This document shows positions 1 through 64,000 of a stretch of DNA of 64,000 nucleotides, piece by piece. The notes below the pieces were generated by a model. The model was given only the letters and a program-made list of their open reading frames with translations. It searched no databases and was not told the origin of the DNA. Numbering within the stretch: position 1 is the first letter of the stretch; each line of letters starts with the position of its first letter. Origin of the DNA: an uncultured Chloroflexia bacterium (lineage in GTDB: Bacteria; Chloroflexota; Limnocylindria; Limnocylindrales; CSP1-4). A program made the translations under genes and the position numbers. The stretch spans positions 237,176 through 301,175 of the forward strand of contig CAVVNQ010000002.1 in NCBI GenBank assembly GCA_963749705.1. Direction: 5' to 3'.

Positions 1-1
1 G

Positions 2-1639
2 GCCGTCGCGATCGGACCGGCCGGTACCGGCGCGGGCGGCGGGGAACCACAGTCGAGCGCGCTCGAGGTCTTCCGGAACCGTCCGTTCCTGCTGCTCTGG
101 CTGAGCCAGGCGTTCACGCAGGTCGGCGGCAACATGGTCATCTATGGCCTGACCGTCATCATCCTCGAGTCCACGTCGTCGAAGACCGCGGTCAGCCTGC
201 TCATCCTCACGTTCCTGGTGCCGGCGGTCCTGTTCTCGGCGCTGGCGGGCGTGTACGTCGATCGGGTGGACCGGCGCACGATCCTGGTGGTGACGAACCT
301 GCTGCGCGCGGCGGCATTCGTGCTCACCTTCCTCGCCGGCAGCAACCTGCCGGTGATCCTGGTCCTCAACGTCCTGGTCTCGACCATCACCGTGTTCTTC
401 GGGCCGGCGGAGGCGGCGATGATCCCGCACCTCGTGCCGCGCCGCCAGCTCATCTCCGCCAACGGGATCTTCACGCTCACCCTCAATGCCGCGTTCGCGA
501 TCGGGTTCGCGCTGCTGGGACCGATCGTGGTCACGATCGCCGGGGCGCCGGCCCTGATCCTGCTCGTCGCGGCCTGCTACCTGATGGCCGCGGCGTTCTG
601 CTGGACGCTGCCGTCCGCCCCGCCGACGCCGATCGAGGGAGGCTCGGCCCGGGGCGTGGTGGGTGATGCGGAGCAGGCCGTGGGGTCCACCATCGCGCAG
701 CTGCGCGATGGCATCGACTTCATCCGCGCCAATCCGACGATCACCTGGTCGCTGTTCTACCTCGGCATCGCCGCCTCGCTGGTGGGCGTCCTCGGGGTCC
801 TCGGCACGGACTTCGCGACGTCGTCGCTGGGGCTCGCGCCAAAGGACTTCGTGGTCGTCGTGCTGCCGCTCGGGTTCGGCATCGCGACCGGGATCCTGGT
901 GCTCAACTCGTTCGGGCACATGGTCCCGCGCCGCCGGATCATCGAGAGTGGCCTGGTGGCCCTGGGCGTCCTGCTGGCGGCGCTTGCGGCCGCCGGTCCG
1001 ATCTCGCGGTTCCTCAAGGGCGCGCAGGCGGCAACCGGGCTCACTGACCTGTCGGGCCTGACCTCGCTGCTGGCGATCGTGATCCTCATCGCCCTGCTGG
1101 CCGGTATGGCCTATGGGTTCGTCGCCATCCCGTCGCAGACGCAGCTCCAGGAGGAGCTGCCGGAGGAGGTTCGTGGCCGCGTGTTCGGGGTGCTCAACAT
1201 GCTGGTGTCGGTTGCGAGCTTCCTGCCGATCATCGTGGTCGGCCCGGTCTCCGACCTCCTCGGCACCACGATCGTGCTGGTCCTGGTCGCCGCGTTCGTC
1301 GGCCTTTCGGGCGTGCTGTCGATCGTCACCCGGGGGCCGCTCAACGTGGTCGAGTCACGGGCGAGGGCGATCGGTCCGCTGACGCCGGCGGCGATCGACC
1401 CGATGGCCGTCAGCATTGCGACCGAGGTGGACGCGGAGGAGCGCCGCGGGCGCGAGAAGGCCGAGTTCGCCCATGCGCCGTCCGCCACCGGCGAGATTGG
1501 CGGCGGCGAGACGGGAGCCGGTGGCACGGCTGGCGGCGGGAGCGGACCCGGCGAACTGGGCGGCGGCGCCGGTGGACGCGGACCCAGCGCGGGCTCGGAC
1601 CCGGGCGCAGGTCCGCGAGGAGGCTCGGGCCCCGGATGA
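2..1639 (+). CDS. MFS transporter (H+ antiporter/MFS_3-like), 5'-partial
   Basis: The frame is open from the window edge (ALEVFRNRPFLLLWLSQAFTQVGGNM...). It has about 12 hydrophobic segments, MFS motif A (GVYVDRVDRR), a second-half RGRVFG motif and a Gly-rich tail. Confidence 0.9.
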   Translation, partial: AVAIGPAGTGAGGGEPQSSALEVFRNRPFLLLWLSQAFTQVGGNMVIYGLTVIILESTSSKTAVSLLILTFLVPAVLFSALAGVYVDRVDRRTILVVTNLLRAAAFVLTFLAGSNLPVILVLNVLVSTITVFFGPAEAAMIPHLVPRRQLISANGIFTLTLNAAFAIGFALLGPIVVTIAGAPALILLVAACYLMAAAFCWTLPSAPPTPIEGGSARGVVGDAEQAVGSTIAQLRDGIDFIRANPTITWSLFYLGIAASLVGVLGVLGTDFATSSLGLAPKDFVVVVLPLGFGIATGILVLNSFGHMVPRRRIIESGLVALGVLLAALAAAGPISRFLKGAQAATGLTDLSGLTSLLAIVILIALLAGMAYGFVAIPSQTQLQEELPEEVRGRVFGVLNMLVSVASFLPIIVVGPVSDLLGTTIVLVLVAAFVGLSGVLSIVTRGPLNVVESRARAIGPLTPAAIDPMAVSIATEVDAEERRGREKAEFAHAPSATGEIGGGETGAGGTAGGGSGPGELGGGAGGRGPSAGSDPGAGPRGGSGPG

Positions 1640-3298
1640 GCGCGGCGCTGCGAGCCGGCCTGATCGTTCGCGGGCGGATCGCGACGCTCGCCGGATCCGA
1701 TGGCCCGGGCTGGGTCGAGGCGGTCGCGGTCGCCGATGGGCGCGTGCTGGCGGCGGGCACCAGTGCGGACATCGAGCGGCTCGCGGGCGTCGGGACGCAG
1801 CGGATCCAGCTGCCGCCGGACGCGGTGGCGATCCCGGGCCTGACCGACGCGCACCTCCACCTGGTCGAGGCCGCGCTCGCCCGCGCGCGGGTGGACCTCC
1901 ATGCGGCAGCCTCGATCGACGTGGCGCTCGACCGGGTCGCCGAGGCGGCGGCCGCGCAGCCCGATCCGGACCGCTGGATCGAAGGTGCCGGCTGGGACGC
2001 GGACCGGTTCGGACGGTGGCCGATGGCCGATGATCTCGAGCGCGTCGCCCCCGGCCGGCTCGTCGCGTTGTGGGCGCACGATCATCACGCGCTGCTCGTG
2101 AGCCGCCGGGCGCTGACGGAGGCGGGCATCGATCCCGGCCGGACCGATCCCGATGGCGGCGTGATCCGGCGCGATGCGGACGGACGGCCGACGGGCGTGC
2201 TCCACGAGACGGCGGCCCGCCTCGTGTCGGCGCGGATCCCGCCCCCGGATGCGGCGACGATCGAGTCGGCGATGCGGCCGCTTGCCCGCGAGCTGCTGGG
2301 ACTGGGCGTGGTCGCCGTCCATGATCCCGGGGGCCTGGCGCTCCAGGACGGCCTCCGCGGCCCGATCGCCGCGTACCGCCATCTCGCGGCCACGGACTCG
2401 CTCGACCTCCGCGTCCATGCGTGCATCCGGCCCGAACAGCTCGACGCTGCCGAGGGGGAGGGCGTGCGCAGCGGTGCCCCGCTGGGCCCGGACCCCCGCG
2501 ACCGCCTCCGGATGGGCTGGCTCAAGACGTTTGCGGACGGCACGCTCGGATCGCGGACGGCGGCGCTGCTGGATCCGCTCCAGCCGATCGCGGGCGAGCC
2601 GCCGCCGCCCAACGAGCGGGTATGGCGTGTGGATGGTGCCGCCGGACGCGCTTCGCGAGCAGGCCGCACGCGCCGCGGCCGCGGGCATCGCCACCCAGAT
2701 CCACGCGATCGGAGACGCAGCGGTCCGGGCGGCGCTCGATGCCCTGGCCCCGACCGTCGGCACCACGCCGCTGATGCCCCGCGTGGAGCACGTCCAGCTC
2801 ATCGCCGACGCCGACGTGCCACGGTTCGCGGCGCTCGGGATCGCGGCATCCGTGCAGCCGATCCATGTCCGGTCGGACGCGGCGAAGGCGCGCCGCCTGT
2901 GGGGTCCGCGGGCCGAGGCTCGCGCCTACGCCCTGGCCGCGCTTGCCCGGGCCGGCGCGGTCGTCCCCGCCGGGACCGACGCCCCGGTGGAGCCGGTGGA
3001 CCCCTGGCCCGGGATCGCCTGCGCCGTCACCCGCGCCGCGCCGTCGTGGCCGGTGGGGACGCCCGCCTTCGGACCGGCCAACGCGCTGTCGCTGTGGCGG
3101 TCGATCCGGGCGAGCTGCGTCGACCCGGCGATCAGCGCGGGAGAAGGGGATCGGGGACGGCTGACCCCGGGTCAGCGCGCCGACATCGTGGTCATCCCGG
3201 CCGCGGCGATCAGCGAGCCGGTCGAGGTTGATGGTGCGCTGTGGCACGCACGTCCGCTGCTGGTCCTGGTGGACGGCGAGGTCGTCGCGGGCGCCTGA
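1636..3298 (+). CDS. Amidohydrolase 3 family (YtcJ-like) metal-dependent hydrolase; one frameshift near 2615
   Basis: The N-half in ORF 1636..3231 has PGLTDAHLH and LKTFADGTLGSRTA. The C-half in ORF 2174..3298 has HAIGD, RVEHVQ, GTDAPVE and GRLTPGQRADIVV. Confidence 0.85.
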
Positions 3299-3766
3299 TC
3301 AGGGTTCCGTCGTTCCCTCTCTCGCAGCGGTCCACCGGGCGTATCTCGGCGGCCAGTCGTCGGAGCTTGGCCGCGCACCGTAGAGCACATCCTCGACCAG
3401 GAGCTCGAAGGCCGGCGCATCGCCGACGCTCCAGTCCCAATCGGCGGCAAGGGATGCCCGCCTGACCGGGTCGTCGACCGGCCGCACCCGGCCGCGAACG
3501 AGGAACTCATTGGGGACCGCGGGGTCGAAGTGGGCGTGGAGGGCGTACCGGCCGTCCTGTTCGAGATCGCGCAGCTTCGGTGACCGGAGGATGAACGCGT
3601 ACAGCCCGCCGTCGACCACCCCCACCGTGATCGGGTGCGCCTGGGGAGGCTCGTCCCCCGAGACGGTGATCAGGAGCGCTTCGCCGTGGCCGGTCCGGTA
3701 CAGGAGCTCTCGGCCCATCGCGGCAATGTCCGGTGCCTCGGTCGCGAACTCACCCCAGGTACTCAC
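3299..3766 (-). CDS. Pyridoxamine 5'-phosphate oxidase-like (split-barrel flavin/F420-binding) protein
   Basis: GTG start at 3766; MSTWGEFATEAPDIAAMG...SPKLRDLEQDGRYALH, matching the typical SPKxxDLxxDGRYALH signature. Confidence 0.75.
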   Translation of the reverse strand: MSTWGEFATEAPDIAAMGRELLYRTGHGEALLITVSGDEPPQAHPITVGVVDGGLYAFILRSPKLRDLEQDGRYALHAHFDPAVPNEFLVRGRVRPVDDPVRRASLAADWDWSVGDAPAFELLVEDVLYGARPSSDDWPPRYARWTAAREGTTEP

Positions 3767-3795
3767 GTGCGATCTCCATTTCGTCTGTCGTTCGT

Positions 3796-5178
3796 TCAGG
3801 CGGTGCCGTCGAGCCGGCGTCGCGCCTCGTCGAACAGGCCGTTGAGGATGCGCGACGTCGAGGGGAACGCGTGGATCGTCTCCGCGAGCACGTCCACCGG
3901 CACCCTTGCCTTGATCGCGAGCACGCATTCGTGGATCGCGGCCGATGCGTCCGGGCAGGCCATCGCCGCCCCCACCAGCTCTCGCGTGGCGCGATCCACG
4001 ACGATCGTGACGTGGCCGGTCTCGGCTTCGACCGAGTACCCCTTCGACGAGTGGGGGAAGTCGGCGACGCACTCGAATGCATCGATCCCGGCATCGGTGG
4101 CCTGGTCGAGGCTGACCCCGACCGACGCCGCCTCGGGGTCCATGTACGTGGCGCGGGGAAGGGCGCGGTAGTCGGGCGTCACGGCCTCGCCCAGCGCCAT
4201 CCGGACGACCATCTCGCCCTGGTAGTGCGCCTGGTGGGTGTGGAGCTCCGGGCCCGCGGGGTCGCCCGCCACCCACAGGCCGTCCGCCAGCCGCAGGCTG
4301 CCGTCGCGACGGTAGGCGCCGGGTCCCGAGACCTCGATCCCGTACACGTCCAGCCCCAGGTCACGCGTCGGGAACTCGCGCCCGACCGCGAGCAGGACCG
4401 CGTGGCCCTCCGCGGTCGTCCCGTTGTCGAGCTCGATGACGTGGGCGCCGTCGGTCCCGGCGCCCGCGCGCGCCCGTATCGCACGCGACCCGGTCCGGAC
4501 GCTCACGCCGTCACGCTCGAGCGCGAACCGGACCGCCTCGGCGTTGCGGGGATGGTCCGTGGGCACGAGCCGCGGCCCGGACTGGACGACCGTGGTCGGC
4601 ACGCCGAACCGCGCGAAGACCTGGGCGAGCTCGCAGCCGGTCGGGCCGCCGCCGAGCACGAGCAGGCTCCGGGGCAGCTCGCGCGTCAGCGTCGCATCCC
4701 GGTTCGTCCAGGGCTTGGTCTCGGCGAGCCCCTCGATGGGCGGCACCTTGGACCCCGATCCCACCGCGACCACGATGTTGCGCGCCGCAAGCTCGTGGGT
4801 CACGCCGTCATGGCTGACCGTCACGCGGCCGCGCGCGGTGATCCGGCCCTCGCCGCGGTAGGTGACCGAGCCATCAGACTCGAGCGCCTTGACGTGCGAG
4901 GTGTCGTCGGGGTCGAGCGCATCCGTCGGGCGGTTGACCATGTAGTCGCGGCGATCGGATGCGCGCGACCACGAGTAGTCGGCGCCCGCCGCGTGCCGGT
5001 CGGCGCTGTGGAGCAGCGACTTCGACGGGATGCACCCGATGTGCGGACACGATCCGCCGAACCACCGGCGGTCGATGACGGCCGAGGTGGCGCCCAGCGC
5101 TCGCGCCTTGTGCGCGGCAGCCTCCCCGGCCGGGCCGGCGCCGATGATCACGAAGTCGAAGGTGTCCATGTCCGTCAT
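3796..5178 (-). CDS. Class I pyridine nucleotide-disulfide oxidoreductase (Lpd/MerA-like family)
   Basis: GAGPAG FAD motif, redox-active GGSCPHIGCIPSK, GGGPTGCE NAD motif and a C-terminal dimerisation domain ending IHAFPS. Confidence 0.88.
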   Translation of the reverse strand: MTDMDTFDFVIIGAGPAGEAAAHKARALGATSAVIDRRWFGGSCPHIGCIPSKSLLHSADRHAAGADYSWSRASDRRDYMVNRPTDALDPDDTSHVKALESDGSVTYRGEGRITARGRVTVSHDGVTHELAARNIVVAVGSGSKVPPIEGLAETKPWTNRDATLTRELPRSLLVLGGGPTGCELAQVFARFGVPTTVVQSGPRLVPTDHPRNAEAVRFALERDGVSVRTGSRAIRARAGAGTDGAHVIELDNGTTAEGHAVLLAVGREFPTRDLGLDVYGIEVSGPGAYRRDGSLRLADGLWVAGDPAGPELHTHQAHYQGEMVVRMALGEAVTPDYRALPRATYMDPEAASVGVSLDQATDAGIDAFECVADFPHSSKGYSVEAETGHVTIVVDRATRELVGAAMACPDASAAIHECVLAIKARVPVDVLAETIHAFPSTSRILNGLFDEARRRLDGTA

Positions 5179-5191
5179 CCTCGCCGAAATC

Positions 5192-5995
5192 TCACCCGAG
5201 CGCTCGCTGCCGTCGGGCTTCGTACAGCAGGACGGCGACCGCGATCGAGACGTTGAGGCTGTCGGCGACCCCGAGCATCGGCAGCCGGACGCCCGTCACC
5301 GCGTCACCGTCCCAGGCCGCGCTCAGGCCGTCGGCCTCACTGCCCAGGATGAGGGCGACCGGACCACGCAGATCGACATCGGTGTAGACGGACAGCGCGT
5401 CGACGCGCGCCGCGATCAGCGCGACCCCTTGTCCGGCCAGCCTGGCCCGAACGTCTGCGCTCGAGCCCGCGGCCACCGGGACGGCGAACATCGTGCCCAG
5501 CGATGCACGCACCGCGTTGGGGTTGAACAGGTCCGTGCGCGGATCTGCGGCGATCACGGCGTCGGCACCCGCCGCATCGGCTGTCCGCAGGACGGCGCCC
5601 AGGTTGCCCGGCTTCTCGACGCCTTCGACGACGACCACCAGCGGGTCATGGGGAAGGTGCAGCCCGTCGAGGGACAGATCCGGGATCCTGACCGTTGCCA
5701 CCACGCCCTCGCCCCGGTCGCCGTACGCCAGCCGGTCGAGGACCGTGCCGCTGACCACGGTCAGCGTCGCGCCGGCGGTCGTGGCAGCCGCAACCGCCGC
5801 ATGCCCCGCCTCGCTGAGCCGTGTCTCGTCGACGAACACCTCGGCGACCCTCGCGCCGCCCTCCAACGCCCGCGACAGCTCGCGTGCGCCGTCAAGAAGC
5901 GTCAACCCGGCGCGCTCACGCGTCCGCCGGTCCCGAAGTGCGGCCGCGGCGCGGATCCGCGGGTTGCGAAGGCTCGAGATGGTGGGCTCGGTCAT
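5192..5995 (-). CDS. TrmH/SpoU family RNA methyltransferase
   Basis: MTEPTISSLRNPRI..., EKPGNLGAVLRTADAAG, LGSEADGL and SLNVSIA SPOUT motifs. Confidence 0.92.
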   Translation of the reverse strand: MTEPTISSLRNPRIRAAAALRDRRTRERAGLTLLDGARELSRALEGGARVAEVFVDETRLSEAGHAAVAAATTAGATLTVVSGTVLDRLAYGDRGEGVVATVRIPDLSLDGLHLPHDPLVVVVEGVEKPGNLGAVLRTADAAGADAVIAADPRTDLFNPNAVRASLGTMFAVPVAAGSSADVRARLAGQGVALIAARVDALSVYTDVDLRGPVALILGSEADGLSAAWDGDAVTGVRLPMLGVADSLNVSIAVAVLLYEARRQRALG

Positions 5996-6002
5996 CCGGC
6001 CG

Positions 6003-6845
6003 TCACCGCGGCTTCGTCCGGCCGGGATGGCGCGCCCAGCTGCCCGCGCGGAGCACGTTGCCCGTCCGCGCGACGAGCTCGAGATCCTCGCCCGCGGCAT
6101 CGACCCCCAGGTGCTCCCGGAGCAACGACGCGAGGCGCTCCCCGTCGAACCCCGGACTGTGCGCGCTGAGCACGGCCAGCCCCGGCCTCGGGCCGACCAG
6201 CGCGGCCAGGTCCTGGAGCAGGGGCTCGAGGTCCGTCTCGATCTGCCAGGCGCCGTTGCCGTGGCCGTACGTCGGCGGATCGAGCACCACGCCGTCGTAG
6301 TGGCGGCCGCGACGGCGCTCGCGCCGAACGAAGGCGCGGGCATCGTCCACGAGCCACCGGATCGGGCGGTCGGCGAGCGCGGACAGCTCGGCGTTGCGCC
6401 GCGCCCACGCGACGGCCGGGCGCGAGGCATCGACATGGGCCAGGCGCGCTCCGGCGCGCGCGCACGCGAGGGTGGCGCCACCCGTGTACGCGAACAGCGT
6501 CAGGATCTCGGCGGGGCGGCCGAGGCGCGTCCCGATATCGGCGATGGACCGCTCCAGCCAGGCCCACGTCGCGGCGTGCTCCGCGAACACGCCCACCTGG
6601 CCGCCGGCCGCGGGCCGGCATTCGAGCGTCAGGCCGGCGGCCTCCACCGTCCAGGGTGCGCGCTCACCGCCGCGCACCCAGCCACCACGCCCGAACACGA
6701 GCGGCGCGCGATGCCACTCGGTCTCGGGCAGGATCGGCGGCATGACCGCGCCCGGCGCCGGCCGGTCCACGACGACGGAGCCGAAGCGCTCGAGGCGCCG
6801 TCCGCCGCCACAGTCGAGAAGCTCCAGGTCCGCCATCGGCCCCAT
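6003..6845 (-). CDS. Class I SAM-dependent methyltransferase (RlmI/RlmK-like)
   Basis: LLDCGGGRRLERFG, LFAYTGG motif I, HVDAS and LDPPTYGHG. The true start may be ATG 6836. Confidence 0.85.
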   Translation of the reverse strand: MGPMADLELLDCGGGRRLERFGSVVVDRPAPGAVMPPILPETEWHRAPLVFGRGGWVRGGERAPWTVEAAGLTLECRPAAGGQVGVFAEHAATWAWLERSIADIGTRLGRPAEILTLFAYTGGATLACARAGARLAHVDASRPAVAWARRNAELSALADRPIRWLVDDARAFVRRERRRGRHYDGVVLDPPTYGHGNGAWQIETDLEPLLQDLAALVGPRPGLAVLSAHSPGFDGERLASLLREHLGVDAAGEDLELVARTGNVLRAGSWARHPGRTKPR

Positions 6846-6893
6846 CGTCGCATGCCGGTGGCCCGGCCTGTCGGCGGCCCGGCCGAGGGGCTG

Positions 6894-6902
6894 TGCTATC
6901 CT
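6894..6902 (+). promoter_or_regulatory. Extended -10 promoter (TGcTATCCT) for tRNA-Val
   Basis: TGnTAnnnT lies 11 nt upstream of the mature tRNA 5' end. Confidence 0.55.
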
Positions 6903-6913
6903 CCGCGCCCGAA

Positions 6914-6990
6914 GGGCGATTAGCTCAGCTGGTTAGAGCGCATGCTTGACATGCATGAGGTCACTGGTTCGAGTCCAGTATCGCCCACCA
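6914..6990 (+). tRNA. tRNA-Val (GAC)
   Basis: Acceptor stem GGGCGAT/ATCGCCC, D arm TAGCTCAGCTGGTTAGAGC, anticodon arm CATGC-TTGACAT-GCATG, T arm GGTTCGAGTCC and encoded CCA. Confidence 0.97.
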
Positions 6991-7038
6991 TCCCCTGAGA
7001 CCTGACGGCGTGCCGGCGTGCCCGATGGCTCCCGCGGG

Positions 7039-8199
7039 TCAGCCTCGTCGTCGAGCGGACAGCCGCCGGGTGCGACGAGCCGCGAGCCACCCGGCCAGCA
7101 CAACCCATGGCACGAGGAACAGGACGGCGGCCGTGCCCGCAGCCTCCGCGGGCCGGGACGGCGCCGATGATGACGTCGGCGGGAGCGTGAACACCGGGCC
7201 GGGCGTGGTCCCGGCGGCGGTCACCGGCGAGCTCGGCCGGCTGGTCGGAGCGGCGGGCCGGCTGGTCGGAGCGGGACGGCTGGTCGGAGCGGCGGGCCGG
7301 CTGGTCGGCGGCGGCGTGGGCGTCGGCGGCAGCAGCGCCCCGGGCGGCAGGGCCCCGACGATCGCGCTGGGCGAGATGCTCCGGTCCTGGTTCTTGTTGC
7401 CCGACCCGTCGAGATTGAGCGTCCGCATGTGCCACGGTGAGCCCGAGACCTGCGAGGCGCCGTCGAGCGGGCCACCGTTCGCCCGGTTCCAGTAGTCGGA
7501 CTGGCCCAGATGCCCGCCCCACGCGAGGAGGACCGCCGGCCCGGTGCTCCGGAACTGCACCACGATGTCGGCCGAGCTGTTGCCCGCGCTGGGCCCGGCG
7601 TGGGTCGGAACCGAGATGGACAGGATGGTTGCGCCCCACGCGGTCAGGCGACGAGGCGATCCGGAGTAGCGTTCCGCCCCGGCTACCGACAGGCCGTCGG
7701 TGACGAATGGGTCGGATGGGAACGCGGCGGTCGACGGCGACGGGAGCGACGGGCACATCGATGAGATGCCACCGCCGGTGGGCGAGCAGACCTTCCCGGC
7801 AGCATTGGTCACGTTCCAGGTGGCGAGGAAGTCGTACGCCTTGTGGCCACCAGCGGTGAAGTCGTAGTTGATGTGGATCGTGTGGGTGCCCGCCGAGAGG
7901 CCCTCGATCGCGAGCCGGAAGGGGACGATGCCGCCTTCCGGATAGCGCGAGTTGTTGCCGTTGAGGTTGCCGTTCTGCCACTGGAGCGCCGTGCTGGCCC
8001 ACTGGTCGAGGTTGACCGTGGTGGCGGCCAGGACCGGCGAGGGACCGATCCCGATGGTCACCGCCGCAAGCGACATCGAGATCAGCGCGGTCGCGGCTGC
8101 CCTGGGCACGCGGGAGCTCCGCGCGGCGCCGGCACGTCGCGCGGATGAGGTCGGGGCCCCGAGCCTCGGGTGCCGCATCATCGGACCGTGAGTCGCCAA
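7039..8199 (-). CDS. Secreted/surface protein with Pro-Thr-Ser repeat stalk and LPPTS-TM-basic tail (sortase-like anchor)
   Basis: An Arg-rich then hydrophobic signal peptide ends at VLA. It is followed by a beta-rich domain (WQNGNLNGNNSRYPEG), four PTSRP(A)A repeats, LPPTS, a hydrophobic helix and RRTRRLSARRRG. The start is uncertain (8199 or about 8179). Confidence 0.7.
   Translation of the reverse strand: MATHGPMMRHPRLGAPTSSARRAGAARSSRVPRAAATALISMSLAAVTIGIGPSPVLAATTVNLDQWASTALQWQNGNLNGNNSRYPEGGIVPFRLAIEGLSAGTHTIHINYDFTAGGHKAYDFLATWNVTNAAGKVCSPTGGGISSMCPSLPSPSTAAFPSDPFVTDGLSVAGAERYSGSPRRLTAWGATILSISVPTHAGPSAGNSSADIVVQFRSTGPAVLLAWGGHLGQSDYWNRANGGPLDGASQVSGSPWHMRTLNLDGSGNKNQDRSISPSAIVGALPPGALLPPTPTPPPTSRPAAPTSRPAPTSRPAAPTSRPSSPVTAAGTTPGPVFTLPPTSSSAPSRPAEAAGTAAVLFLVPWVVLAGWLAARRTRRLSARRRG
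7235..7310. repeat. Coding tandem repeat (GGCCGGCTGGTCGGAGCGGCG-like units, about 4 copies)
   Basis: Visible 18-21-bp repeats encoding PTSRPAA/PTSRPA on the minus strand. Confidence 0.85.
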
Positions 8200-8489
8200 C
8201 GCATCGCCTCGCTCAGCGGGTTCGGCTGCTCACGGTGGGCGGCGGAGGTCAAGCCGTCGAGGATGACGAATCGCCTACGAAACCCACCGCAGTAGCCCGC
8301 AGTCAACCGGCCGATGCACCGATCGGAAAACTCCGGTGTGAGCGGTCAACGTGGCACGCGACGTCCGCCGGGCCTGCGCGGGACGGGGGAGGCGAATCGG
8401 CCGTGGTTGCGGGCAGCGACGCAGTCCCGGATACTGTCCCCGCGACACGGGGATCGCATGAAGGCTCCGGCCCACCGGAGACGGACATA

Positions 8490-8737
8490 CAGCAACGCGT
8501 CGAGTGGGACGCGCCACACCGGGACGTCACCAGAGAGCCGGGGCCATCGGCTGCAAGCCCCGACGGACCCGACCGGTGCCGGCACCACCCGCGAGCGGCC
8601 GGTGAACCGGTCCGGGATCCGCCCGTTAGCGCGGCTCGAGCGCACACCGCCGGGTCTTCCCGGCCGCGTGAAGGCGGGTGGAACCGCGGGAGGAACAACA
8701 GCCTCTCGTCCTGTCGGGACGAGAGGTTTCGTGTTTC
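8490..8737 (+). promoter_or_regulatory. T-box riboswitch (Thr specifier ACC) upstream of thrS
   Basis: AGAGA box at 8532, GCTG at 8550, ACC specifier at about 8584, CCGTTA F-box, T-box GGGTGGAACCGCG at about 8676-8688, then an intrinsic terminator. Confidence 0.9.
8702..8737 (+). terminator. T-box attenuator/terminator hairpin
   Basis: CCTCTCGTCC/GGACGAGAGG stem followed by TTTCGTGTTT. Confidence 0.85.
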
Positions 8738-8752
8738 CCAGGAGCGATTGAC

Positions 8753-10609
8753 ATGGCCGACGACCAGCAGCAACAGCAGGCGGACCAGCTCGAGGACGAG
8801 GACCTCGCCCTCGACGCACCGGAGCGGGGCTCGGCGGACGAGCTCCTCGACGCCGGAGCACACGCGCCGATCGACGCGATGCGGCACAGCGCCGCGCACG
8901 TGATGGCCGAAGCCGTGCTGGACCTGTTCCCGGGCACCCGCCTGGGGATCGGACCGGCCATCGCCAACGGCTTCTACTACGACTTCGACCTGCCGCGCCC
9001 GGTCACCCCGGACGACCTGTCGGCGATCGAGGAGCGGATGCGAGCCAGCGTCGCCGCGGACCACCCGTTCACGCGCCGTGAGGTCGCCTTCGAGCAGGGC
9101 CGGGCCGAGGTGAAGGCAGCCGGCCAGCCATTCAAGGTCGAGATCCTCGACGACCTCGCCCGTGCCGCCGCGGAGTCGGCCAGCCCGATGCCGCCGGTGA
9201 CGTTCTACGACCACGGGCCGTTCAGCGACCTGTGCAAGGGACCCCACGTGGCATCGACGGGAGAGATCGGGCCGTTCAAGCTGCTCGCGGTGTCCGGGGC
9301 GTACTGGCGGGGCGACCAGACCCGGCAGTCGCTGCAGCGCATCTACGGCACGGTGTGGGAGTCACAGGAGGAGCTCGATGCCTACCTGTGGCGCCGCGAC
9401 GAGGCGCGCAAGCGCGACCATCGCAAGCTCGGCGTCCAGCTCGACCTGTTCAGCTTCCATGACGTGAGCCCCGGCTCGGCGTTCTGGCATCCCAAGGGCC
9501 AGCGGATCTGGCGCACCCTCGAGACGGCGATGCGCGAGCTCCAGGACCGTCGCGGCTACCAGGAGGTCAGCACCCCGATCCTCGTCTCGGAGCGCCTGTG
9601 GCGGCAGTCGGGGCACTGGGACCACTACGCCGAGAACATGTTCATCATCGAGAGCGAGGGGCAGCAGTTCAGCCTCAAGCCGATGAACTGCCCCGAGTCC
9701 ACGTTCATCTACCGGTCCCGGCTGCGGTCGTACCGGGATCTCCCGCTCCGGCTGAGCGAGTACGGCCGGCTCCACCGCAACGAGCGGTCGGGAACGCTGT
9801 CAGGGCTGACCAGGGTCCGCCAGTTCATCCAGGACGACGGGCACATCTACCTTCGTCCGGACCAGCTGACGGCGGAGATCGAGGCGCTCCTGGGCGAGGT
9901 CCGCGAGGCGTTCGGCTGGTTCGGCATGGAACCGCGCTTCGCGTTCGCGACCAAGCCGGACAAGGCGATCGGCGACCCGGCGCTGTGGGAGCTCGCCGAG
10001 CGGCTGACGATCGAGGCGTTCGCGGCGACCGACATCAGCTACCAGCTCAAGCCCAAGGACGGGACGTTCTACGCCCCCAAGATCGACATCTACATCGATG
10101 ACGCGCTGGGTCGCGAGTGGCAGATGGCGACCATCCAGATCGACCTGCAGATGCTGCCCGAGCGGTTCGACCTGACGTACATCGACGAGGACGGCCAGCC
10201 GAAGCGACCGATGGCGATCCATCGCGCGATCTACGGCTCGCTGGAGCGGTTCATCGGCATCCTGGTGGAGCACTTCGCGGGCGCGTTCCCGTTGTGGATC
10301 GCGCCGCTCCAGGTGGTGGTGATCCCCATCGCCGACCGTCACGTGGAGCCGGCCGAGGAGCTGGCCGCGGAGCTGCGCGGGTCCGGCGTCCGGTTCGTCG
10401 AGGTCGACGGGTCCGACAACCGGATGCAGAACAAGATCCGGCTGGCGCAGGGCCAGAAGGTCCCGTACATGGTCATCCTCGGCGACCGCGAGGTCGAGGC
10501 GCGGACCGCGTCGGTCCGCCGGCGGGACGGTTCGCAGGAGCAGGGGATCGCCTGGAGCGACCTCGCCGCGCGCCTGGGCGACGAGATCCGGGAGCGCCGG
10601 CTGGAGTAG
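8753..10609 (+). CDS. thrS: Threonine--tRNA ligase
   Basis: MRHSAAHVMAEAV, DLCKGPH, RDHRKLG, KPMNCP, HRAIYGSLERF. SD AGGAG precedes ATG 8753. Confidence 0.98.
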   Translation: MADDQQQQQADQLEDEDLALDAPERGSADELLDAGAHAPIDAMRHSAAHVMAEAVLDLFPGTRLGIGPAIANGFYYDFDLPRPVTPDDLSAIEERMRASVAADHPFTRREVAFEQGRAEVKAAGQPFKVEILDDLARAAAESASPMPPVTFYDHGPFSDLCKGPHVASTGEIGPFKLLAVSGAYWRGDQTRQSLQRIYGTVWESQEELDAYLWRRDEARKRDHRKLGVQLDLFSFHDVSPGSAFWHPKGQRIWRTLETAMRELQDRRGYQEVSTPILVSERLWRQSGHWDHYAENMFIIESEGQQFSLKPMNCPESTFIYRSRLRSYRDLPLRLSEYGRLHRNERSGTLSGLTRVRQFIQDDGHIYLRPDQLTAEIEALLGEVREAFGWFGMEPRFAFATKPDKAIGDPALWELAERLTIEAFAATDISYQLKPKDGTFYAPKIDIYIDDALGREWQMATIQIDLQMLPERFDLTYIDEDGQPKRPMAIHRAIYGSLERFIGILVEHFAGAFPLWIAPLQVVVIPIADRHVEPAEELAAELRGSGVRFVEVDGSDNRMQNKIRLAQGQKVPYMVILGDREVEARTASVRRRDGSQEQGIAWSDLAARLGDEIRERRLE

Positions 10610-10623
10610 GGGCGCTTAGGGGC

Positions 10624-10792
10624 GTGCTCGCCCCTCGGCCATCGCCGGCACCGAACGAAATCGGCGCGAGGTGGGGTTCAGGGCCGCTCGACGACGGTGC
10701 TCGGCCCGCCGCGATCGCCACCAGCGAACGAAATCGGCGTGAACCTGCCCAACCGCGTGTCCAGCAACGGCTACGATCGCCACCGCCGAACG
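10624..10792. repeat. Imperfect ~43-bp direct repeat (2 copies, 73-bp period, plus partial third) in the thrS-infC intergenic region
   Basis: Exact core CGAACGAAATCGGCG at 10652-10666 and 10725-10739, each preceded by GTGCTC...ATCGCC. Partial GATCGCCACCGCCGAACG at 10775-10792. Confidence 0.7.
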
Positions 10793-10975
10793 CAGGGCTT
10801 CGGACGGGGCGACATCGCGGTCCTGCGCCCCAAAGTGTTCGCTGGCAGCGATCGAGCGCTGCGTCCGCGCACGGCGTGCGGCAGCTCCGGGGGCGGTGTC
10901 TCGGGAGGGCTTCGCGGTCGTCCCCGCGGCGGTTTCGCAGGGCCCGCGGAGCGCCCGCGGAGGGGTCGCCATTCG

Positions 10976-11005
10976 TTGCGACCGTTCGAAACCCTGTGCT
11001 ATTCT
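10976..11005 (+). promoter_or_regulatory. Sigma70-type promoter for infC (TTGCGA-N18-TATTCT, with extended TG)
   Basis: -35 and extended -10 matches lie about 75 nt upstream of infC. Confidence 0.55.
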
Positions 11006-11078
11006 CCCGCGGCGGCTGCGTAGGGCGCTGAGCGTGCGCGCCGCGAATCTGACACCTCGAAACAAAGGGAACCACGAC

Positions 11079-11819
11079 ATCAGCCGAGACCTGCGCATCA
11101 ACCAGATGATCCGTGTACCCCAGGTCCGGGTCCTCGACGAAGATGGCTCACAGCTCGGCGTCATGCCGACGCAGCAGGCCTTGGCGATGGCGCAGGAGCG
11201 TGGACTCGATCTCGTGGAGGTCGCGCCCACCGCGGCGCCCCCGGTCGTCAAGTTCCTCGACTTTGGTCAGTACAAGTACGAGCTGACCAAGCGCGAGAAG
11301 GAGGCGAAGCGGAAGCAGCGCTCGGTGGAGTTCAAGGAGGTCCGCCTGACGCCGAAGATCGGCGTGGGTGACTTCGACACCAAGGTCCATCGAGCGATCG
11401 AGTTCCTCGAGGACGGCGACCGGCTCAAGGTCACGGTCCGCTTCCGCGGTCGGGAGCTGACCCACCCGGAGATCGGACGGAAGCTCCTCGCGAGGTTCGG
11501 CGACGCGGTCAAGGATCACGGGACCGTGGACCGCATGCCGGCGCTCGAAGGAAAGTCCATGTTCATGACGCTCGCCTCGCTGCACAAGCCGCGGGTCCAC
11601 GAGCACAAGATCGCCGGGGCGCGGTCCGACGGCGAGAGCCCGGCGGCAGACGCCCAGCCCGATCGGGATCGACCGGAGGGCGCTGCCGCGGCACCGTCCC
11701 CGGCAACGCCGGAAGCCCCCGTCACAGCACCGCCGGCGGCAACGCCGGCAGCCCAGTCCGTACCCGAACCGACGCCTGCTGCCGCTCCCGCGGCCGAGGC
11801 GACGCCAGCAGGAGAGTGA
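11079..11819 (+). CDS. infC: Translation initiation factor IF-3 (non-canonical ATC start; Pro/Ala-rich C-terminal tail)
   Basis: ISRDLRINQMIRVPQVRV, DLVEVAP, KEVRL, FRGRE. SD AAAGGGA lies 8 nt before ATC 11079. Confidence 0.95.
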   Translation: MSRDLRINQMIRVPQVRVLDEDGSQLGVMPTQQALAMAQERGLDLVEVAPTAAPPVVKFLDFGQYKYELTKREKEAKRKQRSVEFKEVRLTPKIGVGDFDTKVHRAIEFLEDGDRLKVTVRFRGRELTHPEIGRKLLARFGDAVKDHGTVDRMPALEGKSMFMTLASLHKPRVHEHKIAGARSDGESPAADAQPDRDRPEGAAAAPSPATPEAPVTAPPAATPAAQSVPEPTPAAAPAAEATPAGE

Positions 11820-11826
11820 GGCCCGC

Positions 11827-12024
11827 GTGCCCAAGATCAAGACCCACAAGGGGACGCAGAAGCGCGTCACCGTCACCGGCACCGGGAAGTTCGTCCGCGT
11901 GAAGTCATGGCGCGGCCATCATCTCGAGATCAAGTCCTCGCGCCGGACGCGTCGCTACGCGGGCAAGGCAGTCGTGGGCCCCGAGCACCAGGAGCAGCTT
12001 CGCCGGCTCCTGCCGTACCTCTAG
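11827..12024 (+). CDS. rpmI: 50S ribosomal protein L35
   Basis: MPKIKTHKGTQKRV...LLPY, between infC and rplT. Confidence 0.97.
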   Translation: MPKIKTHKGTQKRVTVTGTGKFVRVKSWRGHHLEIKSSRRTRRYAGKAVVGPEHQEQLRRLLPYL

Positions 12025-12033
12025 GAGCGATCG

Positions 12034-12384
12034 ATGGCACGCGTCAAGCGGGGCGTCACCGCCCACAAACGGCACAAGCGGCTCCTCGACGGCGCCGAGG
12101 GCCGCAAGGGAACCAATCGCAAGCTCGTCAAGCGCGCGCGCGAATCGACGCTGCACGCGCTTGCGTACGCCACCCGGGACCGGAAGCAGCGCAAGCGCGA
12201 CATGCGGGAGCTGTGGATCATCCGCATCAACGCCGCCGCCCGGATCAACGGGATCACCTACGCCAAGCTGATCGCCGGCCTCAAGAAGGCGGGCGTCGGC
12301 CTGGATCGCAAGATCCTCGCTGACCTTGCCGTTCGCGATGCCGCGACCTTCGGCCGGATCGCCGAGGTCGCGCGCGGCGCCTGA
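12034..12384 (+). CDS. rplT: 50S ribosomal protein L20
   Basis: MARVKRGV...[24 protein letters not shown]...[10 protein letters not shown]. Confidence 0.98.
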
Positions 12385-12524
12385 CCCGCCCGCCGGATGC
12401 GCCTCGACGTGCTGCCCAGGCTCGTCGCAGCGCCGATCCCGACCCTCGACGTCGCCGACGCTCGGGGGTTCGTGATTCACGGGGACTGACCACCCCGACC
12501 GTAGCGCCAGGACCACCGCCACCC

Positions 12525-13565
12525 ATGGAACTCGCCCAGCTCACCCAGGACCTCGAGGCGCTGCGATCGCACGCGGTCGAAGCCGCCGGCGCATCGCGCG
12601 ATACCGCCGCGCTCGACGCGCTCGAGGTCGAGGTGCTGGGCAAGAAGGGCGGGCTGACCGCGATCCTGCGCGGGATCGGCGGGCTGCCGGCGGAGGACCG
12701 GCCGAAGGTCGGAGCGATCGCAAACGAGGTGAGGACGGCCGTCGAGGCGGCCGTCGCCAGCGCCCGGACGCGGCTGGGGAGCGCGGAGCTTGCGGCTCGG
12801 CTCGCCGCCGAGGCGGTCGACGTCACCACGCCGGGACGCCCGATCCATCGCGGCAGCCTGCACCCGATCGTCGAGACGGCTCGCGAGATCGCCCAGGTGT
12901 TCGCCCAGTTCGGGTTCGTCGTCTACGAGGGGCCCGAGATCGAGGACGACCTCACCAACTTCCAGATGCTCAACATCCCGCCGGACCATCCGGCGCGGGA
13001 CCTGTGGGACACGCTGTACCTCGACATCGAGGGCCGGCTGCTGCGGACCCACACGAGTCCCGGCCAGATCCGCGTGATGCACCAGGAGCGGCCGCCGATC
13101 CGGGCGCTGCTGCCCGGTCGCTGCTTCCGGTACGAGGCCGTCGACGCGAGCCACGCGTCGGAGTTCTTCCAGGTCGAGGGCCTGATGGTCGACGAGGGAA
13201 CCTCGATGGCGGACCTCAAGGGGCTGCTTGACCAGTTTGCGCACGCGATGTTCGGCGCCGATCGTGCGACCCGGTTCCGCCCCGGCTACTACCCGTTCAC
13301 CGAGCCGTCGGTCGCGTTCGACATCCTGTGCGTGATCTGCAACGGCGAGAAGTGCCCGGCGTGCTCGCGCACGGGCTGGATGACGATCCTGGGCGCGGGC
13401 ATGGTCCATCCGGTCGTGCTGCGCTACGGCGGGATCGATCCCGAGCGCTACCAGGGGTTCGCGTTCGGGATGGGCGTCGACCGGATCGCGAACCTGCGCC
13501 ATGCGGTCGGCGACCTGCGGCTGTACACGGAGAACGACCTCCGGTTCCTGGCGGCCTTCCGATGA
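12525..13565 (+). CDS. pheS: Phenylalanine--tRNA ligase alpha subunit
   Basis: HPARD, LLRTHTS, YYPFTEPS, Zn-knuckle CVICNGEKCPAC, GFAFGMG. Confidence 0.98.
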   Translation: MELAQLTQDLEALRSHAVEAAGASRDTAALDALEVEVLGKKGGLTAILRGIGGLPAEDRPKVGAIANEVRTAVEAAVASARTRLGSAELAARLAAEAVDVTTPGRPIHRGSLHPIVETAREIAQVFAQFGFVVYEGPEIEDDLTNFQMLNIPPDHPARDLWDTLYLDIEGRLLRTHTSPGQIRVMHQERPPIRALLPGRCFRYEAVDASHASEFFQVEGLMVDEGTSMADLKGLLDQFAHAMFGADRATRFRPGYYPFTEPSVAFDILCVICNGEKCPACSRTGWMTILGAGMVHPVVLRYGGIDPERYQGFAFGMGVDRIANLRHAVGDLRLYTENDLRFLAAFR

Positions 13566-16069
13566 GGGTCCCGATGTCCTGGCTGCGGGAGCTCGTCGAC
13601 ATCGACCTCACGCCGGAGCAGCTCGCGGAACGGCTGACGCTGCTGGGCATGGAGGTCCAGAAGATCGAGCGCTGGGGCGCGGACTGGGAGCAGGTCGTGA
13701 CGGGCGAGCTGCTCACGGTCGACAAGCACCCACGAGCGGATCGCCTGTCGCTGACCACGGTCACCCTCGGCGACGGGCGCGAGCCGCTGTCGATCGTGTG
13801 CGGGGCGACCAACATCGCCCCGGGCCAGCGGATCCCGGTCGCGCTGCCGGGCGCGGTCCTGCCGGGCGATCGCCGGATCGAGCGGGCCGAGAAGATGGGC
13901 GTCGTGAGCAACGGGATGCTGTGCTCGGGCGAGGAGCTGCACCTGACCGGCGACGGCGACGGGATCCTGATCCTGCCCGACGACACGCCGCTGGGCGTCC
14001 CGCTCGCCGACCTGTACGGCGACGTGGTGCTCGATGTCGACGTCAAGCCCAATCGCGGCGACGCGCTGTCGATCCTGGGGCTGGCCCGCGAGGTCGCGGC
14101 CGCGACCGGGATGCCATTGCCCGAGCGGGACGAGATCGTGGTTCGCGAAGGCGACGGCCCGTCCACGGCCGATCGACTGGTGGTCGATGTCCGCGACCCC
14201 GGGCTGTGCACACGGTTCGTGGGGCGCTGGGTCAGCGGGGTGACCGTCGGGCCATCCCCGGATCGCGTCCAGATGCGGCTGCTCGCCGCCGGGATGCGAC
14301 CGATCTCGAACGTCGTCGACGCCTCGAACTACGTGATGCTGGAGCTGGGCAAGCCGATCCACACGTTCGATGCCGCTCCGGTCGTCGCGGGACCGGATGG
14401 ACGGGCGGCGATCGTGGTCCGCCGGGCGGCCGACGGCGAGCGGCTCGAGACGCTCGATCACGTGGACCGCGAGCTGGATCCGGAGACGCTCCTGATCGCC
14501 GGCCTCGACGGCCCCCTGGCCATCGCCGGCGTGATGGGTGGGGCGGCATCCGAGGTCTCCGAGACGACGACCGACGTGATCATCGAGTCGGCCATCTTCG
14601 ATCCGGTGAGCGTGCGGCGGACCGCGCGCCGGCACGCGCTGCGGTCGGAGGCAAGCGCCCGGTTCGAGAAGGGCCAGGAACCGCGCCTCGCACGCCTGGG
14701 CGCCGACCGGACCGCGGAGCTGGTCTCCGCGTGGGCGGGTGGGACGGTTGCCGCCGGCCGGATCGACACTGCGCCGGCCGAGCCCGCGCGAGCGCGCGTG
14801 GCCTTCCGGCCGGAGCGAGTCAGCCGGCTGCTCGGCCTGTCGCTGTCGGCTGCGGACCAGCGGGATCTCCTGGGCCGGGTCGGGATCGAGACGGAGGCGC
14901 CGCGGGGGGCGGCCCAGGTCGCGGTCGCCATGGAGCCGGAGCCGCTCCAGGTCGATGCCGCACCGGGCACGTCGCTCCTTGCCATCGTGCCCACCTGGCG
15001 GCGGGACATCCTGGTCGAGGCGGATGTCGCCGAGGAGGTCGCGCGCGTGCGTGGCTACGAGCTCGTACCGTCGCTCATCCCGGACACGCCGTTGCCGGCC
15101 TATCGTCCGTCGCCGCTGGAGGCCCGGGAGCTCATCCGTGAGACGCTGGCCGGCGCGGGGTTGACCGAGGTGATCACGACCGCGCTGGTGTCGCCGCGGC
15201 ACATCGAGACGTTCGTGCTCCGGCGCGAGGTGCCCTCGGTCGACGACCAGCCGCAGCCGGGCGGTGATGCCATCGGCGTGACCAACCCGCTGTCGCGGGA
15301 CCATTCGCTGCTCCGGCGGAACCTGCTGGGCAGCCTGCTCGACGTGGTCGGCACGAACCTGCGCCGGGGGACCGAGGACATCGCCGTGTTCGAGGTTGGC
15401 AAGGGCTACGCGCGGACCGGCGACGAGCCCCGCGAGTGGTGGCGCCTCGGGCTGGCGCTCACCGGCGCCGCGGAGCCGCGTGCCTGGAACCGTCCGGATC
15501 GTGCGTACGACCTGGACGATGCCAAGGGCCTGGTCGAGCTGCTCGCCGATCGCCTCGGGCTGGGCCGGCCGGCGTACCTTCCCGAGCGCGACGAGCCGCT
15601 GTTCCACCCCGGCCGCTGCGCCCGCGCCGACGTTCCCGGGCGCCTCGCCGCGATCCTGGGCGAGGCACACCCGGAGCTGGTCGAAGCCTGGGGGCTGCGC
15701 ACCGGCCAGAGAGTCCTGCTGGCGGAGATTGCCGTCGACGGGCTCGCAGCCGGCCGACTCAGCCCGGAGCTCGCGTCCACGGTCGGCCGGTTCCCCGAGG
15801 TGGACCGCGACCTTGCGGTGGTCGTGCCCGACGCCACGCCCGCGGCAACGGTGGACCGCCTGCTCGCGACCCACGGCGGCGGCCTGCTCCGCGACGTGCG
15901 CCTGTTCGATGTCTACCGGGGAAGCCCGCTCGGGTCGTCCGAGAAGAGCCTCGCGTTCCGGGTCCGGTTCGGAGCCCCGGATCGGACGCTCACCGAGCCG
16001 GAGATCGATGCCGCAGTGGCGGCCATGGTCGACGCGCTGGCGTCGATCGGCGGGCGGCTTCGTGCGTGA
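13562..16069 (+). CDS. pheT: Phenylalanine--tRNA ligase beta subunit
   Basis: MRVPMSWLRE, IVCGATN, PNRGDALS, SARFEKG, FDVYRG...KSLAFR. ATGA overlap with pheS. Confidence 0.98.
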   Translation: MRVPMSWLRELVDIDLTPEQLAERLTLLGMEVQKIERWGADWEQVVTGELLTVDKHPRADRLSLTTVTLGDGREPLSIVCGATNIAPGQRIPVALPGAVLPGDRRIERAEKMGVVSNGMLCSGEELHLTGDGDGILILPDDTPLGVPLADLYGDVVLDVDVKPNRGDALSILGLAREVAAATGMPLPERDEIVVREGDGPSTADRLVVDVRDPGLCTRFVGRWVSGVTVGPSPDRVQMRLLAAGMRPISNVVDASNYVMLELGKPIHTFDAAPVVAGPDGRAAIVVRRAADGERLETLDHVDRELDPETLLIAGLDGPLAIAGVMGGAASEVSETTTDVIIESAIFDPVSVRRTARRHALRSEASARFEKGQEPRLARLGADRTAELVSAWAGGTVAAGRIDTAPAEPARARVAFRPERVSRLLGLSLSAADQRDLLGRVGIETEAPRGAAQVAVAMEPEPLQVDAAPGTSLLAIVPTWRRDILVEADVAEEVARVRGYELVPSLIPDTPLPAYRPSPLEARELIRETLAGAGLTEVITTALVSPRHIETFVLRREVPSVDDQPQPGGDAIGVTNPLSRDHSLLRRNLLGSLLDVVGTNLRRGTEDIAVFEVGKGYARTGDEPREWWRLGLALTGAAEPRAWNRPDRAYDLDDAKGLVELLADRLGLGRPAYLPERDEPLFHPGRCARADVPGRLAAILGEAHPELVEAWGLRTGQRVLLAEIAVDGLAAGRLSPELASTVGRFPEVDRDLAVVVPDATPAATVDRLLATHGGGLLRDVRLFDVYRGSPLGSSEKSLAFRVRFGAPDRTLTEPEIDAAVAAMVDALASIGGRLRA

Positions 16070-16180
16070 CCCGGTGCGGTCGTGGGGTGTATGGCCCATT
16101 GCGACCTCGACGAGCACGCTGCTACGCTGCGCACGGGGAACCGGCCGACCGGGGTGCGGCCGCCGTCACGAGGTACCTGC

Positions 16181-16768
16181 GTGAACGTCGCTGACTTCCT
16201 GCGATCGATCAACCTGTTCGACATCCTGGTGATCCTGGTCCTGTTCGGGTTCTTCATCGTGGGCTTCATCCAGGGCACCATCCGACGCCTGGTCGGGATT
16301 TTGTCGATCGTGTTCTCGTTCTTCTTCGCGGCCCAGGTCGAGGTCCAGCTGGGCGGCTTCCTGGGCGACAACTGGGACCAGTTCCCCCGCGAGTACGCGG
16401 CGATGATCGGGTTCCTGGCGGTGTTCGTCGCGGCAGTGGTCGCGTTCTCGCTGGTCATCCAGGGCACCTACAAGAAGGCGCCGCTGTGGGTGAAGTACCC
16501 GGCGCTCGACGAGGCGATCGGCGGCGTGCTCGGCGTCGTCCAGGGCTTCCTGCTGCTGATGTTCGTGACGATCATCCTGGACCAGTTCTTCCTGCGCCCG
16601 GGCTTCCCCGTGGATCCGGACGAGCTGCCGTTCCTGCGGGACTTCTGGAACACCGTCAACGGGTCGGGCACGGGGGCGCTCCTGCACCAGACCGTGATCC
16701 CCAACTTCATCGCGCTCACGGCGTTCCTGATCCCCGACTCGGTCAAGCTGCTGTACGGGGTCGGGTGA
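16181..16768 (+). CDS. CvpA family membrane protein
   Basis: FDILVILVLFGFFIVGFIQGTIRRL...LDEAIGGVLGVVQG; pheT-cvpA-mutS2 context. Confidence 0.85.
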   Translation: MNVADFLRSINLFDILVILVLFGFFIVGFIQGTIRRLVGILSIVFSFFFAAQVEVQLGGFLGDNWDQFPREYAAMIGFLAVFVAAVVAFSLVIQGTYKKAPLWVKYPALDEAIGGVLGVVQGFLLLMFVTIILDQFFLRPGFPVDPDELPFLRDFWNTVNGSGTGALLHQTVIPNFIALTAFLIPDSVKLLYGVG

Positions 16769-17515
16769 CGGTCGGCTCCGGCGGCGGCGGACCACCGCTC
16801 GGGCTCCCGTTCCCACGCCGGCTGCTGGCCGGCGACACCCTCGAGGCCGCCCGCGCCCTGCTGGGCGCATCGCCTCGTCCGGCTCTCCGAGCCGTCCGCG
16901 GGGGCGGATCCCGCGCACGCCACCGATCGCACGGCATCTCGGCGTGTGGGACGGATCGTGGAGGTCGAGGCGTACATCGGCGAGGGCGATCGCGCGTCAC
17001 ACGCCCGGATGGGCCGAACCGCCCGCAACGCCGTGATGTTCGGCGATCCGGGCATCGCGTACGTGTACCTTGTCTACGGGATGTACCACTGCCTCAACGT
17101 CGTCACCGAACCGGCCGCACGACCTGCAGCCGTGCTGATCCGCGCCGTCGAGCCGGTCGCGGGCCTGGAGGCGATGCGGGCGGCGCGCGAGCGGCACGTC
17201 CGGCGGAACGCGACCGCCGCGATCGTGCCCGATGCCCGCCTTGCAGCCGGGCCCGGTCTGGTCACCGCCGCGTTCGACATCGATCGCAGCCACACCGGCA
17301 TCGACCTGTGCGATCCGGCGTCGGCCGTCCACCTGGAGCTCGCGCCGCCGACGGAGCCGGCGCCCGAGGTTCTCGCCACCCCGCGGATCGGGATCGCCTA
17401 CGCGGGGGAGCCGTGGGCAAGCGTCCCATGGCGGTTCGTCGTCGCGGGCAGCGGCGCGCTCTCGGGCAGAACGGCCGACCGCCGCGCCACGACGAGCGCC
17501 GTCAGCTCGTATTGA
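16765..17515 (+). CDS. mpg: DNA-3-methyladenine glycosylase (MPG/AAG family); frameshift near 16870
   Basis: N-terminal [11 protein letters not shown] lies in the frame of ORF 16486. [41 protein letters not shown] and PRIGI lie in ORF 16946. Confidence 0.88.
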
Positions 17516-17517
17516 TC

Positions 17518-19935
17518 ATGGACACCCGCTCGACCGCCCTGCTCGAGTTCCCGGCCGTCCGGATGCGGCTGGCCGACCACACCTCGTTCCCGCCGTCGCG
17601 ACGCCTCGCCGAGGCGCTCGAGCCGTCGGCCGATGTCGTGATCGTCACCCGTGGCCTGGACGAGACCGACCAGGCTCGCCAGCTGCTGCAGGATCGGCCG
17701 GGCGTCGGCATCGGGGCCGCCCACGACATCGAGCCGTGGATCGGCCGGGCGGCGCGCAGCGGGCGCCTCGAGCCCCAGCACTTCCTCGAGATCGGCGAGA
17801 CGCTCGATGCGGCGGCGCGGCTGGCCACGGCCCTTGCCGATGAGCGCCGTCCGCTGCTGCGGGAGCTCGGTCACCGGTTGCATCCGCTGCCCGCGGTCCG
17901 CAGCACGCTGGCCCGCAGCTTCGATCCGGTGGGTGAGCTGCTGGACACGGCGTCTCCGCGCCTGGGGGGTCTGCGGGCCGCGGTGCGGGTCGCGTACGAC
18001 CGACTGCGGCGGCGGCTGGACAGCCTGGTCGGGTCGGAGCTCGGCAGCGCGCTCCAGGAGCCGATCGTCACCCTGCGCAACGGTCGCTACGTGGTGCCCA
18101 TCCGGGCCGAGGCGAGGAGCAGGGTCAAGGGCATCGTGCACGACGCATCGGGCAGTGGACAGACGCTGTTCGTGGAGCCGCTCGTGGTCGTGGAGCTGGG
18201 CAACGCCTGGCGCGAGGCCCAGTCCGCCGTCGAGGAGGAGGAGGGCCGGATCCTCGATGAGCTGTCGGCACTGGTCGGCGCGAACGCAACGCTGCTCCGC
18301 GAGACGCTCGAGGCGCTCGCGCAGTTCGACTTCTGGGCGGCCAAGGCGCAGCTGTCGGCCGAGCTCGACGGCGTCCGGCCCGCCCTCGCGGAGCGGACCG
18401 AGGTCGAGCTCCTGTCGGCCCGTCACCCGGGGTTGACCGGTCGCGTCGTCCCCATCGACCTGCGCCTGGGCGACGGCTATACCGCGCTCGTGATCACCGG
18501 GCCCAACACCGGCGGCAAGACCGTGGCCCTGCGTACGCTGGGGCTCCTGTCGCTGATGCACCAGGCCGGGCTCCACGTCCCGGCGGCAGCCGGGTCGAAG
18601 CTGCCGGTGTTCCGCGACGTGTTCGCGGACATCGGCGACGAGCAGTCGATCGCGCAGTCGCTGTCCACGTTCTCGGGGCACCTGCGGTCGATCATCCGAA
18701 TCGTCGAGCATGCGGGCCCGGAGACGCTGGTGCTGCTCGACGAGCTCGGCGCCGGCACGGACCCGACCGAGGGCTCGGCGCTGGCCCAGGCGCTGCTCGA
18801 CCACTTCATCCGCTCCGGCGCCCTGATCGCCGCAACGACCCACTACGCGGAGATCAAGGTCTACGCCCACGAGACCCCGACCGCGCGCAACGCGTCGGTG
18901 GAGTTCGACCTCACGACCCTGTCGCCGACCTATCGCCTGACGATCGGCCTGCCCGGCGGCAGCCAGGCATTCGCGATCGCGGAGCACCTGGGGCTGCCGG
19001 AGGCGATCGTCGCCAACGCGCGCAGCCGGTTGACCGAGAACGAGCGCGCGTTCGAGGCAACGCTTGCCTCGATCCGGCGCCAGGAGGGCGAGATCGCCGA
19101 TGCCGTGGAACGTGCCCGGGCCGCGGACGCTCGGGCGGCCGCGGCGCTTCGGGCGGCCGAGGACGAGCGGCGCCGGGCGCGCCGCGAGCGGGAGGAAGCG
19201 GTTGCCGCCGCACGGGCGGAAGCCGAGCGACTGGTGGCGAGCCTGCGTGACGACGTCGCCGGTGTGCGTCGTCGGCTGGAGCGGGAGACGGTCACCGCGC
19301 CGGCGATCGACGCCGCGCTGGCTCGCGCGGAGAGCGTCCTCGGCCACCTGCCGGAGCCGCTCCCGGCCGTCGAGCCGGCGCAGCCCGCGACGCCCAGGAC
19401 GTGGCAGCTGGGCGATCGCGCCCGCAGCCGCAACGGCGGCTGGGAGGGCCGGATCGCGGCCCTCGAGAAGGGCGGCACGCGCGCGACCCTCGAGGCCGGC
19501 GGGATGCGCGTCTCGGTTCCGGTGAGCGACCTCGAGCCACCCCTCGCCGGTGTCTCGCACGACGCCAACGCCGGCGACCCTTTGAGCACCGGCGGTGCCG
19601 GCCGCGAACCGGGCTCAGGACGCCGGTCGACGTCGCACGGGCCAGATGCGTCGGGTTCCGGGACATCCGCGTTGCGGCTGAGCCGGGCGCGAGCCGTCGC
19701 ATCCTCGCTGGACATCCGGGGCGCTCGCGTCGACGAGGCGCTGGAGGCGCTGTCGCGCTATCTCGACGACGCGTCGCTGGCGGGTCTCGAGCAGGTGACG
19801 GTGATCCACGGGCTGGGCACCGGTGCCCTGCGCGATGCCGTCCGGGCCGAGGCCGGGTCGCATCCGCTGGTCAGGTCGTTCCGGGCCGGCGAGCGGGGCG
19901 AAGGCGGTGACGGCGCCACGATCGTCAAGCTCTGA
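17518..19935 (+). CDS. mutS2: Endonuclease MutS2 (with C-terminal Smr domain)
   Basis: LLEFPAV, HDASGSGQTLFVEP, TGPNTGGKT, DELGAGTDP, IHGLGTGALR...GGDGATIV. Confidence 0.96.
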   Translation: MDTRSTALLEFPAVRMRLADHTSFPPSRRLAEALEPSADVVIVTRGLDETDQARQLLQDRPGVGIGAAHDIEPWIGRAARSGRLEPQHFLEIGETLDAAARLATALADERRPLLRELGHRLHPLPAVRSTLARSFDPVGELLDTASPRLGGLRAAVRVAYDRLRRRLDSLVGSELGSALQEPIVTLRNGRYVVPIRAEARSRVKGIVHDASGSGQTLFVEPLVVVELGNAWREAQSAVEEEEGRILDELSALVGANATLLRETLEALAQFDFWAAKAQLSAELDGVRPALAERTEVELLSARHPGLTGRVVPIDLRLGDGYTALVITGPNTGGKTVALRTLGLLSLMHQAGLHVPAAAGSKLPVFRDVFADIGDEQSIAQSLSTFSGHLRSIIRIVEHAGPETLVLLDELGAGTDPTEGSALAQALLDHFIRSGALIAATTHYAEIKVYAHETPTARNASVEFDLTTLSPTYRLTIGLPGGSQAFAIAEHLGLPEAIVANARSRLTENERAFEATLASIRRQEGEIADAVERARAADARAAAALRAAEDERRRARREREEAVAAARAEAERLVASLRDDVAGVRRRLERETVTAPAIDAALARAESVLGHLPEPLPAVEPAQPATPRTWQLGDRARSRNGGWEGRIAALEKGGTRATLEAGGMRVSVPVSDLEPPLAGVSHDANAGDPLSTGGAGREPGSGRRSTSHGPDASGSGTSALRLSRARAVASSLDIRGARVDEALEALSRYLDDASLAGLEQVTVIHGLGTGALRDAVRAEAGSHPLVRSFRAGERGEGGDGATIVKL

Positions 19936-19958
19936 GGTCGCGGCGACCCGGGCTGCGC

Positions 19959-22685
19959 CTAGGGCCTGGGCGGCGGCGTCGCCTTGGGGCCGCCCGGCCC
20001 GTGGGATGCGGTCGGCGCCGGCGTCGGTTCGGTCGACGGGCACGGCTGGAACGGGTTGAGCGAGAAGCAGATGGTGGGTGACGGCGGCACGACCGTACAG
20101 GTCTCGGTCGGCGGGAAGCTGCCGCCCCAGGTGTGCCCGAAGGGGTAGAAACCGCTGCCGTAGAAGTACTGCGTCGATGTGTGCTTCGGGCCGCCGGCGA
20201 CCCCCACCCCTCTCGCCGCCCGTTTCTGCCACGCGATGTCGGCCTTCTGCCATACGGAGAATGCCGGCTCGGCCCGGCTGAAGTCGAGATAGCTCTTGGT
20301 GACCATCGGTCCAGCGCACCCGTCCTGCCACAGCAGGCCGGAGGCCGAATCGATATCGACCGACACCGAAACGTCCGCGGACCGAGTCGGCACGGTCCCG
20401 GGCAGGAACAGCTCCTTGACGGTCTTGGTCGTGGTCGGGCCCGGCAGCATGCCGGTGAAGGCGTCGACCGTGGCCGTCTCGAGCGTCTTGGGCTTGATCC
20501 GGCTGAACCCTTCGATCGGCATGCCCTTCGAGATCTCGGACATGATCGCGGACCACAGGGGCGCCGAGGTGTCGAGCGAGGTGTTGCCCATGACCGAGTT
20601 GTCCGAGTTGCCCATCCAGACGCCGGTCGCAAGCGCGGGCAGCGACGTGTCCGAAGGCGGCGGGAGGAATCCGTAGGCCAGCACGTCGCGGTTGTCCTGG
20701 GTCGTGCCCGTCTTGTACGCCGCGGGCCGCAGCTTGCCGCCGATGCCATCGCCCACGGCCCATTTGGCCCAGAACGGGTTGACGCTCTTGATCGTGTTGC
20801 CCGCGAGGATGTCGGTGATCACGAACGAGGTCTCGGTCGAGATCACCCGCTTGCCGGTGGGCTTTGCGTCAGTGGCCGGCCAGATCTGCCTGCCGTCGGA
20901 ATCGATGACCTTGAGGATCGTCCGGTGCGGGACGAGGACACCGCCGTTCGCGATGGCTCCATAGGCCGAGAGCTCGTCGATCGGATGCACCTCGAGCGTC
21001 CCGATGCTCTCGGATGCCACCGGCACCGCGCCGGGCGGGAAGGTGAGCCCGAAGTCCTGCATCCGCCGGAACTCGTGGTCGAGGCCGTTGATGAACCCGG
21101 CCTTCACGGCAGGCACGTTGAGCGAGAACTGGAGCGCGTTCCGCAGCCGAACCGGACCACGCTCGCGGCCATCCGCCTGCGTGGGGGTATAGGCCTTGGC
21201 TCCGCTGGGCGCGAAGTTGGTGACAACATCCATGAACATCGTGGCGGCGGTCATGGTCCGGTCCTCGATCCCGATCGAGTACACGACGGGCTTGATCGAG
21301 GAGCCGGGCTGCCGCCAGCCATCCGCGAGGACGTCGTACTGCGGCTGGAACTGCCGGTAGCCCTTGGCGGTGTAGGACGCCGACCCCGCATACGCCAGGA
21401 TGTCGCCCGTCCGATAGTCGATCACGCTGGCGGCCGCGTTGTTGACCTTCTGGCCGCGCAGCTTGTCGATCCAGGACCATTGGCTCTTCGGGATCTTGAG
21501 CGCCGTCAGCGTCTTGCTGACCGTCTGCGACTTGTTCTGCTTGGTGATGTTGGGGGCGATGGCCGCGGCGTAGACCCACTTCTCGACGGTCTTCTGCATG
21601 GTGTAGTTGAGCGTGCTGATGACGGTGTAGCCGCCGGTGTCGATCGGCTCGCACTGCGTCGACCCGCACAGGATCTGGCCCAGCTCGTCGCGCACCTGCC
21701 ACACGAACTGCGGCGCGCGCCACTGCTCGGCCGCCTGCGAGGCGAGGATCACCGGCTCCGCCTTGGCCGCCTCGTAGTCGGCGTCGGTGTACTCGCCCTT
21801 GGTCAGGACGCTTCGGGTCTTCATCAGGTCGAGGATGAAGTTGCGGCGCTGGACGATCTCCGTGTTCGGCGGCACGACCAGGCGCGTCTGCTCGTTGCCG
21901 TTGTCGTCGGTGTATGTCTCCTCGACGGCGTTCTTGACGAGGTCGAACTTGGTGGGGGACTGGGGGATGCCCGCCAGGAGCGCCATCTGCGCGAGCGTCA
22001 GGTCCTTGAGGTCCTTGTGCCAGTAGCTCTGAGCCGCGGCCTGGACGCCATAGCTCCGATTGCCATAGAAGTTCTGGTTGAGGTACTTCTCCATGATCAG
22101 CTCTTTGCCGGCCTGGCCCGGATAGGCCTCGGTCAGCCTGATCGACTGGATGATCTCCTTGGCCTTGCGCTCGTAGATGCTGCCCTGGAAGGCGCTCGCG
22201 GGAAGGAGCCGTGTGCGGACGAGCTGCTGGGTGATCGTGGAGCCGCCGCGGTCCCGGCCGTTGACGGTGTCGATGGCGGCGGACAGGAAGCCCAGCGGGT
22301 CGAAGCCCGCGTTGTCCCAGAACGTCTTGTCCTCGACGGACGTCGTCGCATCGACCAGCGTCGGCGGGATCTGATCGAACGTGACCACGACGCGGCGATC
22401 GTCGCCCAGCCGCGCGAGGACGGTCGTGCCGTCCCGGTCGTAGACGGTGGTCTGCTGGGTGAACGTGATCGCGTCGAGCGTCGATTTGGGATCCTGGAGG
22501 TCGCGCGCGAGGTAGGAGTACCCGGCGACCGCGCCGGCCGAGCCGACGAGGCCCAGCAGCATCAGGGTGCCAAACAGGAACACGGGAAGCGCGGCGGCCG
22601 CAGTGCGAGCGGCTCCGCTGCCGCGGGAACGGCGCTTGCTGCCTAACCGGCGTTGGCGCTGCCTCCGCGCGAGGCTGGTTTGCAT
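19959..22685 (-). CDS. Class A penicillin-binding protein (transglycosylase-transpeptidase)
   Basis: TM helix; GT51 motifs EDKTF, GGSTITQQL, YLNQNFYG; TP motifs SSIK, SLN, KTGT. Confidence 0.95.
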   Translation of the reverse strand: MQTSLARRQRQRRLGSKRRSRGSGAARTAAAALPVFLFGTLMLLGLVGSAGAVAGYSYLARDLQDPKSTLDAITFTQQTTVYDRDGTTVLARLGDDRRVVVTFDQIPPTLVDATTSVEDKTFWDNAGFDPLGFLSAAIDTVNGRDRGGSTITQQLVRTRLLPASAFQGSIYERKAKEIIQSIRLTEAYPGQAGKELIMEKYLNQNFYGNRSYGVQAAAQSYWHKDLKDLTLAQMALLAGIPQSPTKFDLVKNAVEETYTDDNGNEQTRLVVPPNTEIVQRRNFILDLMKTRSVLTKGEYTDADYEAAKAEPVILASQAAEQWRAPQFVWQVRDELGQILCGSTQCEPIDTGGYTVISTLNYTMQKTVEKWVYAAAIAPNITKQNKSQTVSKTLTALKIPKSQWSWIDKLRGQKVNNAAASVIDYRTGDILAYAGSASYTAKGYRQFQPQYDVLADGWRQPGSSIKPVVYSIGIEDRTMTAATMFMDVVTNFAPSGAKAYTPTQADGRERGPVRLRNALQFSLNVPAVKAGFINGLDHEFRRMQDFGLTFPPGAVPVASESIGTLEVHPIDELSAYGAIANGGVLVPHRTILKVIDSDGRQIWPATDAKPTGKRVISTETSFVITDILAGNTIKSVNPFWAKWAVGDGIGGKLRPAAYKTGTTQDNRDVLAYGFLPPPSDTSLPALATGVWMGNSDNSVMGNTSLDTSAPLWSAIMSEISKGMPIEGFSRIKPKTLETATVDAFTGMLPGPTTTKTVKELFLPGTVPTRSADVSVSVDIDSASGLLWQDGCAGPMVTKSYLDFSRAEPAFSVWQKADIAWQKRAARGVGVAGGPKHTSTQYFYGSGFYPFGHTWGGSFPPTETCTVVPPSPTICFSLNPFQPCPSTEPTPAPTASHGPGGPKATPPPRP

Positions 22686-22780
22686 TGCGGGCGGAACGAT
22701 ACCATGCGGGGAATGGAAGCCCGAACCCCCCATCCGGGCCGGAGCGTGGACGTCTCCGGGTCCTCGCCTGTGACGGTCCG

Positions 22781-24091
22781 ATGAGCGAGCAGCCTCCGCA
22801 CGACCCGCCTCGCGGGCTGCCGGGCCTGCTGCCAGAGCTCGAGTGGCGCGGGATCCTTCACGCCACCACGCCCGGTGTGGCGGCGCGCCTCGCCACGGGC
22901 CGGCCGATCGCCGCGTACAACGGGTTCGACCCGTCGGCGGACTCGCTCCACGTCGGCCACCTGATCCCGATCCTCGGCCTCGTGCGCCTCCAGCAGCGTG
23001 GCGGACGACCGGTGGCCCTGGTCGGCGGCGGCACCGGGATGATCGGAGATCCGTCTGGCCGCTCCAGCGAGCGCAACCTCCTCGACCTGCCGACCCTCGA
23101 GCACAACGTGGCCGCGATGCGGCGCCAGCTCGAGCAGTTCCTGGACTTCACGCCCGGGCCTGCCCAGGCATCGATGGTCAACAACCTCGAATGGCTGGGC
23201 CGCCTGTCGCTGATCGACTACCTGCGCGACGTGGGCAAGCACTTCACGATCCCGTACATGCTGGCCAAGGACTCCGTGCAGCAGCGCCTCGACCGTGGCC
23301 TCTCGTTCACGGAGTTCAGCTACATGACGCTCCAGGCCTTCGACTTCGCGACCCTGTACCGGGAGCACGGCGTCGAGATGCAGATGGGCGGGGCCGACCA
23401 GTGGGGGAACATCACGGCCGGTCTTGAGCTGATCCGCAGGACGAGCGGCGACACCGCCGATGAGAGCCCGGCCCACGGGATCGCGTACAAGCTGCTGCTG
23501 TCGCCGTCGGGCGCCAAGTTCGGCAAGAGCGTGGGCGGCGACTCGGTGTGGCTGGACCCGGCTCGCACCAGCCCCTACGCCTTCTACCAGTACTGGGTCC
23601 AGCTCGACGACCGCGACGCATCGGTGTACATGCGCTGGTTCACGACCTGGGAGCGCGAGGAGATCGAGGCGCTGGATGCGGAGATCGAGGCGCATCCGGA
23701 GCGACGCGAGGCGCAGCGGCGGCTCGCGTTCGACGTCACCGCGCGCGTGCACGGCGAGGATGCGGCGCGGGATGCGGAGCGGCAGAGCCAGAGCGCGTTC
23801 AGCCGCGACCTGTCCGTGCTGTCGTTCGACGATCTGGTCGCCATGCGGGCGCAGGTGCCGGCGTTTGCGCTCGGCCGCGAGGAGCTCGCCAACGCGATGG
23901 CGGCGTCGATCGGCTCGAACACCTATGCGTCCAAGGGCGAGGCGCGGCGTGCGATGGCCGGGGGCGGGTTCTACGTGAACAACGTGCGCATCACCGACCC
24001 CGATGCCCCGCTGCCCGAGCCGCTCCACGGCCGGTTCTGGGTCGTGCGCGCCGGCAAGAAGAACGTCCGGCTGGTCGAGCCCCGGGAGTAG
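22781..24091 (+). CDS. tyrS: Tyrosine--tRNA ligase
   Basis: GFDPSADSLHVGH, GGADQWGNI, KFGKS, and an S4 domain ending RAGKK. Confidence 0.97.
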   Translation: MSEQPPHDPPRGLPGLLPELEWRGILHATTPGVAARLATGRPIAAYNGFDPSADSLHVGHLIPILGLVRLQQRGGRPVALVGGGTGMIGDPSGRSSERNLLDLPTLEHNVAAMRRQLEQFLDFTPGPAQASMVNNLEWLGRLSLIDYLRDVGKHFTIPYMLAKDSVQQRLDRGLSFTEFSYMTLQAFDFATLYREHGVEMQMGGADQWGNITAGLELIRRTSGDTADESPAHGIAYKLLLSPSGAKFGKSVGGDSVWLDPARTSPYAFYQYWVQLDDRDASVYMRWFTTWEREEIEALDAEIEAHPERREAQRRLAFDVTARVHGEDAARDAERQSQSAFSRDLSVLSFDDLVAMRAQVPAFALGREELANAMAASIGSNTYASKGEARRAMAGGGFYVNNVRITDPDAPLPEPLHGRFWVVRAGKKNVRLVEPRE

Positions 24092-24096
24092 CCGCC

Positions 24097-24793
24097 TCAG
24101 CCGGCGTGGCGCGCTCGAAGCGCGTCGACCACGGCCCGCGGCTCCAGCCCGCGCTCCGCCAGCAGCACCAGCGCGTGATAGACGAGATCGGCGGCCTCGC
24201 CCGCGAGCAGCGCGTGGGTCTCGTCACGCGCCGAGCCCGAGCGCTGTGCCGCCTCGTCGTTCTTGGCCGCGAGCAGCACCTCGGTCGCCTCCTCGGCGAC
24301 CTTGCGGCCCGCGACGTCGACCCCGCCGGCGAGCAGCCGGGCGGTGTAGGAGCCCTGCGGACGGTCCGCCGCGCGGGCCGCGATCGTCGCCCACAGCGCC
24401 TCCAGCCACGCGAACCCCTGCTCGTCCGCGAGCGCCGGCCGTGCCCGGCCCATCGGCGTCGAAGCAGCTGCGCGCACCGCGGTGGCAGGTGGGTCCATCC
24501 GGCGCCACGCCGATCAGCAGCGCATCGCCATCACAGTCGACCGCGAGCGACCGCAGGTGGAGCACGTTGCCCGACGTCTCCCCCTTGCGCCACAGCCGGC
24601 CGCGCGAGCGTGAGTGGAAATGCACCTCACCCGTCGCCAGCGTCGCGGCCAGCGCCTCCGCGTCGAGCCAGCCCACCATCAGCACGCGCCCGTCGGCGAC
24701 ATCCTGGACGACACCGGCAACCAGCCCGGCATCGTCCCAGGTGAGGCCGGCTGGATCGAGCGCGGCCGCGATGGCCACGGGCCCGGCCGGCAC
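24097..24793 (-). CDS. hisIE: Bifunctional phosphoribosyl-AMP cyclohydrolase/phosphoribosyl-ATP diphosphatase; frameshift near 24450
   Basis: HisI part SRSRGRLWRKGETSGN, DCDGD, PTCHRGARSCF. HisE part GSYTARL, KVAEEATE, EAADLVYH lies in the adjacent frame. Confidence 0.9.
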
Positions 24794-24802
24794 AGCGGTC
24801 GC

Positions 24803-25609
24803 TCATGCGATGACCCCCGCCGCCGGCGCAAGCCGGACGGGCAGGCCGGCGGCCGCCATCGCGGCCTTGACCTGGGCGATCGAGAACATCCGACGATGGA
24901 AGATCGATGCGGCGAGGACCGCGTCCGCCCCGCCGTCGCGGACAGCGGCGACGAAGTCGTCGGGGCCGGCGGCGCCGCCCGACGCGATGACCGGCACCCG
25001 GACCGACCCCGTGATCGCCCGCAGCAGCTCCGTGTCGTAGCCCGACCGCGTCCCGTCCCGATCGATGGACGTGACCAGCAGCTCGCCCGCGCCGAGCTCC
25101 ACCGCACGCCCCGCCCAGGCCACGGCGTCCAGGCCAACCGCCTCGCGTCCGCCCCTGACGACGACCTCGAAGCCCGACGGGCAGCGGGGATCCGGGCTGG
25201 CCGGATCGACGCGCCGGGCGTCGATCGCGACGACCACGGCCTGGCTGCCGAACCTCGCCGCACACCGCGTCACGAGCTCGGGCTCCGAGACCGCGCGCGT
25301 GTTGAGGCTGACCTTGTCCGCGCCGGCTCGCAGGACGTCGCGCATGTCGTCGACGGTCCGCACGCCGCCCCCCACGGTGAGGGGCACGAACGCCCGCCGG
25401 GCGGTCCGCTCCACGATGTCGAGAAGCGTCCCGCGACCCTCGGGCGCCGCGGTGATGTCGAGGAACACCAGCTCATCGGCGCCCTCGTGCGCGTAGCGCT
25501 CGGCGAGCTCGGGCGGGTCGCCCTCGTCGACGAGATCGACGAACCGGGTGCCCTTGACCACCCGGCCGTTCGCGACATCGAGGCACGGGATCACGCGCCG
25601 GCGGAGCAT
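24803..25609 (-). CDS. hisF: Imidazole glycerol phosphate synthase subunit HisF
   Basis: [45 protein letters not shown]. Confidence 0.97.
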
Positions 25610-26274
25610 CAGGCGGCGCTCCGGCGGTCGTCGCCCACGGGCGACCCGGCCACCATGCCGACCACGTTGGCCAGCAGGCGAAGCCCGTCCGTGCCCGAGC
25701 GCTCGGGGTGGAACTGGACGCCGAGCATCCGACCGCGAGCCACCGCGGACACGAACGGGCGGCCGTGCTCGGTCGTGGCCAGGACCTCGTCCCCGTCGAG
25801 GCCGGAATCGGGAAGCCCGACATACGAATGCACGAAGTAGAAGTCGGCGTCGTCGGCGATCCCTGCGAATGCCGGGTGCGAGCGGCGACGGTGCACCTGG
25901 TTCCAGCCGATGTGCGGCAGGGTCGGCGCATCCTCGAGGCGCACCGTGCGACCCGGGAGCAGCGCCAGGGTGGGCGCCCCGTCCTCGTCGCTGCGGTCGA
26001 ACAGGAGCTGGAGGCCGAGGCAGATCCCGAGGAACGGGCGATCGGCCCGGATCCAGTCGCGGATCGGGTCGACGAACCCGCCGGCGCGGAGGCGGTCCAT
26101 CGCAGGGGCGGCCGCCCCAACGCCGGGCACGACGAGCAGGTCCGCGCCCTCGATCGCCGCACCCGTCGCGGCCAGACGGACCCGCGCCCCCGTGGCGCCG
26201 AGCGCCTGATCGATCGACACGAGGTTTCCCGCGCCGTAGTCGACCACCGCGACCAGCGGGCCGTCGGGCGTCAT
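25609..26274 (-). CDS. hisH: Imidazole glycerol phosphate synthase subunit HisH
   Basis: VDYGAGN, PGVG, GICLGLQ, PHIGWN, YFVHSY, QFHPERS. Confidence 0.97.
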
Positions 26275-26897
26275 CCGAGCGAGCCCTTGGTCGATGCCAC
26301 GCCGGCGCGCCTCGGATCGGGCTCGCACGCGTCGCGCAGCGCACGACCCAGTGCCTTGAACGCTGCCTCGGCAAGGTGGTGATCGTTTCGCCCGCGGCCG
26401 CCGAGGTGCAGGGTCGCCCCGGCGGTTCGGGCAAATGCCTCGAGCGCATGGTCGACCAGCTGGAGCGGCAGCGCCCCGGCGCGCTCGCCGCGGAACGGCA
26501 GGTCGATCACGGCGTACGGGCGCCCGCCGACGTCCACGACCGCGGTGGCGATCGACTCGTCCATGGGGACCGCGCTGTCGCCGAAGCGCCGGATCCCGGC
26601 GCGATCACCCAGGGCCGCGGCGAACGCGGAGCCGAGGACGAGGGCCACGTCCTCGACGGTGTGGTGCTCGTCGACCTCGAGGTCACCGCTCGCCCGGATC
26701 TCGAGGTCGAACAGCCCGTGGTGGGCGAGCGACGACAGCAGGTGATCGAAGAAGCCGACCCCGGTGGCGACGTCGGCGCGCCCGGTCCCGTCGAGGTCGA
26801 GCGCGACCTCGACCTCGGTCTCGCGGGTCTGCCGCCGAACCCGGACCCGACGGCCCTGCTGCTCGACGATGTCCAGGGCACCCAGCGGCGTCGTCAT
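26271..26897 (-). CDS. hisB: Imidazoleglycerol-phosphate dehydratase
   Basis: [43 protein letters not shown]. Confidence 0.97.
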
Positions 26898-28039
26898 GCG
26901 GCAACCTCCTGTGCGATCGCTCGCGTGGCATCGATGAGGCGATCGTTCTCGTCCGCGGCTCGCACCGTGACCCGCAGGCAGCGGGCCAGCGGATGATCGG
27001 CGCCAAAGGTCCGCGGCACGAGGCCGCGCCGCAGCAGCCGGTCGGCAACGAACGCGGCCCGCTCCGGCGTCTCGAGGTCGACCAGCAGGAAGTTCGTGAC
27101 CGACGGATAGGGCGGCCACCCGATCGCGGTCAGCGCGTCCGCGAGCCGCGCCCGCTCGCGCTCGACGCGAGCGACGTTCTCCCGCATCTCCTCGGCGTCG
27201 AGCAGGGCGCGGGTCACGACGGTCTCGGAGATGGTGCCGATCGATCCCGGCGGCCGGAACAGCGCGACCCGGGCCAGCGTCGCGGGCGCGGCGACGGCGA
27301 AGCCGACCCGCAGCCCGGCCAGCGCGTAGGCCTTGGACGCGGTGCGCACGACGACCAGGTTGCGGAACCGTGACCGAAGCGGGATCAGCGTCTCGCCCGC
27401 GAACTCCGCATACGCCTCGTCGACGACCACGGCCGCCGGGTCACGTCCGGCTGCCGTCGCGTCGGCGGCGATGCCGTCGATCAGCCGCTCGATGACCCCA
27501 GGGGCCTCGAGGCGGCCGGTCGGGTTGTTGGGGTTGCACAGCCAGACCATCGCCGCGTCGGCTGCGGCCGCGCGGACCGCCGCCTCGTCGAGCCCGAACG
27601 CGTGGTCGGGTCCCAGGCGTGGCACCGGCACCGCCACGCCGCCGCGCTGCTCGGTGACCACGCGGTACATCGCATAGCTCGGAACCGGGATCACCGCCGA
27701 CGCGCCCGCGGGCAGGAACGCCTTGACGCACATGTCCAGGATCTCGTCCGCTCCGGCACCCGGGACGACCTCATCGGTCCCCACGCCGTAGCGTGTGGCC
27801 GCGGCCTCCACCAGCCGGCGGTAGTCGCCCGGCGGGTACTCGCTGAGACTCGTCTCGAACCGGCCGCCCGCGAGCAGTTCGGCAAGCAGGCGCGGCGGCG
27901 TGGGCGAGGTGTTGAGGTCGAACCGGACCACCTGCTCGATGGGCAGCCCGTACCGCGACGCGACACCCTCGTCGGTGGCTTCCCAGCTGTAGGAGGCGGG
28001 CTCCACGGGCGACGAGAAGCTGACCGGGGTCGGGCTCAT
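26894..28039 (-). CDS. hisC: Histidinol-phosphate aminotransferase
   Basis: RFDLNTSP, GADE, LCNPNNPTG, DEAYAEF, RTASKAYALAGLRVG. Confidence 0.95.
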   Translation of the reverse strand: MSPTPVSFSSPVEPASYSWEATDEGVASRYGLPIEQVVRFDLNTSPTPPRLLAELLAGGRFETSLSEYPPGDYRRLVEAAATRYGVGTDEVVPGAGADEILDMCVKAFLPAGASAVIPVPSYAMYRVVTEQRGGVAVPVPRLGPDHAFGLDEAAVRAAAADAAMVWLCNPNNPTGRLEAPGVIERLIDGIAADATAAGRDPAAVVVDEAYAEFAGETLIPLRSRFRNLVVVRTASKAYALAGLRVGFAVAAPATLARVALFRPPGSIGTISETVVTRALLDAEEMRENVARVERERARLADALTAIGWPPYPSVTNFLLVDLETPERAAFVADRLLRRGLVPRTFGADHPLARCLRVTVRAADENDRLIDATRAIAQEVAA

Positions 28040-29391
28040 CGCGCATCCCCCTCGGTGGCGAAGCGGACCTCGACGGCGTCGCGATGGGCGAGCAGGCCCT
28101 CGGCCTCGGCGAGCGTCCGGATGGTGGGCCGCAGGGCGGCCAGGCCATCGCGGGTGATCCGCTGGACCTGGTTGTACTTGCCGAACAGCTCGACGCCCAA
28201 CGGCCCGCACGCGCGTGCGAGCCCCCCGGTCGGCAGCACGTGGTTCGCGCCCGACGCGTAGTCTCCGGCGGATTCCGGCGACCAGCGGCCGACGAAGATC
28301 GAGCCGGCGTTGCGGATGTCCGCGACCGCGGCCTCGGCGTCGTCGACCTCGACCGACAGGTGCTCCGGCCCGTACCCGTTGACGAACGCGATGCCGGCCG
28401 CCAGGTCGGCGACCAGCACGATCCGGCCGTGATCCGCGAGGGCACGGGCCAGGATCTCGCGGCGGGCGGCGGTCGCGAGCCGCCGGCGGACCTCCGCCTC
28501 GACGGCATCGGCGAGCGCGACATCCGGCGTCACCAGCAGGGCAGGGGAGTCGACGCCGTGCTCCGCCTGGGTGATCAGGTCGGCCGCCACGATGGTGACG
28601 TCGGCCGATGCGTCGGCCAGCACGAGACCTTCCGATGGACCGGCCGGCAGGTCGATGCCCACCTCGCCCACGACCTCGATCTTGGCCGCCGTGACCCAGG
28701 TGCTGCCCGGCCCGACGATCAGGTCCACGGGCGCCAGATCGACGTCGGGCAGCCCGTAGGCCAGCGCGCCGATCGCCTGGACCCCACCGGCGACGAGCAG
28801 GGCATCCACGCCCAGCAGCCCGGCGGCCCCCAGGAGGACCGGGTGGATCTCGCCGTCGCGATCCGCCGGCGAGGCGACGACGACCGAGCCCACGCCGGCC
28901 ACGCGTGCCGGCACCACGGTCATCAGCAGCGACGAGGGGTAGGGTGCCGAGCCTCCGGGAACGTACGCACCAACCCGCGACACGGGCAGCCACCGCCGCT
29001 CGATGTCGACGCCGGGGAGGATCGAGACCGTCGTGGAGGCCGGCCGCTGGACGACGGCGAACCGCTCCACGTTGGCCGCGGCCAGCTCCAGCGCGGCGCG
29101 CTGGTCGCGACCCAGCCGGTCACGCGCCGCGACCAGGTCCCGGCGTTCGATGACCAGGCGACCATCCGCCCGCCCGCCGCCGAACCGGGTGGATGCCTCG
29201 CGGACGGCGTCGGCGCCGCGTGCGCGCACGTCGGCGAGGATCGTCCGAGCCGCCGTGCGGACCGACGGATCGGGCACGGCGCCGCGCCGGAACAGCGCGT
29301 CCCGGTCGCGGATCGCCGCGTCATCGGGGTCACGAAGGTCGAGCCGGCGGAGCCGGATGTCGGACGCGGTGCCGGGCATCGAGCCGCTCAC
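28036..29391 (-). CDS. hisD: Histidinol dehydrogenase
   Basis: GAYVPGG, GGVQAI, GPGS, LPAGPSE, QAEH, PEHL, GDYASGANHVLPT. Confidence 0.97.
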   Translation of the reverse strand: MSGSMPGTASDIRLRRLDLRDPDDAAIRDRDALFRRGAVPDPSVRTAARTILADVRARGADAVREASTRFGGGRADGRLVIERRDLVAARDRLGRDQRAALELAAANVERFAVVQRPASTTVSILPGVDIERRWLPVSRVGAYVPGGSAPYPSSLLMTVVPARVAGVGSVVVASPADRDGEIHPVLLGAAGLLGVDALLVAGGVQAIGALAYGLPDVDLAPVDLIVGPGSTWVTAAKIEVVGEVGIDLPAGPSEGLVLADASADVTIVAADLITQAEHGVDSPALLVTPDVALADAVEAEVRRRLATAARREILARALADHGRIVLVADLAAGIAFVNGYGPEHLSVEVDDAEAAVADIRNAGSIFVGRWSPESAGDYASGANHVLPTGGLARACGPLGVELFGKYNQVQRITRDGLAALRPTIRTLAEAEGLLAHRDAVEVRFATEGDAR

Positions 29392-30248
29392 GGCAGGATC
29401 TTCTCGATCGGGAGCACCAGGATCCCCGATGCGCCGGCGGTCTTGAGCCTCGGCAGGAGTCCCCATACCTCGTCGGCGCCGACGACCGAGTGGATGGCGA
29501 TCATGCCCGCGTGGGCCAGCGGGATGACGGACGGGGATTCGAGCCCGGGCAGCAGGTCCTCAAGCTCCGCGAGCTTGGTCGAGGGTGCGTTCATCATCAG
29601 GTACTTGCGGCTCCGCGCGGCGATCACGGAACCGAGCATGGTCACGATCGCGTCGAGCTCGCCGGTCCGCTGCTCGAGCGCCGCGGGGCTCGAAACCAGG
29701 ATCGCCTCCGAGGCGAGGATGTCGCCGATGGCGCGCAGCCCGTTCATCGCAAGGGTCGATCCCGTGGACACGAGGTCCACGATCCCGTCAGCGAGCCCCA
29801 GCCTGGGCGCGACCTCGACGGCACCGGACAGCGAGATGACCTCGACCGGGATGCCCCGATCCGCGAAGAAGCGACGCGCCACGTTGGGATGCGAGGTGGC
29901 GACCTTGAGCCCGCTGAGATCCTCGATCGTCCGAGGCGGCGCATCCGCGGCGACCGCCGCCGCAAGCCGGCAGCGTCCATAGCCAAGCTGGCGCAGAGTG
30001 GGCAGCGGCACGCCGCTCTCCGCGAGGATGTCGATCCCGGTGATCCCCGCGTCGGCCACGCCGTCGGCGACGAACTCGACGACGTCGACCGTGCGCACGA
30101 ACAGGATGTCCAGCGGGTGGTTCTGGACCTGCGCGACGAGGTTGCGCTCGTGCTCGTCGAACACCAGCCCGGCGTCGTGGAGCAGGGCCAGGGTGGGCTC
30201 GACCAGGCGTCCCTTGTTGGGAACCGCGAGTCGCAGGCGCTCCCTCAT
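29388..30248 (-). CDS. hisG: ATP phosphoribosyltransferase (long form)
   Basis: LAVPNKGRL, GAVEVAP, DLVSTGSTL and a C-terminal regulatory domain. Confidence 0.97.
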   Translation of the reverse strand: MRERLRLAVPNKGRLVEPTLALLHDAGLVFDEHERNLVAQVQNHPLDILFVRTVDVVEFVADGVADAGITGIDILAESGVPLPTLRQLGYGRCRLAAAVAADAPPRTIEDLSGLKVATSHPNVARRFFADRGIPVEVISLSGAVEVAPRLGLADGIVDLVSTGSTLAMNGLRAIGDILASEAILVSSPAALEQRTGELDAIVTMLGSVIAARSRKYLMMNAPSTKLAELEDLLPGLESPSVIPLAHAGMIAIHSVVGADEVWGLLPRLKTAGASGILVLPIEKILP

Positions 30249-30571
30249 CGTCCTTCACCGGGTGCCGCGCTCGCGGCCTCGCCGGTCTCGCGATAGCGCT
30301 CGAGCATCAGCCGGTAGCCGCCCTCGCCGTGGTTGAGCCAGGAGGCGATGCGCGTGATCGTCGCGGTGCTGGCGCCGGTCCGCTTCGAGATCTCCGCGTA
30401 GTGCATGCCGGCATCGAGCAACCGGACCACCGCCCATCGCTGGGCCATGTCGCGGAGCTCGCCCAGCGTGCACAGGTCGCGCAGGAACCGTTCGGCGTCC
30501 TCGCGCGAGCCGAGGCGCAGCAGGACGTCGATGAGGGCCTCCGTATCCGGGGTGCGCCAGTCGTCGGTCAC
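30245..30571 (-). CDS. YerC/YecD family TrpR-like transcriptional regulator (probable HisR)
   Basis: RFLRDLCTLGEL...QRWAV...Y.EI...TGASTATITR...GEGGY; first gene of the his operon. Confidence 0.9.
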   Translation of the reverse strand: MTDDWRTPDTEALIDVLLRLGSREDAERFLRDLCTLGELRDMAQRWAVVRLLDAGMHYAEISKRTGASTATITRIASWLNHGEGGYRLMLERYRETGEAASAAPGEGR

Positions 30572-30688
30572 GGGCGGGTCCTTCCTTGTCTCAACGCGCG
30601 GGGCATGCGACGCTGGAACCGACGAGGCCGGGGCCGCGCGTGCGGGGCCATCCGGCCGGCCGGGGCGCCGAGAGGCATGATTACGTAG

Positions 30689-30706
30689 TAGCGTGCTACA
30701 ACGCTA
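30689..30706. promoter_or_regulatory. Palindromic candidate HisR operator TAGCGT-GCTACA-ACGCTA
   Basis: Perfect 6-bp inverted repeat in the AT-richer patch between the divergent hisR operon and hisA. Confidence 0.6.
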
Positions 30707-30723
30707 TCAGGAAGGAATGAGGA

Positions 30724-31494
30724 TTGTCAACGTTCGAGCTGCTGCCGGCGATCGACCTGCTCGACGGTCGCGTCGTTCGGCTGCAGCAGGGCGACTTCGC
30801 ACGCGAGACCGCGTACGGCGCGGACCCGCGGGCAACCGCGAGCCGGTTCGCCGATGCCGGGGCGACGTGGATCCACGTGGTCGATCTGGACGGCGCGCGG
30901 GCGGGTGAGCCCCGGCAGCTCGAGCTCGTGGCCGGGATCGTGGCCGAGGTCCAGGGACGTGCCCATGTCGAGCTCGGTGGGGGGCTTCGATCGGCGGCGG
31001 CGGTCGCCGGGGCGTTGGGCACCGGGGTCAGCCGGGTCGCGGTGGGCACGGCGGTGCTGCGCGATCCGGGGTTCGCGACCGAGATCGTCGCGCGTCACGG
31101 GGCCGGGCGGATCGTTGCCTCGATCGATGTCCGCGATGGGCTGGCGCTGGGCGAGGGCTGGCGGACCGGCGCGACGGGTCTGCCGGCGGCGGACGCGATC
31201 GCCATCCTGGCCGATTCCGGCGTGCTCTCGTTCGAGGTCACCGCGATCGAGCGGGACGGACTGCTCGAAGGGCCCGACGTCGGGATGCTGCGGTCCCTGG
31301 TCGCCCTCGATCGCGGCCGGATCATCGCGTCGGGCGGCATCGCGTCCGTCGAGGACGTGCTGGCGATCCAGGCGGCCGGCTGCGCCGGTGCGATCGTGGG
31401 GCGGGCGCTGTACGAGGGGCGGATCGAGCTGCGGGCATTGGTCGAGGCGCTGGTCGCGGGCGGCGGGCAAGGCTCGACGCCGGACCTGGCCTGA
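30724..31494 (+). CDS. hisA: ProFAR isomerase HisA
   Basis: LLPAIDLLDGRVVRLQQG, HVVDLDGA, GGGLR, ERDGLLEGPD, ASGG, GRALYEG. TTG start. Confidence 0.96.
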   Translation: MSTFELLPAIDLLDGRVVRLQQGDFARETAYGADPRATASRFADAGATWIHVVDLDGARAGEPRQLELVAGIVAEVQGRAHVELGGGLRSAAAVAGALGTGVSRVAVGTAVLRDPGFATEIVARHGAGRIVASIDVRDGLALGEGWRTGATGLPAADAIAILADSGVLSFEVTAIERDGLLEGPDVGMLRSLVALDRGRIIASGGIASVEDVLAIQAAGCAGAIVGRALYEGRIELRALVEALVAGGGQGSTPDLA

Positions 31495-31566
31495 GCGCCG
31501 GGCGCGGGCTGAACGGCGGAGACGGGCTCAACGCCGGGCGCGGCGTCCGGCGCCGGGCGGACCCCG

Positions 31567-33645
31567 TCAGTGGCCCTCGGCGAGCTCCTTCCGGTGCGCC
31601 TCGACGATCTTCTCCGCGAGGTACGACGGCACGTCCTCGTAGTGGTCGAGCGTCGCGCTGAAGGTGCCGCGGCCGCCGGTCAGCGAGCGCAGCTCGGTCG
31701 CGTACGAGAACAGCTCCGCTTGGGGCACGTGCGCGGAGATGACCTGGACGCCGTCCGCGGTGTCCAGGCCCAGCACGCGGCCACGCCGGCCGTTGAGGTC
31801 GCGATTGACCTCGCCCATGTACTGCTCGGGGATCCGCACCTCGATGGCCATGATCGGCTCGAGCAGGACCGGATGCGCCTGGCCGACGCCGTCCTTGAGC
31901 GCCATCGAGGCCGCGATCTTGAACGACAGCTCGTTCGAGTCGACCGGGTGGAACGACCCGTCGTAGAGCGTCGCCTTGAAGTCGATCAGCGGGTAGCCGG
32001 CGAACACGCCCTCGGCCGCGGTCTCGCGGATGCCCTTCTCGATGCCGGCGAAGAAGCCCTTGGGCACGGAGCCGCCGACGACGCGGTCGGCGAACTCGAC
32101 GCCGTTGCCCGGGCTGGGCTCGAGCTCGAGCCACACATCCCCGAACATCCCGTGGCCGCCGGTCTGCTTCTTGTACCGGCCGTGGACCTGGGTCTTGCCC
32201 CGGATCGTCTCGCGGTAGGGGACCGTCGGGGTATGGGTCACGATCGCGGCGCCGAACTTGCGCTTGAGCCGCTCGGTGATCACGGCGACGTGCGCCTCGC
32301 CGATCGACCGCAGGATCTGCTCGCCGGTCTCGCTCCGCTCGACCCGCGCCGTGGGCTCCTCCTCGAGCATCCGCTGGAGCGCCGGACCCATCTTGTCGAG
32401 GTCGCCCTTTGACTGCGGCTCGATCGCGACCTGGAGCGTTGGATCGGGGAACGCCATCGGCGGCAGCACCAGCGGGTGGTCCTTCGACGCGAGCGTGTCG
32501 CCGGTCTCGGTGACGCCCAGCTTGGCGACGGCGCCGATCTCGCCGGCCTTGAGCTCTCCCGCAGGCTCCTGCTCCTTGCCGTGGAGGTAGAGGAGCTGCC
32601 CGATCCGCTCGTCGCTGCCCTTGGTGGCGTTGTAGACGCCGCCCTGGCCATGGAGCGTGCCGGACAGGACGCGGAGGTAGGTCAGCCGGCCGACGAACGG
32701 GTCCGCCGCCGTCTTGAACACCCGGACCAGCAGGGGGCCGTCGGCCGACGCCGCGACCTCGACCTCCTTGCCGGCCTTGTCCGTGGCGGCGTACGGGCCC
32801 TCCTCCTCCGGCGACGGCAGGTAGCGGACGATGGCGTCGAGCAGCGCGCCAAGCCCGATGCCCTTGGCGGCCGAGGTCACCAGGACCGGGGCGAGGAGGG
32901 CCTCGCGGACGCCCTTGTGGAGGCACGCGTCGAGCTCCGCGTCGGAGATCTCCTCCTCACCGAGGTACTTCTCGAACACCGCATCGTCCGCCTCGGCCGC
33001 CGCCTCGAGCAGCTGGTCGCGCCGGCGCGCGACCTCGTCGGCGAGCTCGGCCGGGATGTCGATCTGGATCTCGGCACCGTCCTCGAACCGCCAGGCGCGT
33101 CGGTGGACGAGGTCGACGTAGCCGGTGAACGTGTCACCCGCGCCGATGGCCAGGTGGAGCGGGGCGATCTTGTTGCCGAAGGTCGCGCGCAGCTCGTCCA
33201 GCGCACGGCCCGGATCCGCGTTCTCGCGGTCGCACTTGTTGAGCACGAAGCAGGCCGCGGTCCCGGTTGCGCGACCGAGCGCGACCGCGGTCTCGAGACC
33301 GGCCTCGACGCCGCCCGACGCGTCCATCACGAACAGCGCCGCGTCCGCCGCGTGGAACCCCTCGACCATCTCGGCCACGAAGTCCGGGTACCCGGGCGTG
33401 TCGACGACCGTGATCTCGTGGTCGTCGTGGTCGAACGTGCCGACCGCCAGGCTCAGCGTCTGGTGGCGCTTCTGCTCCTCGGGCTCGTGGTCCAGGTGCG
33501 CCGTCCCGTCATCCACCCTGCCCAGCCGCGGGATCGCGCCCGCCCGGAACAGGACCTGCTCGGCCAGCGTCGTCTTGCCGCTGCCGGCATGGCCGGCAAG
33601 CACGACGCTTCGGATATGGGCGAGATCGACGCTCTTCAAGGTCAT
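31567..33645 (-). CDS. Elongation factor G paralogue (EF-G2/EF-G-like)
   Basis: GHAGSGKTT, DTPGYPDF (Tyr in place of the catalytic His), NKCD, KKQTGGHG, GSFHPVDS, LLEP. It is not in an rpsL-rpsG-fusA-tuf context. Confidence 0.92.
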   Translation of the reverse strand: MTLKSVDLAHIRSVVLAGHAGSGKTTLAEQVLFRAGAIPRLGRVDDGTAHLDHEPEEQKRHQTLSLAVGTFDHDDHEITVVDTPGYPDFVAEMVEGFHAADAALFVMDASGGVEAGLETAVALGRATGTAACFVLNKCDRENADPGRALDELRATFGNKIAPLHLAIGAGDTFTGYVDLVHRRAWRFEDGAEIQIDIPAELADEVARRRDQLLEAAAEADDAVFEKYLGEEEISDAELDACLHKGVREALLAPVLVTSAAKGIGLGALLDAIVRYLPSPEEEGPYAATDKAGKEVEVAASADGPLLVRVFKTAADPFVGRLTYLRVLSGTLHGQGGVYNATKGSDERIGQLLYLHGKEQEPAGELKAGEIGAVAKLGVTETGDTLASKDHPLVLPPMAFPDPTLQVAIEPQSKGDLDKMGPALQRMLEEEPTARVERSETGEQILRSIGEAHVAVITERLKRKFGAAIVTHTPTVPYRETIRGKTQVHGRYKKQTGGHGMFGDVWLELEPSPGNGVEFADRVVGGSVPKGFFAGIEKGIRETAAEGVFAGYPLIDFKATLYDGSFHPVDSNELSFKIAASMALKDGVGQAHPVLLEPIMAIEVRIPEQYMGEVNRDLNGRRGRVLGLDTADGVQVISAHVPQAELFSYATELRSLTGGRGTFSATLDHYEDVPSYLAEKIVEAHRKELAEGH

Positions 33646-33820
33646 CGCGCGCGGTTCCTCTCGGTAGGTTCGACCGTCGGACCGGGTGCCCGGCCGCGAC
33701 GGAACGGTGGGCGCAGGATGCGCAGATTGCGACGCCGGGTCCGGACCTGGGGCGCGCAGCGCACCCGCAACCGGGACGGTGGACCCGTCCCAACGATGAT
33801 AGTCGGTATACTCCCGCCCG

Positions 33821-34570
33821 ATGTCCGGACATTCCAAATGGTCCACGATCAAGCGCCAGAAGGGCGTCAACGACTCCAAGCGCAGCGCGATGTTCACCAA
33901 GGTCGCGCGCGAGGTGGCGGTCGCGGCGCGTGCGGGCGGCGGCGACCCCGACGCGAACTACCGGTTGCGGCTCGCGGTCGAGAAGGCGCGCTCGATCAAC
34001 ATGCCGGCCGACAACATCAAGCGGGCGATCGAGAAGGCGACCGGTGGCGGTGACGAGGTCCAGTACGAGGAGATCGTCTACGAGGGCTACGGCCCCGGCG
34101 GCGTGGCGATGCTCGTGGAGGCCGCGACCGACAATCGCAACCGGACCGCGGCCGAGGTGCGCTCGATCTTCGTCAAGGCAGGCGGTCAGCTGGCGGGCAG
34201 CGGGGCGGTCGCCTGGCAGTTCGAGCCACGCGGCCTGGTGACGGTCCCGCGCGACGGGACGGACCCGGACGAGGTCGCCCTGGCGGCGATCGATGCCGGC
34301 GCCGTGGACGTCGATACCGAGGCGGACCCGATCGAGATCTACACCGAGCCGGGCGACCTGGAGCGGATCCGCAAGGCGCTCGAGGAGGGCGGCGTGAGCG
34401 TGGAGGCGGCGGAGACCGCGATGCTCGCCAAGCAGACCGTCAGCCTCGATGCGGATCACGTCCGGAAGGCGCTGCGGCTGGTCGAGCTGCTCGAGGACCT
34501 GGACGACGTGCAGCGGGTCACCGCCAACGTCGACATCCCCGAGGAGCTGATGGCCGAGGTCGCCGGGTGA
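33821..34570 (+). CDS. YebC/PmpR family protein
   Basis: MSGHSKWSTIKRQKG, YEGYGPGG, TDNRNRT, LEDLDDVQ. Confidence 0.97.
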   Translation: MSGHSKWSTIKRQKGVNDSKRSAMFTKVAREVAVAARAGGGDPDANYRLRLAVEKARSINMPADNIKRAIEKATGGGDEVQYEEIVYEGYGPGGVAMLVEAATDNRNRTAAEVRSIFVKAGGQLAGSGAVAWQFEPRGLVTVPRDGTDPDEVALAAIDAGAVDVDTEADPIEIYTEPGDLERIRKALEEGGVSVEAAETAMLAKQTVSLDADHVRKALRLVELLEDLDDVQRVTANVDIPEELMAEVAG

Positions 34571-35238
34571 TCGTCCTCGGGATCGACCCCGGGACCGCCT
34601 CCCTCGGATACGGCATCGTCGAGCGAACCGGGGGCCGGCTGCGCGCCATCGACTACGGCACCCTGACCACCAGCCCCGACCTGCCGCTGCCCGCGCGGCT
34701 GGCACAGATCCACGCGGTCGTGGCCGAGCTGATCGAGACCCACCACCCGGACCTGGTGGGCGTCGAGCGCCTGTTCTTCTCGCGCAACGCCCAGACCGCG
34801 TTCGCCGTCGGGCAGGCGCGCGGCGTGGTCCTGCTGGCCGCCGCGCAGGCGGGGCTCGATGTGCGCGAAGCGACGCCCAGCGAGATCAAGCTCGGCGTCA
34901 CCGGATACGGCAGCGCGGACAAGGGCCAGGTCGCGCGCATGGTCACCGTGATCCTGGAGCTGGCCGAGGTGCCCACCCCGGACGACACCTCCGACGCCCT
35001 CGCGACCGCGATCTGCATCGCCAACCGCGAGCGTCCCGAGGCACGCGGCAACACGGTTGCCGGCAATGCCCGGGCGTCGATCCTGGACCGGGCGGCCGTG
35101 GATCCCATCGCGCGCGGGGAGACACCATACGAGCGGGCGGTCCGCGAGGCTCTGGCACGCGACACCCGATCCGGCTCCGCGACGCGCGGGCGGACGGCCG
35201 GGACGCGCCGCGGCGGGCGCACCGACGTGCGCGGGTGA
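34567..35238 (+). CDS. ruvC: Crossover junction endodeoxyribonuclease RuvC
   Basis: LGIDPG, ERLFF, GQARGV, GYGSADK, DDTSDALA, plus a C-terminal extension. Confidence 0.96.
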   Translation: MIVLGIDPGTASLGYGIVERTGGRLRAIDYGTLTTSPDLPLPARLAQIHAVVAELIETHHPDLVGVERLFFSRNAQTAFAVGQARGVVLLAAAQAGLDVREATPSEIKLGVTGYGSADKGQVARMVTVILELAEVPTPDDTSDALATAICIANRERPEARGNTVAGNARASILDRAAVDPIARGETPYERAVREALARDTRSGSATRGRTAGTRRGGRTDVRG

Positions 35239-35828
35239 TCGCCTCGGTCGAGGGCGTGGTCGGCGCGATCGCCGGTGACTCGCTCGTCATCGAGGTCGGC
35301 GGCATCGGCTACCGGGTGTTCACCGCGCCATCGGTCATCGCCGGCGCCACGCCTGGCGCCCGGCTCAGGCTCCACACGTACCACCTGGTGCGCGAGGACC
35401 AGCAGGCGCTGTTCGGGTTCCGGACGTCCGAGGAGCTGGGCTTCTTCAACCTGCTGCTGACGGTCACCGGCGTCGGTCCCAAGGTCGCCCTCGCGATCGT
35501 CGGCTCGCGCGCGACCGCGGACCTCCAGCTGGCCATCCTCCAGCAGGACCAGGCCGTGCTGGTGTCGATCCCGGGGATCGGCAAGAAGCTGGCCGAGCGG
35601 ATCATCTTCGAGCTCAAGGAGAAGGTGTCCGCGGCGGGCATCGCGGCGGGTACCTCGGCGGCGATGTCGACCGCGTCCGAGGGCGAGGTCGTGGCGGCGC
35701 TCCAGGCGCTCGGCTACTCGCTGGGCGAGGCGCGCGAGGCGTCGCGGCTGGCGGTCAGCGACGCGTCGGTCGGCGCCGGGCTCGAGGAGCGGGTCAAGGC
35801 GGCCCTGCGGACGCTCCTCCGCGACTGA
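35235..35828 (+). CDS. ruvA: Holliday junction branch migration protein RuvA
   Basis: GGIGY, VRED, GVGPK, PGIGKKLAERIIFELK, ALQALGY. Confidence 0.97.
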   Translation: MIASVEGVVGAIAGDSLVIEVGGIGYRVFTAPSVIAGATPGARLRLHTYHLVREDQQALFGFRTSEELGFFNLLLTVTGVGPKVALAIVGSRATADLQLAILQQDQAVLVSIPGIGKKLAERIIFELKEKVSAAGIAAGTSAAMSTASEGEVVAALQALGYSLGEAREASRLAVSDASVGAGLEERVKAALRTLLRD

Positions 35829-35859
35829 CAGCAGCCCGGGGTCCGGGCCGCCCCGCTCG

Positions 35860-37893
<2,034 letters not shown>

Positions 37894-37942
37894 GGGCTGA
37901 TCATGCCATCGGCGAGCACGGCCGGCTGCCGCGGATCAGCGT

Positions 37943-37956
37943 AGAACATCTGTACC
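37943..37956. promoter_or_regulatory. LexA (Cheo-type) SOS box-like AGAAC-ATCT-GTACC upstream of ruvB
   Basis: GAAC-N4-GTAC over the -35 region of the TGcTAGACT promoter. Confidence 0.6.
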
Positions 37957-37987
37957 AATTGGCCGCGATCCTGCTAGACTGCCCGCG

Positions 37988-39061
37988 ATGACCGATGACC
38001 CCATGAGCCTGCTCGCGGCCAGCGCCGCCGACCTCGGCGAGCTCGCGGTCGAGGGCTCGCTGCGACCGCGCACGCTTGACGAGTACATCGGCCAGCGGGA
38101 GGTCAAGGCGAGCCTCTCGGTCCTGCTCCAGGCGGCCAAGGGCAGGGGAGAGGCGGCGGACCACGTCCTGCTCTACGGACCGCCCGGGCTGGGCAAGACC
38201 ACGCTCGCGACGATCATCGCGCGGGAGCTCGGCGTCAACGTCCGGTACACGAGCGGGCCGGCGGTGGAGCGAGCGGGTGACCTGGCCGCGATCCTGACGG
38301 CGCTGGACGAGCGGGACGTCCTGTTCATCGACGAGATCCACCGCCTCAACCGCGCGGTGGAGGAGATCCTGTACCCGGCGATGGAGGACTTCGCCCTGGA
38401 CGTGATGATCGGCAAGGGACCCAGCGCGCGAAGCCTCCGGCTGAGCCTCAAGCCGTTCACGGTCGTCGGGGCGACCACGCGCGCCGGCCGGATCAGCAGC
38501 CCGCTCCGGGACCGGTTCGGCATGACGTACCGGCTCGACTTCTACGCCGAGGACGACCTGACCGCGATCGTCCGCCGGTCGGCCGGGATCCTGGGGGTGG
38601 AGGTGGACGCGGACGCCGCGCGGCTCATCGCGAAGCGCGGTCGCGGGACGCCCCGGATCGTCAACCGGCTGCTGCGCCGGGTGCGGGACCACGCCGAGGT
38701 CAACGGCGATGGACGGGTCCACGAGCAGGCCGTCGCCGAGGCGATGACGATCCTGGACATCGACGAGCTGGGGCTGGACACGACGGACCGCAAGCTGCTC
38801 GCCGCGATCGTCCAGAAGTTCCAGTCGGGGCCCGTCGGGGTCCAGGCGCTGGCCGCGGTGCTGGCCGAGGAGCCGGAGACGATCGAGGACGTGTACGAGC
38901 CGTTCCTGCTCCGGCTCGGCTTCCTGGACCGGACGCCGCAGGGGCGGATCGCCACCGAGGCGGCCAGGACGCACCTGGCGTCGCTGGGGTTCGAGATCCC
39001 GCCGCCGCGTCGCGCCGAGCCGGACATGCCGCCGCTGTGGGACGACGTTCCCACCAGGTGA
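37988..39061 (+). CDS. ruvB: Holliday junction branch migration helicase RuvB
   Basis: [42 protein letters not shown]. Confidence 0.98.
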
Positions 39062-40218
39062 CCGCCGCCGCCAGCTTCGAGGTCCTCGTCCCGCCGCCCG
39101 CGGATGGTTCGACGCGCGCCCGGCTTGGGCGCCTGACGCTGGCGCACGGCGTCGTCGATACCCCGCAGTTCATGCCCGTCGGCACCAACGCGACCGTCAA
39201 GGCGCTCCACCCGGACGAGGTCGCCGCGGCCGGCGCGACGATCCTCCTGGCCAACACCTACCACCTGTACCTGCGTCCCGGGCACGAGCGGATCGAGCAG
39301 CTCGGCGGCCTCCACGGGTTCATGGGCTGGGACCTCCCCATCCTCACCGATTCGGGCGGCTACCAGGTGGTCTCGCTGGGTGACCTGCGCGTGGTCGACG
39401 ATGACGGGGTGACGTTCAAGAGCCACCTCGACGGGTCGACCCACCGGTTCACGCCCGAGCACTCGATCGCGGTCCAGCAGGCCCTCGGCCCGGACATCGC
39501 CGTCGCCTTCGACCAGCCGGTGTTCCCCAGCTCGCCGCGCGCCGTCGTCGTCGATGCGATGCGCCGGACGCATCGCTGGGCGGAGCGGTCGCTGGCAGCA
39601 CACAGCCGACCGGACCAGGCGCTGTTCGGCATCGTCCAGGGCGGGCTGGATCCCGAGCTCCGCGCCGAGTCCGCCGCGTTCATCTCGGGCCTCCCGTTCG
39701 ACGGCATCAACATCGGCGGGCTGGCCGGCGACGAGACACCGGACGAGCGCAACCTGACGCTGGACGCGACGGTGCCGCTGCTCGACGGTGATCCCCGGCC
39801 GCGCTACCTCATGGGCCTGGGCTCGCCGACGGACCTGCTCGAGGCCGTGCATCGCGGGATCGACCTGTTCGACTCGGTGCTCCCGGCGCGCGTCGCTCGC
39901 AACGGCCAGCTGTGGGTCCCGGGCGGACGCCTCAACCTCCGCAACGAGCAGTTCCGCGACGATCCGCGGCCGGTCCAGGAGGACTGTCCATGCCCCCTGT
40001 GCATCCGGTTCTCGCGTGCCTACCTGAGCCACCTGTTCCGGGCCCGGGAGCTGCTGGCGTACCGGCTGGCAACTTGTCACAACCTGACCTTCACCCTAGA
40101 CTTCATGCACAGGATCCGGGCCGCGCTGCGCGCCGGAACGTTCCCCGTCGAGATGCCGATGCTGCGCGAACGCGCCGTTCGGATGAGTCGCGGGGAAGGC
40201 GCCGCGAAGCCCGCGTGA
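39058..40218 (+). CDS. tgt: tRNA-guanine transglycosylase
   Basis: [41 protein letters not shown]...HN. Confidence 0.97.
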
Positions 40219-40257
40219 AGTCAGTGTCCGTATCGTCAGTGCACGTGGAGGCGAGCG

Positions 40258-40419
40258 ATGGGTTCACGAGACCGCCCCGCGAAGGAAGTCAAGAAGAAGC
40301 CCAAGGACAAGTCCGCCCAGGCCAAGCTCACGCCGTTGTCGGAGGCGCCACAGCAGGTGGAGGTCATCCGGAAGCAGCGCAAGCCGCGGTGGGACGAGCA
40401 GGAGTCCGGCGAGGGCTGA
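40258..40419 (+). CDS. Small Lys-rich hypothetical protein (53 aa; absent from the ORF track)
   Basis: SD GGAGG, then [53 protein letters not shown], with host-like G/C third codon positions. Confidence 0.7.
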
Positions 40420-40489
40420 CGCGCCGGGCGGGCGGGGACCGGGTCCCGCTCCCTCGGGTCGGCTCAAGCCGCCAGGAGCGAGGACAGGG

Positions 40490-41557
<1,068 letters not shown>

Positions 41558-41565
41558 GCCGCACG

Positions 41566-42168
41566 GTGAGCGAGGACGCCGGTCGCCGGTTCGGGTCGAC
41601 GCGTCCCCGCAAGCCTTCCATCGCCGAGCGGCGTGCTCGGCGGGCGGCCGTCGACGACGTCGGCGAGGTGCTCGATGCGGCGGCCCGGTTCCTCGAGGCG
41701 CGGCCCCGGTCGACCGCCGAGGTTCGCCGCCGCCTGACGACCGCCGGGTATCGGGGCGAGCTCGTGGACGCGGCGATCGTGCGCCTGACCGAGCTCGGCT
41801 ATCTCGATGACGCGGCGTTCGCCCAGGCGTGGGTCGAATCGCGGGATCGGGCGCATCCGCGCGGGGAGCACGCGCTGCGCCAGGAGCTGCGGCTCAAGGG
41901 CGTCGACCGAGGGCTGATCGATGGCGTCCTCGGGGAGCGGCAGCGGCGCACGGAGCAGGATCCCGAGCAACCGTCCGCGGATGCGGCGGCGGCGGCGGAG
42001 CTGCTCCAGCGAAATGCGCGGTCGCTCGGCCGGGTCGCGGACCCCCGCCGTCGGCGCCAGCGCGCGTACGCCCTCCTGGCGCGACATGGGTTCGACCCAA
42101 CTGTCGCGTCCGAGGCGAGCCGGCGGCTCGCAGCGCCCCCCGACGGCGACGAAGCCGCGGACGAGTAG
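41566..42168 (+). CDS. recX: Regulatory protein RecX
   Basis: RPRSTAEVRRRL, GYLDDAAFA, LRQELRLKGV, LARHGF; downstream of recA. Confidence 0.93.
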   Translation: MSEDAGRRFGSTRPRKPSIAERRARRAAVDDVGEVLDAAARFLEARPRSTAEVRRRLTTAGYRGELVDAAIVRLTELGYLDDAAFAQAWVESRDRAHPRGEHALRQELRLKGVDRGLIDGVLGERQRRTEQDPEQPSADAAAAAELLQRNARSLGRVADPRRRRQRAYALLARHGFDPTVASEASRRLAAPPDGDEAADE

Positions 42169-42282
42169 CCGCCTCCCGGGGGGTAGCGCCGGCCGGCGAT
42201 GGCCGCTTCGTTGGCCGCGTCGCGGGCCGCACGGGCCCATCACCGCCCGGGCCGGGTGGACGCGGGCGCGATCGCCGTCAGG

Positions 42283-42424
42283 CGTCAGGATCGCGGGGCG
42301 CACGGCGCGTTGATGCTCCGGGGACATCAAACGGGCGCGTGTGGCCCTGGAATTGGCCGTCTTGATGCCTGCCGGGCATCAATGAGACCGAGAGAGGCCG
42401 ATCCTGATGCCGCAGAGGCGTCAG
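42283..42424. promoter_or_regulatory. Phased array of YTGATG-N9-CRTCAR palindromes upstream of rny
   Basis: 21-mers at 42310-42330, 42362-42382 and 42404-42424, plus a half-site CGTCAG ending at 42288. Confidence 0.7.
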
Positions 42425-42755
42425 GCGGGTGGTCGAAGAGCACGATCGAGAGGTCGAGCCGGGCAGCGCAGGGCCCCCGGTGTCCAACGCTGACGCAACG
42501 GACCGGTACGTGCGCGTCGGGCGGTACGTGTCGACGGCAGGTTGCGAGCCGGTTCCGGGGTGACGATGTAGGCTACGAGCACAACCGGACGTGGACCTGC
42601 GGGCTGCGTCCGGGCGAGCCGCGTGATCCGGAGGTGGGCGAGGGAGCGTCAGCCCCTCGTTCGCATAGCCCAAGCGACTCCGGACCGCCCGTCGCCCGAT
42701 ACCGATTCGACAACGCCTCCGGCCCATCAGCCCGGCCGGGGGGGAGGAACTGAAG

Positions 42756-44285
42756 ATGGAACCAATCGTCGTCGCAGGCGCGGCCATCATTGCCGCTGCC
42801 GTCGGCGCCGCCGTGGGGTTCGTCGCCCGCGGCATCCTGGCAAGCCAGACGATCAAGTCTGCGCAGGACAAGGCCGCCCGCATCGTGGCCGAGGCGCGGA
42901 CTCAGCAGAAGGACATGATCCTCGAGGCGAAGGACGAGAAGCTTCGGCTCGGGCGCGAGGCCGAGCAGGAGGCGCGCGCGAAGCGCAGCGAGCTCCAGAA
43001 CCTCGAGCGGCGGCTGTTGTCCCGCGACGAGCAGCTCGACCAGCGGGCCGACCTGCTCGAGGAGAAGAGCCGCAAGATCAACGACCGCGAGCGGGACCTC
43101 GAGCACGAGCGCGACGAGCTCGCCCGGCTCAACGCCGAGCGCGTCGCCGCCCTCGAACGCGTGTCCGGGATGTCCGCGGACGACGCCAAGGCGATCCTGC
43201 TCGATGCCATCCGCGACGAGGCCGAGCACGACGCGGTCAAGCTGTCCCGGGCGATCGAGCGCCAGGCACGCGACGAGGCCCAGGACAAGGCCCGCGAGAT
43301 CATCGTGACCGCCATGCAGCGGGTGGCCGCGGACCACACCGCCGAGCACACGGTCACGACCGTCCACCTGCCGAGCGACGAGATGAAGGGCCGGATCATC
43401 GGCCGCGAGGGACGCAACATCCGGGCGCTGGAGCAGGCGACGGGGGTCGACCTGATCATCGACGACACGCCCGAGACCGTCATCCTCTCCGGGTTCGACC
43501 CCGTTCGTCGCGAGACCGCCCGGCTGGCACTCACCAAGCTGATCGCCGACGGCCGGATCCACCCCGGACGGATCGAGGAGGTCGTCAACAAGGCACGCGC
43601 CGAGGTGGATCTCGTGATCCGCCAGGCCGGCGAGCAGGCTGCGTACGACGCGGGGGTCCCGGGCCTGCCCGCGGAGATGATCAAGCTTCTCGGCCGGCTC
43701 AAGTACCGGACCAGCTACGGCCAGAACGTCCTCGTGCACTGCGTGGAGACGAGCCACCTTGCGGCGATCATCGCCGCCGAGCTCGGCGCCGATGTCCAGT
43801 CGGCCAAGATGGGCGGGCTGCTCCACGACCTGGGCAAGGCCGTGGACCACGAGGTCGAGGGGCCGCATGCCGCCATCGGCGCATCGATCGCCCAGAAGCA
43901 CAACCTGCCGTTCAAGGTGGTCAACGGGATCGCGGCCCACCACCAGGAGGTGGAGTTCGCGTGCATCGAGGCGCCCATCGTCCAGGTGGCCGACGCGATC
44001 TCGGCGTCGCGACCGGGCGCGCGCGGCGAGACGATGCAGACGTACGTCAAGCGGCTGGAGGACCTCCAGGCGATCGCGGAGAGCTTCACCGGCGTGGATC
44101 GCTCGTTCGCCGTCCAGGCCGGTCGCGAGGTGCGGATCCTCGTCCGGCCGGAGGAGATCGACGACCTCAGCGCGGGCAGGCTCGCGCGCGACATCGTCAA
44201 GAAGATCGAGGACAGCCTGACCTACCCGGGCCAGATCAAGGTCACCGTCATCCGCGAGACGCGCTCCGTCGAATACGCGAAGTAG
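42756..44285 (+). CDS. rny: Ribonuclease Y
   Basis: N-terminal TM, coiled coil, KH domain ([14 protein letters not shown]), HD domain (LLHDLGK), SRPGAR, QAGRE. Confidence 0.98.
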
Positions 44286-44299
44286 CGGGTGGATCACGC

Positions 44300-45163
44300 G
44301 TGACGCGCGACAGCGAGCGGGCCGGTCTGGGCAACCCGCCCAACGGGGATGCGCCGCGCCCGGCCGGCGCCTGCCGGGTCCTGCTGATCGGCGACGTGAT
44401 CGGCAAGCCCGGGCGCGTCGCCCTGGAGCAGGTGCTCCGTGGCCTCCGCGACGAGCGCGGCATCGACTTCGTGACCGCCAACGGGGAGAACCTGGCCGGG
44501 GGCATGGGCCTCACCCCATCGACGGCCGAGGCACTGTTCGGCGCCGGGGTCGACGTCATCACGTCGGGCAACCACATCTGGGACAAGCGCGAGATCTACC
44601 CGTTCCTCGACACCAGCGAGCGCGTCCTGCGGCCGCTCAACTACGGGACGCACGACGTTCCCGGTCGGGGCTGGGGGATCTTCCAGGCCCTCGACGGCAC
44701 CGAGCTGGCGGTGATCAACCTCCAGGGCCGGACGACGATGGTCCCCATCGACAACCCGTTCACCGATGCCGACCGCCTGCTCGACGAGGCCTCGGAGCCG
44801 CTGCCGCCGATCCGGATCGTCGACTTCCACTGCGAGCTGACATCCGAGAAGAACGCGCTCGGCCTGTACCTCGACGGGCGGGTGTCCGTCGTGGTCGGGA
44901 CCCACACGCACGTGGTCACGGGCGACGAGCGGATCCTGCCCAAGGGGACCGCATACCTGACGGACCTGGGGATGACCGGTCCGCTGTGGAGCGTCATCGG
45001 CTTCAACCCCGGGACCGTCCTGCCGCGGTTCGTCAATGCCCTGCCGACACGGTTCGAGGTCGGCGACGGCCCCGTGATCCTCAACGCGTGCCAGGTGGAC
45101 ATCGACCCGGCCACGGGTCGGGCGCTGCAGATCGAGCGGATCCAGCGCCTCGTCGAGGTCTGA
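44300..45163 (+). CDS. YmdB/TIGR00282 family metallophosphoesterase
   Basis: GDVIGKPG, NGEN, GNHIWD, DFHCELTSEK, GTHTH, TDLGMTG. Confidence 0.95.
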   Translation: MTRDSERAGLGNPPNGDAPRPAGACRVLLIGDVIGKPGRVALEQVLRGLRDERGIDFVTANGENLAGGMGLTPSTAEALFGAGVDVITSGNHIWDKREIYPFLDTSERVLRPLNYGTHDVPGRGWGIFQALDGTELAVINLQGRTTMVPIDNPFTDADRLLDEASEPLPPIRIVDFHCELTSEKNALGLYLDGRVSVVVGTHTHVVTGDERILPKGTAYLTDLGMTGPLWSVIGFNPGTVLPRFVNALPTRFEVGDGPVILNACQVDIDPATGRALQIERIQRLVEV

Positions 45164-45167
45164 GCCG

Positions 45168-46097
45168 GTGAGCGTTCGTCACCAGCCGCGCGCGGACGAC
45201 GCGCCGACCGCCGCCGGCACGGCCATCGCCGATGTCCACACGCATACCCTCCGCTCCGACGGCGTGCTCGAGCCATCGGAGCTCGTGCGGCAGGCGGCGG
45301 CCGCGGGCGTCCGGCTGTTCGCCATTGCCGATCACGACAACCTCGCGGCGTACCGCGAGCTCGTGGCGCCGGGCGCGGACCCGCTGCCGGCCGGGATGGA
45401 GCTGGTGCCCGCGGTCGAGATCAACTCGGTCACCGTCGGGCTCGAGCTCGACCTCCCCGACGGCGAGCTCCACGTGCTCGGGATCGGCGTGGACCCCGAG
45501 GACGATCGGTTCGAGGCGGCGCTGGCGACGCAGCGCGGCGCACGGAGGGTGCGGTTCCAGGCCACGGTCGACCGGCTGCGCGAGATCGGCTGTCCGGTGG
45601 ATGCGCAGATCGCGGAGCTGGACCTCACCGGCGACGACGCGTTGGGTCGCCCCACGCTGGCCAGGGCGCTGATCGCCGCCGGGTTCGCGGACAGCGTCGA
45701 GGACGCGTTCCAGCGACTGATCGGCCACGGCATGCCCGGGTACGTGCCGCGCACCGGGCTGGGGCCGGTGGAGGCGATCCACGCCATCCGCGCTGCCGGC
45801 GGCCTCGTCTCGCTGGCCCATTTCGCCGAGGCGCCGCGCCGGGTGCCGCTCCTCCGCGAGCTCGCCGCCGAGGGTCTCAACGGTCTCGAGTCGCATCACC
45901 GCTCGTTCGATGCCGGAACGCGCGACGCGGTGGGCGCGGTGGCTCGCGAGCTGCGGCTGGTCGAGACCGGGGGGACGGACTACCACGGCGATCTTGGCCC
46001 CTACGCCGAGGTCCACGCCGAGCTCGTGATGCCGGACGCGCTGGTCGCCGGGATGCGCGAGGCGCTGCGCCGGACCAGTGGGGCGCGGCTGCGCTGA
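45168..46097 (+). CDS. PHP domain protein (TrpH/YciV-like)
   Basis: DVHTHTLRSDG, ADHD, VEIN, HVLG, LAH, GGTDYHG. Confidence 0.93.
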   Translation: MSVRHQPRADDAPTAAGTAIADVHTHTLRSDGVLEPSELVRQAAAAGVRLFAIADHDNLAAYRELVAPGADPLPAGMELVPAVEINSVTVGLELDLPDGELHVLGIGVDPEDDRFEAALATQRGARRVRFQATVDRLREIGCPVDAQIAELDLTGDDALGRPTLARALIAAGFADSVEDAFQRLIGHGMPGYVPRTGLGPVEAIHAIRAAGGLVSLAHFAEAPRRVPLLRELAAEGLNGLESHHRSFDAGTRDAVGAVARELRLVETGGTDYHGDLGPYAEVHAELVMPDALVAGMREALRRTSGARLR

Positions 46098-46125
46098 GCG
46101 GACAGGCCGTACCATCAGGCGTGTC

Positions 46126-47781
46126 ATGACGACCACCCGCCGGCTGCCCGTGCTCGAGATCCTGCCGCCGTCCGTCGGCTCGGGGGGCCCGCGCGAGCCG
46201 CTGGACCCCGAGGACCGGCGGCTGGGCGAGTTCCGCCCCGAGCCCCGGTCGCTGCCGTCGTTCTTCGTGTGGACGCTCGGCTGCCAGATGAACAAGAGCG
46301 ACTCCGAGGAGATGGCCGGTCGCCTGCTGGCGGCGGGCTGCGCCGAGGCACCCGCGATGGAGGACGCCGACCTCGTGGTCATCAACACCTGCGCGATCCG
46401 GGAGGCCGCCGAGGCCAAGGTGATCGGACGGCAGGGGCAGCTGAACCGGCTCAAGGCGGCAAACCCCGGGTTGCGCGTGGTGATGACCGGCTGCTCGGTC
46501 CGCGAAGGCAACCGGGACGGTCTCGCGCGTCGCTATCCGGCGATCGACCTGTTCCTGCGGCCGGACGAAGAGCCCGAGCTCATCGACCGCCTCGGCCTGG
46601 CGTCGGCGCAGGCGCCGGTCGGCACGCTCGCGATGACCGCCGCGACGACCGTCGTCAACCGGGCGCTCGTGTCCGACGCGACCCATCTCGTCCGCGCCCG
46701 CGCCGACGCGATCGCGGGCGGTGCGGTGAGCCGGACCTCCGCGATCAGCGCCTGGCTGCCGATCATCTACGGCTGCGACAAGACCTGCACCTACTGCATC
46801 GTCCCATTCAGCCGCGGCCCGGAGCGCAGCCGTCCGTTCGACGAGATCGTCGACGAGGCGCGGGCGCTGGCGGCGGCCGGCTACCGAGAGGTCACGCTGC
46901 TGGGCCAGAACGTCAACAGCTACGGCCACGACCTGGCCGCGCAGCCCCGGTTCGCCCACGTCGTCACGGCGCGCACGGTTGGGCGCCGCCAGGATCGCGA
47001 GGCGCGCCCGGACCTGGCGGAGCTGATCCGGGCCCTGGACGGCATCCGGGCGGCCGACGGCGCGCCGGCCATCCCGCGACTCCGGTTCGTGACCTCGCAC
47101 CCGTGGGACCTGTCGGACCGGCTGATCGAGGCGATGCGCGACTGCCCCTCGGTGTGCGAGGCGCTGCACCTCCCCGTCCAGTCCGGGAGCGACGCGATGC
47201 TGCGCCGGATGGGCCGGCAGTACACGATCGAGCACTACCTCGAGCGGCTGGGCCGGATCCGCGAGGCGGTCCCGGGCATCGCCCTGTCGACCGACGTGAT
47301 CGTCGGCTTCTGCGGGGAGACGGATGAGGAGTACGCGGCCACGCTGCGCCTGCTCGAGACCGTCGAGTACGACCAGGTGTTCGCCGCCGCCTACAGCGAG
47401 CGCCCCGGGACGCCGGCCACGCGGCTCGTCGATGACGTTCCCGCGGCGGAGAAGCGCCGGCGGCTGGTCGAGCTGCTGGCCGTCCAGGAGGGGATCGGGC
47501 TCGAGCGAAACCGCCGATGGCTGGGCCGGACGACCGAGGTGCTGGTGGACACGATCATCCCGCCGCGTCGCCACGATCACGAGGACGAGGACGAGGCGGC
47601 CGGCAGCGCCGAGTCTCGGGATGCCTTCGCGCACCTCCCCGAGGGCGTCGTCCACCTGGCCGGCCGCTCGCGCGAGAACAAGCTCGTCCACGTCGCGGGC
47701 GCCCCGTCGCTGGTGGGCGCGCTGGTCGCGGTCGCCGTCGAGCACGCCGGCCCGTACGCGCTCCGCGGACGCCTGGCCTGA
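46126..47781 (+). CDS. miaB: tRNA (i6A37) methylthiotransferase MiaB
   Basis: TLGCQMNKSDSE, NTCAIRE, radical SAM CDKTCTYC, GQNVNSY, HLPVQSG and a TRAM domain. Confidence 0.96.
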   Translation: MTTTRRLPVLEILPPSVGSGGPREPLDPEDRRLGEFRPEPRSLPSFFVWTLGCQMNKSDSEEMAGRLLAAGCAEAPAMEDADLVVINTCAIREAAEAKVIGRQGQLNRLKAANPGLRVVMTGCSVREGNRDGLARRYPAIDLFLRPDEEPELIDRLGLASAQAPVGTLAMTAATTVVNRALVSDATHLVRARADAIAGGAVSRTSAISAWLPIIYGCDKTCTYCIVPFSRGPERSRPFDEIVDEARALAAAGYREVTLLGQNVNSYGHDLAAQPRFAHVVTARTVGRRQDREARPDLAELIRALDGIRAADGAPAIPRLRFVTSHPWDLSDRLIEAMRDCPSVCEALHLPVQSGSDAMLRRMGRQYTIEHYLERLGRIREAVPGIALSTDVIVGFCGETDEEYAATLRLLETVEYDQVFAAAYSERPGTPATRLVDDVPAAEKRRRLVELLAVQEGIGLERNRRWLGRTTEVLVDTIIPPRRHDHEDEDEAAGSAESRDAFAHLPEGVVHLAGRSRENKLVHVAGAPSLVGALVAVAVEHAGPYALRGRLA

Positions 47782-47786
47782 GCGCG

Positions 47787-48797
47787 ATGCCCCCGGCCGG
47801 CGATCCCGCGCCCGCCGCCGAGGGGTCGACGGGGCGCCGACAGCCGGCCACCGGCGGGCCCGCGCAGCTGCCGCCGCTCATCGTCATCGGCGGTCCGACG
47901 GCCACGGGCAAGACCGCGCTCGCCATCGAGCTCGCCGAGGCACTCCGCACCCGCGGCATCCCCGCCGAGATCGTGTCGGCCGATTCGCGGCAGGTGTACC
48001 GGGGGCTCGACATCGGCACCGCCAAGGCGGGTCCGGACGAGCGCGCCCGGGTCGTCCACCATGGCCTCGATCTGGTCGATCCCGACCAGCCGTTCACCGT
48101 GGTCGACTTCCGCGGGCACGCGCTCGGCGTCCTGGCGACCCTGTCGGCGCGGGACGGGATCGGCATCCTCGCGGGTGGCACCGGGTTCTGGCTGCGCGCC
48201 GTGTTCGCGGGCATCGACACGGACGCCCTGCCGTCGGATCCCGAGACCCGGCGGGGGATCGAGGCCCTGTTGACCAGCGATGGCCTCGACGCCGTCGCGT
48301 CGCGGCTGACCGCGATGGCCCCCGGCCTGGCCGCACGGACCGACCTCCGCAACCCCCGCCGCGTGGTCCGCGCGCTCGAGATCGCGTCGCTCCGCGGTGA
48401 TGCCCCGCTGCCGGCCCGCGTCGGCTACCCGGCGCCGGTCCTGGGCCTGCAGCTCGTCGTGGAGCCGGCGGAGCACCAGCGGCGGATCCTGCGCCGCGCG
48501 CGCGCCCAGTTCGCGGCCGGCCTGGTCGACGAGGCGAAAGCGCTCCGCGAGCGGTTTGACCCGCGGCTGCCGGCGTTCTCCGCGATCGGCTATCGCGAGA
48601 GCTGGGCCGTGCTCGACGGCGAATGCACGCTCGAGGAGGCGATCGCGCGCGACGCCCGGCGCAACGTCCAGTTCGCGAAACGGCAGCGGACGTGGTTCCG
48701 GGCGGAGCCCGCGCTGTCGGTGGTGGATGCGACGGACGCCGCATTCGAGCAGGCGACGCTGCCGCTGGGCGCGTTCCTGGACCTGGTCGGCGGCTGA
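47787..48797 (+). CDS. miaA: tRNA dimethylallyltransferase
   Basis: GPTATGKT, SADSRQVYRGLDIGTAK, GGTG, AIGYRE, AKRQRTWF. Confidence 0.97.
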   Translation: MPPAGDPAPAAEGSTGRRQPATGGPAQLPPLIVIGGPTATGKTALAIELAEALRTRGIPAEIVSADSRQVYRGLDIGTAKAGPDERARVVHHGLDLVDPDQPFTVVDFRGHALGVLATLSARDGIGILAGGTGFWLRAVFAGIDTDALPSDPETRRGIEALLTSDGLDAVASRLTAMAPGLAARTDLRNPRRVVRALEIASLRGDAPLPARVGYPAPVLGLQLVVEPAEHQRRILRRARAQFAAGLVDEAKALRERFDPRLPAFSAIGYRESWAVLDGECTLEEAIARDARRNVQFAKRQRTWFRAEPALSVVDATDAAFEQATLPLGAFLDLVGG

Positions 48798-48806
48798 CGC
48801 TCTCGA

Positions 48807-50744
48807 TCAGGCGGGGAGCGGACGCAGCTCCGGCGCCTCGAGCATCGTCGGTGAGCGGTCCACGGTCGGCCGCGCCTGCTGGGCGAACAGGAACAGCGCG
48901 AGCCGCGCGCGCGCCCGGTGCTGGCCGGGCAGGAACTCGAGGCCATGGACGAGACCGCCGCGGGGATCGCGGCGGACCGAGCGGACCACCGCGCGCAGGA
49001 CGAGCGGCGCACCGGGCTTCGAGAGCACCAGCCTGACCTTCGACCCCGGGACGATCTCCGTCCCCGCCACGACCCGGGCGCCGGCGGCCGACACGTCGCG
49101 GGCCTCCGCGGCAAAGTCGCCCAGCAGGGCCGGCAGCGCGACATCGAAGCGCACGCTGGCTCGCCGCTCCGGGGCGTACCGCAGCGACCGGATGCGCACG
49201 ATCGCGAGGCACACGAGCGCGACGTTGAACAGCAGCCAGCAGAAGGCGGCGATGACCGCGCCCGGCTCGGCATAGGTGACGAACGTGCGGCCGAGGAGCG
49301 TCAGCGCAAACCATGCCGCCGAGAGGAACGACGCCACCAGCAGCGCCCGAAGCGGCAACGGCACCCGGACGCGACTCCGGCCATCGCCCAGGCGGCCCTT
49401 GGGGGTGACCACGAACGCCGGTCGCCGGCGGGTCACCAGGGTCAGCGTGGCACGCAGGTTCGACGTCATCCGGACCAGCTCGAACACGATCGACAGGACC
49501 GGCCGGTGGCAGCCCCGGCTGAGGGCGAGCAGGGCCAGCTGCTGGAGCAGGAACGTGGACACGAATGCCGTCGCAAAGACTCGCAGGTCGGCGCGGATCG
49601 GGACGGCGCCCGTGAGCACGACGACCATCGGGAGGATCGCGAAGGCGAGCGTCCGCCAGGCGTCGAACCAGCCGAGCAGCGTGGCCGCGTACGACAGCCG
49701 CTGGGGCAGCGTCAGACCGGACACCCACAGCGGATTCTCGCGGCGCAGGACCTGCATCGCGCCGGTGCCCCAGCGCAGGCGCTGGAGCTGGTACGTGTCG
49801 GCATCGCCCGCCGCCAGGCCGCGCGCGAGCACCTCGTTGTGGTACGCGGTGCGCCAGCCGTGCCGGTGGAGCCGGATCGTGGTGTGGATGTCCTCGGTGA
49901 TCGTGTCCGTTGCGACGCCGCCGACGTCACGCAACGCGGCGACCCGGACCACGGCGCCGGTGCCGCACCAGAACGCACCGCCCCAGCGGTTCTTGCCCGG
50001 CTGGAGCATCCGGTAGAACAGCGCCTGCTCGTGGAACCGCTCGCCGTCGCCGGCCACCGCATCGTGCTCGAAGGAGTCGTGGTTGTAGAACTCCTGCGGC
50101 GTCTGGACGAGGGCGATCCGCGGGTCGTCGAAGTAGCCGACGGTCCGAACCAGGAGGTTGCGATCCGCGACGTGGTCGGCGTCGAGGACGGCGATCAGGT
50201 CGGCGTCGATCACGGTCAGCGCGTGGTTGAGGTTGCCCGCCTTCGCGTGGGCATGGTCCGTGCGGGCGAGATAGTGGACGCCGAGCGACCGTGCGAGCCG
50301 CTCCACCTCGGGCCGTGCGCCGTCGTCGAGGACCCATGTCTCGTGGCGCAGCCGGATCGCCCTGGCGGCGGCGATCGTGGGCAGCAGGATCTCGATGCCC
50401 TCGTTGTACGTGGGGACCAGGACCGCGATCCGCAGCGGCGTCGACCGGACGTCGCGGTGGGCCGGCCGCCGGTCCACGTCCCACAGCGAGAACGCGAACA
50501 GGGCGAGGCCGAGCGTCGCGTGGATCTCCAGCACCAGGAGCGGGATGGATGCCCACCACACGGCGAGATCGAGCGTCGCCGTCGCGCGCCAGGTGAGGTA
50601 GATCACGCTCGCGACGAGGGCGACGATGGCGATCCCGCGGACCACCAGCCGCCGGAGCAGGGGCTCGGGTTCGGGCAGCGCGGGGCCGGGCGCGGGGGCG
50701 CGCAGCCAGCCGAAAGCATCGGTCAGGGCTCGTTGGTTGGGCAT
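48807..50744 (-). CDS. BcsA/CelA-like GT2 processive glycosyltransferase with C-terminal PilZ domain
   Basis: PTYNE, DDG, HAKAGN, DADH, QTPQEF, FWCG, TED, QRLRW, FVVTPK; PilZ RRASVR...DVSAAG. Confidence 0.9.
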   Translation of the reverse strand: MPNQRALTDAFGWLRAPAPGPALPEPEPLLRRLVVRGIAIVALVASVIYLTWRATATLDLAVWWASIPLLVLEIHATLGLALFAFSLWDVDRRPAHRDVRSTPLRIAVLVPTYNEGIEILLPTIAAARAIRLRHETWVLDDGARPEVERLARSLGVHYLARTDHAHAKAGNLNHALTVIDADLIAVLDADHVADRNLLVRTVGYFDDPRIALVQTPQEFYNHDSFEHDAVAGDGERFHEQALFYRMLQPGKNRWGGAFWCGTGAVVRVAALRDVGGVATDTITEDIHTTIRLHRHGWRTAYHNEVLARGLAAGDADTYQLQRLRWGTGAMQVLRRENPLWVSGLTLPQRLSYAATLLGWFDAWRTLAFAILPMVVVLTGAVPIRADLRVFATAFVSTFLLQQLALLALSRGCHRPVLSIVFELVRMTSNLRATLTLVTRRRPAFVVTPKGRLGDGRSRVRVPLPLRALLVASFLSAAWFALTLLGRTFVTYAEPGAVIAAFCWLLFNVALVCLAIVRIRSLRYAPERRASVRFDVALPALLGDFAAEARDVSAAGARVVAGTEIVPGSKVRLVLSKPGAPLVLRAVVRSVRRDPRGGLVHGLEFLPGQHRARARLALFLFAQQARPTVDRSPTMLEAPELRPLPA

Positions 50745-50847
50745 GCGTCAACTGTCGATGGCGGTGCGCCGACGCGCCACGCTCCGGAAGGACTACCTGA
50801 CCCGGCCGATCGGGGGGTGCGCGAGACCACCCGGTATGCTGGCCGCC

Positions 50848-52164
50848 ATGAGCCCCCACACGACCATCGACCTCGCGCCGCCCGTCGAGAAGGCGTTCCT
50901 GCTCGCGGTCGACACGGGTGACGACCCCGGCTGGACGGCCGAGGACAGCCTGGCCGAGCTCGCCGCGCTGGCCGAGACGGCGGGCGCCGACGTGGTCGGG
51001 GCCGAGTGGCAGAACCGCCGCCATGTCGATCCCAACTGGTACGTGGGCAAGGGCAAGGCCGAGGAGATGCTCCAGGCGAAGTCCGAGACCGGGTTCGACG
51101 TCCTGGTCGCGGACGACGAGCTGAGCCCGGCGCAGCAGAAGAGCCTGGAGACGCTGCTCAACGTCAAGGTCATCGACCGCAGCCGGCTGATCCTCGACAT
51201 CTTCGCCCTCCACGCGCAGACGCACGAGGGCCGGCTCCAGGTCGAGCTCGCCCAGCTCGAGTACCAGCTGCCGCGGCTGACCCGCCTGTGGACACACCTC
51301 TCGCGCACGGGTGGCGGGATCGGCACCCGGGGCCCGGGCGAGTCACAGCTGGAGACCGACCGCCGGCTCATCCGCCAGCGGATCAAGAAGATGAAGGAGC
51401 GGGTCGACAACGTCCGCCAGCAGCGACAGACGGCGGCCCGTGGCCGCGATCGGCGCCTGTACTCGACGGTCGCGATCGTGGGCTACACGAACGCCGGCAA
51501 GTCGACCCTGCTCAACGCCCTCGTCGGCTCCGAGGTCGCGCGTGCCGAGGACAAGCTGTTCGCGACGCTCGACCCCACCTCGCGCCAGGTGAAGCTGGGC
51601 GACGGGCAGACCGCGATCGTGACCGACACCGTGGGCTTCATCCACAAGCTGCCGCACCAGCTGGTCGATGCGTTCCGGGCGACGCTCGAGGAGGTCACCC
51701 GCGCCGACGTCCTGGTCGAGGTCGTCGATGCGGCGGACACGCACCACGACGAGCACCGGGCGACGGTCCAGGTCGTCCTCGACGAGCTCGCCGCGGGCGA
51801 CAAGCCACGGCTCGCCGCGTTCAACAAGGCCGACCTCCTGTTCCCCGTCGCGGACGGCTCGAACCCTGCTCCCGCCGTTGGCGGCTCGGTGCTCGTGTCC
51901 GCGGTGACCGGGTTCGGGCTGGACACGCTGCGGGCCGAGATCGCCGCCCTGCTCGCATCACTGTGGGAGGACGTCGACGTCGCGGTGCCGTACGCTGCCG
52001 GCGAGCTGCTCGCGCGCGTACGCGAGCGGGGCACGGTGGACCTCGAGTACGGGAACCACGACGTGCGTGTCCGGGGCCGGATGGCGCCCGCGATGGCGGG
52101 TGAGCTGCGCGCCGCCGCCGACCGCTGGCGGGAGACGCTGGTGGCCGACGGGGTCACGTCCTGA
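50848..52164 (+). CDS. hflX: GTPase HflX
   Basis: GKGK, LILDIFA, QVELAQLEY, GPGESQLE, GYTNAGKS, LFATLD, DTVGF, NKAD. Confidence 0.97.
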   Translation: MSPHTTIDLAPPVEKAFLLAVDTGDDPGWTAEDSLAELAALAETAGADVVGAEWQNRRHVDPNWYVGKGKAEEMLQAKSETGFDVLVADDELSPAQQKSLETLLNVKVIDRSRLILDIFALHAQTHEGRLQVELAQLEYQLPRLTRLWTHLSRTGGGIGTRGPGESQLETDRRLIRQRIKKMKERVDNVRQQRQTAARGRDRRLYSTVAIVGYTNAGKSTLLNALVGSEVARAEDKLFATLDPTSRQVKLGDGQTAIVTDTVGFIHKLPHQLVDAFRATLEEVTRADVLVEVVDAADTHHDEHRATVQVVLDELAAGDKPRLAAFNKADLLFPVADGSNPAPAVGGSVLVSAVTGFGLDTLRAEIAALLASLWEDVDVAVPYAAGELLARVRERGTVDLEYGNHDVRVRGRMAPAMAGELRAAADRWRETLVADGVTS

Positions 52165-52166
52165 GC

Positions 52167-52767
52167 ATGCCCGGCGGGGCCACGCCGCCCGCCCGGATCG
52201 CCGGGTCGGTGCAATTGGAGGATGGCGCTCGCCTGACGTGGGTCCTCGCCGAGGGCCGGCGCGGCCGACGCTGGCGAGCCACGCTCCTGGCGCCCGACGG
52301 CCGCTTGGCGCGGGCGACCCTGCTTGAGGTGGACCTCGACGGCCGTCCGACGAGGCTCGAGATCGCCGGCCCCGACGGCCTGCTCACCGTTCATCCGGGC
52401 GACGACGGGCGTCGCCTCCACGGCAACGTCGTGCGCCCGACCGGGATCGACCACGTGGACCTGCCGTGGACGATCGATCACGCGCTGCTCGACGGCGGGT
52501 CGCCGGTCACGGTTGCGGTGGCCGTCGCGGCGCTGCGGGACCGGATCGGGGTAGGGGAGGGCCGCGCGATCGAGGTGGTCGAGGTGACACCCGACCTCGC
52601 CGTCCGCCCCGGGACGTGGACCGTCGACCGGCTGGCCGAGCGCCGCTGGCGCGTTCGCCGGCGCGGACGCCGGCGTCGAGCTGACCGTCGAGCTGGACGA
52701 GCTGGGCATCCCCGCAAGCCTCGGTGGGGGAGCCGCGTGGCCGCTGGAGCTCGAGCCGCGGCGATAG
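52167..52767 (+). CDS. Hypothetical protein (beta-rich); probable frameshift near 52660
   Basis: The plausible coding frame turns into Arg-rich noise at about 52660. The alternative frame continues ADAGVELTVELDELGIP...WPLELEPRR* to TAG 52767. Confidence 0.6.
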
Positions 52768-52817
52768 GCACGCTCGTCGCCATGGCGGGCTCCGCCGACC
52801 CGCCGTCGTGGACGGAC

Positions 52818-52867
52818 TGTGGACAACCGACCATCCCGGTCCCGCGATCGGCCCAAGTCGTGGATAA
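52818..52867. promoter_or_regulatory. Two DnaA-box-like 9-mers (TGTGGACAA; CGTGGATAA)
   Basis: The reverse complements TTGTCCACA (52818-52826) and TTATCCACG (52859-52867) are in the same orientation, 41 bp apart. Confidence 0.6.
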
Positions 52868-52872
52868 GCCCG

Positions 52873-52901
52873 TTGTGCGGGCCCCGGGGCTCCCGTAATA
52901 T
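52873..52901 (+). promoter_or_regulatory. Sigma70 promoter TTGTGC-N17-TAATAT
   Basis: Near-consensus hexamers with a 17-bp spacer. The predicted +1 (about 52908-52909) coincides with the start of a long hairpin. Confidence 0.7.
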
Positions 52902-52908
52902 TCGGTTT

Positions 52909-52994
52909 GCCCGAAGGGGCCAGAAGGAACGGCGACGGAGCCGCAGGTGCTTGCATCAGCGGAGACCGGGCCGGGCCGGAGGGTTCCTTCGGGC
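52909..52994 (+). ncRNA. Candidate ~86-nt rod-shaped small RNA (6S-like architecture, family unassigned)
   Basis: 13-bp closing stem (52909-21/52982-94, two G-U pairs), 8x8 internal loop, interrupted upper stems, G(CUUG)C apical loop, and its own promoter. Confidence 0.6.
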
Positions 52995-53038
52995 GTTTCG
53001 TTGCGTCCGGCAACCACGCGCTCGGTATCATCGTCGCG

Positions 53039-54649
53039 ATGGATGGGGACCCGACAGCCGCGACAGATCGCGCCGCGACACATCGCGCCAGGTCCGCGCC
53101 GTCATGGCGTCGCCGCCTGCCCGTCCACCCGTTGCTGTTCGCCGTGTACCCGGTCCTGTTCCTGTACGGGGAGAACCTGGGCGAGGTCGAGCCTGGTGAC
53201 CTGGTCGCGCCCCTCGCCCTGGTCCTGGCCGGGACGATCGCGACCTACCTGATCGCCCGGATCCTGCTTCGCTCCACCGGCCGGGCAGCCCTCGCAACGA
53301 CCCTGCTGGTCGCCGTCCTGTTCGCCCACGGTCGCGTGCTCGCGCTGGTCGCCGGGAGCCCGATCGCCGGCGGGCGGCTGCTGCTGGTGTCGGGCGCCAT
53401 CGTCGTGGTGGGCCTTGCCGCGGTCGTCCTCGTCCGGCGCGATCCCCGCCGGCTCAACAACGCGCTCGACATCGTTGGTGCGGTCCTCGTGGTCGTGTCG
53501 CTCGTCGGCATCGTGAGCTACGAGGTCCCGCGGGCGGTGCGAGGGACCGAGGCGGGGGACGGATCGGACGCGATCTCCTCGAGCGGCACGACCACGCGGG
53601 ACATCTACTACATCGTCGTCGAGGACATGGGCTCACCCAGGACGCTCGAGGAGCACTTCGGGCTGACCGACACGCACGCCTTCGACTGGCTGACCGAGCT
53701 CGGCTTCGAGGTGCCCGCGGACAGCAAGGTGAACTACGGCAAGACCGTCCACATGCTCGCGTCGACGATGAACATGGAGTACCTGGACGGCGTCGCGGCG
53801 GCCGCCGGCACGGACTCCTCCGACTACCATCCGCTGTTCCGGCTGGTCGACGACAACTCCGTGGCCCGGTTCCTCAAGGGCCAGGGCTACCGATACGTCC
53901 ATATCGGCTCCTGGTGGGATCCGACCGAGAAGAGCTCGATCGCCGACGTGAACTACGGGATCTCGGCGCCGTCCGACTTCGCGACGGCGCTGCTGGACAC
54001 GACCATCCTGCCGGCGATCCTGGATCGCCTGCCGCGGATCGGGATCCGCCTGCCGATCGACGTCGAGCTCACCGGCGAGGACGCCCAGTACGAGGGGGCG
54101 CTGGTCGGGTTCCGGAAGCTCCAGGACGTCGCGACGGAGCCTGGCCCGAAGTTCGTGTTCGCGCACATCCTCGTGCCCCACAAGCCGTACGTGTTCACCG
54201 CGGACGGGCGGCGCCTGACGCCCCAGGGGCGAAGCGGGCATACCCGGGCCGAGAGCTTCCTCGGCCAGGCGCTGTACGTCAACAGCCGTCTCGAGGACAT
54301 CTCGCGGACGCTGCTCGCCGGCCCCGAGGCGACGCGGCCGATCATCATCATCCAGACCGACGAGGGGCCCAACCCGACGGGTCTCGATGACGATGCCGCG
54401 AGCTTCACGTGGACCGCCGCGACGCAGCAGGACCTGGAGATCAAGTACCCGATCCTCAACGCGTTCTACCTGCCCGGCCTCGCCGACACCGGCGTGTATC
54501 CGGGGATCACGACCGTCAACACCTTCCGGCTGGTCCTGAGCAAGTACTTCGGCGCCGACCTGCCGCTCCTGCCCGACCGCCTGTTCATCTACCACGACAA
54601 GGCGCACCCCTACGACTTCACGGACATCACGGACCGCCTCAGCCCCTGA
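53039..54649 (+). CDS. Membrane-anchored alkaline-phosphatase-superfamily (sulfatase/LtaS-like, NoeB-like) enzyme
   Basis: About 5 N-terminal TMs; DIYYIVVED, NYGKT (Thr nucleophile position), FAHILVPHKPY, IIIQTDEG, VNTFR. Confidence 0.8.
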   Translation: MDGDPTAATDRAATHRARSAPSWRRRLPVHPLLFAVYPVLFLYGENLGEVEPGDLVAPLALVLAGTIATYLIARILLRSTGRAALATTLLVAVLFAHGRVLALVAGSPIAGGRLLLVSGAIVVVGLAAVVLVRRDPRRLNNALDIVGAVLVVVSLVGIVSYEVPRAVRGTEAGDGSDAISSSGTTTRDIYYIVVEDMGSPRTLEEHFGLTDTHAFDWLTELGFEVPADSKVNYGKTVHMLASTMNMEYLDGVAAAAGTDSSDYHPLFRLVDDNSVARFLKGQGYRYVHIGSWWDPTEKSSIADVNYGISAPSDFATALLDTTILPAILDRLPRIGIRLPIDVELTGEDAQYEGALVGFRKLQDVATEPGPKFVFAHILVPHKPYVFTADGRRLTPQGRSGHTRAESFLGQALYVNSRLEDISRTLLAGPEATRPIIIIQTDEGPNPTGLDDDAASFTWTAATQQDLEIKYPILNAFYLPGLADTGVYPGITTVNTFRLVLSKYFGADLPLLPDRLFIYHDKAHPYDFTDITDRLSP

Positions 54650-54705
54650 GCGACCGGCGACGGCGACGGCCCAGAGCGGCAGCCGGGGCAGGGGAGGGGT
54701 GCAGA

Positions 54706-56119
54706 TCAGCGCGAGGCGCGCCGACGGAGATGGAACAGGACGCGGGTGCTGTCGTCGAGGGGAACCTCGGCCACGGTCTCCCAGGCCGGCGCCATGGCCG
54801 CACGGAACCCCTCGAGCGTGTAGCCGGGGAAGACGTCCTCGCGCGAGGACAGCAGGAACTCGACCATGGGATCGTCCTTGGGTACGAACTCGACGATGGC
54901 CTGGGAGCCGAGCTCGGCGAACCAGTGGCCGATGGCGTCGAGCGGCACGTTGCGCCCGATCGCGAGGTGATGCACGAGTGCGAGCGCGAGGATGACGTCG
55001 GCATTCGCCCGATCCGCGAGCGACTGCCGCTCAACGCCAGCCCAGCCCAGCCCCGGGCTCGGGTTCGCCACGTCGGCGACCAGCGGCAGGATCGACGTCT
55101 GGCCGTCGCGACGGACGGCCCGGTAGTGGAGCTCGGCCGCCCCCGGATCGAGGTCCAGGGCGATCACGTCATAGCCGAGATCGGCGGCGATCCGGCTGAA
55201 CCGGCCGGTGTTCGCACCCAGGTCCCAGGCGCGCGACCCCGCGGCCGCGCCGAGCATCGTCGCGACCACCCGATCCTTGGCCTCGGCCGCCGCCGCTCCA
55301 TAGCTCGTGCGCCCGGCGTAGTCCGCCCACTCGGTCGCACCGGGCTCCCAGTGGAGCTTGCCCACGGCCGAGCGGAGGCTGTCGATGAGCGCCTGGCGTC
55401 GGATGTCGCTCATCCGCGGGGCGGTCCGGGGCCGTTGCACGCCGCCGCCCGGTGCCAGGTCCCGCCGGCGATCGAACCGCCGCTCGGCCCGGGCGTGGAG
55501 GTGGATGTGCGACGCGAGGCCGAACCGGAGCCATGTCCGCCGCGGCAACAGCGTGCTCGTGAGGTCGAGGGGGAGGCCATCGACGTAGTCCCGCAGCAGC
55601 ACGCCGCACCGGACATCGCGGTACGCCATCAGCGCCAGCGGCGCGAGGAAGTGCTGGCAGAACTGGCGGTAGCCGACCCACGGCGCACCCGGCTGCGCCG
55701 TCTCGAACGACAGCGTGTCGATCAGGACCGGACGACCGCTGATGGAACTGGATGTTGTAGGCGCTCGCGTCCTTGAGCGTGAACCCGGCGGCCTGCGCCG
55801 CGCGCTGGATCTCGAGGGTACGCAGGGCCGCGTCCTGGAGCTGCCCGAACGTCCACTCGTACGGATACGAGATGAAGCCCACCGGCTCGGGGGCGATGAC
55901 CGCGTGCGCGGATGGAGGATCGGCCGCGAGGGCCGTGTCGACCGGCTCGAAGGGGATCAGCCAGCCACGATCGACCAGGTGGGACATGAACCCGCTGTGG
56001 ACCAGGGCGTCCCAGTGCTCGGCGTACGACGTGTTGATCTGACGCAGCAGCCGACCGTCGCGCCGGTAGACGAAGCCGCTGGGGTCCCGGTACGAACCTG
56101 GATCGCGGGTGATGCTCAA
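54706..56119 (-). CDS. NoeA-like SAM-dependent methyltransferase with kinase-like N-domain; frameshift near 55740
   Basis: SYRDPSGF, FISYPYEW, LKDASAYNIQF / GRPVLID, YRQFCQHFLAPL, WADY, DLGANTGRFS, LALALVHHLAIGRNVPL, EFVPKDD. Confidence 0.85.
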
Positions 56120-56131
56120 TCCGGCGCCGGG

Positions 56132-56317
56132 TCAGTCAGTGCCCGCGCCACCGTCCGTTCCGGGATCCTCGTCCCGGCCCCGGGATCGAACCACCCGGAT
56201 GGCCCGCGCCAGCTGGGTGCGCAGGATCAGCGGGAGCGCGACGATCGCGGCGATCGCCGCCTGCAGCAGCATGCTGCCGGTGCCCGCGTCGATGTACGCC
56301 AGGAGCGCGTGATGCAT
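56132..56317 (-). CDS. Small single-TM protein of the AYIDxGTGS type (61 aa)
   Basis: SD GGAGG, then MHHALLAYIDAGTGSMLLQAAIAAIVALPLILR...; directly upstream of the NoeA-like gene. Confidence 0.75.
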   Translation of the reverse strand: MHHALLAYIDAGTGSMLLQAAIAAIVALPLILRTQLARAIRVVRSRGRDEDPGTDGGAGTD

Positions 56318-56366
56318 CCGACCCTCCACCCAGGCGCCACGGTGCATTGACCACGCGGACGCCGCG

Positions 56367-56387
56367 CTGATGATAACGCGGCGTCAA
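56367..56387. promoter_or_regulatory. Single CTGATG-N9-CGTCAA palindrome (same motif as upstream of rny)
   Basis: CTGATG ATAACGCGG CGTCAA in the divergent promoter region. Confidence 0.55.
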
Positions 56388-56505
56388 CCCGAACAAACGA
56401 TCGATGTCGAACGGACGGTCAATTCCGCCGGACACCGATGCATGCCCGGGACGACAGCGCGGGCCCGGCGACACCGGGACGCGGCAGCACGGCGGACATG
56501 CGACG

Positions 56506-58590
56506 ATGCGCGTCGTGACACCGATCACGTCCGCCGAGCGCCGGGTCAGCTGGCTGGCTGCGATGGCTGCCGTCGCCCTGATCGAGGTCGTGCTGATCGC
56601 GACGCCGGCCTCGTACCCGTCCTACGACGAGGCCAAGTACATCGGGATCGGGTACTCGTTCCTGGCCGGCCTGGGCCCCCGGACGGCGTTCGGCGAGACG
56701 TTCGTCCCACACTCGCCGCTGTGGTCGGCGATCGTCGACGCGCCATCGGCCTGGTTCGGCGTCGATGCCCTCTCCTGGGGCCACCTGCTCAACGCCATCG
56801 CGGTCGGCGGGCTCCTGCTCCTGGTCGCCTGGTTCGGGTGGCGGATCCGGCCCGTGGTCGGCGCCGCGGCGGCCGCCGCGTACGCGGGCTTCCCATACCT
56901 GTACGAGCTTGCCCGAACGTCCCGGCTTGATGTCCCTGCAGCCGCGCTGTGCCTCACCTACGTCGTCGTGGGCCTGATGGCGCTCCGACGCCGCTCGTTC
57001 CGATGGGGCCTCGCGGCCGGGCTCGTGTTCGGCATCGCGTTCCTGGTCAAGGAGATCGCGCTCCCGTTTGCACCCGTGCCATTCCTGGTGGCCTTCGCGA
57101 ACGGCGTTCCATGGCGAGCCCTGGTTCGGGTGCTCGCCGGTGTGGTCCTCACGGCTGCGGTGTCCACGAGCTGGTGGTTCATCGAGTATGCCGACATCAC
57201 CGGCAGCGTCTACCGGCTGGGCACGCCGGCCTGGACGCTGATCCCGCTCGTGATCGTGGGGGCGATCGTCGTCACCGGCGGTCTGTGGGCCTCCCGCGGC
57301 ACGACGGCAAGCGCAGGTGCGACCGAGGCGGAGACGGTCGCGGGCGGGGGCATTGCGCGCCTCGACCCGGCGCGTCGCTCCATCAGCTGGCTGTTCGCGG
57401 CGGCCTGGTTTGCGCTGCTGACCGCCTTCTTCCAGGTCCAGGGCACGCTCCAGGGAGCGGGCCTGTTCCAGCTGAGCCAGTACAAGGTATACGCGGCGTT
57501 GTGGCTGCCGACGTGGCCGATCCGGATCGTCGCGGCCGCGGCCGTGGTCGGAGCGTTGCTCGCCGTCATCCAGCTCGTCCGCTCGCCGAGGGGCCGCCTG
57601 CGCGACGGCCTCGACCTCCTGGGCATGAGCCTCCTGTGCACGCTCCCGCTCATCCTGCTCGTGTTCGCGGTCGGGGAGCCGCCGCGCAACTACCTCGCGC
57701 AGCTCGGGTTGTTCATCGCCTTTTCCGCCACCGGCTGGATCGGCCTGGTGGAGTGGGGGATCGTTCGCCTGCGCACGCTCGCGCGGGCGTCCCATGGCAC
57801 GGCCCGGACCGACGCCCCGATCGATCGCCGGATCGTGGGCGCCGGGCTCGCGGCGGTGCTGGCGGCCGCCACCGTCGGCCTGGGCAGCCACGCGATCGCC
57901 CACGGGACGTCATCGAGCGGGATGGCCCGCGAGGCCGCGGTGGACTCCGTCGCGGCGTGGGTCGAGGCGAACGTCCCGTCGGGTACCGCGATCGGCTTCG
58001 GCTCGTTCCTCGGCTACGAGATGGCCCTGCCGCTGCGAGGCGAATGGCCGCTGCGGCACCTCGTGCAGGTGGTCACGGTCGGCGACGCGCAGGCGACCTA
58101 CGGGCTTCGCAGCTACGGAAGCCCGCGCTCCGACGACTGGCTGGCGATCGACGGCGTCGAGCGCCGGTCCTACCAGTACTCCACCTTCCGGGCTGCCGCG
58201 TTCGCGAATGCCGTGCGGGCGGGCGGCCTCGGGTACTTCGTCTACGCAACGGGCACCACGACCAGCGTGCCGTCGCTGCTCGGCGCGTTGACGCCCGATC
58301 ACGGGTTCACGCTGGCCAAGGACTGGACCTTCCCGGTCACCACATCGGCCGGCAGTGACGCCACGGTCGACGTCGCGATCTACCGCGTCGACCTGGCGAA
58401 CGTCGACTTCTCGGACAGCCCGATCTTCATCACCGCGTCCGCGCTCGAGCGCCTGACGAACCTGTTCGCGAGCGCGGGCGCCGCGGGTCGTTCAGCGGCG
58501 GCCAACCTGGCGGCCCGGGTCATGGTCAGCCCGCCGGATCCGTCGGGGCCTGCGCTGCTCGCCCGGCTTCGGGCCGTTTCCAGGCCCTGA
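56506..58590 (+). CDS. GT-C fold membrane glycosyltransferase (ArnT/PMT_2, GT39/83-like)
   Basis: SYDEAKY acidic loop after TM1, HSPL, SRLDVP, FLVKE, many TMs and a C-terminal extracellular domain. Confidence 0.82.
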   Translation: MRVVTPITSAERRVSWLAAMAAVALIEVVLIATPASYPSYDEAKYIGIGYSFLAGLGPRTAFGETFVPHSPLWSAIVDAPSAWFGVDALSWGHLLNAIAVGGLLLLVAWFGWRIRPVVGAAAAAAYAGFPYLYELARTSRLDVPAAALCLTYVVVGLMALRRRSFRWGLAAGLVFGIAFLVKEIALPFAPVPFLVAFANGVPWRALVRVLAGVVLTAAVSTSWWFIEYADITGSVYRLGTPAWTLIPLVIVGAIVVTGGLWASRGTTASAGATEAETVAGGGIARLDPARRSISWLFAAAWFALLTAFFQVQGTLQGAGLFQLSQYKVYAALWLPTWPIRIVAAAAVVGALLAVIQLVRSPRGRLRDGLDLLGMSLLCTLPLILLVFAVGEPPRNYLAQLGLFIAFSATGWIGLVEWGIVRLRTLARASHGTARTDAPIDRRIVGAGLAAVLAAATVGLGSHAIAHGTSSSGMAREAAVDSVAAWVEANVPSGTAIGFGSFLGYEMALPLRGEWPLRHLVQVVTVGDAQATYGLRSYGSPRSDDWLAIDGVERRSYQYSTFRAAAFANAVRAGGLGYFVYATGTTTSVPSLLGALTPDHGFTLAKDWTFPVTTSAGSDATVDVAIYRVDLANVDFSDSPIFITASALERLTNLFASAGAAGRSAAANLAARVMVSPPDPSGPALLARLRAVSRP

Positions 58591-58629
58591 TCCGCAGCGT
58601 TCGCGCGAGGGGCTCCGTGCGCTGATGGC

Positions 58630-58657
58630 ACTTCCGATAAGGTGAGTTATGTCTGTC
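58630..58657 (+). other. dif-like XerC/XerD recombination site
   Basis: ACTTCCGATAA-GGTGAG-TTATGTCTGTC has the 11-6-11 layout with the inner ATAA-N6-TTATGT hallmark. It lies in an intergenic gap at the GC-content break. Confidence 0.75.
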
Positions 58658-58760
58658 TACCCACGCAACGCAGAAGGCACGTACGTCGTCGGGGGCCGGG
58701 TAGCATCTTTGGTGCCGCCGTGCCATTGAACTTGGCACAGGTGCCACTAGACTGACCCAG

Positions 58761-59892
58761 ATGGCAAACCGATTTCAACGCGTGCGTGGCAACTCTGCGA
58801 TCGATCTATTTGCGGGCGCTGGTGGGGCAACCCAAGGCCTACGTCAAGCCGGCATCGACGTGCTCGCCGCCATCGAAATGGACGACGACGCAGCGGATAC
58901 GTATGCAGCTAATCACCCTCGGGTCACCCTTAGGCGCTCTAGCATCCGGGACGTCCCTGCCGAGCGTCTCCGGCGGGGTCTGCGTCTCCGTCGTGGGGAC
59001 CTCACGCTTCTCCAAGCGTGCCCGCCGTGTCCCAGTTGGTCATCCCTTGGCGCCAGCTCGATGAAGATGATCGAAAGGATCTAGTTGATGAGGTCTGGCG
59101 CTTCATCCGCGCCTTTCGTCCAAAGTCATTCGTGCTTGAGAACGTACCCGGTTTGACGAACGACAACCGCTTCCAGTCATTGCTCGCGAGTGCCCGGTCG
59201 TCTGGGTATGGCGTGAGTACGTACCGGGTGGACGCGGCCGATTTCGGTGTGCCCCAAAGACGAGTCCGGTTGATCGCGATTGGCGCCTTCGGCATCTCTG
59301 CAGATCAATTCCCTCAGGATCTGCCGTCCGCGCTGCCCGATGGCTTTGACCGATCACCACGCGTGGTTGGCCCAGTCTTTGAGGCGACCGCCAAGCTTGT
59401 CGACGATCCCTTGCACGTCGGTAGAAGCCACTCGGAGGTTGTAGTCGAACGGATTCGCGCAATTCCCGAGGCCGGCAATCGCTTCGATCTACCAAAGGAC
59501 CTGGAGCTACCTTGTCATCAACAGCTCGGCAGCCGGAACGCGACAGCGGCATACGGGCGCATGAAGGCTGGCCAGCTTGCCCCGACCTTGACGACGCGTT
59601 GCCCACACCCTCGTGTGGATCGTTTGTTCATCCAACGGAACACCGTGGGATCACACTCAGAGAGGCCGCCCTCCTCCAGACATTTCCAGGTGAGTACGAC
59701 TTCAAAGGCACCTACGGCGCGAAAGAACGACAGATTGGAAACGCAATTCCGGTCAGGATGGCGGAAGGGGTTGCTCTAATCGTGCTGAGCTTGCTTCGGC
59801 GGCGCGATCTTGCGGTGCATGCGAGAACAGGTCACGAGGCGGTGGGTTCGGTCGTCGGAAGTCCTCTCGTCGGAGCCGCCAAGAGCGCCTGA
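58761..59892 (+). CDS. DNA (cytosine-5)-methyltransferase; two frameshifts (about 59050 and 59620)
   Basis: Motif I DLFAGAGG, IV CPPC, VI ENVPG, VIII QRRVR, IX ITLREAALLQTFP and X QIGNAIP are spread over three frames. Confidence 0.9.
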
Positions 59893-61906
59893 TCTGGGAT
59901 GCGATCCAGGAAGTCCTGGTGCGATCGCCTCGTGGAGACGAGGAGTTCCTCCCACGTCCTGATCGTAACGTGTTCGTCCTGCAAGGGGGCCTTGGCCAAG
60001 GGGCTCCGGAGCGAGAGGCGATCACAGACGATCGTCAGTCGCGGTTCCTTGAATTCTGACGCGATTTCCCGGTTTTCAAGCAGGAATGCTCGCAGTGCCT
60101 CGAGGTATCGATAGGCGCGTTCCATTTCCTCGTCGGTGAGGCCGTGGTCCGGGCGCTTGATTTCGACCACTTCTAAGATGCCCTGATCACTGATCAACAC
60201 AAAGTCGGGCTCACGACTCGGGTCGTTGATGGCAGAGGTGACGATCGGGACGCCATTACGTTTCTCGTACCAGGACTGAAACGCTATTCGAGATCGCTCC
60301 AGACGCTCATTCTTCGAAAGGGGCGTCCAGTCGGGGTGCAGATCCACGGCGCTTGCTCGATGAGCAGTTGTAGCTGATTCTCCAAGGTCTCGCCCGTCCG
60401 GATCAACACTCCCAAGCGCACGAGCGTTTCGACGCGTTCACGAGCAACCTGACCGAGCGAGTAGATCTCAGCAACGCTTGCCCGCCTGAAGAGATCAACC
60501 ACCATCGCCAGCGTGTTTGTCGTGGTTTGCGCCGCTTCGTTGAGTGCGTCCACGAGCGTGCGATGCGGGCCAACAGCAAACGCGAGCTCGAGGAGACGTT
60601 GACGATACTCCGGATCGCGAATGGACTCCTTGTCGGCACGACCGACGAACAGACGTGCCACAAGGCGAATTGATGACCGCATCTCTCGGTCTGTCGGTAC
60701 GCGGGCTTCGAGAAGTTCGTCGAGCCTGGTTTCGTTTGCGAAGTCCTCCCATGTTTGGGCGCGCAATGAGGTTTCCGCCTTGCCGGCAATTTCGCGGATG
60801 ATCCCCCGCCCCCAAGTCCTCAGGGCCTCACCCTTCTCTGAGTTCCAGATGATGTCCTGGCGGTCCGATCGCACGAGGTCTTCGTCTTCGTCGATCCAGT
60901 CCGCGTGCACTTCGCCGACAATGTAACTACGGAGCTTGAACTCTCCGGTGAAACCAGCCGGAATGTCAAAGTCTCGCGTTTGAGCGACGAGCTTTCCTCT
61001 GGCGAAGATCCGTACCCCCGCCATAGCCTCGTCCTTGTAGGGATCCGCGGCGTATGCAACCCAACCCTCGACCGGAAGAGAGTCCCCATTGAACGGAACC
61101 GGACGATCCGACAAGTCCTGTCGAGTGTCGGCAAGTTCGGCGATTGCTAGTTGGCCGACAGTGATAGTGGGATTGCTTTCGCGGCTGTCGCTGATCTCAA
61201 CTCGCCAATCGACTTGTTCCAGCCCGAACCGCGCAGCAAGTTGTCGGTGAAGCGACTCAGCGTCGGGCACCCTCTTCCGCCCGAATTCGCGGAGGGAGAT
61301 GGTCGTTCCGGTCGAGTTGGCTCGGGTTCCGTCTCGGGAGCCGACGATCGGGTGGTAGTCGAAGTCGGAGGGGCTTACGATGTCGTCGTAGCGCAGCAGA
61401 AGGTGGGATACCGGAAACGTCCCGTCATCGCCAGGCACCCCGCCTGCTGTCACTACCTCGATCTCGCGGCAGACGCCAAAGGGCGCGAGCTTGCCAATCC
61501 CCTTCCGGCCCATGACAAGCCGGCGCTTGACAGCCGTTCGTTCGCCGCGCGTCGCTCGCCGGTTCGCCCCTACTTCGAGGTAGTGGGCGTTGACTTCCTC
61601 AGCAGTCATTCCCTGGCCGTCGTCACTAATAGTGATGACGTGCCCGTGATCGATGGCGGTCCCGCCTTGCACGGAGGCGAGCAAGGTATCAAAGGGAAGT
61701 GTGATGCGAACGGTCTCGGCGTCTGCGTCATAGGCGTTCGCGATCAGTTCCGCCAACACTGCTGCGACGCGATCATACATACGGATGCCGAGCTGATCGA
61801 TGGTCAATCGAGAAATGCGCATTCGGTACTTGGGCTCGGTCAGACTCAGGTCCTGCGCTGGCGGCAAGATCGTCGATCCATCTCGATCTGTGCGGTCGCT
61901 GGTCAT
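59832..61906 (-). CDS. GHKL (MORC/HATPase_c_3) ATPase fused to C-terminal PD-(D/E)XK nuclease; frameshift near 60345
   Basis: ELIANAYDA, DDGQGM, GRKGIGKLA, GTTI and an S5-like region, then ENQLQLLIEQAPWI/LHPDW...EPDFV...VVEIKRP. Confidence 0.85.
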
Positions 61907-62075
61907 AGGGTCATCAGTCCTGCTATCGGTGAAATGTATCGTCGGGGATCGCTGCCGTCGCAGAAGAAGGCGCCGGCAGACGCTGGATTCGGCGAAGGAA
62001 GACGCCGCGCACAGGCTCGTCTATGTTTTCCAAACGTAGCACCCAAGGGGACCTCTGGATCGAGCACGATGACTA

Positions 62076-62702
62076 CTACAGTTCTCCGCCGTCCGACCAT
62101 CGACACTCTCGGCAGCGGGCGCCCGCATACTCGTCGCCACGCTGAAAGTCTGTGTCATGCCATCCCTCAATTGACGCCAGGCCAGCGCCGCAGTTGGGGC
62201 ATCCGACGATTGCGCCATAACCGGGGAAGTAGCCTACGTCAATGCCGGCGTATTCAAGGGTCGCCTGAATCGCCATTAGCCACTCGCGCTCGCCGGCAAG
62301 CCCCAGAATTTCTGCCGCGACCTGGGAATCGGGAAGGTCCCCGCGCAAGTACCGAAGGTCGGCCAGCAACGCCGGGAATTCCGTTTCGTCCAGGAGAACG
62401 GGAATGACGCGGAGGCTCCCGTCTTTGATTCCTCTTGCGAGGGCTGCTGCCAGCTCGCGCCCGACCCACTTCGACCGAGCCGCGTCTTCGGACCAGATCA
62501 GAACGAATGTGTCGAACGCCGCTAGGCCCTCGTTGATTTTCGCAGTTAGTGAGTCCCCAGCACGGATCTCCCATTCGTCGAACCAGACCTCTGCGCCTGC
62601 GAGCGCTAGCTGCGACCCGAGGCGGCGCGCGAAGGGCTTGTCAGCAGCGTTGTGCGACAAGAACACTTTCGACGCCTGCCGCCCCTCCGACGCGCCAGTC
62701 AT
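62076..62702 (-). CDS. TIR domain protein with C-terminal C4 zinc ribbon
   Basis: KVFLSHNAADK, VWFDEWEIRAGDSL, SKWVGREL (catalytic Glu position), VIPVLL, then CPNC...CREC. Confidence 0.9.
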   Translation of the reverse strand: MTGASEGRQASKVFLSHNAADKPFARRLGSQLALAGAEVWFDEWEIRAGDSLTAKINEGLAAFDTFVLIWSEDAARSKWVGRELAAALARGIKDGSLRVIPVLLDETEFPALLADLRYLRGDLPDSQVAAEILGLAGEREWLMAIQATLEYAGIDVGYFPGYGAIVGCPNCGAGLASIEGWHDTDFQRGDEYAGARCRECRWSDGGEL

Positions 62703-63853
62703 TGGCGATGATCGACGTTCACGGACACGATGAGCGCCACCTTCAGGGCGCTGCCGGACCCGCACGCCGGGTCCTTGTCGCGCGGCGTCGCCTTCGTCAG
62801 CTTGTGGCCGGAAAGGAGGAGCTCGGTCACCCGCGTCTGCATCGCCACGAACTCGCGGCGGAGCGGGCGCAGGATCACGGGCTCGACAAGCTTCCAGATG
62901 GCGTCGCGGTCCGTGTAGTGGGCGCCCAGCTGGGCGCGCTGGTCAGGGTCGAGGCCACGCTCGAACAGGGTGCCGAAGATCGCGGGTTCGATGAGCGCCC
63001 AGTTGAGCCGGCTGACCTCGAGCAGGGTCGAGATCTCGGAGCCGGTGAGCGGGAGGACTTCGCCGGTGTCGAACAGGCCGCCGTTGAACCAGTCGATCTC
63101 CTCGGTCCCGGACAGGCCGCCGTCGTTGGCCATCTTCGCGAACAGCTCGCCAAGCGCGGTGCTGAACACGTCGCTGCGGCCCCTCGATGCCTCGCTGAGG
63201 CGCATGAAGATGCCCTTGGGCAGCAGGCCCGCATCCTCGGCGAACAGGCAGAACAGGATGCGGTCCAGGAAGTGGGCGACCTTGTCCGGGTCGTGGCCTC
63301 GATTGCGGAGGCTCTGCGCGATCTCGGCGAAGTGGCCGGCGGCCTTCTCGGTGATCTGGGCCGGCCGGAGCCTGGGCCGGAGCTCCTCGGGCGCCGTGAA
63401 CACGTCGCGCAGCGTCTGAAGCGCTGTCGAGGGATCGTCGGCCGCCAGGTCGTCGAGCGTGATCGTCGTCAGGACCGGGCTCAGGCCGGTGAAGTTGGTC
63501 CGGATCTCGATGCTGTCGAGGTCGCTCACGATGAGCAGGGGCGGGTTGCCCAGGTCGTCCTTGTAGTTGAGGAGCTGGAGGTACGCCGCCTTCAGGTCCT
63601 TCTTGTGGCCCTTGTACTCCCAGGCGAAGAAGCCGCGCTTCCAGACGTCGGCGAAGCCGTCCCCTCCGCCGGCTTTCTCGACCCGGCGCTCGAAGGCGTA
63701 CTGCTCGCCGGTGGGGTCGGCTTCGTGGGGCGTGGGCTCCCCCACCATCCGGCACAGATCGATGAAGTGCTCCTGGGCCGCGGCCTTCTCGGTCGTGGTG
63801 GAGCCGCGCCACTTCAGCGCGAAGGCGGCTGGGGTCAGGGTCGGGGCGCTCAC
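62699..63853 (-). pseudogene. MmeI-like (type IIG/IIL) restriction-modification enzyme, truncated after MTase motif I
   Basis: EKAAAQEHFIDLC, GFADVWKRGFFAWEYKG nuclease, FCLFAED, FNGGLF, IFGTLFE, LGAHYT, DPACGSG, then an abrupt stop with no NPPF/Y motif or TRD. Confidence 0.8.
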
Positions 63854-63999
63854 GACGGTGAGGGCGTGACGGTGAATGGATGCATGGTGCCAACTATCAG
63901 GGTTGCGACCTGCGCCATCGTGCCCGAAGCGAGGAACCAGTAGAAGGCGCCCGCGAGCAGGATCACGCCGGCGACCTGGACCATGAAGCCTTGCGCGCC
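63850..63999 (-). CDS. 3' end of a membrane protein gene (starts beyond the window)
   Basis: Open frame GAQGFMVQVAGVILLAGAFYWFLASG...TPSPS*; its TGA overlaps the GTG of the MmeI-like gene. Confidence 0.55.
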   Translation of the reverse strand, partial: GAQGFMVQVAGVILLAGAFYWFLASGTMAQVATLIVGTMHPFTVTPSPS

Positions 64000-64000
64000 C

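Follow-up and report, generated by a model that had tools for sequence, protein, structure and literature searches.

Members of the class Limnocylindria (phylum Chloroflexota) are abundant, uncultured bacteria of soil and fresh water, and knowledge of RNA regulation in the Chloroflexota hardly extends beyond a few cultured classes. The window analysed here, a 64,000-nt stretch of DNA from the metagenome-assembled genome of a soil member of this class, contains a rod of 86 nt (52909-52994) that stands directly behind a -35/-10 pair ending 7 nt upstream. A first-pass annotation, made from the letters alone, had read the rod as a small RNA (sRNA) with its own promoter, shaped like a miniature 6S RNA. 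The questions that this locus raises are whether there is an RNA gene here, to what kind of RNA it would belong, and how that RNA might act.

We address these questions with fold predictions, comparisons among relatives, covariance models (CM) and promoter patterns. We will argue that the region from 52909 to about 53002 on the forward strand is probably an independently transcribed, structured sRNA, the A-type member of a family of sibling genes, which would act in trans; this judgement is drawn from sequence analysis. The family has three unusual traits: a terminal clamp that stays constant, a hairpin cargo that can be exchanged and a two-box promoter of its own. We regard it as undescribed, because it has no Rfam match and no paper was found in the library searched that combines Limnocylindria with sRNA; literature searches for an sRNA of Limnocylindria, or for sibling small RNAs in the Chloroflexi, returned none.

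Promoter, fold and genomic context of the locus

The positions of the features are collected in Table 1. The -35-like hexamer and the -10 hexamer are separated by 17 nt, and the 7 nt TCGGTTT lead from TAATAT to G52909, the first base of a 13-bp helix. Direct reading of the sequence thus confirms the first-pass account of TTGTGC, 17 nt, TAATAT and a rod that begins 7 nt further on. Under the stricter rule of a simple scan, 52000-54000 holds no sigma-70 consensus promoter. Terminator-like sites are found twice in the same interval, against 0.2 expected with a simple scan, and one of the two consists of 52976-52992 and the tail.

The closing stem, here called the clamp helix P1, includes two adjacent G.U pairs (G52918.U52985 and G52919.U52984), so that the 13-bp stem with G-U pairs described earlier is borne out by the fold. 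The same holds for the capped hairpin, whose CUUG loop lies at 52950-52953 on the closing pair G52949-C52954, and for the tail GUUUCGUU. Between clamp and cap, the interior of the rod consists of short helices with small purine-rich loops between them. The two purine-rich segments, AGAAGGAA (52922-52929) and GGCCGGAG (52974-52981), had been taken for the sides of an 8x8 bubble. This bubble does not hold up: the minimum free energy (MFE) structure already splits the region by two G-C pairs, and in relatives it is a covarying helix. A second conformation had also been proposed, with GAAGGAAC paired to GUUCCUUC. The complementarity itself is exact (GAAGGAAC at 52923-30 against GTTCCTTC at 52983-90), but it is not conserved, being present in 3 of 30 sequences of the genus and in 4 of 103 members of the wider family among the matches listed.

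The predicted fold has an MFE of -54.9 kcal/mol, compared to -41.9 +/- 3.4 kcal/mol for 200 shuffled sequences (z -3.82), of which one was equally good. The antisense strand reaches only -40.3 kcal/mol (z -2.25), as expected if the G.U pairs matter. It is worth pointing out that the clamp helix is a long-range helix and not a compact hairpin, and that a local alternative hairpin was flagged in the source genome only. We have also considered a small open reading frame, since GGAG-N6-GUG within the hairpin opens a frame of 101 codons, but this reading was rejected: duplications of the hairpin by 34 nt and compensatory changes are incompatible with coding. The sequencing runs listed for the stretch are 19 of DNA type, with small shares, and no RNA run.

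Table 1. Positions of the features at the locus and of the four sibling genes in the source genome
Feature	Position	Strand	Basis or remark
hflX	50626-52164	+	Pfam GTP-bdg_N/M, MMR_HSR1, HflX_C; conserved upstream neighbour
Gene of conserved ~190-aa protein, between hflX and RNA	52167-52766	+	end estimated from frame translation
Distal upstream box GTGGACAA	52819-52826	+	oriented like the proximal box, from which it lies 41 nt upstream
Proximal upstream box GTGGATAA, DnaA-box-like	52860-52867	+	starts 49 nt before RNA
-35-like hexamer TTGTGC	52873-52878	+	sequence; genus keeps (G/A)TTGnn, wider family does not
-10 hexamer TAATAT	52896-52901	+	TAnnnT starts 13 nt 5' of clamp in 94/101 family members among the matches listed
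Predicted sRNA, 86-nt folded core and tail GUUUCGUU	52909-53002	+	fold, covariation, CM R2 score 77.1 bits; putative ends
Clamp helix P1, 5' strand GCCCGAAGGGGCC	52909-52921	+	common to the four siblings of the source genome; 99.5% of cells paired in alignment A4
Clamp helix P1, 3' strand GGUUCCUUCGGGC	52982-52994	+	MFE and CM alignment; tandem G.U kept in 36/37 and 37/37 distinct sequences
Inner helix P2, 5' strand CGGC	52930-52933, partner 52970-52973	+	MFE; corresponding helix covaries (CG/UA/UG/GC/AU)
Apical hairpin module CCGC-A-GGUG-CUUG-CAUC-A-GCGG	52941-52962	+	1, 2 or 3 tandem copies in relatives
U-rich tail GUUUCGUU (= GTTTCGTT)	52995-53002	+	consensus GTTTcgtTGt; presumed intrinsic terminator together with P1
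Sibling A, 86 nt	window 52909		flagged locus
Sibling B, 180 nt	C4:22014		three branches
Sibling C, 73 nt	C10:33745		
Sibling D, 142 nt	C8:360513		three hairpins

Upstream of the RNA and on the same strand lies hflX, in 28 of 29 loci of the genus and in 15 of 30 loci of the family. The gene of the ~190-aa protein precedes the RNA, again on the same strand, in 27 of the 29 genus loci. The copy in the source genome appears to be frameshifted near 52650, the conserved C-terminus resuming in the +1 frame and stopping at about 52766; the long open reading frame that overlaps the promoter of the RNA would therefore be an artefact of this shift. The protein gave no Pfam family at a useful E value and is marked by the motifs W.VA.GRRGRRWR, LLTLHP, LHGN and WPLE. 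Its predicted model (pLDDT 94.1) is an all-beta fold with PA1994/DUF1089 as the best match (Foldseek E 1.3e-6, TM about 0.5), and this DUF1089-like fold carries no sign of RNA binding. As an obligatory partner of the RNA the protein was rejected on account of its patchy distribution: it occurs in 21 of 44 genomes of the window's family and in 0 of 50 of a second family, and it is absent from half of the RNA-bearing genomes of the former.

On the other side, the open reading frame that starts at ATG 53039 belongs to no family. It encodes an unconserved membrane protein that stands beside the RNA in 0 of 29 genus loci, so that the RNA is not the leader of the downstream gene.

Conservation and covariation

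Full-length homologues were obtained from 29 of the 36 other genomes of the genus (BLAST over 60 relatives, followed by extraction); the remaining seven gave weak matches only, and six of these genomes do not exceed 90% completeness. When one genome per GTDB species was scanned with a pattern, the set grew to at least 125 loci. More than 100 of the species records are labelled Limnocylindria/Chloroflexota, most of them metagenome-assembled genomes assigned to Candidatus Limnocylindria/Limnocylindrales, Chloroflexota or 'Chloroflexia'. These labels place the window in the Limnocylindria and speak against an actinobacterial origin. Among the matches listed, the 3' half of the clamp follows within 260 nt in 112 of 131, and the other 19 are contig ends or records assigned to other phyla; the latter we take to be chance matches. 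BLAST against the source genome itself returned the locus and two short pieces of one paralogue, which disposes of a genome-wide REP-like repeat.

The number of apical hairpins is not constant. One, two and three copies are present in 17, 11 and 2 of the 30 genus sequences; among the 112 wider matches listed, the corresponding counts are 74, 37 and 1. With every additional unit, of about 34 nt, the rod gives way to a three- or four-way junction, and the length of the RNA, 79-170 nt, is set by the hairpin number.

Covariation was evaluated on two sets. In an alignment of 28 single-hairpin sequences, covering P1, P2 and the apical hairpin, 93.9% of the cells are paired, and six pairs have changes in both partners, compared to 2.4 +/- 1.0 in shuffled alignments (1 of 500 as high). 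These sequences had been fetched with exact motifs, and a covariance model (R2) was therefore built and used to search 151 genomes of the class. The resulting set, 39 hits (37 distinct) from 30 loci, was re-aligned and is not selected by exact motifs. Here, 94.5% of the cells are paired, against at most 49.2% when the partners are slid; 11 of 23 pairs show compensatory changes; and 61 cells are changed on both sides, against 17.9 +/- 3.2, with 0 of 500 shuffles reaching any of the observed measures. An alignment fitted to a model favours the structure, a point addressed by the slid controls, and R2 was itself built from the exact-motif sequences. Likewise, the invariance of the clamp in the large sets owes much to the exact fetching motifs, the CM set being less biased. 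The first-pass annotation had proposed homologues in relatives and covariation as the check on its claim, and the outcome of both is positive.

The CM set also shows which bases are free to change. Pair 6 of the clamp covaries (A-U 26, G.U 6, G-C 4). One U-A pair of the apical hairpin is the same in all 37 sequences, while the neighbouring pairs and the lower stem covary. The loops of the A-type vary between CUUG, UUUA, GCGA, CCUG and longer forms, and in the swap from CUUG to UUUA the first and the last loop base change jointly. Across genera, no single-stranded stretch of the A-type is conserved; the conserved bases lie within P1 and the apical stem. The strand is also clear, the sense scores being about 45 bits higher than the antisense ones (95.6/44.8, 91.9/46.9 and 91.4/43.6 bits). 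The covariation data are good enough to seed an Rfam family.

In terms of distribution, R2 has hits in 40 of the 44 genomes of the window's family. A 64-nt form resembling the C-type sibling gives CM hits in 28 of 50 genomes of the second family, a tally that includes two unpublished genomes. Its terminal clamp pair is U-A in 13 of 16 copies and U.G in 3 of 16, instead of G-C, and its loop is either GAUCACAUCAA or GAUUGCAUCAA; the heptamer UGCAUCA is common to the A-type hairpin and the GAUUGCAUCAA variant. As far as sampled, the RNA family is limited to these two families of the class Limnocylindria.

Sibling genes and their promoter

The locus is not alone in its genome. The 3.6-Mb source genome has four genes with the same ends, i.e. 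a near-invariant clamp (GCCCGAAGGGGC / GUUCCUUCGGGC) in which the tandem G.U is kept, and a U-rich tail. That the gene is one of four siblings with common promoter boxes and a common closing stem had been missed in the first-pass annotation. The promoter pattern, TGGAYAAS followed after 2-5 nt by TTG and after a further 19-22 nt by TAnnnT, occurs exactly four times in the 3.6 Mb, and all four occurrences directly precede GCCCGAAGGGGC. The genes next to the other siblings are unrelated to those at the window locus: a NUDIX gene, MoaA together with a PNP/UDP phosphorylase, and a gene for a peroxiredoxin-domain protein.

Across the class, the box-plus-clamp pattern is present in 35 of 151 genomes. 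The window's family accounts for 33 of its 44 genomes, with 1-4 occurrences per genome, and four other families of the class for 1 of 6, 0 of 49, 0 of 50 and 0 of 1; the reversed control of the pattern had 0 matches in the 151 genomes. The element has few copies per genome and is sometimes found in tandem. Forty fetched copies sort into classes that recur across genera. Class A has the tetraloop-capped GGUG/CAUC hairpin; class B has three or four branches, some with the class D hairpin; class C has the loop GCGAU(C/G)AC(A/C)UCAA; and class D has one to three GAGAUCACAUCAAGG hairpins. The loop GAUCAC(A/C)UCAA is common to classes C and D and to some of class B, and in the A-type the related bases are locked in a 4-bp stem under the tetraloop. 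The interiors of the siblings differ but reuse the hairpin module in one to three copies. We read the hairpins of all siblings as a single module, in which a lower stem is followed by a mismatch (A.A or GA/AA) and then by GRU(G)...(C)AUC, because the GAUUGCAUCAA variant shares UGCAUCA with the A-type hairpin.

The promoter is conserved along with the clamp. Among the matches listed, 95 of the 103 unique genes of the A-type have GTGGAYAA at a distance of 49-51 nt ahead of the clamp, and 99 have it if the last two bases are relaxed. Of the 120 unique promoters of this type listed, 93 carry a further box, equally oriented, which lies another 41-55 nt upstream; the background for such 7-mers, counting either strand, is 0.34 per 200 nt. 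At the other end, the tail has 4-6 T in its first 8 nt in 100 of the 103 members listed. The locus thus belongs to a group of several short paralogues with a common promoter architecture and presumed terminator, as in the generic case of sibling trans-acting sRNAs. It is a conserved gene for a structured small RNA with its own predicted promoter and a terminator-like end, which supports the earlier view of an independent transcript.

On this basis, the following course of events can be envisaged. Two elements of the promoter are constant, a -10 hexamer at a distance of 13 nt from the RNA and a pair of direct GTGGAYAA boxes about 50 and about 92 nt upstream, the -35 hexamer being poorly conserved; a DNA-binding factor at the boxes may drive or gate transcription. 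Transcription would start at the first base of the clamp and would be terminated by the clamp and the tail. The nearly invariant 12-13-bp clamp pairs the first bases of the transcript with the last, by which it would both end transcription and protect the two ends, and its sequence may also be read by something. The variable interior carries one to three modules, each with a covarying lower stem, a purine mismatch, GRU(G)/(C)AUC and a cap formed by a tri- or tetraloop. The RNA would then act in trans.

Relation to known RNAs and mode of action

We now consider whether the RNA belongs to a known family. At gathering thresholds, a search of the whole window against Rfam matched only a tRNA. With E up to 10, the region 52600-53300 gave no 6S and no SRP RNA, and one weak, gapped match to the NLPC-P60 RNA motif (RF03033), with 19.8 bits against a gathering threshold of 53.7, E 0.77 and an alignment that passes over 64 of the 96 positions of the model. 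The two ends of that model do have a likeness at the locus, in 24 nt around the hairpin (GGUGCUUGCAUCA..) and in CGGAGG. However, the locus is not upstream of an NlpC/P60 gene, its neighbours being hflX, the DUF1089-like protein and the unconserved membrane protein. Four other, unrelated sites of the source genome score about equally with this model, and in our view the match is due to chance or to a stable tetraloop hairpin common to both. The sibling classes gave no Rfam match at E up to 1; two matches to eukaryotic families, SNORA57 next to sibling B (E 0.0016) and HTT-AS1, were discarded as spurious. Identity with the bacterial SRP RNA was also rejected: 52909-52994 has no match to the SRP model with its helix-8 motif, and the SRP RNA of the source genome (RF00169) is found elsewhere (G000:C8:25501-25600, 74.2 bits). 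The claim that the locus matches no described RNA family, with 6S, Ms1 and SRP included in the Rfam search, thus stands.

The likeness to 6S RNA, on the other hand, is not sustained. A miniature 6S-like RNA would bind RNA polymerase via a promoter-like bubble, and there are indeed common points, namely an independent gene, 5' and 3' ends paired in a closing stem, and, in the source genome only, a rod-like fold with internal loops. The 6S model (RF00013) has no match anywhere in the source genome at E up to 10, which would leave the 6S role unfilled by a recognisable gene, but the same model also missed 7 of 14 control genomes, so that its silence is weak either way. A 6S RNA is a rod of about 180 nt with a large central bubble, whereas the core here has half that length, no conserved bubble and no CM match to 6S or Ms1. 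What had looked like a bubble is the covarying helix described above, 13 of the 30 genus sequences are branched with two or three hairpins, and the length changes with the hairpin number. Moreover, the clamp recurs in three siblings whose interiors differ considerably, and no feature of 6S RNA corresponds to this. Nothing in the analysis points to binding of RNA polymerase, and we consider the 6S-like reading highly improbable. Slightly less improbable, and still very unlikely, is a role in cis within the hflX operon, as terminator or 3'-UTR structure, in which case the promoter would be incidental. This would agree with the position of the structure, which immediately follows hflX and the ~190-aa gene in their orientation, in the proportions of genus and family loci given above, and with the terminator-like clamp and tail. 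However, half of the family loci do not adjoin hflX, box, -10 hexamer and spacing are kept in about 95 of the 103 members listed and at three further sites of the source genome that lack hflX, and a mere terminator could do without covarying inner helices and hairpin duplications. A feature of the DNA itself, either a protein-binding palindrome or a small mobile repeat, has next to no probability in our estimate. The halves of the clamp do form an imperfect inverted repeat, and the copies are few per genome and sometimes tandem, but the G.U pairs make the fold and the CM score specific to one strand, compensatory changes keep the RNA pairs, promoter and tail flank the element in one orientation, and the positions are syntenic and not scattered.

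If the probable reading as a trans-acting sRNA is adopted, the question becomes what the RNA acts on. The mode that seems likeliest to us for the A-type, although held with more doubt than belief even within that reading, is that the RNA may present its hairpin module or modules, together with the clamp, to a common partner, and would thus be a CsrB/RsmZ-like decoy or scaffold for another protein. The protein sponge suggested in the first-pass annotation would be plausible. Binding of a partner is favoured for the A-type because its constant parts are helical, its loop is interchangeable and its module is tandemly duplicated, which are hallmarks of decoy RNAs. The main alternative, unlikely in our estimate and nevertheless a serious rival, is an Hfq-independent base-pairing (antisense-type) sRNA like Qrr, csRNA and LhrC, whose purine-rich loops or opened hairpin would pair with mRNAs. 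Most known families of sibling sRNAs act in this way, and multiple paralogues with a common regulated promoter fit it. Siblings C and D also expose a conserved 13-nt loop, GAGAUCAC(A/C)UCAAGG, in 1-3 copies, which shares GAUCAC.UC with the 3' tail of the 16S rRNA of the same genome (GGAUCACCUCCUUUCU) and would suit pairing to ribosome-binding sites; the UGCAUCA heptamer that joins the A-type hairpin to the 64-nt form of the second family is another point in its favour. Yet the 9-nt match to 16S rRNA is not significant (BLAST E 3.8), and most loops read CACAUC and not CACCUC. The A-type is without a conserved single-stranded stretch, its stable tetraloop changes identity, and outside the locus the genome has exact complements of the hairpin top at four places only. 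A mimic of rRNA was likewise set aside: BLAST of the four siblings against the rrn operon of the source genome gives matches of 8-11 nt with E of at least 0.24, among them CGAGCTTGCT (V1 hairpin of 16S rRNA) and GATCACCTC (3' end of 16S rRNA), and these are not relied on.

Comparison with characterised systems bears on the same choice. The CsrB/CsrC and RsmX/Y/Z sponges are paralogues with an upstream site and a weak -35, a repeated small hairpin and a terminator. The present family resembles them in its paralogues, in the conserved upstream site with a weak -35, in the variable number of hairpin modules and in the presumed terminator at the end. It differs in its loops, which are CUUG/UUUA/GCGA or GAUCACAUCAA and not GGA; no CsrA was found by Pfam in the source genome, which is 88% complete, and the 5'-3' clamp helix is not known to have a counterpart in the Csr/Rsm RNAs. 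The lack of GGA loops and of CsrA lowers the case for membership in Csr/Rsm, not that for a sponge-like way of working. The streptococcal csRNAs, the Qrr RNAs of Vibrio and LhrC of Listeria are base-pairing siblings in which a regulator site replaces the -35 and a single-stranded seed is held in common. Three to five dispersed genes of about 70-180 nt, a common regulator-type promoter and a presumed common terminator are shared with these. They keep a single-stranded seed, however, whereas the A-type keeps only helical bases; the interiors here differ greatly while the terminal clamp is constant, and Hfq is found in 0 of the 151 class genomes. In the bacterial Y RNAs a conserved stem of the 5' and 3' ends is the site of protein binding, the interior is variable and Ro60 is usually encoded nearby. 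The present RNAs are likewise paralogous, with their ends in a conserved stem and a variable interior, but they have no tRNA-like module, and no Ro60/TROVE was found in the 88%-complete source genome. If the hairpins do bind a protein, this would be a global RNA-binding regulator in a lineage for which the class lacks Hfq and the source genome CsrA.

Finally, there is the question of what reads the two boxes. GTGGAYAA equals the core of the DnaA box, TTATCCAC/TTGTCCAC, and if the boxes are true DnaA sites, the sRNAs would be under the replication initiator. A literature search for an sRNA regulated by DnaA found no such case. What speaks against DnaA is that in the second family the box at the proximal site is degenerate (GGGGATAAG, GTGGAGAAG). 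Judging from the sequences, DnaA may act at the GTGGAYAA boxes, a possibility that we take seriously with the weight of our belief on the other side. The combined proposal, in which DnaA would switch the clamp sRNAs through the boxes at about -50 and -92 and these would serve as Csr-like decoys whose 1-3 GRU/AUC hairpins titrate a candidate RNA-binding protein, is a long shot. Were it true, the state of replication initiation would be coupled to post-transcriptional control, with the A-type gene kept beside hflX, the gene of a ribosome-rescue GTPase. The source genome itself offers a further observation. The dnaA-dnaN spacer is the richest of its 7026 windows of 510 bp for GTGGA/TCCAC, with 9 occurrences against 1.25 expected; it contains TTATCCACG and TTGTCCACG, and the 9-mer CGTGGATAA/TTATCCACG is present in this genome only in that spacer and in the A-type promoter.

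Tandem copies of the A-type gene

Among the matches listed, tandem pairs of the A-type sRNA gene are found in many genera, with a spacing of 250-1200 bp and with each copy under its own box promoter (family loci L058/L059, L065/L066, L067, L092, L099/L100, L101/L102, L115/L116, L117, L119/L120, L139, L149 and L158, and also contigs G166:C13, G129:C1, G163:C39 and G108:C4 of other genomes of the class). The source genus differs in that the hairpin within one A-type gene has been duplicated, instead of the whole gene.

Boxes away from the sRNA genes

In no other window of the genome is GTGGA/TCCAC as dense as in the dnaA-dnaN spacer, which has 9 occurrences in 510 bp and contains both TTATCCACG and TTGTCCACG; this spacer is likely to be oriC. 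A strong, consensus-like promoter is predicted on contig 15, having the same box as the sRNA genes and no clamp RNA. Downstream of GTGGACAAGCCTATTGACA at this site come a second TTGACA and TATAAAT, and the surrounding stretch is unusually A+T-rich.

Coordinates of the features discussed (G000, the source genome; C, contig)
Feature	Location	Strand
tRNA gene	window 6914-6987	+
Glycosyltransferase-2 protein with C-terminal PilZ domain, divergent from hflX	window 48807-50744	-
243-codon ORF	window 52167-52898	
dnaA-dnaN spacer	G000:C3:187500-188010	
GACCGGCAUCCCGGUGUCGGUAC element, immediately downstream of sibling D	G000:C8, ~360290-360370	-
Box promoter without clamp RNA	G000:C15:75276	-

A second element 3' of the D-class sRNA

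A second conserved element, ..GACCGGCAUCCCGGUGUCGGUAC.. within a long hairpin, was observed 3' of the D-class sRNA in 11 of the 11 D-class loci printed (the own-genome copy, L210, L213, L214, L220, L224, L225, L227, L229, L234 and L238). A PNP_UDP_1 phosphorylase gene lies downstream of it, and a search of Rfam with E up to 10 returned no match except spurious eukaryotic families. The element may be regarded as a candidate leader or riboswitch.

Protein and tRNA genes of the window

The assembly copy of the conserved ~190-aa gene 3' of hflX has an apparent frameshift near 52650, from where the +1 frame carries the C-terminus of the family (..DELGIPA..WPLELEPRR) onward to a stop at ~52766. The 243-codon ORF spans this break and overlaps the promoter of the sRNA; it probably represents either an artefact or a pseudogene. 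The glycosyltransferase-2/PilZ protein is a BcsA-like polysaccharide synthase of the c-di-GMP type, and the tRNA gene is the sole Rfam match at gathering level in the window.

Follow-up and report, generated by a model that had tools for sequence, protein, structure and literature searches.

The window studied here, a stretch of 64,000 nucleotides, carries a group of defence genes that directly adjoins a dif-like sequence. The question is whether host Xer recombinases gathered these genes at the replication terminus, as a sequence-only reading had proposed, or whether the genes came to lie beside dif by another route. The site occupies positions 58630–58657 on the plus strand, spans 28 bp, and has the proposed 11-6-11 layout (ACTTCCGATAA-GGTGAG-TTATGTCTGTC), comprising a XerC-side arm (58630–58640), a central region of 6 nt (58641–58646), and a XerD-side arm (58647–58657). 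The arms feature the inner inverted repeat GATAA/TTATG. In the 22-contig, 3.6-Mb assembly to which the window belongs (G000), the 28-mer is unique, and an assembly-wide search allowing up to 6 mismatches over both arms revealed no further dif-like site.

A 24-nt core of this site (58630–58653) is conserved across the genus, where it is found in 63 of 70 genomes and in single copy in 61, with 0 matches for a reversed-pattern control. The core is double only in G020 and G056, in each case at contig ends, and we rejected a tandem dif pair for both. The two copies in G056 represent a single site split across two contig ends, and those in G020 stem from two populations that are 93.5% alike, as measured in the segment common to both dif contexts. 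All 11 nt of the XerC-side arm are kept throughout the genus. On the XerD side, the outermost 4 nt of the arm vary in every species, with or without an island. Chromosomal dif/XerCD dimer-resolution sites have been predicted for Actinobacteria, and the Frankia alni dif given there has the same inner arms as the site in the window (CCGATAA/TTATGTC), with different bases at the outer four positions of the right arm (Kono et al. 2011, PMC3025954).

The position of the site agrees with the terminus location that had been assumed for it. In two single-contig relatives, dif lies roughly opposite dnaA, the two loci dividing the chromosome 54/46 in G006 and 53/47 in G059, and the cumulative G-C profile of G006 has a local maximum at dif. 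The genome-wide GC skew of G006, taken from 20 spaced samples of 20 kb, is weak and too noisy for placing the terminus; therefore, we relied on the local profile and the position of dnaA. In G000, the skew is positive toward dif on C2, the contig that carries the window and covers only one side of the terminus, and negative away from dif on C11. Contig C2 also encodes two Xer-type recombinases, one XerD-like and one XerC-like. One of them exceeds the cut-off of NF001399 (321 versus 279 bits), and neither attains the equivalog cut-off of TIGR02224 or TIGR02225.

The conserved 24-mer could in principle be a single-copy site of another kind, with a role in regulation or recombination, given that the dif assignment in this lineage rests on sequence and that the sampled skew of G006 is weak and noisy. 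We consider this exceedingly improbable, because the 24-mer is part of an 11-6-11 layout, shares its inner arms with the proposed Frankia dif, occurs once per genome roughly opposite dnaA, and is accompanied by Xer genes. Positions 58630–58657 are the genuine chromosomal dif of the lineage, the predicted site of dimer resolution by XerC and XerD. This uncultured soil genus thereby gains a well-supported dif sequence with the 24-nt core ACTTCCGATAA-NNNNNN-TTATGTC.

The base composition changes at this site. The GC content is 0.721 for positions 1–53014, 0.708 for 53015–58629, 0.606 for 58658–62700, and 0.682 for 62701–64000, and the drop from 0.71 to 0.61 coincides exactly with the right edge of dif, as the earlier reading had stated. 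Because the window stops at the end of contig C2 (base 64000), the far side of the island is unseen; the chromosome probably continues on contig C11. A codon-usage gene caller missed the low-GC genes of the island; therefore, we used a GC3-based caller together with homology. All four gene types that had been read from the sequence (a methyltransferase, a GHKL nuclease, a TIR protein with a zinc-ribbon-like tail, and an MmeI-like protein) were recovered with Pfam and PADLOC. Three of the four genes point toward dif, and most genes to the left lie on the plus strand, also as described.

The first island gene (58761–59892, plus strand) encodes a C5 cytosine DNA methyltransferase. It is distributed over three frames (58761–59084, 59018–59779, and 59512–59892) with breaks near 59050 and 59610, gives pieces of PF00145 at profile positions 3–82, 84–161, and 270–319, and matches MTase_II/DruM in PADLOC. 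The adjacent gene on the minus strand (59832–61906) encodes a restriction enzyme of the BbrUII/HgiDII family, consisting of a GHKL ATPase part (60284–61906) and a C-terminal PD-(D/E)xK-like part (59832–60347) that are separated by a frame break near 60341. A homologue of 728 amino acids aligns over both frames, and one contig from a public soil-metagenome run (X1) has one extra base behind 60341 and lacks the break. The enzyme matches PF13589 and the PADLOC model REase_II PDLC03419. Against NF050001 it scores 211.7 bits over profile positions 1–499 of 659, below the cut-off of 550. Distant homologues on plasmids (25–30%) adjoin dcm genes, and the plasmid search yielded nothing beyond these. 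Among 400 other genomes of the class, we found three distant homologues of the enzyme and no case of the restriction-modification (R-M) pair as a module in another sequence context; the homologue of G052 lies on a contig other than that of dif.

The TIR-domain gene (62076–62765, minus strand) matches PF13676 at 2.3e-27 as well as PDC-S66 and ThsB-like models in PADLOC, and its product ends in a Cys-rich, Zn-ribbon-like tail. The matches to the ThsB models of Thoeris are weak to moderate, and the island contains no ThsA-like gene. The likely start codon of the TIR gene (ATG at 62702) overlaps the stop codon of the last gene, a 384-codon 5′ remnant of an MmeI-family type IIG R-M gene (62699–63853, minus strand). 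From 62768 on, the remnant is homologous to genes of relatives, with 82% amino acid identity to the intact 914-amino acid gene of G005, which has all domains. The remnant ends after codon 384, just beyond the SAM motif; only MmeI_N and MmeI_hel (PF20464 and PF20465) are present, and the methylase and target-recognition parts are gone. It still matches PDLC03627 at 5e-102 (profile positions 3–426 of 1136). The island is composed of known, partly decayed families, and the suggestion of an undescribed system does not hold.

We compared the right flank of dif in G000 with that of 29 related genomes, all of different species. The contents of the flanks differ, so that the junction is variable, as had been anticipated. 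Of the 30 right flanks, 13 have matches to R-M, TIR, GmrSD, DRT, and similar genes, whereas none of 14 random 10-kb windows taken from G006 does (Fisher p = 0.0034, a value that overstates the enrichment because related genomes are not independent). In four flanks of the first set (G001, G003, G006, and G015), defence content was judged mainly by Pfam. The right flank of dif is thus a genus-wide variable slot enriched in defence genes, and the dif-adjacent DNA is among the main places at which the genus exchanges restriction and other anti-phage genes.

The MmeI-type gene is the ancestral tenant of this slot. Of the 30 genomes with any match to PDLC03627, 16 have one at a distance of 0.25–8.3 kb from dif, on the side of the XerD arm and always directed at dif. 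The frame is intact in G005, G041, and G052, and only the dif-distal end is left in G000, G016, G059, G065, G081, and G084. These six fully assembled truncated genes all keep the 5′ end and stop at no fewer than five different end points. Homology to every relative ends at 58653–58655, so that the foreign DNA directly abuts the outer end of dif, with the genome pairs being too distant for base-level mapping of breakpoints.

The left side of dif is variable as well. On this side, the widespread synteny of core genes ends with hflX (50626–52164, plus strand), which encodes the GTPase HflX; it has a homologue in all eight loci of the first set, and the Pfam domains were seen in the homologue of G005. 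For nearly all relatives, homology ends near position 53014, and the following block of native GC content (53015–58629) is absent from most of them, being partly common only to G020 (contig C11), G081, and G065. This block encodes proteins of 580, 307, 71, and 728 amino acids, the last with a PMT_2 domain. No tRNA gene or Rfam family was found in 50000–64000. In bin G020, the two dif contexts differ on both sides at once.

Such mixed bins raise the question of whether C2 itself joins the left and right flanks of two related populations at the dif core. In G000, the core genes of the right flank occur twice, on C11 and at the end of C15, collinear at 85–96% identity; in 14 of 63 genomes, a contig starts no more than 4 kb from dif; and the double context of G020, with its closely similar common segment, provides an example of two populations in one bin. 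Yet most assemblers would not be misled by a common core as short as 24–28 nt, C2 is continuous through it, and 15 other genomes have the MmeI-type gene on the same side of dif. Among public runs, X1 contained a tenth of the sampled words in short, fragmentary contigs. Some of these match both sides without mismatches (e.g. 58129–58328 and 60456–60606), which argues against a false join, with no proven bridge over dif; they show no joints, and their coverage excludes both frame breaks of the methylase gene. Taken together, an assembly artefact at dif appears very unlikely.

Capture of foreign DNA by Xer recombination is well known. IMEX elements include CTX-phi, TLC-phi, and VGJ-phi of Vibrio, the gonococcal genetic island, and LME-1 of Legionella, and pdif modules, flanked by inversely oriented XerC/D and XerD/C sites, are known from Acinetobacter plasmids. 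Applied to the window, circles with a dif-like attP or pdif-type modules would have been integrated at dif by the host XerC and XerD, and the distal hybrid sites would since have decayed or would lie past the contig end. The junction flush with the edge of dif and the lack of an integrase in the island are consistent with such a route, as is the range of defence cassettes, of at least eight different kinds across species, found between dif and the MmeI-type gene. The erosion of the MmeI-type gene from one side only, with varied end points, fits repeated events anchored at dif.

The search for partner sites points the other way. Allowing up to 5 mismatches in the 18 conserved arm bases, no second dif-like site was found in the assembly; as the island's far end lies outside it, this search covered the assembled 5.4 kb to the right of dif and everything else in the assembly. 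The same threshold applied to 12 related loci gave a lone near-match that would favour Xer capture, a direct site with 4 mismatches located 116 bp to the right of dif in G010. A further point in favour is a weak inverted dif-like sequence (61906–61933, minus strand) exactly at the boundary of the R-M pair and the TIR gene, between the start of the restriction gene and the latter. It matches 10 of 12 inner positions, but only 11 of the 18 conserved ones, and with 9 such sites per 3.6 Mb, a chance level genome-wide, its likeness to dif is probably fortuitous. Indeed, secondary dif-like sites are not enriched in the flanks of relatives (2 in 582 kb versus 5 in 400 kb of background).

Other traces of Xer capture were likewise sought. 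Around the cassettes, we found only short direct or inverted repeat pairs at chance level, and no phage DNA similar to 58658–62700. The island holds R-M and TIR-type genes only, with no phage, plasmid-replication, or conjugation genes. Integration at dif would leave the neighbouring gene whole, yet part of the MmeI-type gene is deleted, and the variability of the left flank also argues against this route. The deviant outer XerD arm, which had been taken as the mark of a hybrid att site, does differ from the Frankia dif, but the hybrid argument fails because these four bases are unconserved throughout the genus, island-free species included. We therefore regard Xer-dependent capture as unlikely, and the proposed XerCD-mediated accumulation of cassettes is not borne out.

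A related idea is that dif acts as a docking point, at which DNA is inserted or exchanged time and again next to the outer end of the XerD arm, by XerC/XerD or through termination and dimer-resolution events, with the MmeI-type gene eroded further each time. This appears rather improbable. If it were true, dif would be somewhat comparable to the attachment site of an integron, receiving defence genes with neither a dedicated integrase nor a lasting second site, and if the Xer enzymes drove the swapping, biology of the IMEX type would extend to defence genes and to this genus.

Most likely, the window shows the lineage's own dif inside a region of fast gene turnover that proceeds by ordinary routes rather than by Xer-catalysed integration. 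The site lies midway in a stretch of roughly 10 kb (from about 53015 to beyond 64000), with its 24-nt core held constant by selection. On the side of the XerD arm, the ancestral MmeI-family gene, transcribed toward dif, has lost its dif-proximal two-thirds, together with anything between the gene and dif. In their place is a foreign, low-GC segment of about 4 kb with the HgiDII/BbrUII-type R-M pair and the TIR gene. As to how this DNA entered, we infer that related lineages exchanged the entire dif region by homologous recombination and that, in addition, DNA was inserted and deleted illegitimately up to dif, which is indispensable and so sets the boundary. The locus thus offers a clear example of a hotspot on the terminus side and a caution that an island adjoining dif does not by itself signify Xer-mediated integration.

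The components of the locus can be related to known systems. With the dif sites predicted for Actinobacteria, the site shares the 28-bp 11-6-11 layout, the single copy, the terminus position, and XerC- and XerD-like genes in the genome, whereas the outer 4 nt of its XerD-side arm are unconserved within the genus. The R-M pair resembles HgiDII/BbrUII systems (NF050001) in domain content and in that a C5 methylase accompanies a restriction enzyme of the GHKL type, but scores below the family cut-off and has three frame breaks in the assembly. The MmeI-type gene differs from complete type IIG enzymes of its family (PF20464, PF20465, and PF20473) in being a remnant without methylase and target-recognition parts.

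Like IMEX elements, the island is integrase-less foreign DNA placed directly against dif. It differs from them in the lack of a second dif-like site, of phage or conjugation genes, and of any sign of a circular form, in the truncation of the neighbouring gene by the insertion, and in the variation of both dif flanks. The R-M pair recalls a pdif module in its position, with dif on one side and, on the other, a weak dif-like sequence in inverse orientation; here, however, the setting is chromosomal and the second site is at chance level (11/18). In the literature searched, no paper dealt with a defence hotspot at dif in Actinobacteria. A parallel is offered by integrase-less hotspots of transfer and by the defence islands that lie between core genes (PMC5635113, PMC10121019), which are alike in the rapid turnover of genes in a slot between conserved flanks, in the enrichment of defence and toxin–antitoxin genes, and in the large number of decayed genes. 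In the present genus, the slot is centred on dif, and its MmeI-type tenant is worn from the dif side.

The 28-mer at 58630–58657, ACTTCCGATAA-GGTGAG-TTATGTCTGTC, is very probably dif. It occurs once in the bin (3.6 Mb, 22 contigs searched), and at up to three mismatches the full pattern was matched in 12 of 24 genus relatives versus none of 16 genomes from another family. A 24-nt core, composed of ACTTCCGATAA, six variable bases, and TTATGTC and searched at up to two mismatches, was found in 63 of the 70 genus genomes (the studied bin, G000, counted in), with no match for the reversed-pattern control. Sixty-one genomes carry one copy. The two-copy cases are G056, where one site is present on two contig ends, and G020, whose dif contexts are just 93.5% alike over their common left segment and therefore represent two populations in one bin. 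In the single-contig genomes G006 and G059, dnaA and dif split the circle 54/46 and 53/47, and around dif in G006 the cumulative G-C reaches its maximum at dif; twenty spaced GC-skew samples were too noisy for use. G000 encodes XerD-like and XerC-like recombinases on C2, the contig holding the window, and two more tyrosine recombinases on C6. The latter are adjoining divergent genes (G000:C6:173632–174817, 348 aa each) with Xer-like scores below cut-offs and may belong to a mobile element in another part of the genome. The dif-like site of the sequence-only reading is thus borne out by its spread through the genus, the dnaA–dif splits, and the presence of Xer genes.

The same reading took the deviating outer XerD arm for a hybrid att site, which the relatives contradict. 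When 60 nt on each side of 37 distinct dif loci were aligned, conservation stopped at the 24-nt core limits on both sides. In the right arm, the outer 4 nt are variable in all species, also where housekeeping genes adjoin dif; the deviation is therefore a genus trait and not an integration scar.

We took the 20 kb surrounding dif from 8 species, from two G020 contigs, and from 20 more species with long contigs. On the left (XerC-arm) side, miaA and hflX are syntenic, with hflX in 8/8 first-set loci, and homology of the relatives to the G000 flank ends at ∼53014. Beyond this point the content is species-specific (VapBC pairs, Rce1-like, ADH or APH genes); the 5.6-kb block of G000 is partly common only to G020:C11, G081, and G065. 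Between hflX and this block lies a genus-conserved non-coding element (52800–53014, core ∼52885–53012; 73–93% nucleotide identity) for which no Rfam match was found. Its repeated GTGGAC boxes and TAGGAT-like box precede a predicted RNA that combines an inner hairpin with an invariant long-range stem of 12 bp (TGCCCGAAGGGG with TTCCTTCGGGCG); most pairs are invariant, and covariation in 6 of 32 pairs gives the fold thin support. A MazE-type antitoxin and PIN toxin pair (80 and 135 aa) is found left of dif in G006, G008, G016, and G003 (loci L013, L015, L018, and L020), ending 43–44 bp ahead of dif in G008 and G016, and additional PIN, Fic/Doc, and HTH pairs flank dif on both sides in several species.

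On the right (XerD-arm) side, the core is marked by a VanW-domain gene, +2.0 to +6.3 kb from dif in G006, G015, G001, and G003. The variable content anticipated at this junction is present, as right-flank genes differ among species. In genomes other than these four, the first 10 kb hold type III R-M genes (G010, G016), GmrSD/NsnA fragments (G008), a DRT-type reverse transcriptase with IS110 and an IetA-like ATPase (G020:C11), PD-Lambda-2_C (G065), an HNH protein (G067), an HmaA/DrmD fragment (G082), or a TIR-like protein (G062), and also MmeI-type genes or remnants. In G020:C11 (L024, 2758–5306), the reverse transcriptase (best match RT_UG23) and the IS110-family transposase are immediate right-hand neighbours of dif, and G020:C10 (L023) has a degraded copy of this region there (66% nucleotide identity). 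R-M, TIR, GmrSD, DRT, and similar genes occur in 13 of 30 right flanks versus 0 of 14 random 10-kb windows of G006 (Fisher p = 0.0034), a comparison in which the species are kin, nine positives have an MmeI-type gene in common, and four first-set flanks were scored chiefly by Pfam. The site is a genuine dif inside a flexible, defence-rich region.

The reported GC drop at dif in G000 was confirmed: GC is 0.721 up to 53014, 0.708 in 53015–58629, 0.606 in 58658–62700, and 0.682 in 62701–64000. Since base 64000 is the terminal base of C2 (window G000:C2:237176–301175), the island extends beyond the assembly. All four proposed gene types (MTase, GHKL-nuclease, TIR-Zn, MmeI-like) are present, the first two frame-broken and the last truncated. 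The C5 methylase (58761–59892) lies in three frames, matching Pfam profile pieces 3–82, 84–161, and 270–319. The GHKL-type restriction enzyme of the BbrUII/HgiDII family (59832–61906, minus strand) matches NF050001 with 211.7 bits, under the cut-off of 550; residues 3–559 of a 728-aa homologue align in one frame and 589–702 in another. Of 56 large orthologues in the rest of the bin, just 2 have such switches, which makes three breaks within ∼3 kb unusual. In a 151-nt contig (depth 3) from the sole public run found, a single additional base follows 60341 and, by frame arithmetic, unites both restriction-enzyme ORFs; the methylase breaks lie outside the coverage of this run. At least the restriction-enzyme break may represent a variant or an error, and the gene may be intact in the population of that run. 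Only three distant homologues of the enzyme were found among 400 other genomes of the class; plasmid homologues share 25–30% identity, some adjoining dcm genes. A TIR protein with a Cys-rich tail (62076–62765, minus strand) follows, and then an MmeI-type IIG gene reduced to its first 384 codons (62699–63853, minus strand), which stops directly past its PACGSG motif. The truncated ORF ends in a TGA that overlaps the likely TIR ATG (ATGA, 62699–62702), so the transcript of the old MmeI gene may serve for TIR translation.

The MmeI-type profile PDLC03627 matches in 30 of the 70 genus genomes. In 16 of these it shares a contig with dif, on the XerD-arm side, 0.25–8.3 kb away, and always transcribed toward dif; matches in G067, G069, G058, G060, and G003 lie away from dif. 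G005, G041, and G052 have intact frames, G008 and G009 have frameshifts, and in G020, G043, G045, G051, and G074 the gene is interrupted by contig ends. Only the 5′ part is left in G000, G016, G059, G065, G081, and G084 (profile ends 428, 81, 97, 99, 213, and 146, respectively). Truncation is always from the dif-proximal side, and this one-sided erosion is the most interesting pattern of the region. The G000 remnant shares 82% amino acid identity with G005, within the range of adjacent core genes, which would most simply make the gene old and vertically inherited. A ∼4-kb low-GC R-M and TIR segment has recently replaced its dif-side part in G000.

Right-flank core genes are present twice, on C11 and at the end of C15, collinear and with 85–96% identity; two related populations are therefore present in the bin for the region right of the terminus, with marker-gene contamination of only 1.3%. 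The two stretches (C11:1–116433 and C15:431281–515241) run in opposite orientation over ∼80 kb at this nucleotide identity. In G084 and G065, the genes beyond the MmeI remnant have their matches at the beginning of C11, suggesting that C11 likely continues C2. In 14 of 63 genomes dif lies <4 kb from a contig start, which suggests that assemblies frequently break next to dif. Of the flanks missing at such sites, 11 are on the XerD-arm side and 5 on the opposite one, consistent with greater strain-level heterogeneity on the side of the island.

Homology to relatives stops at 58653–58655, placing foreign DNA flush with dif, and the sequence-only reading had ascribed the accumulation of defence genes to XerCD. 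Capture by Xer enzymes, as in IMEX or pdif elements, is nevertheless unlikely, as none of its defining marks is present. The left flank of dif diverges equally abruptly across the 37 aligned loci. No second dif-like site was found at ≤5/18 mismatches in G000, whose assembled island ends at 64000, or in 12 related loci except G010, where a directly oriented site with 4 of 18 conserved positions mismatched (L016, G010:C3, ∼116 bp right of dif) is the only near-site in the related loci scanned. A looser inner pattern (≤2/12 mismatches) matches 61906–61933 (minus strand), exactly between the restriction and TIR genes, but its nine matches in the genome are at chance level, and relatives' flanks hold 2 such sites in 582 kb versus 5 in 400 kb of background. 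No cassette-flanking repeats were found around the island, no tRNA genes at the locus, and no phage DNA match to the island. Our literature search found no description of such a dif-side hotspot in Actinobacteria. The 28-mer has the inner arms CCGATAA and TTATGTC in common with the dif that Kono et al. (PMC3025954) give for F. alni.
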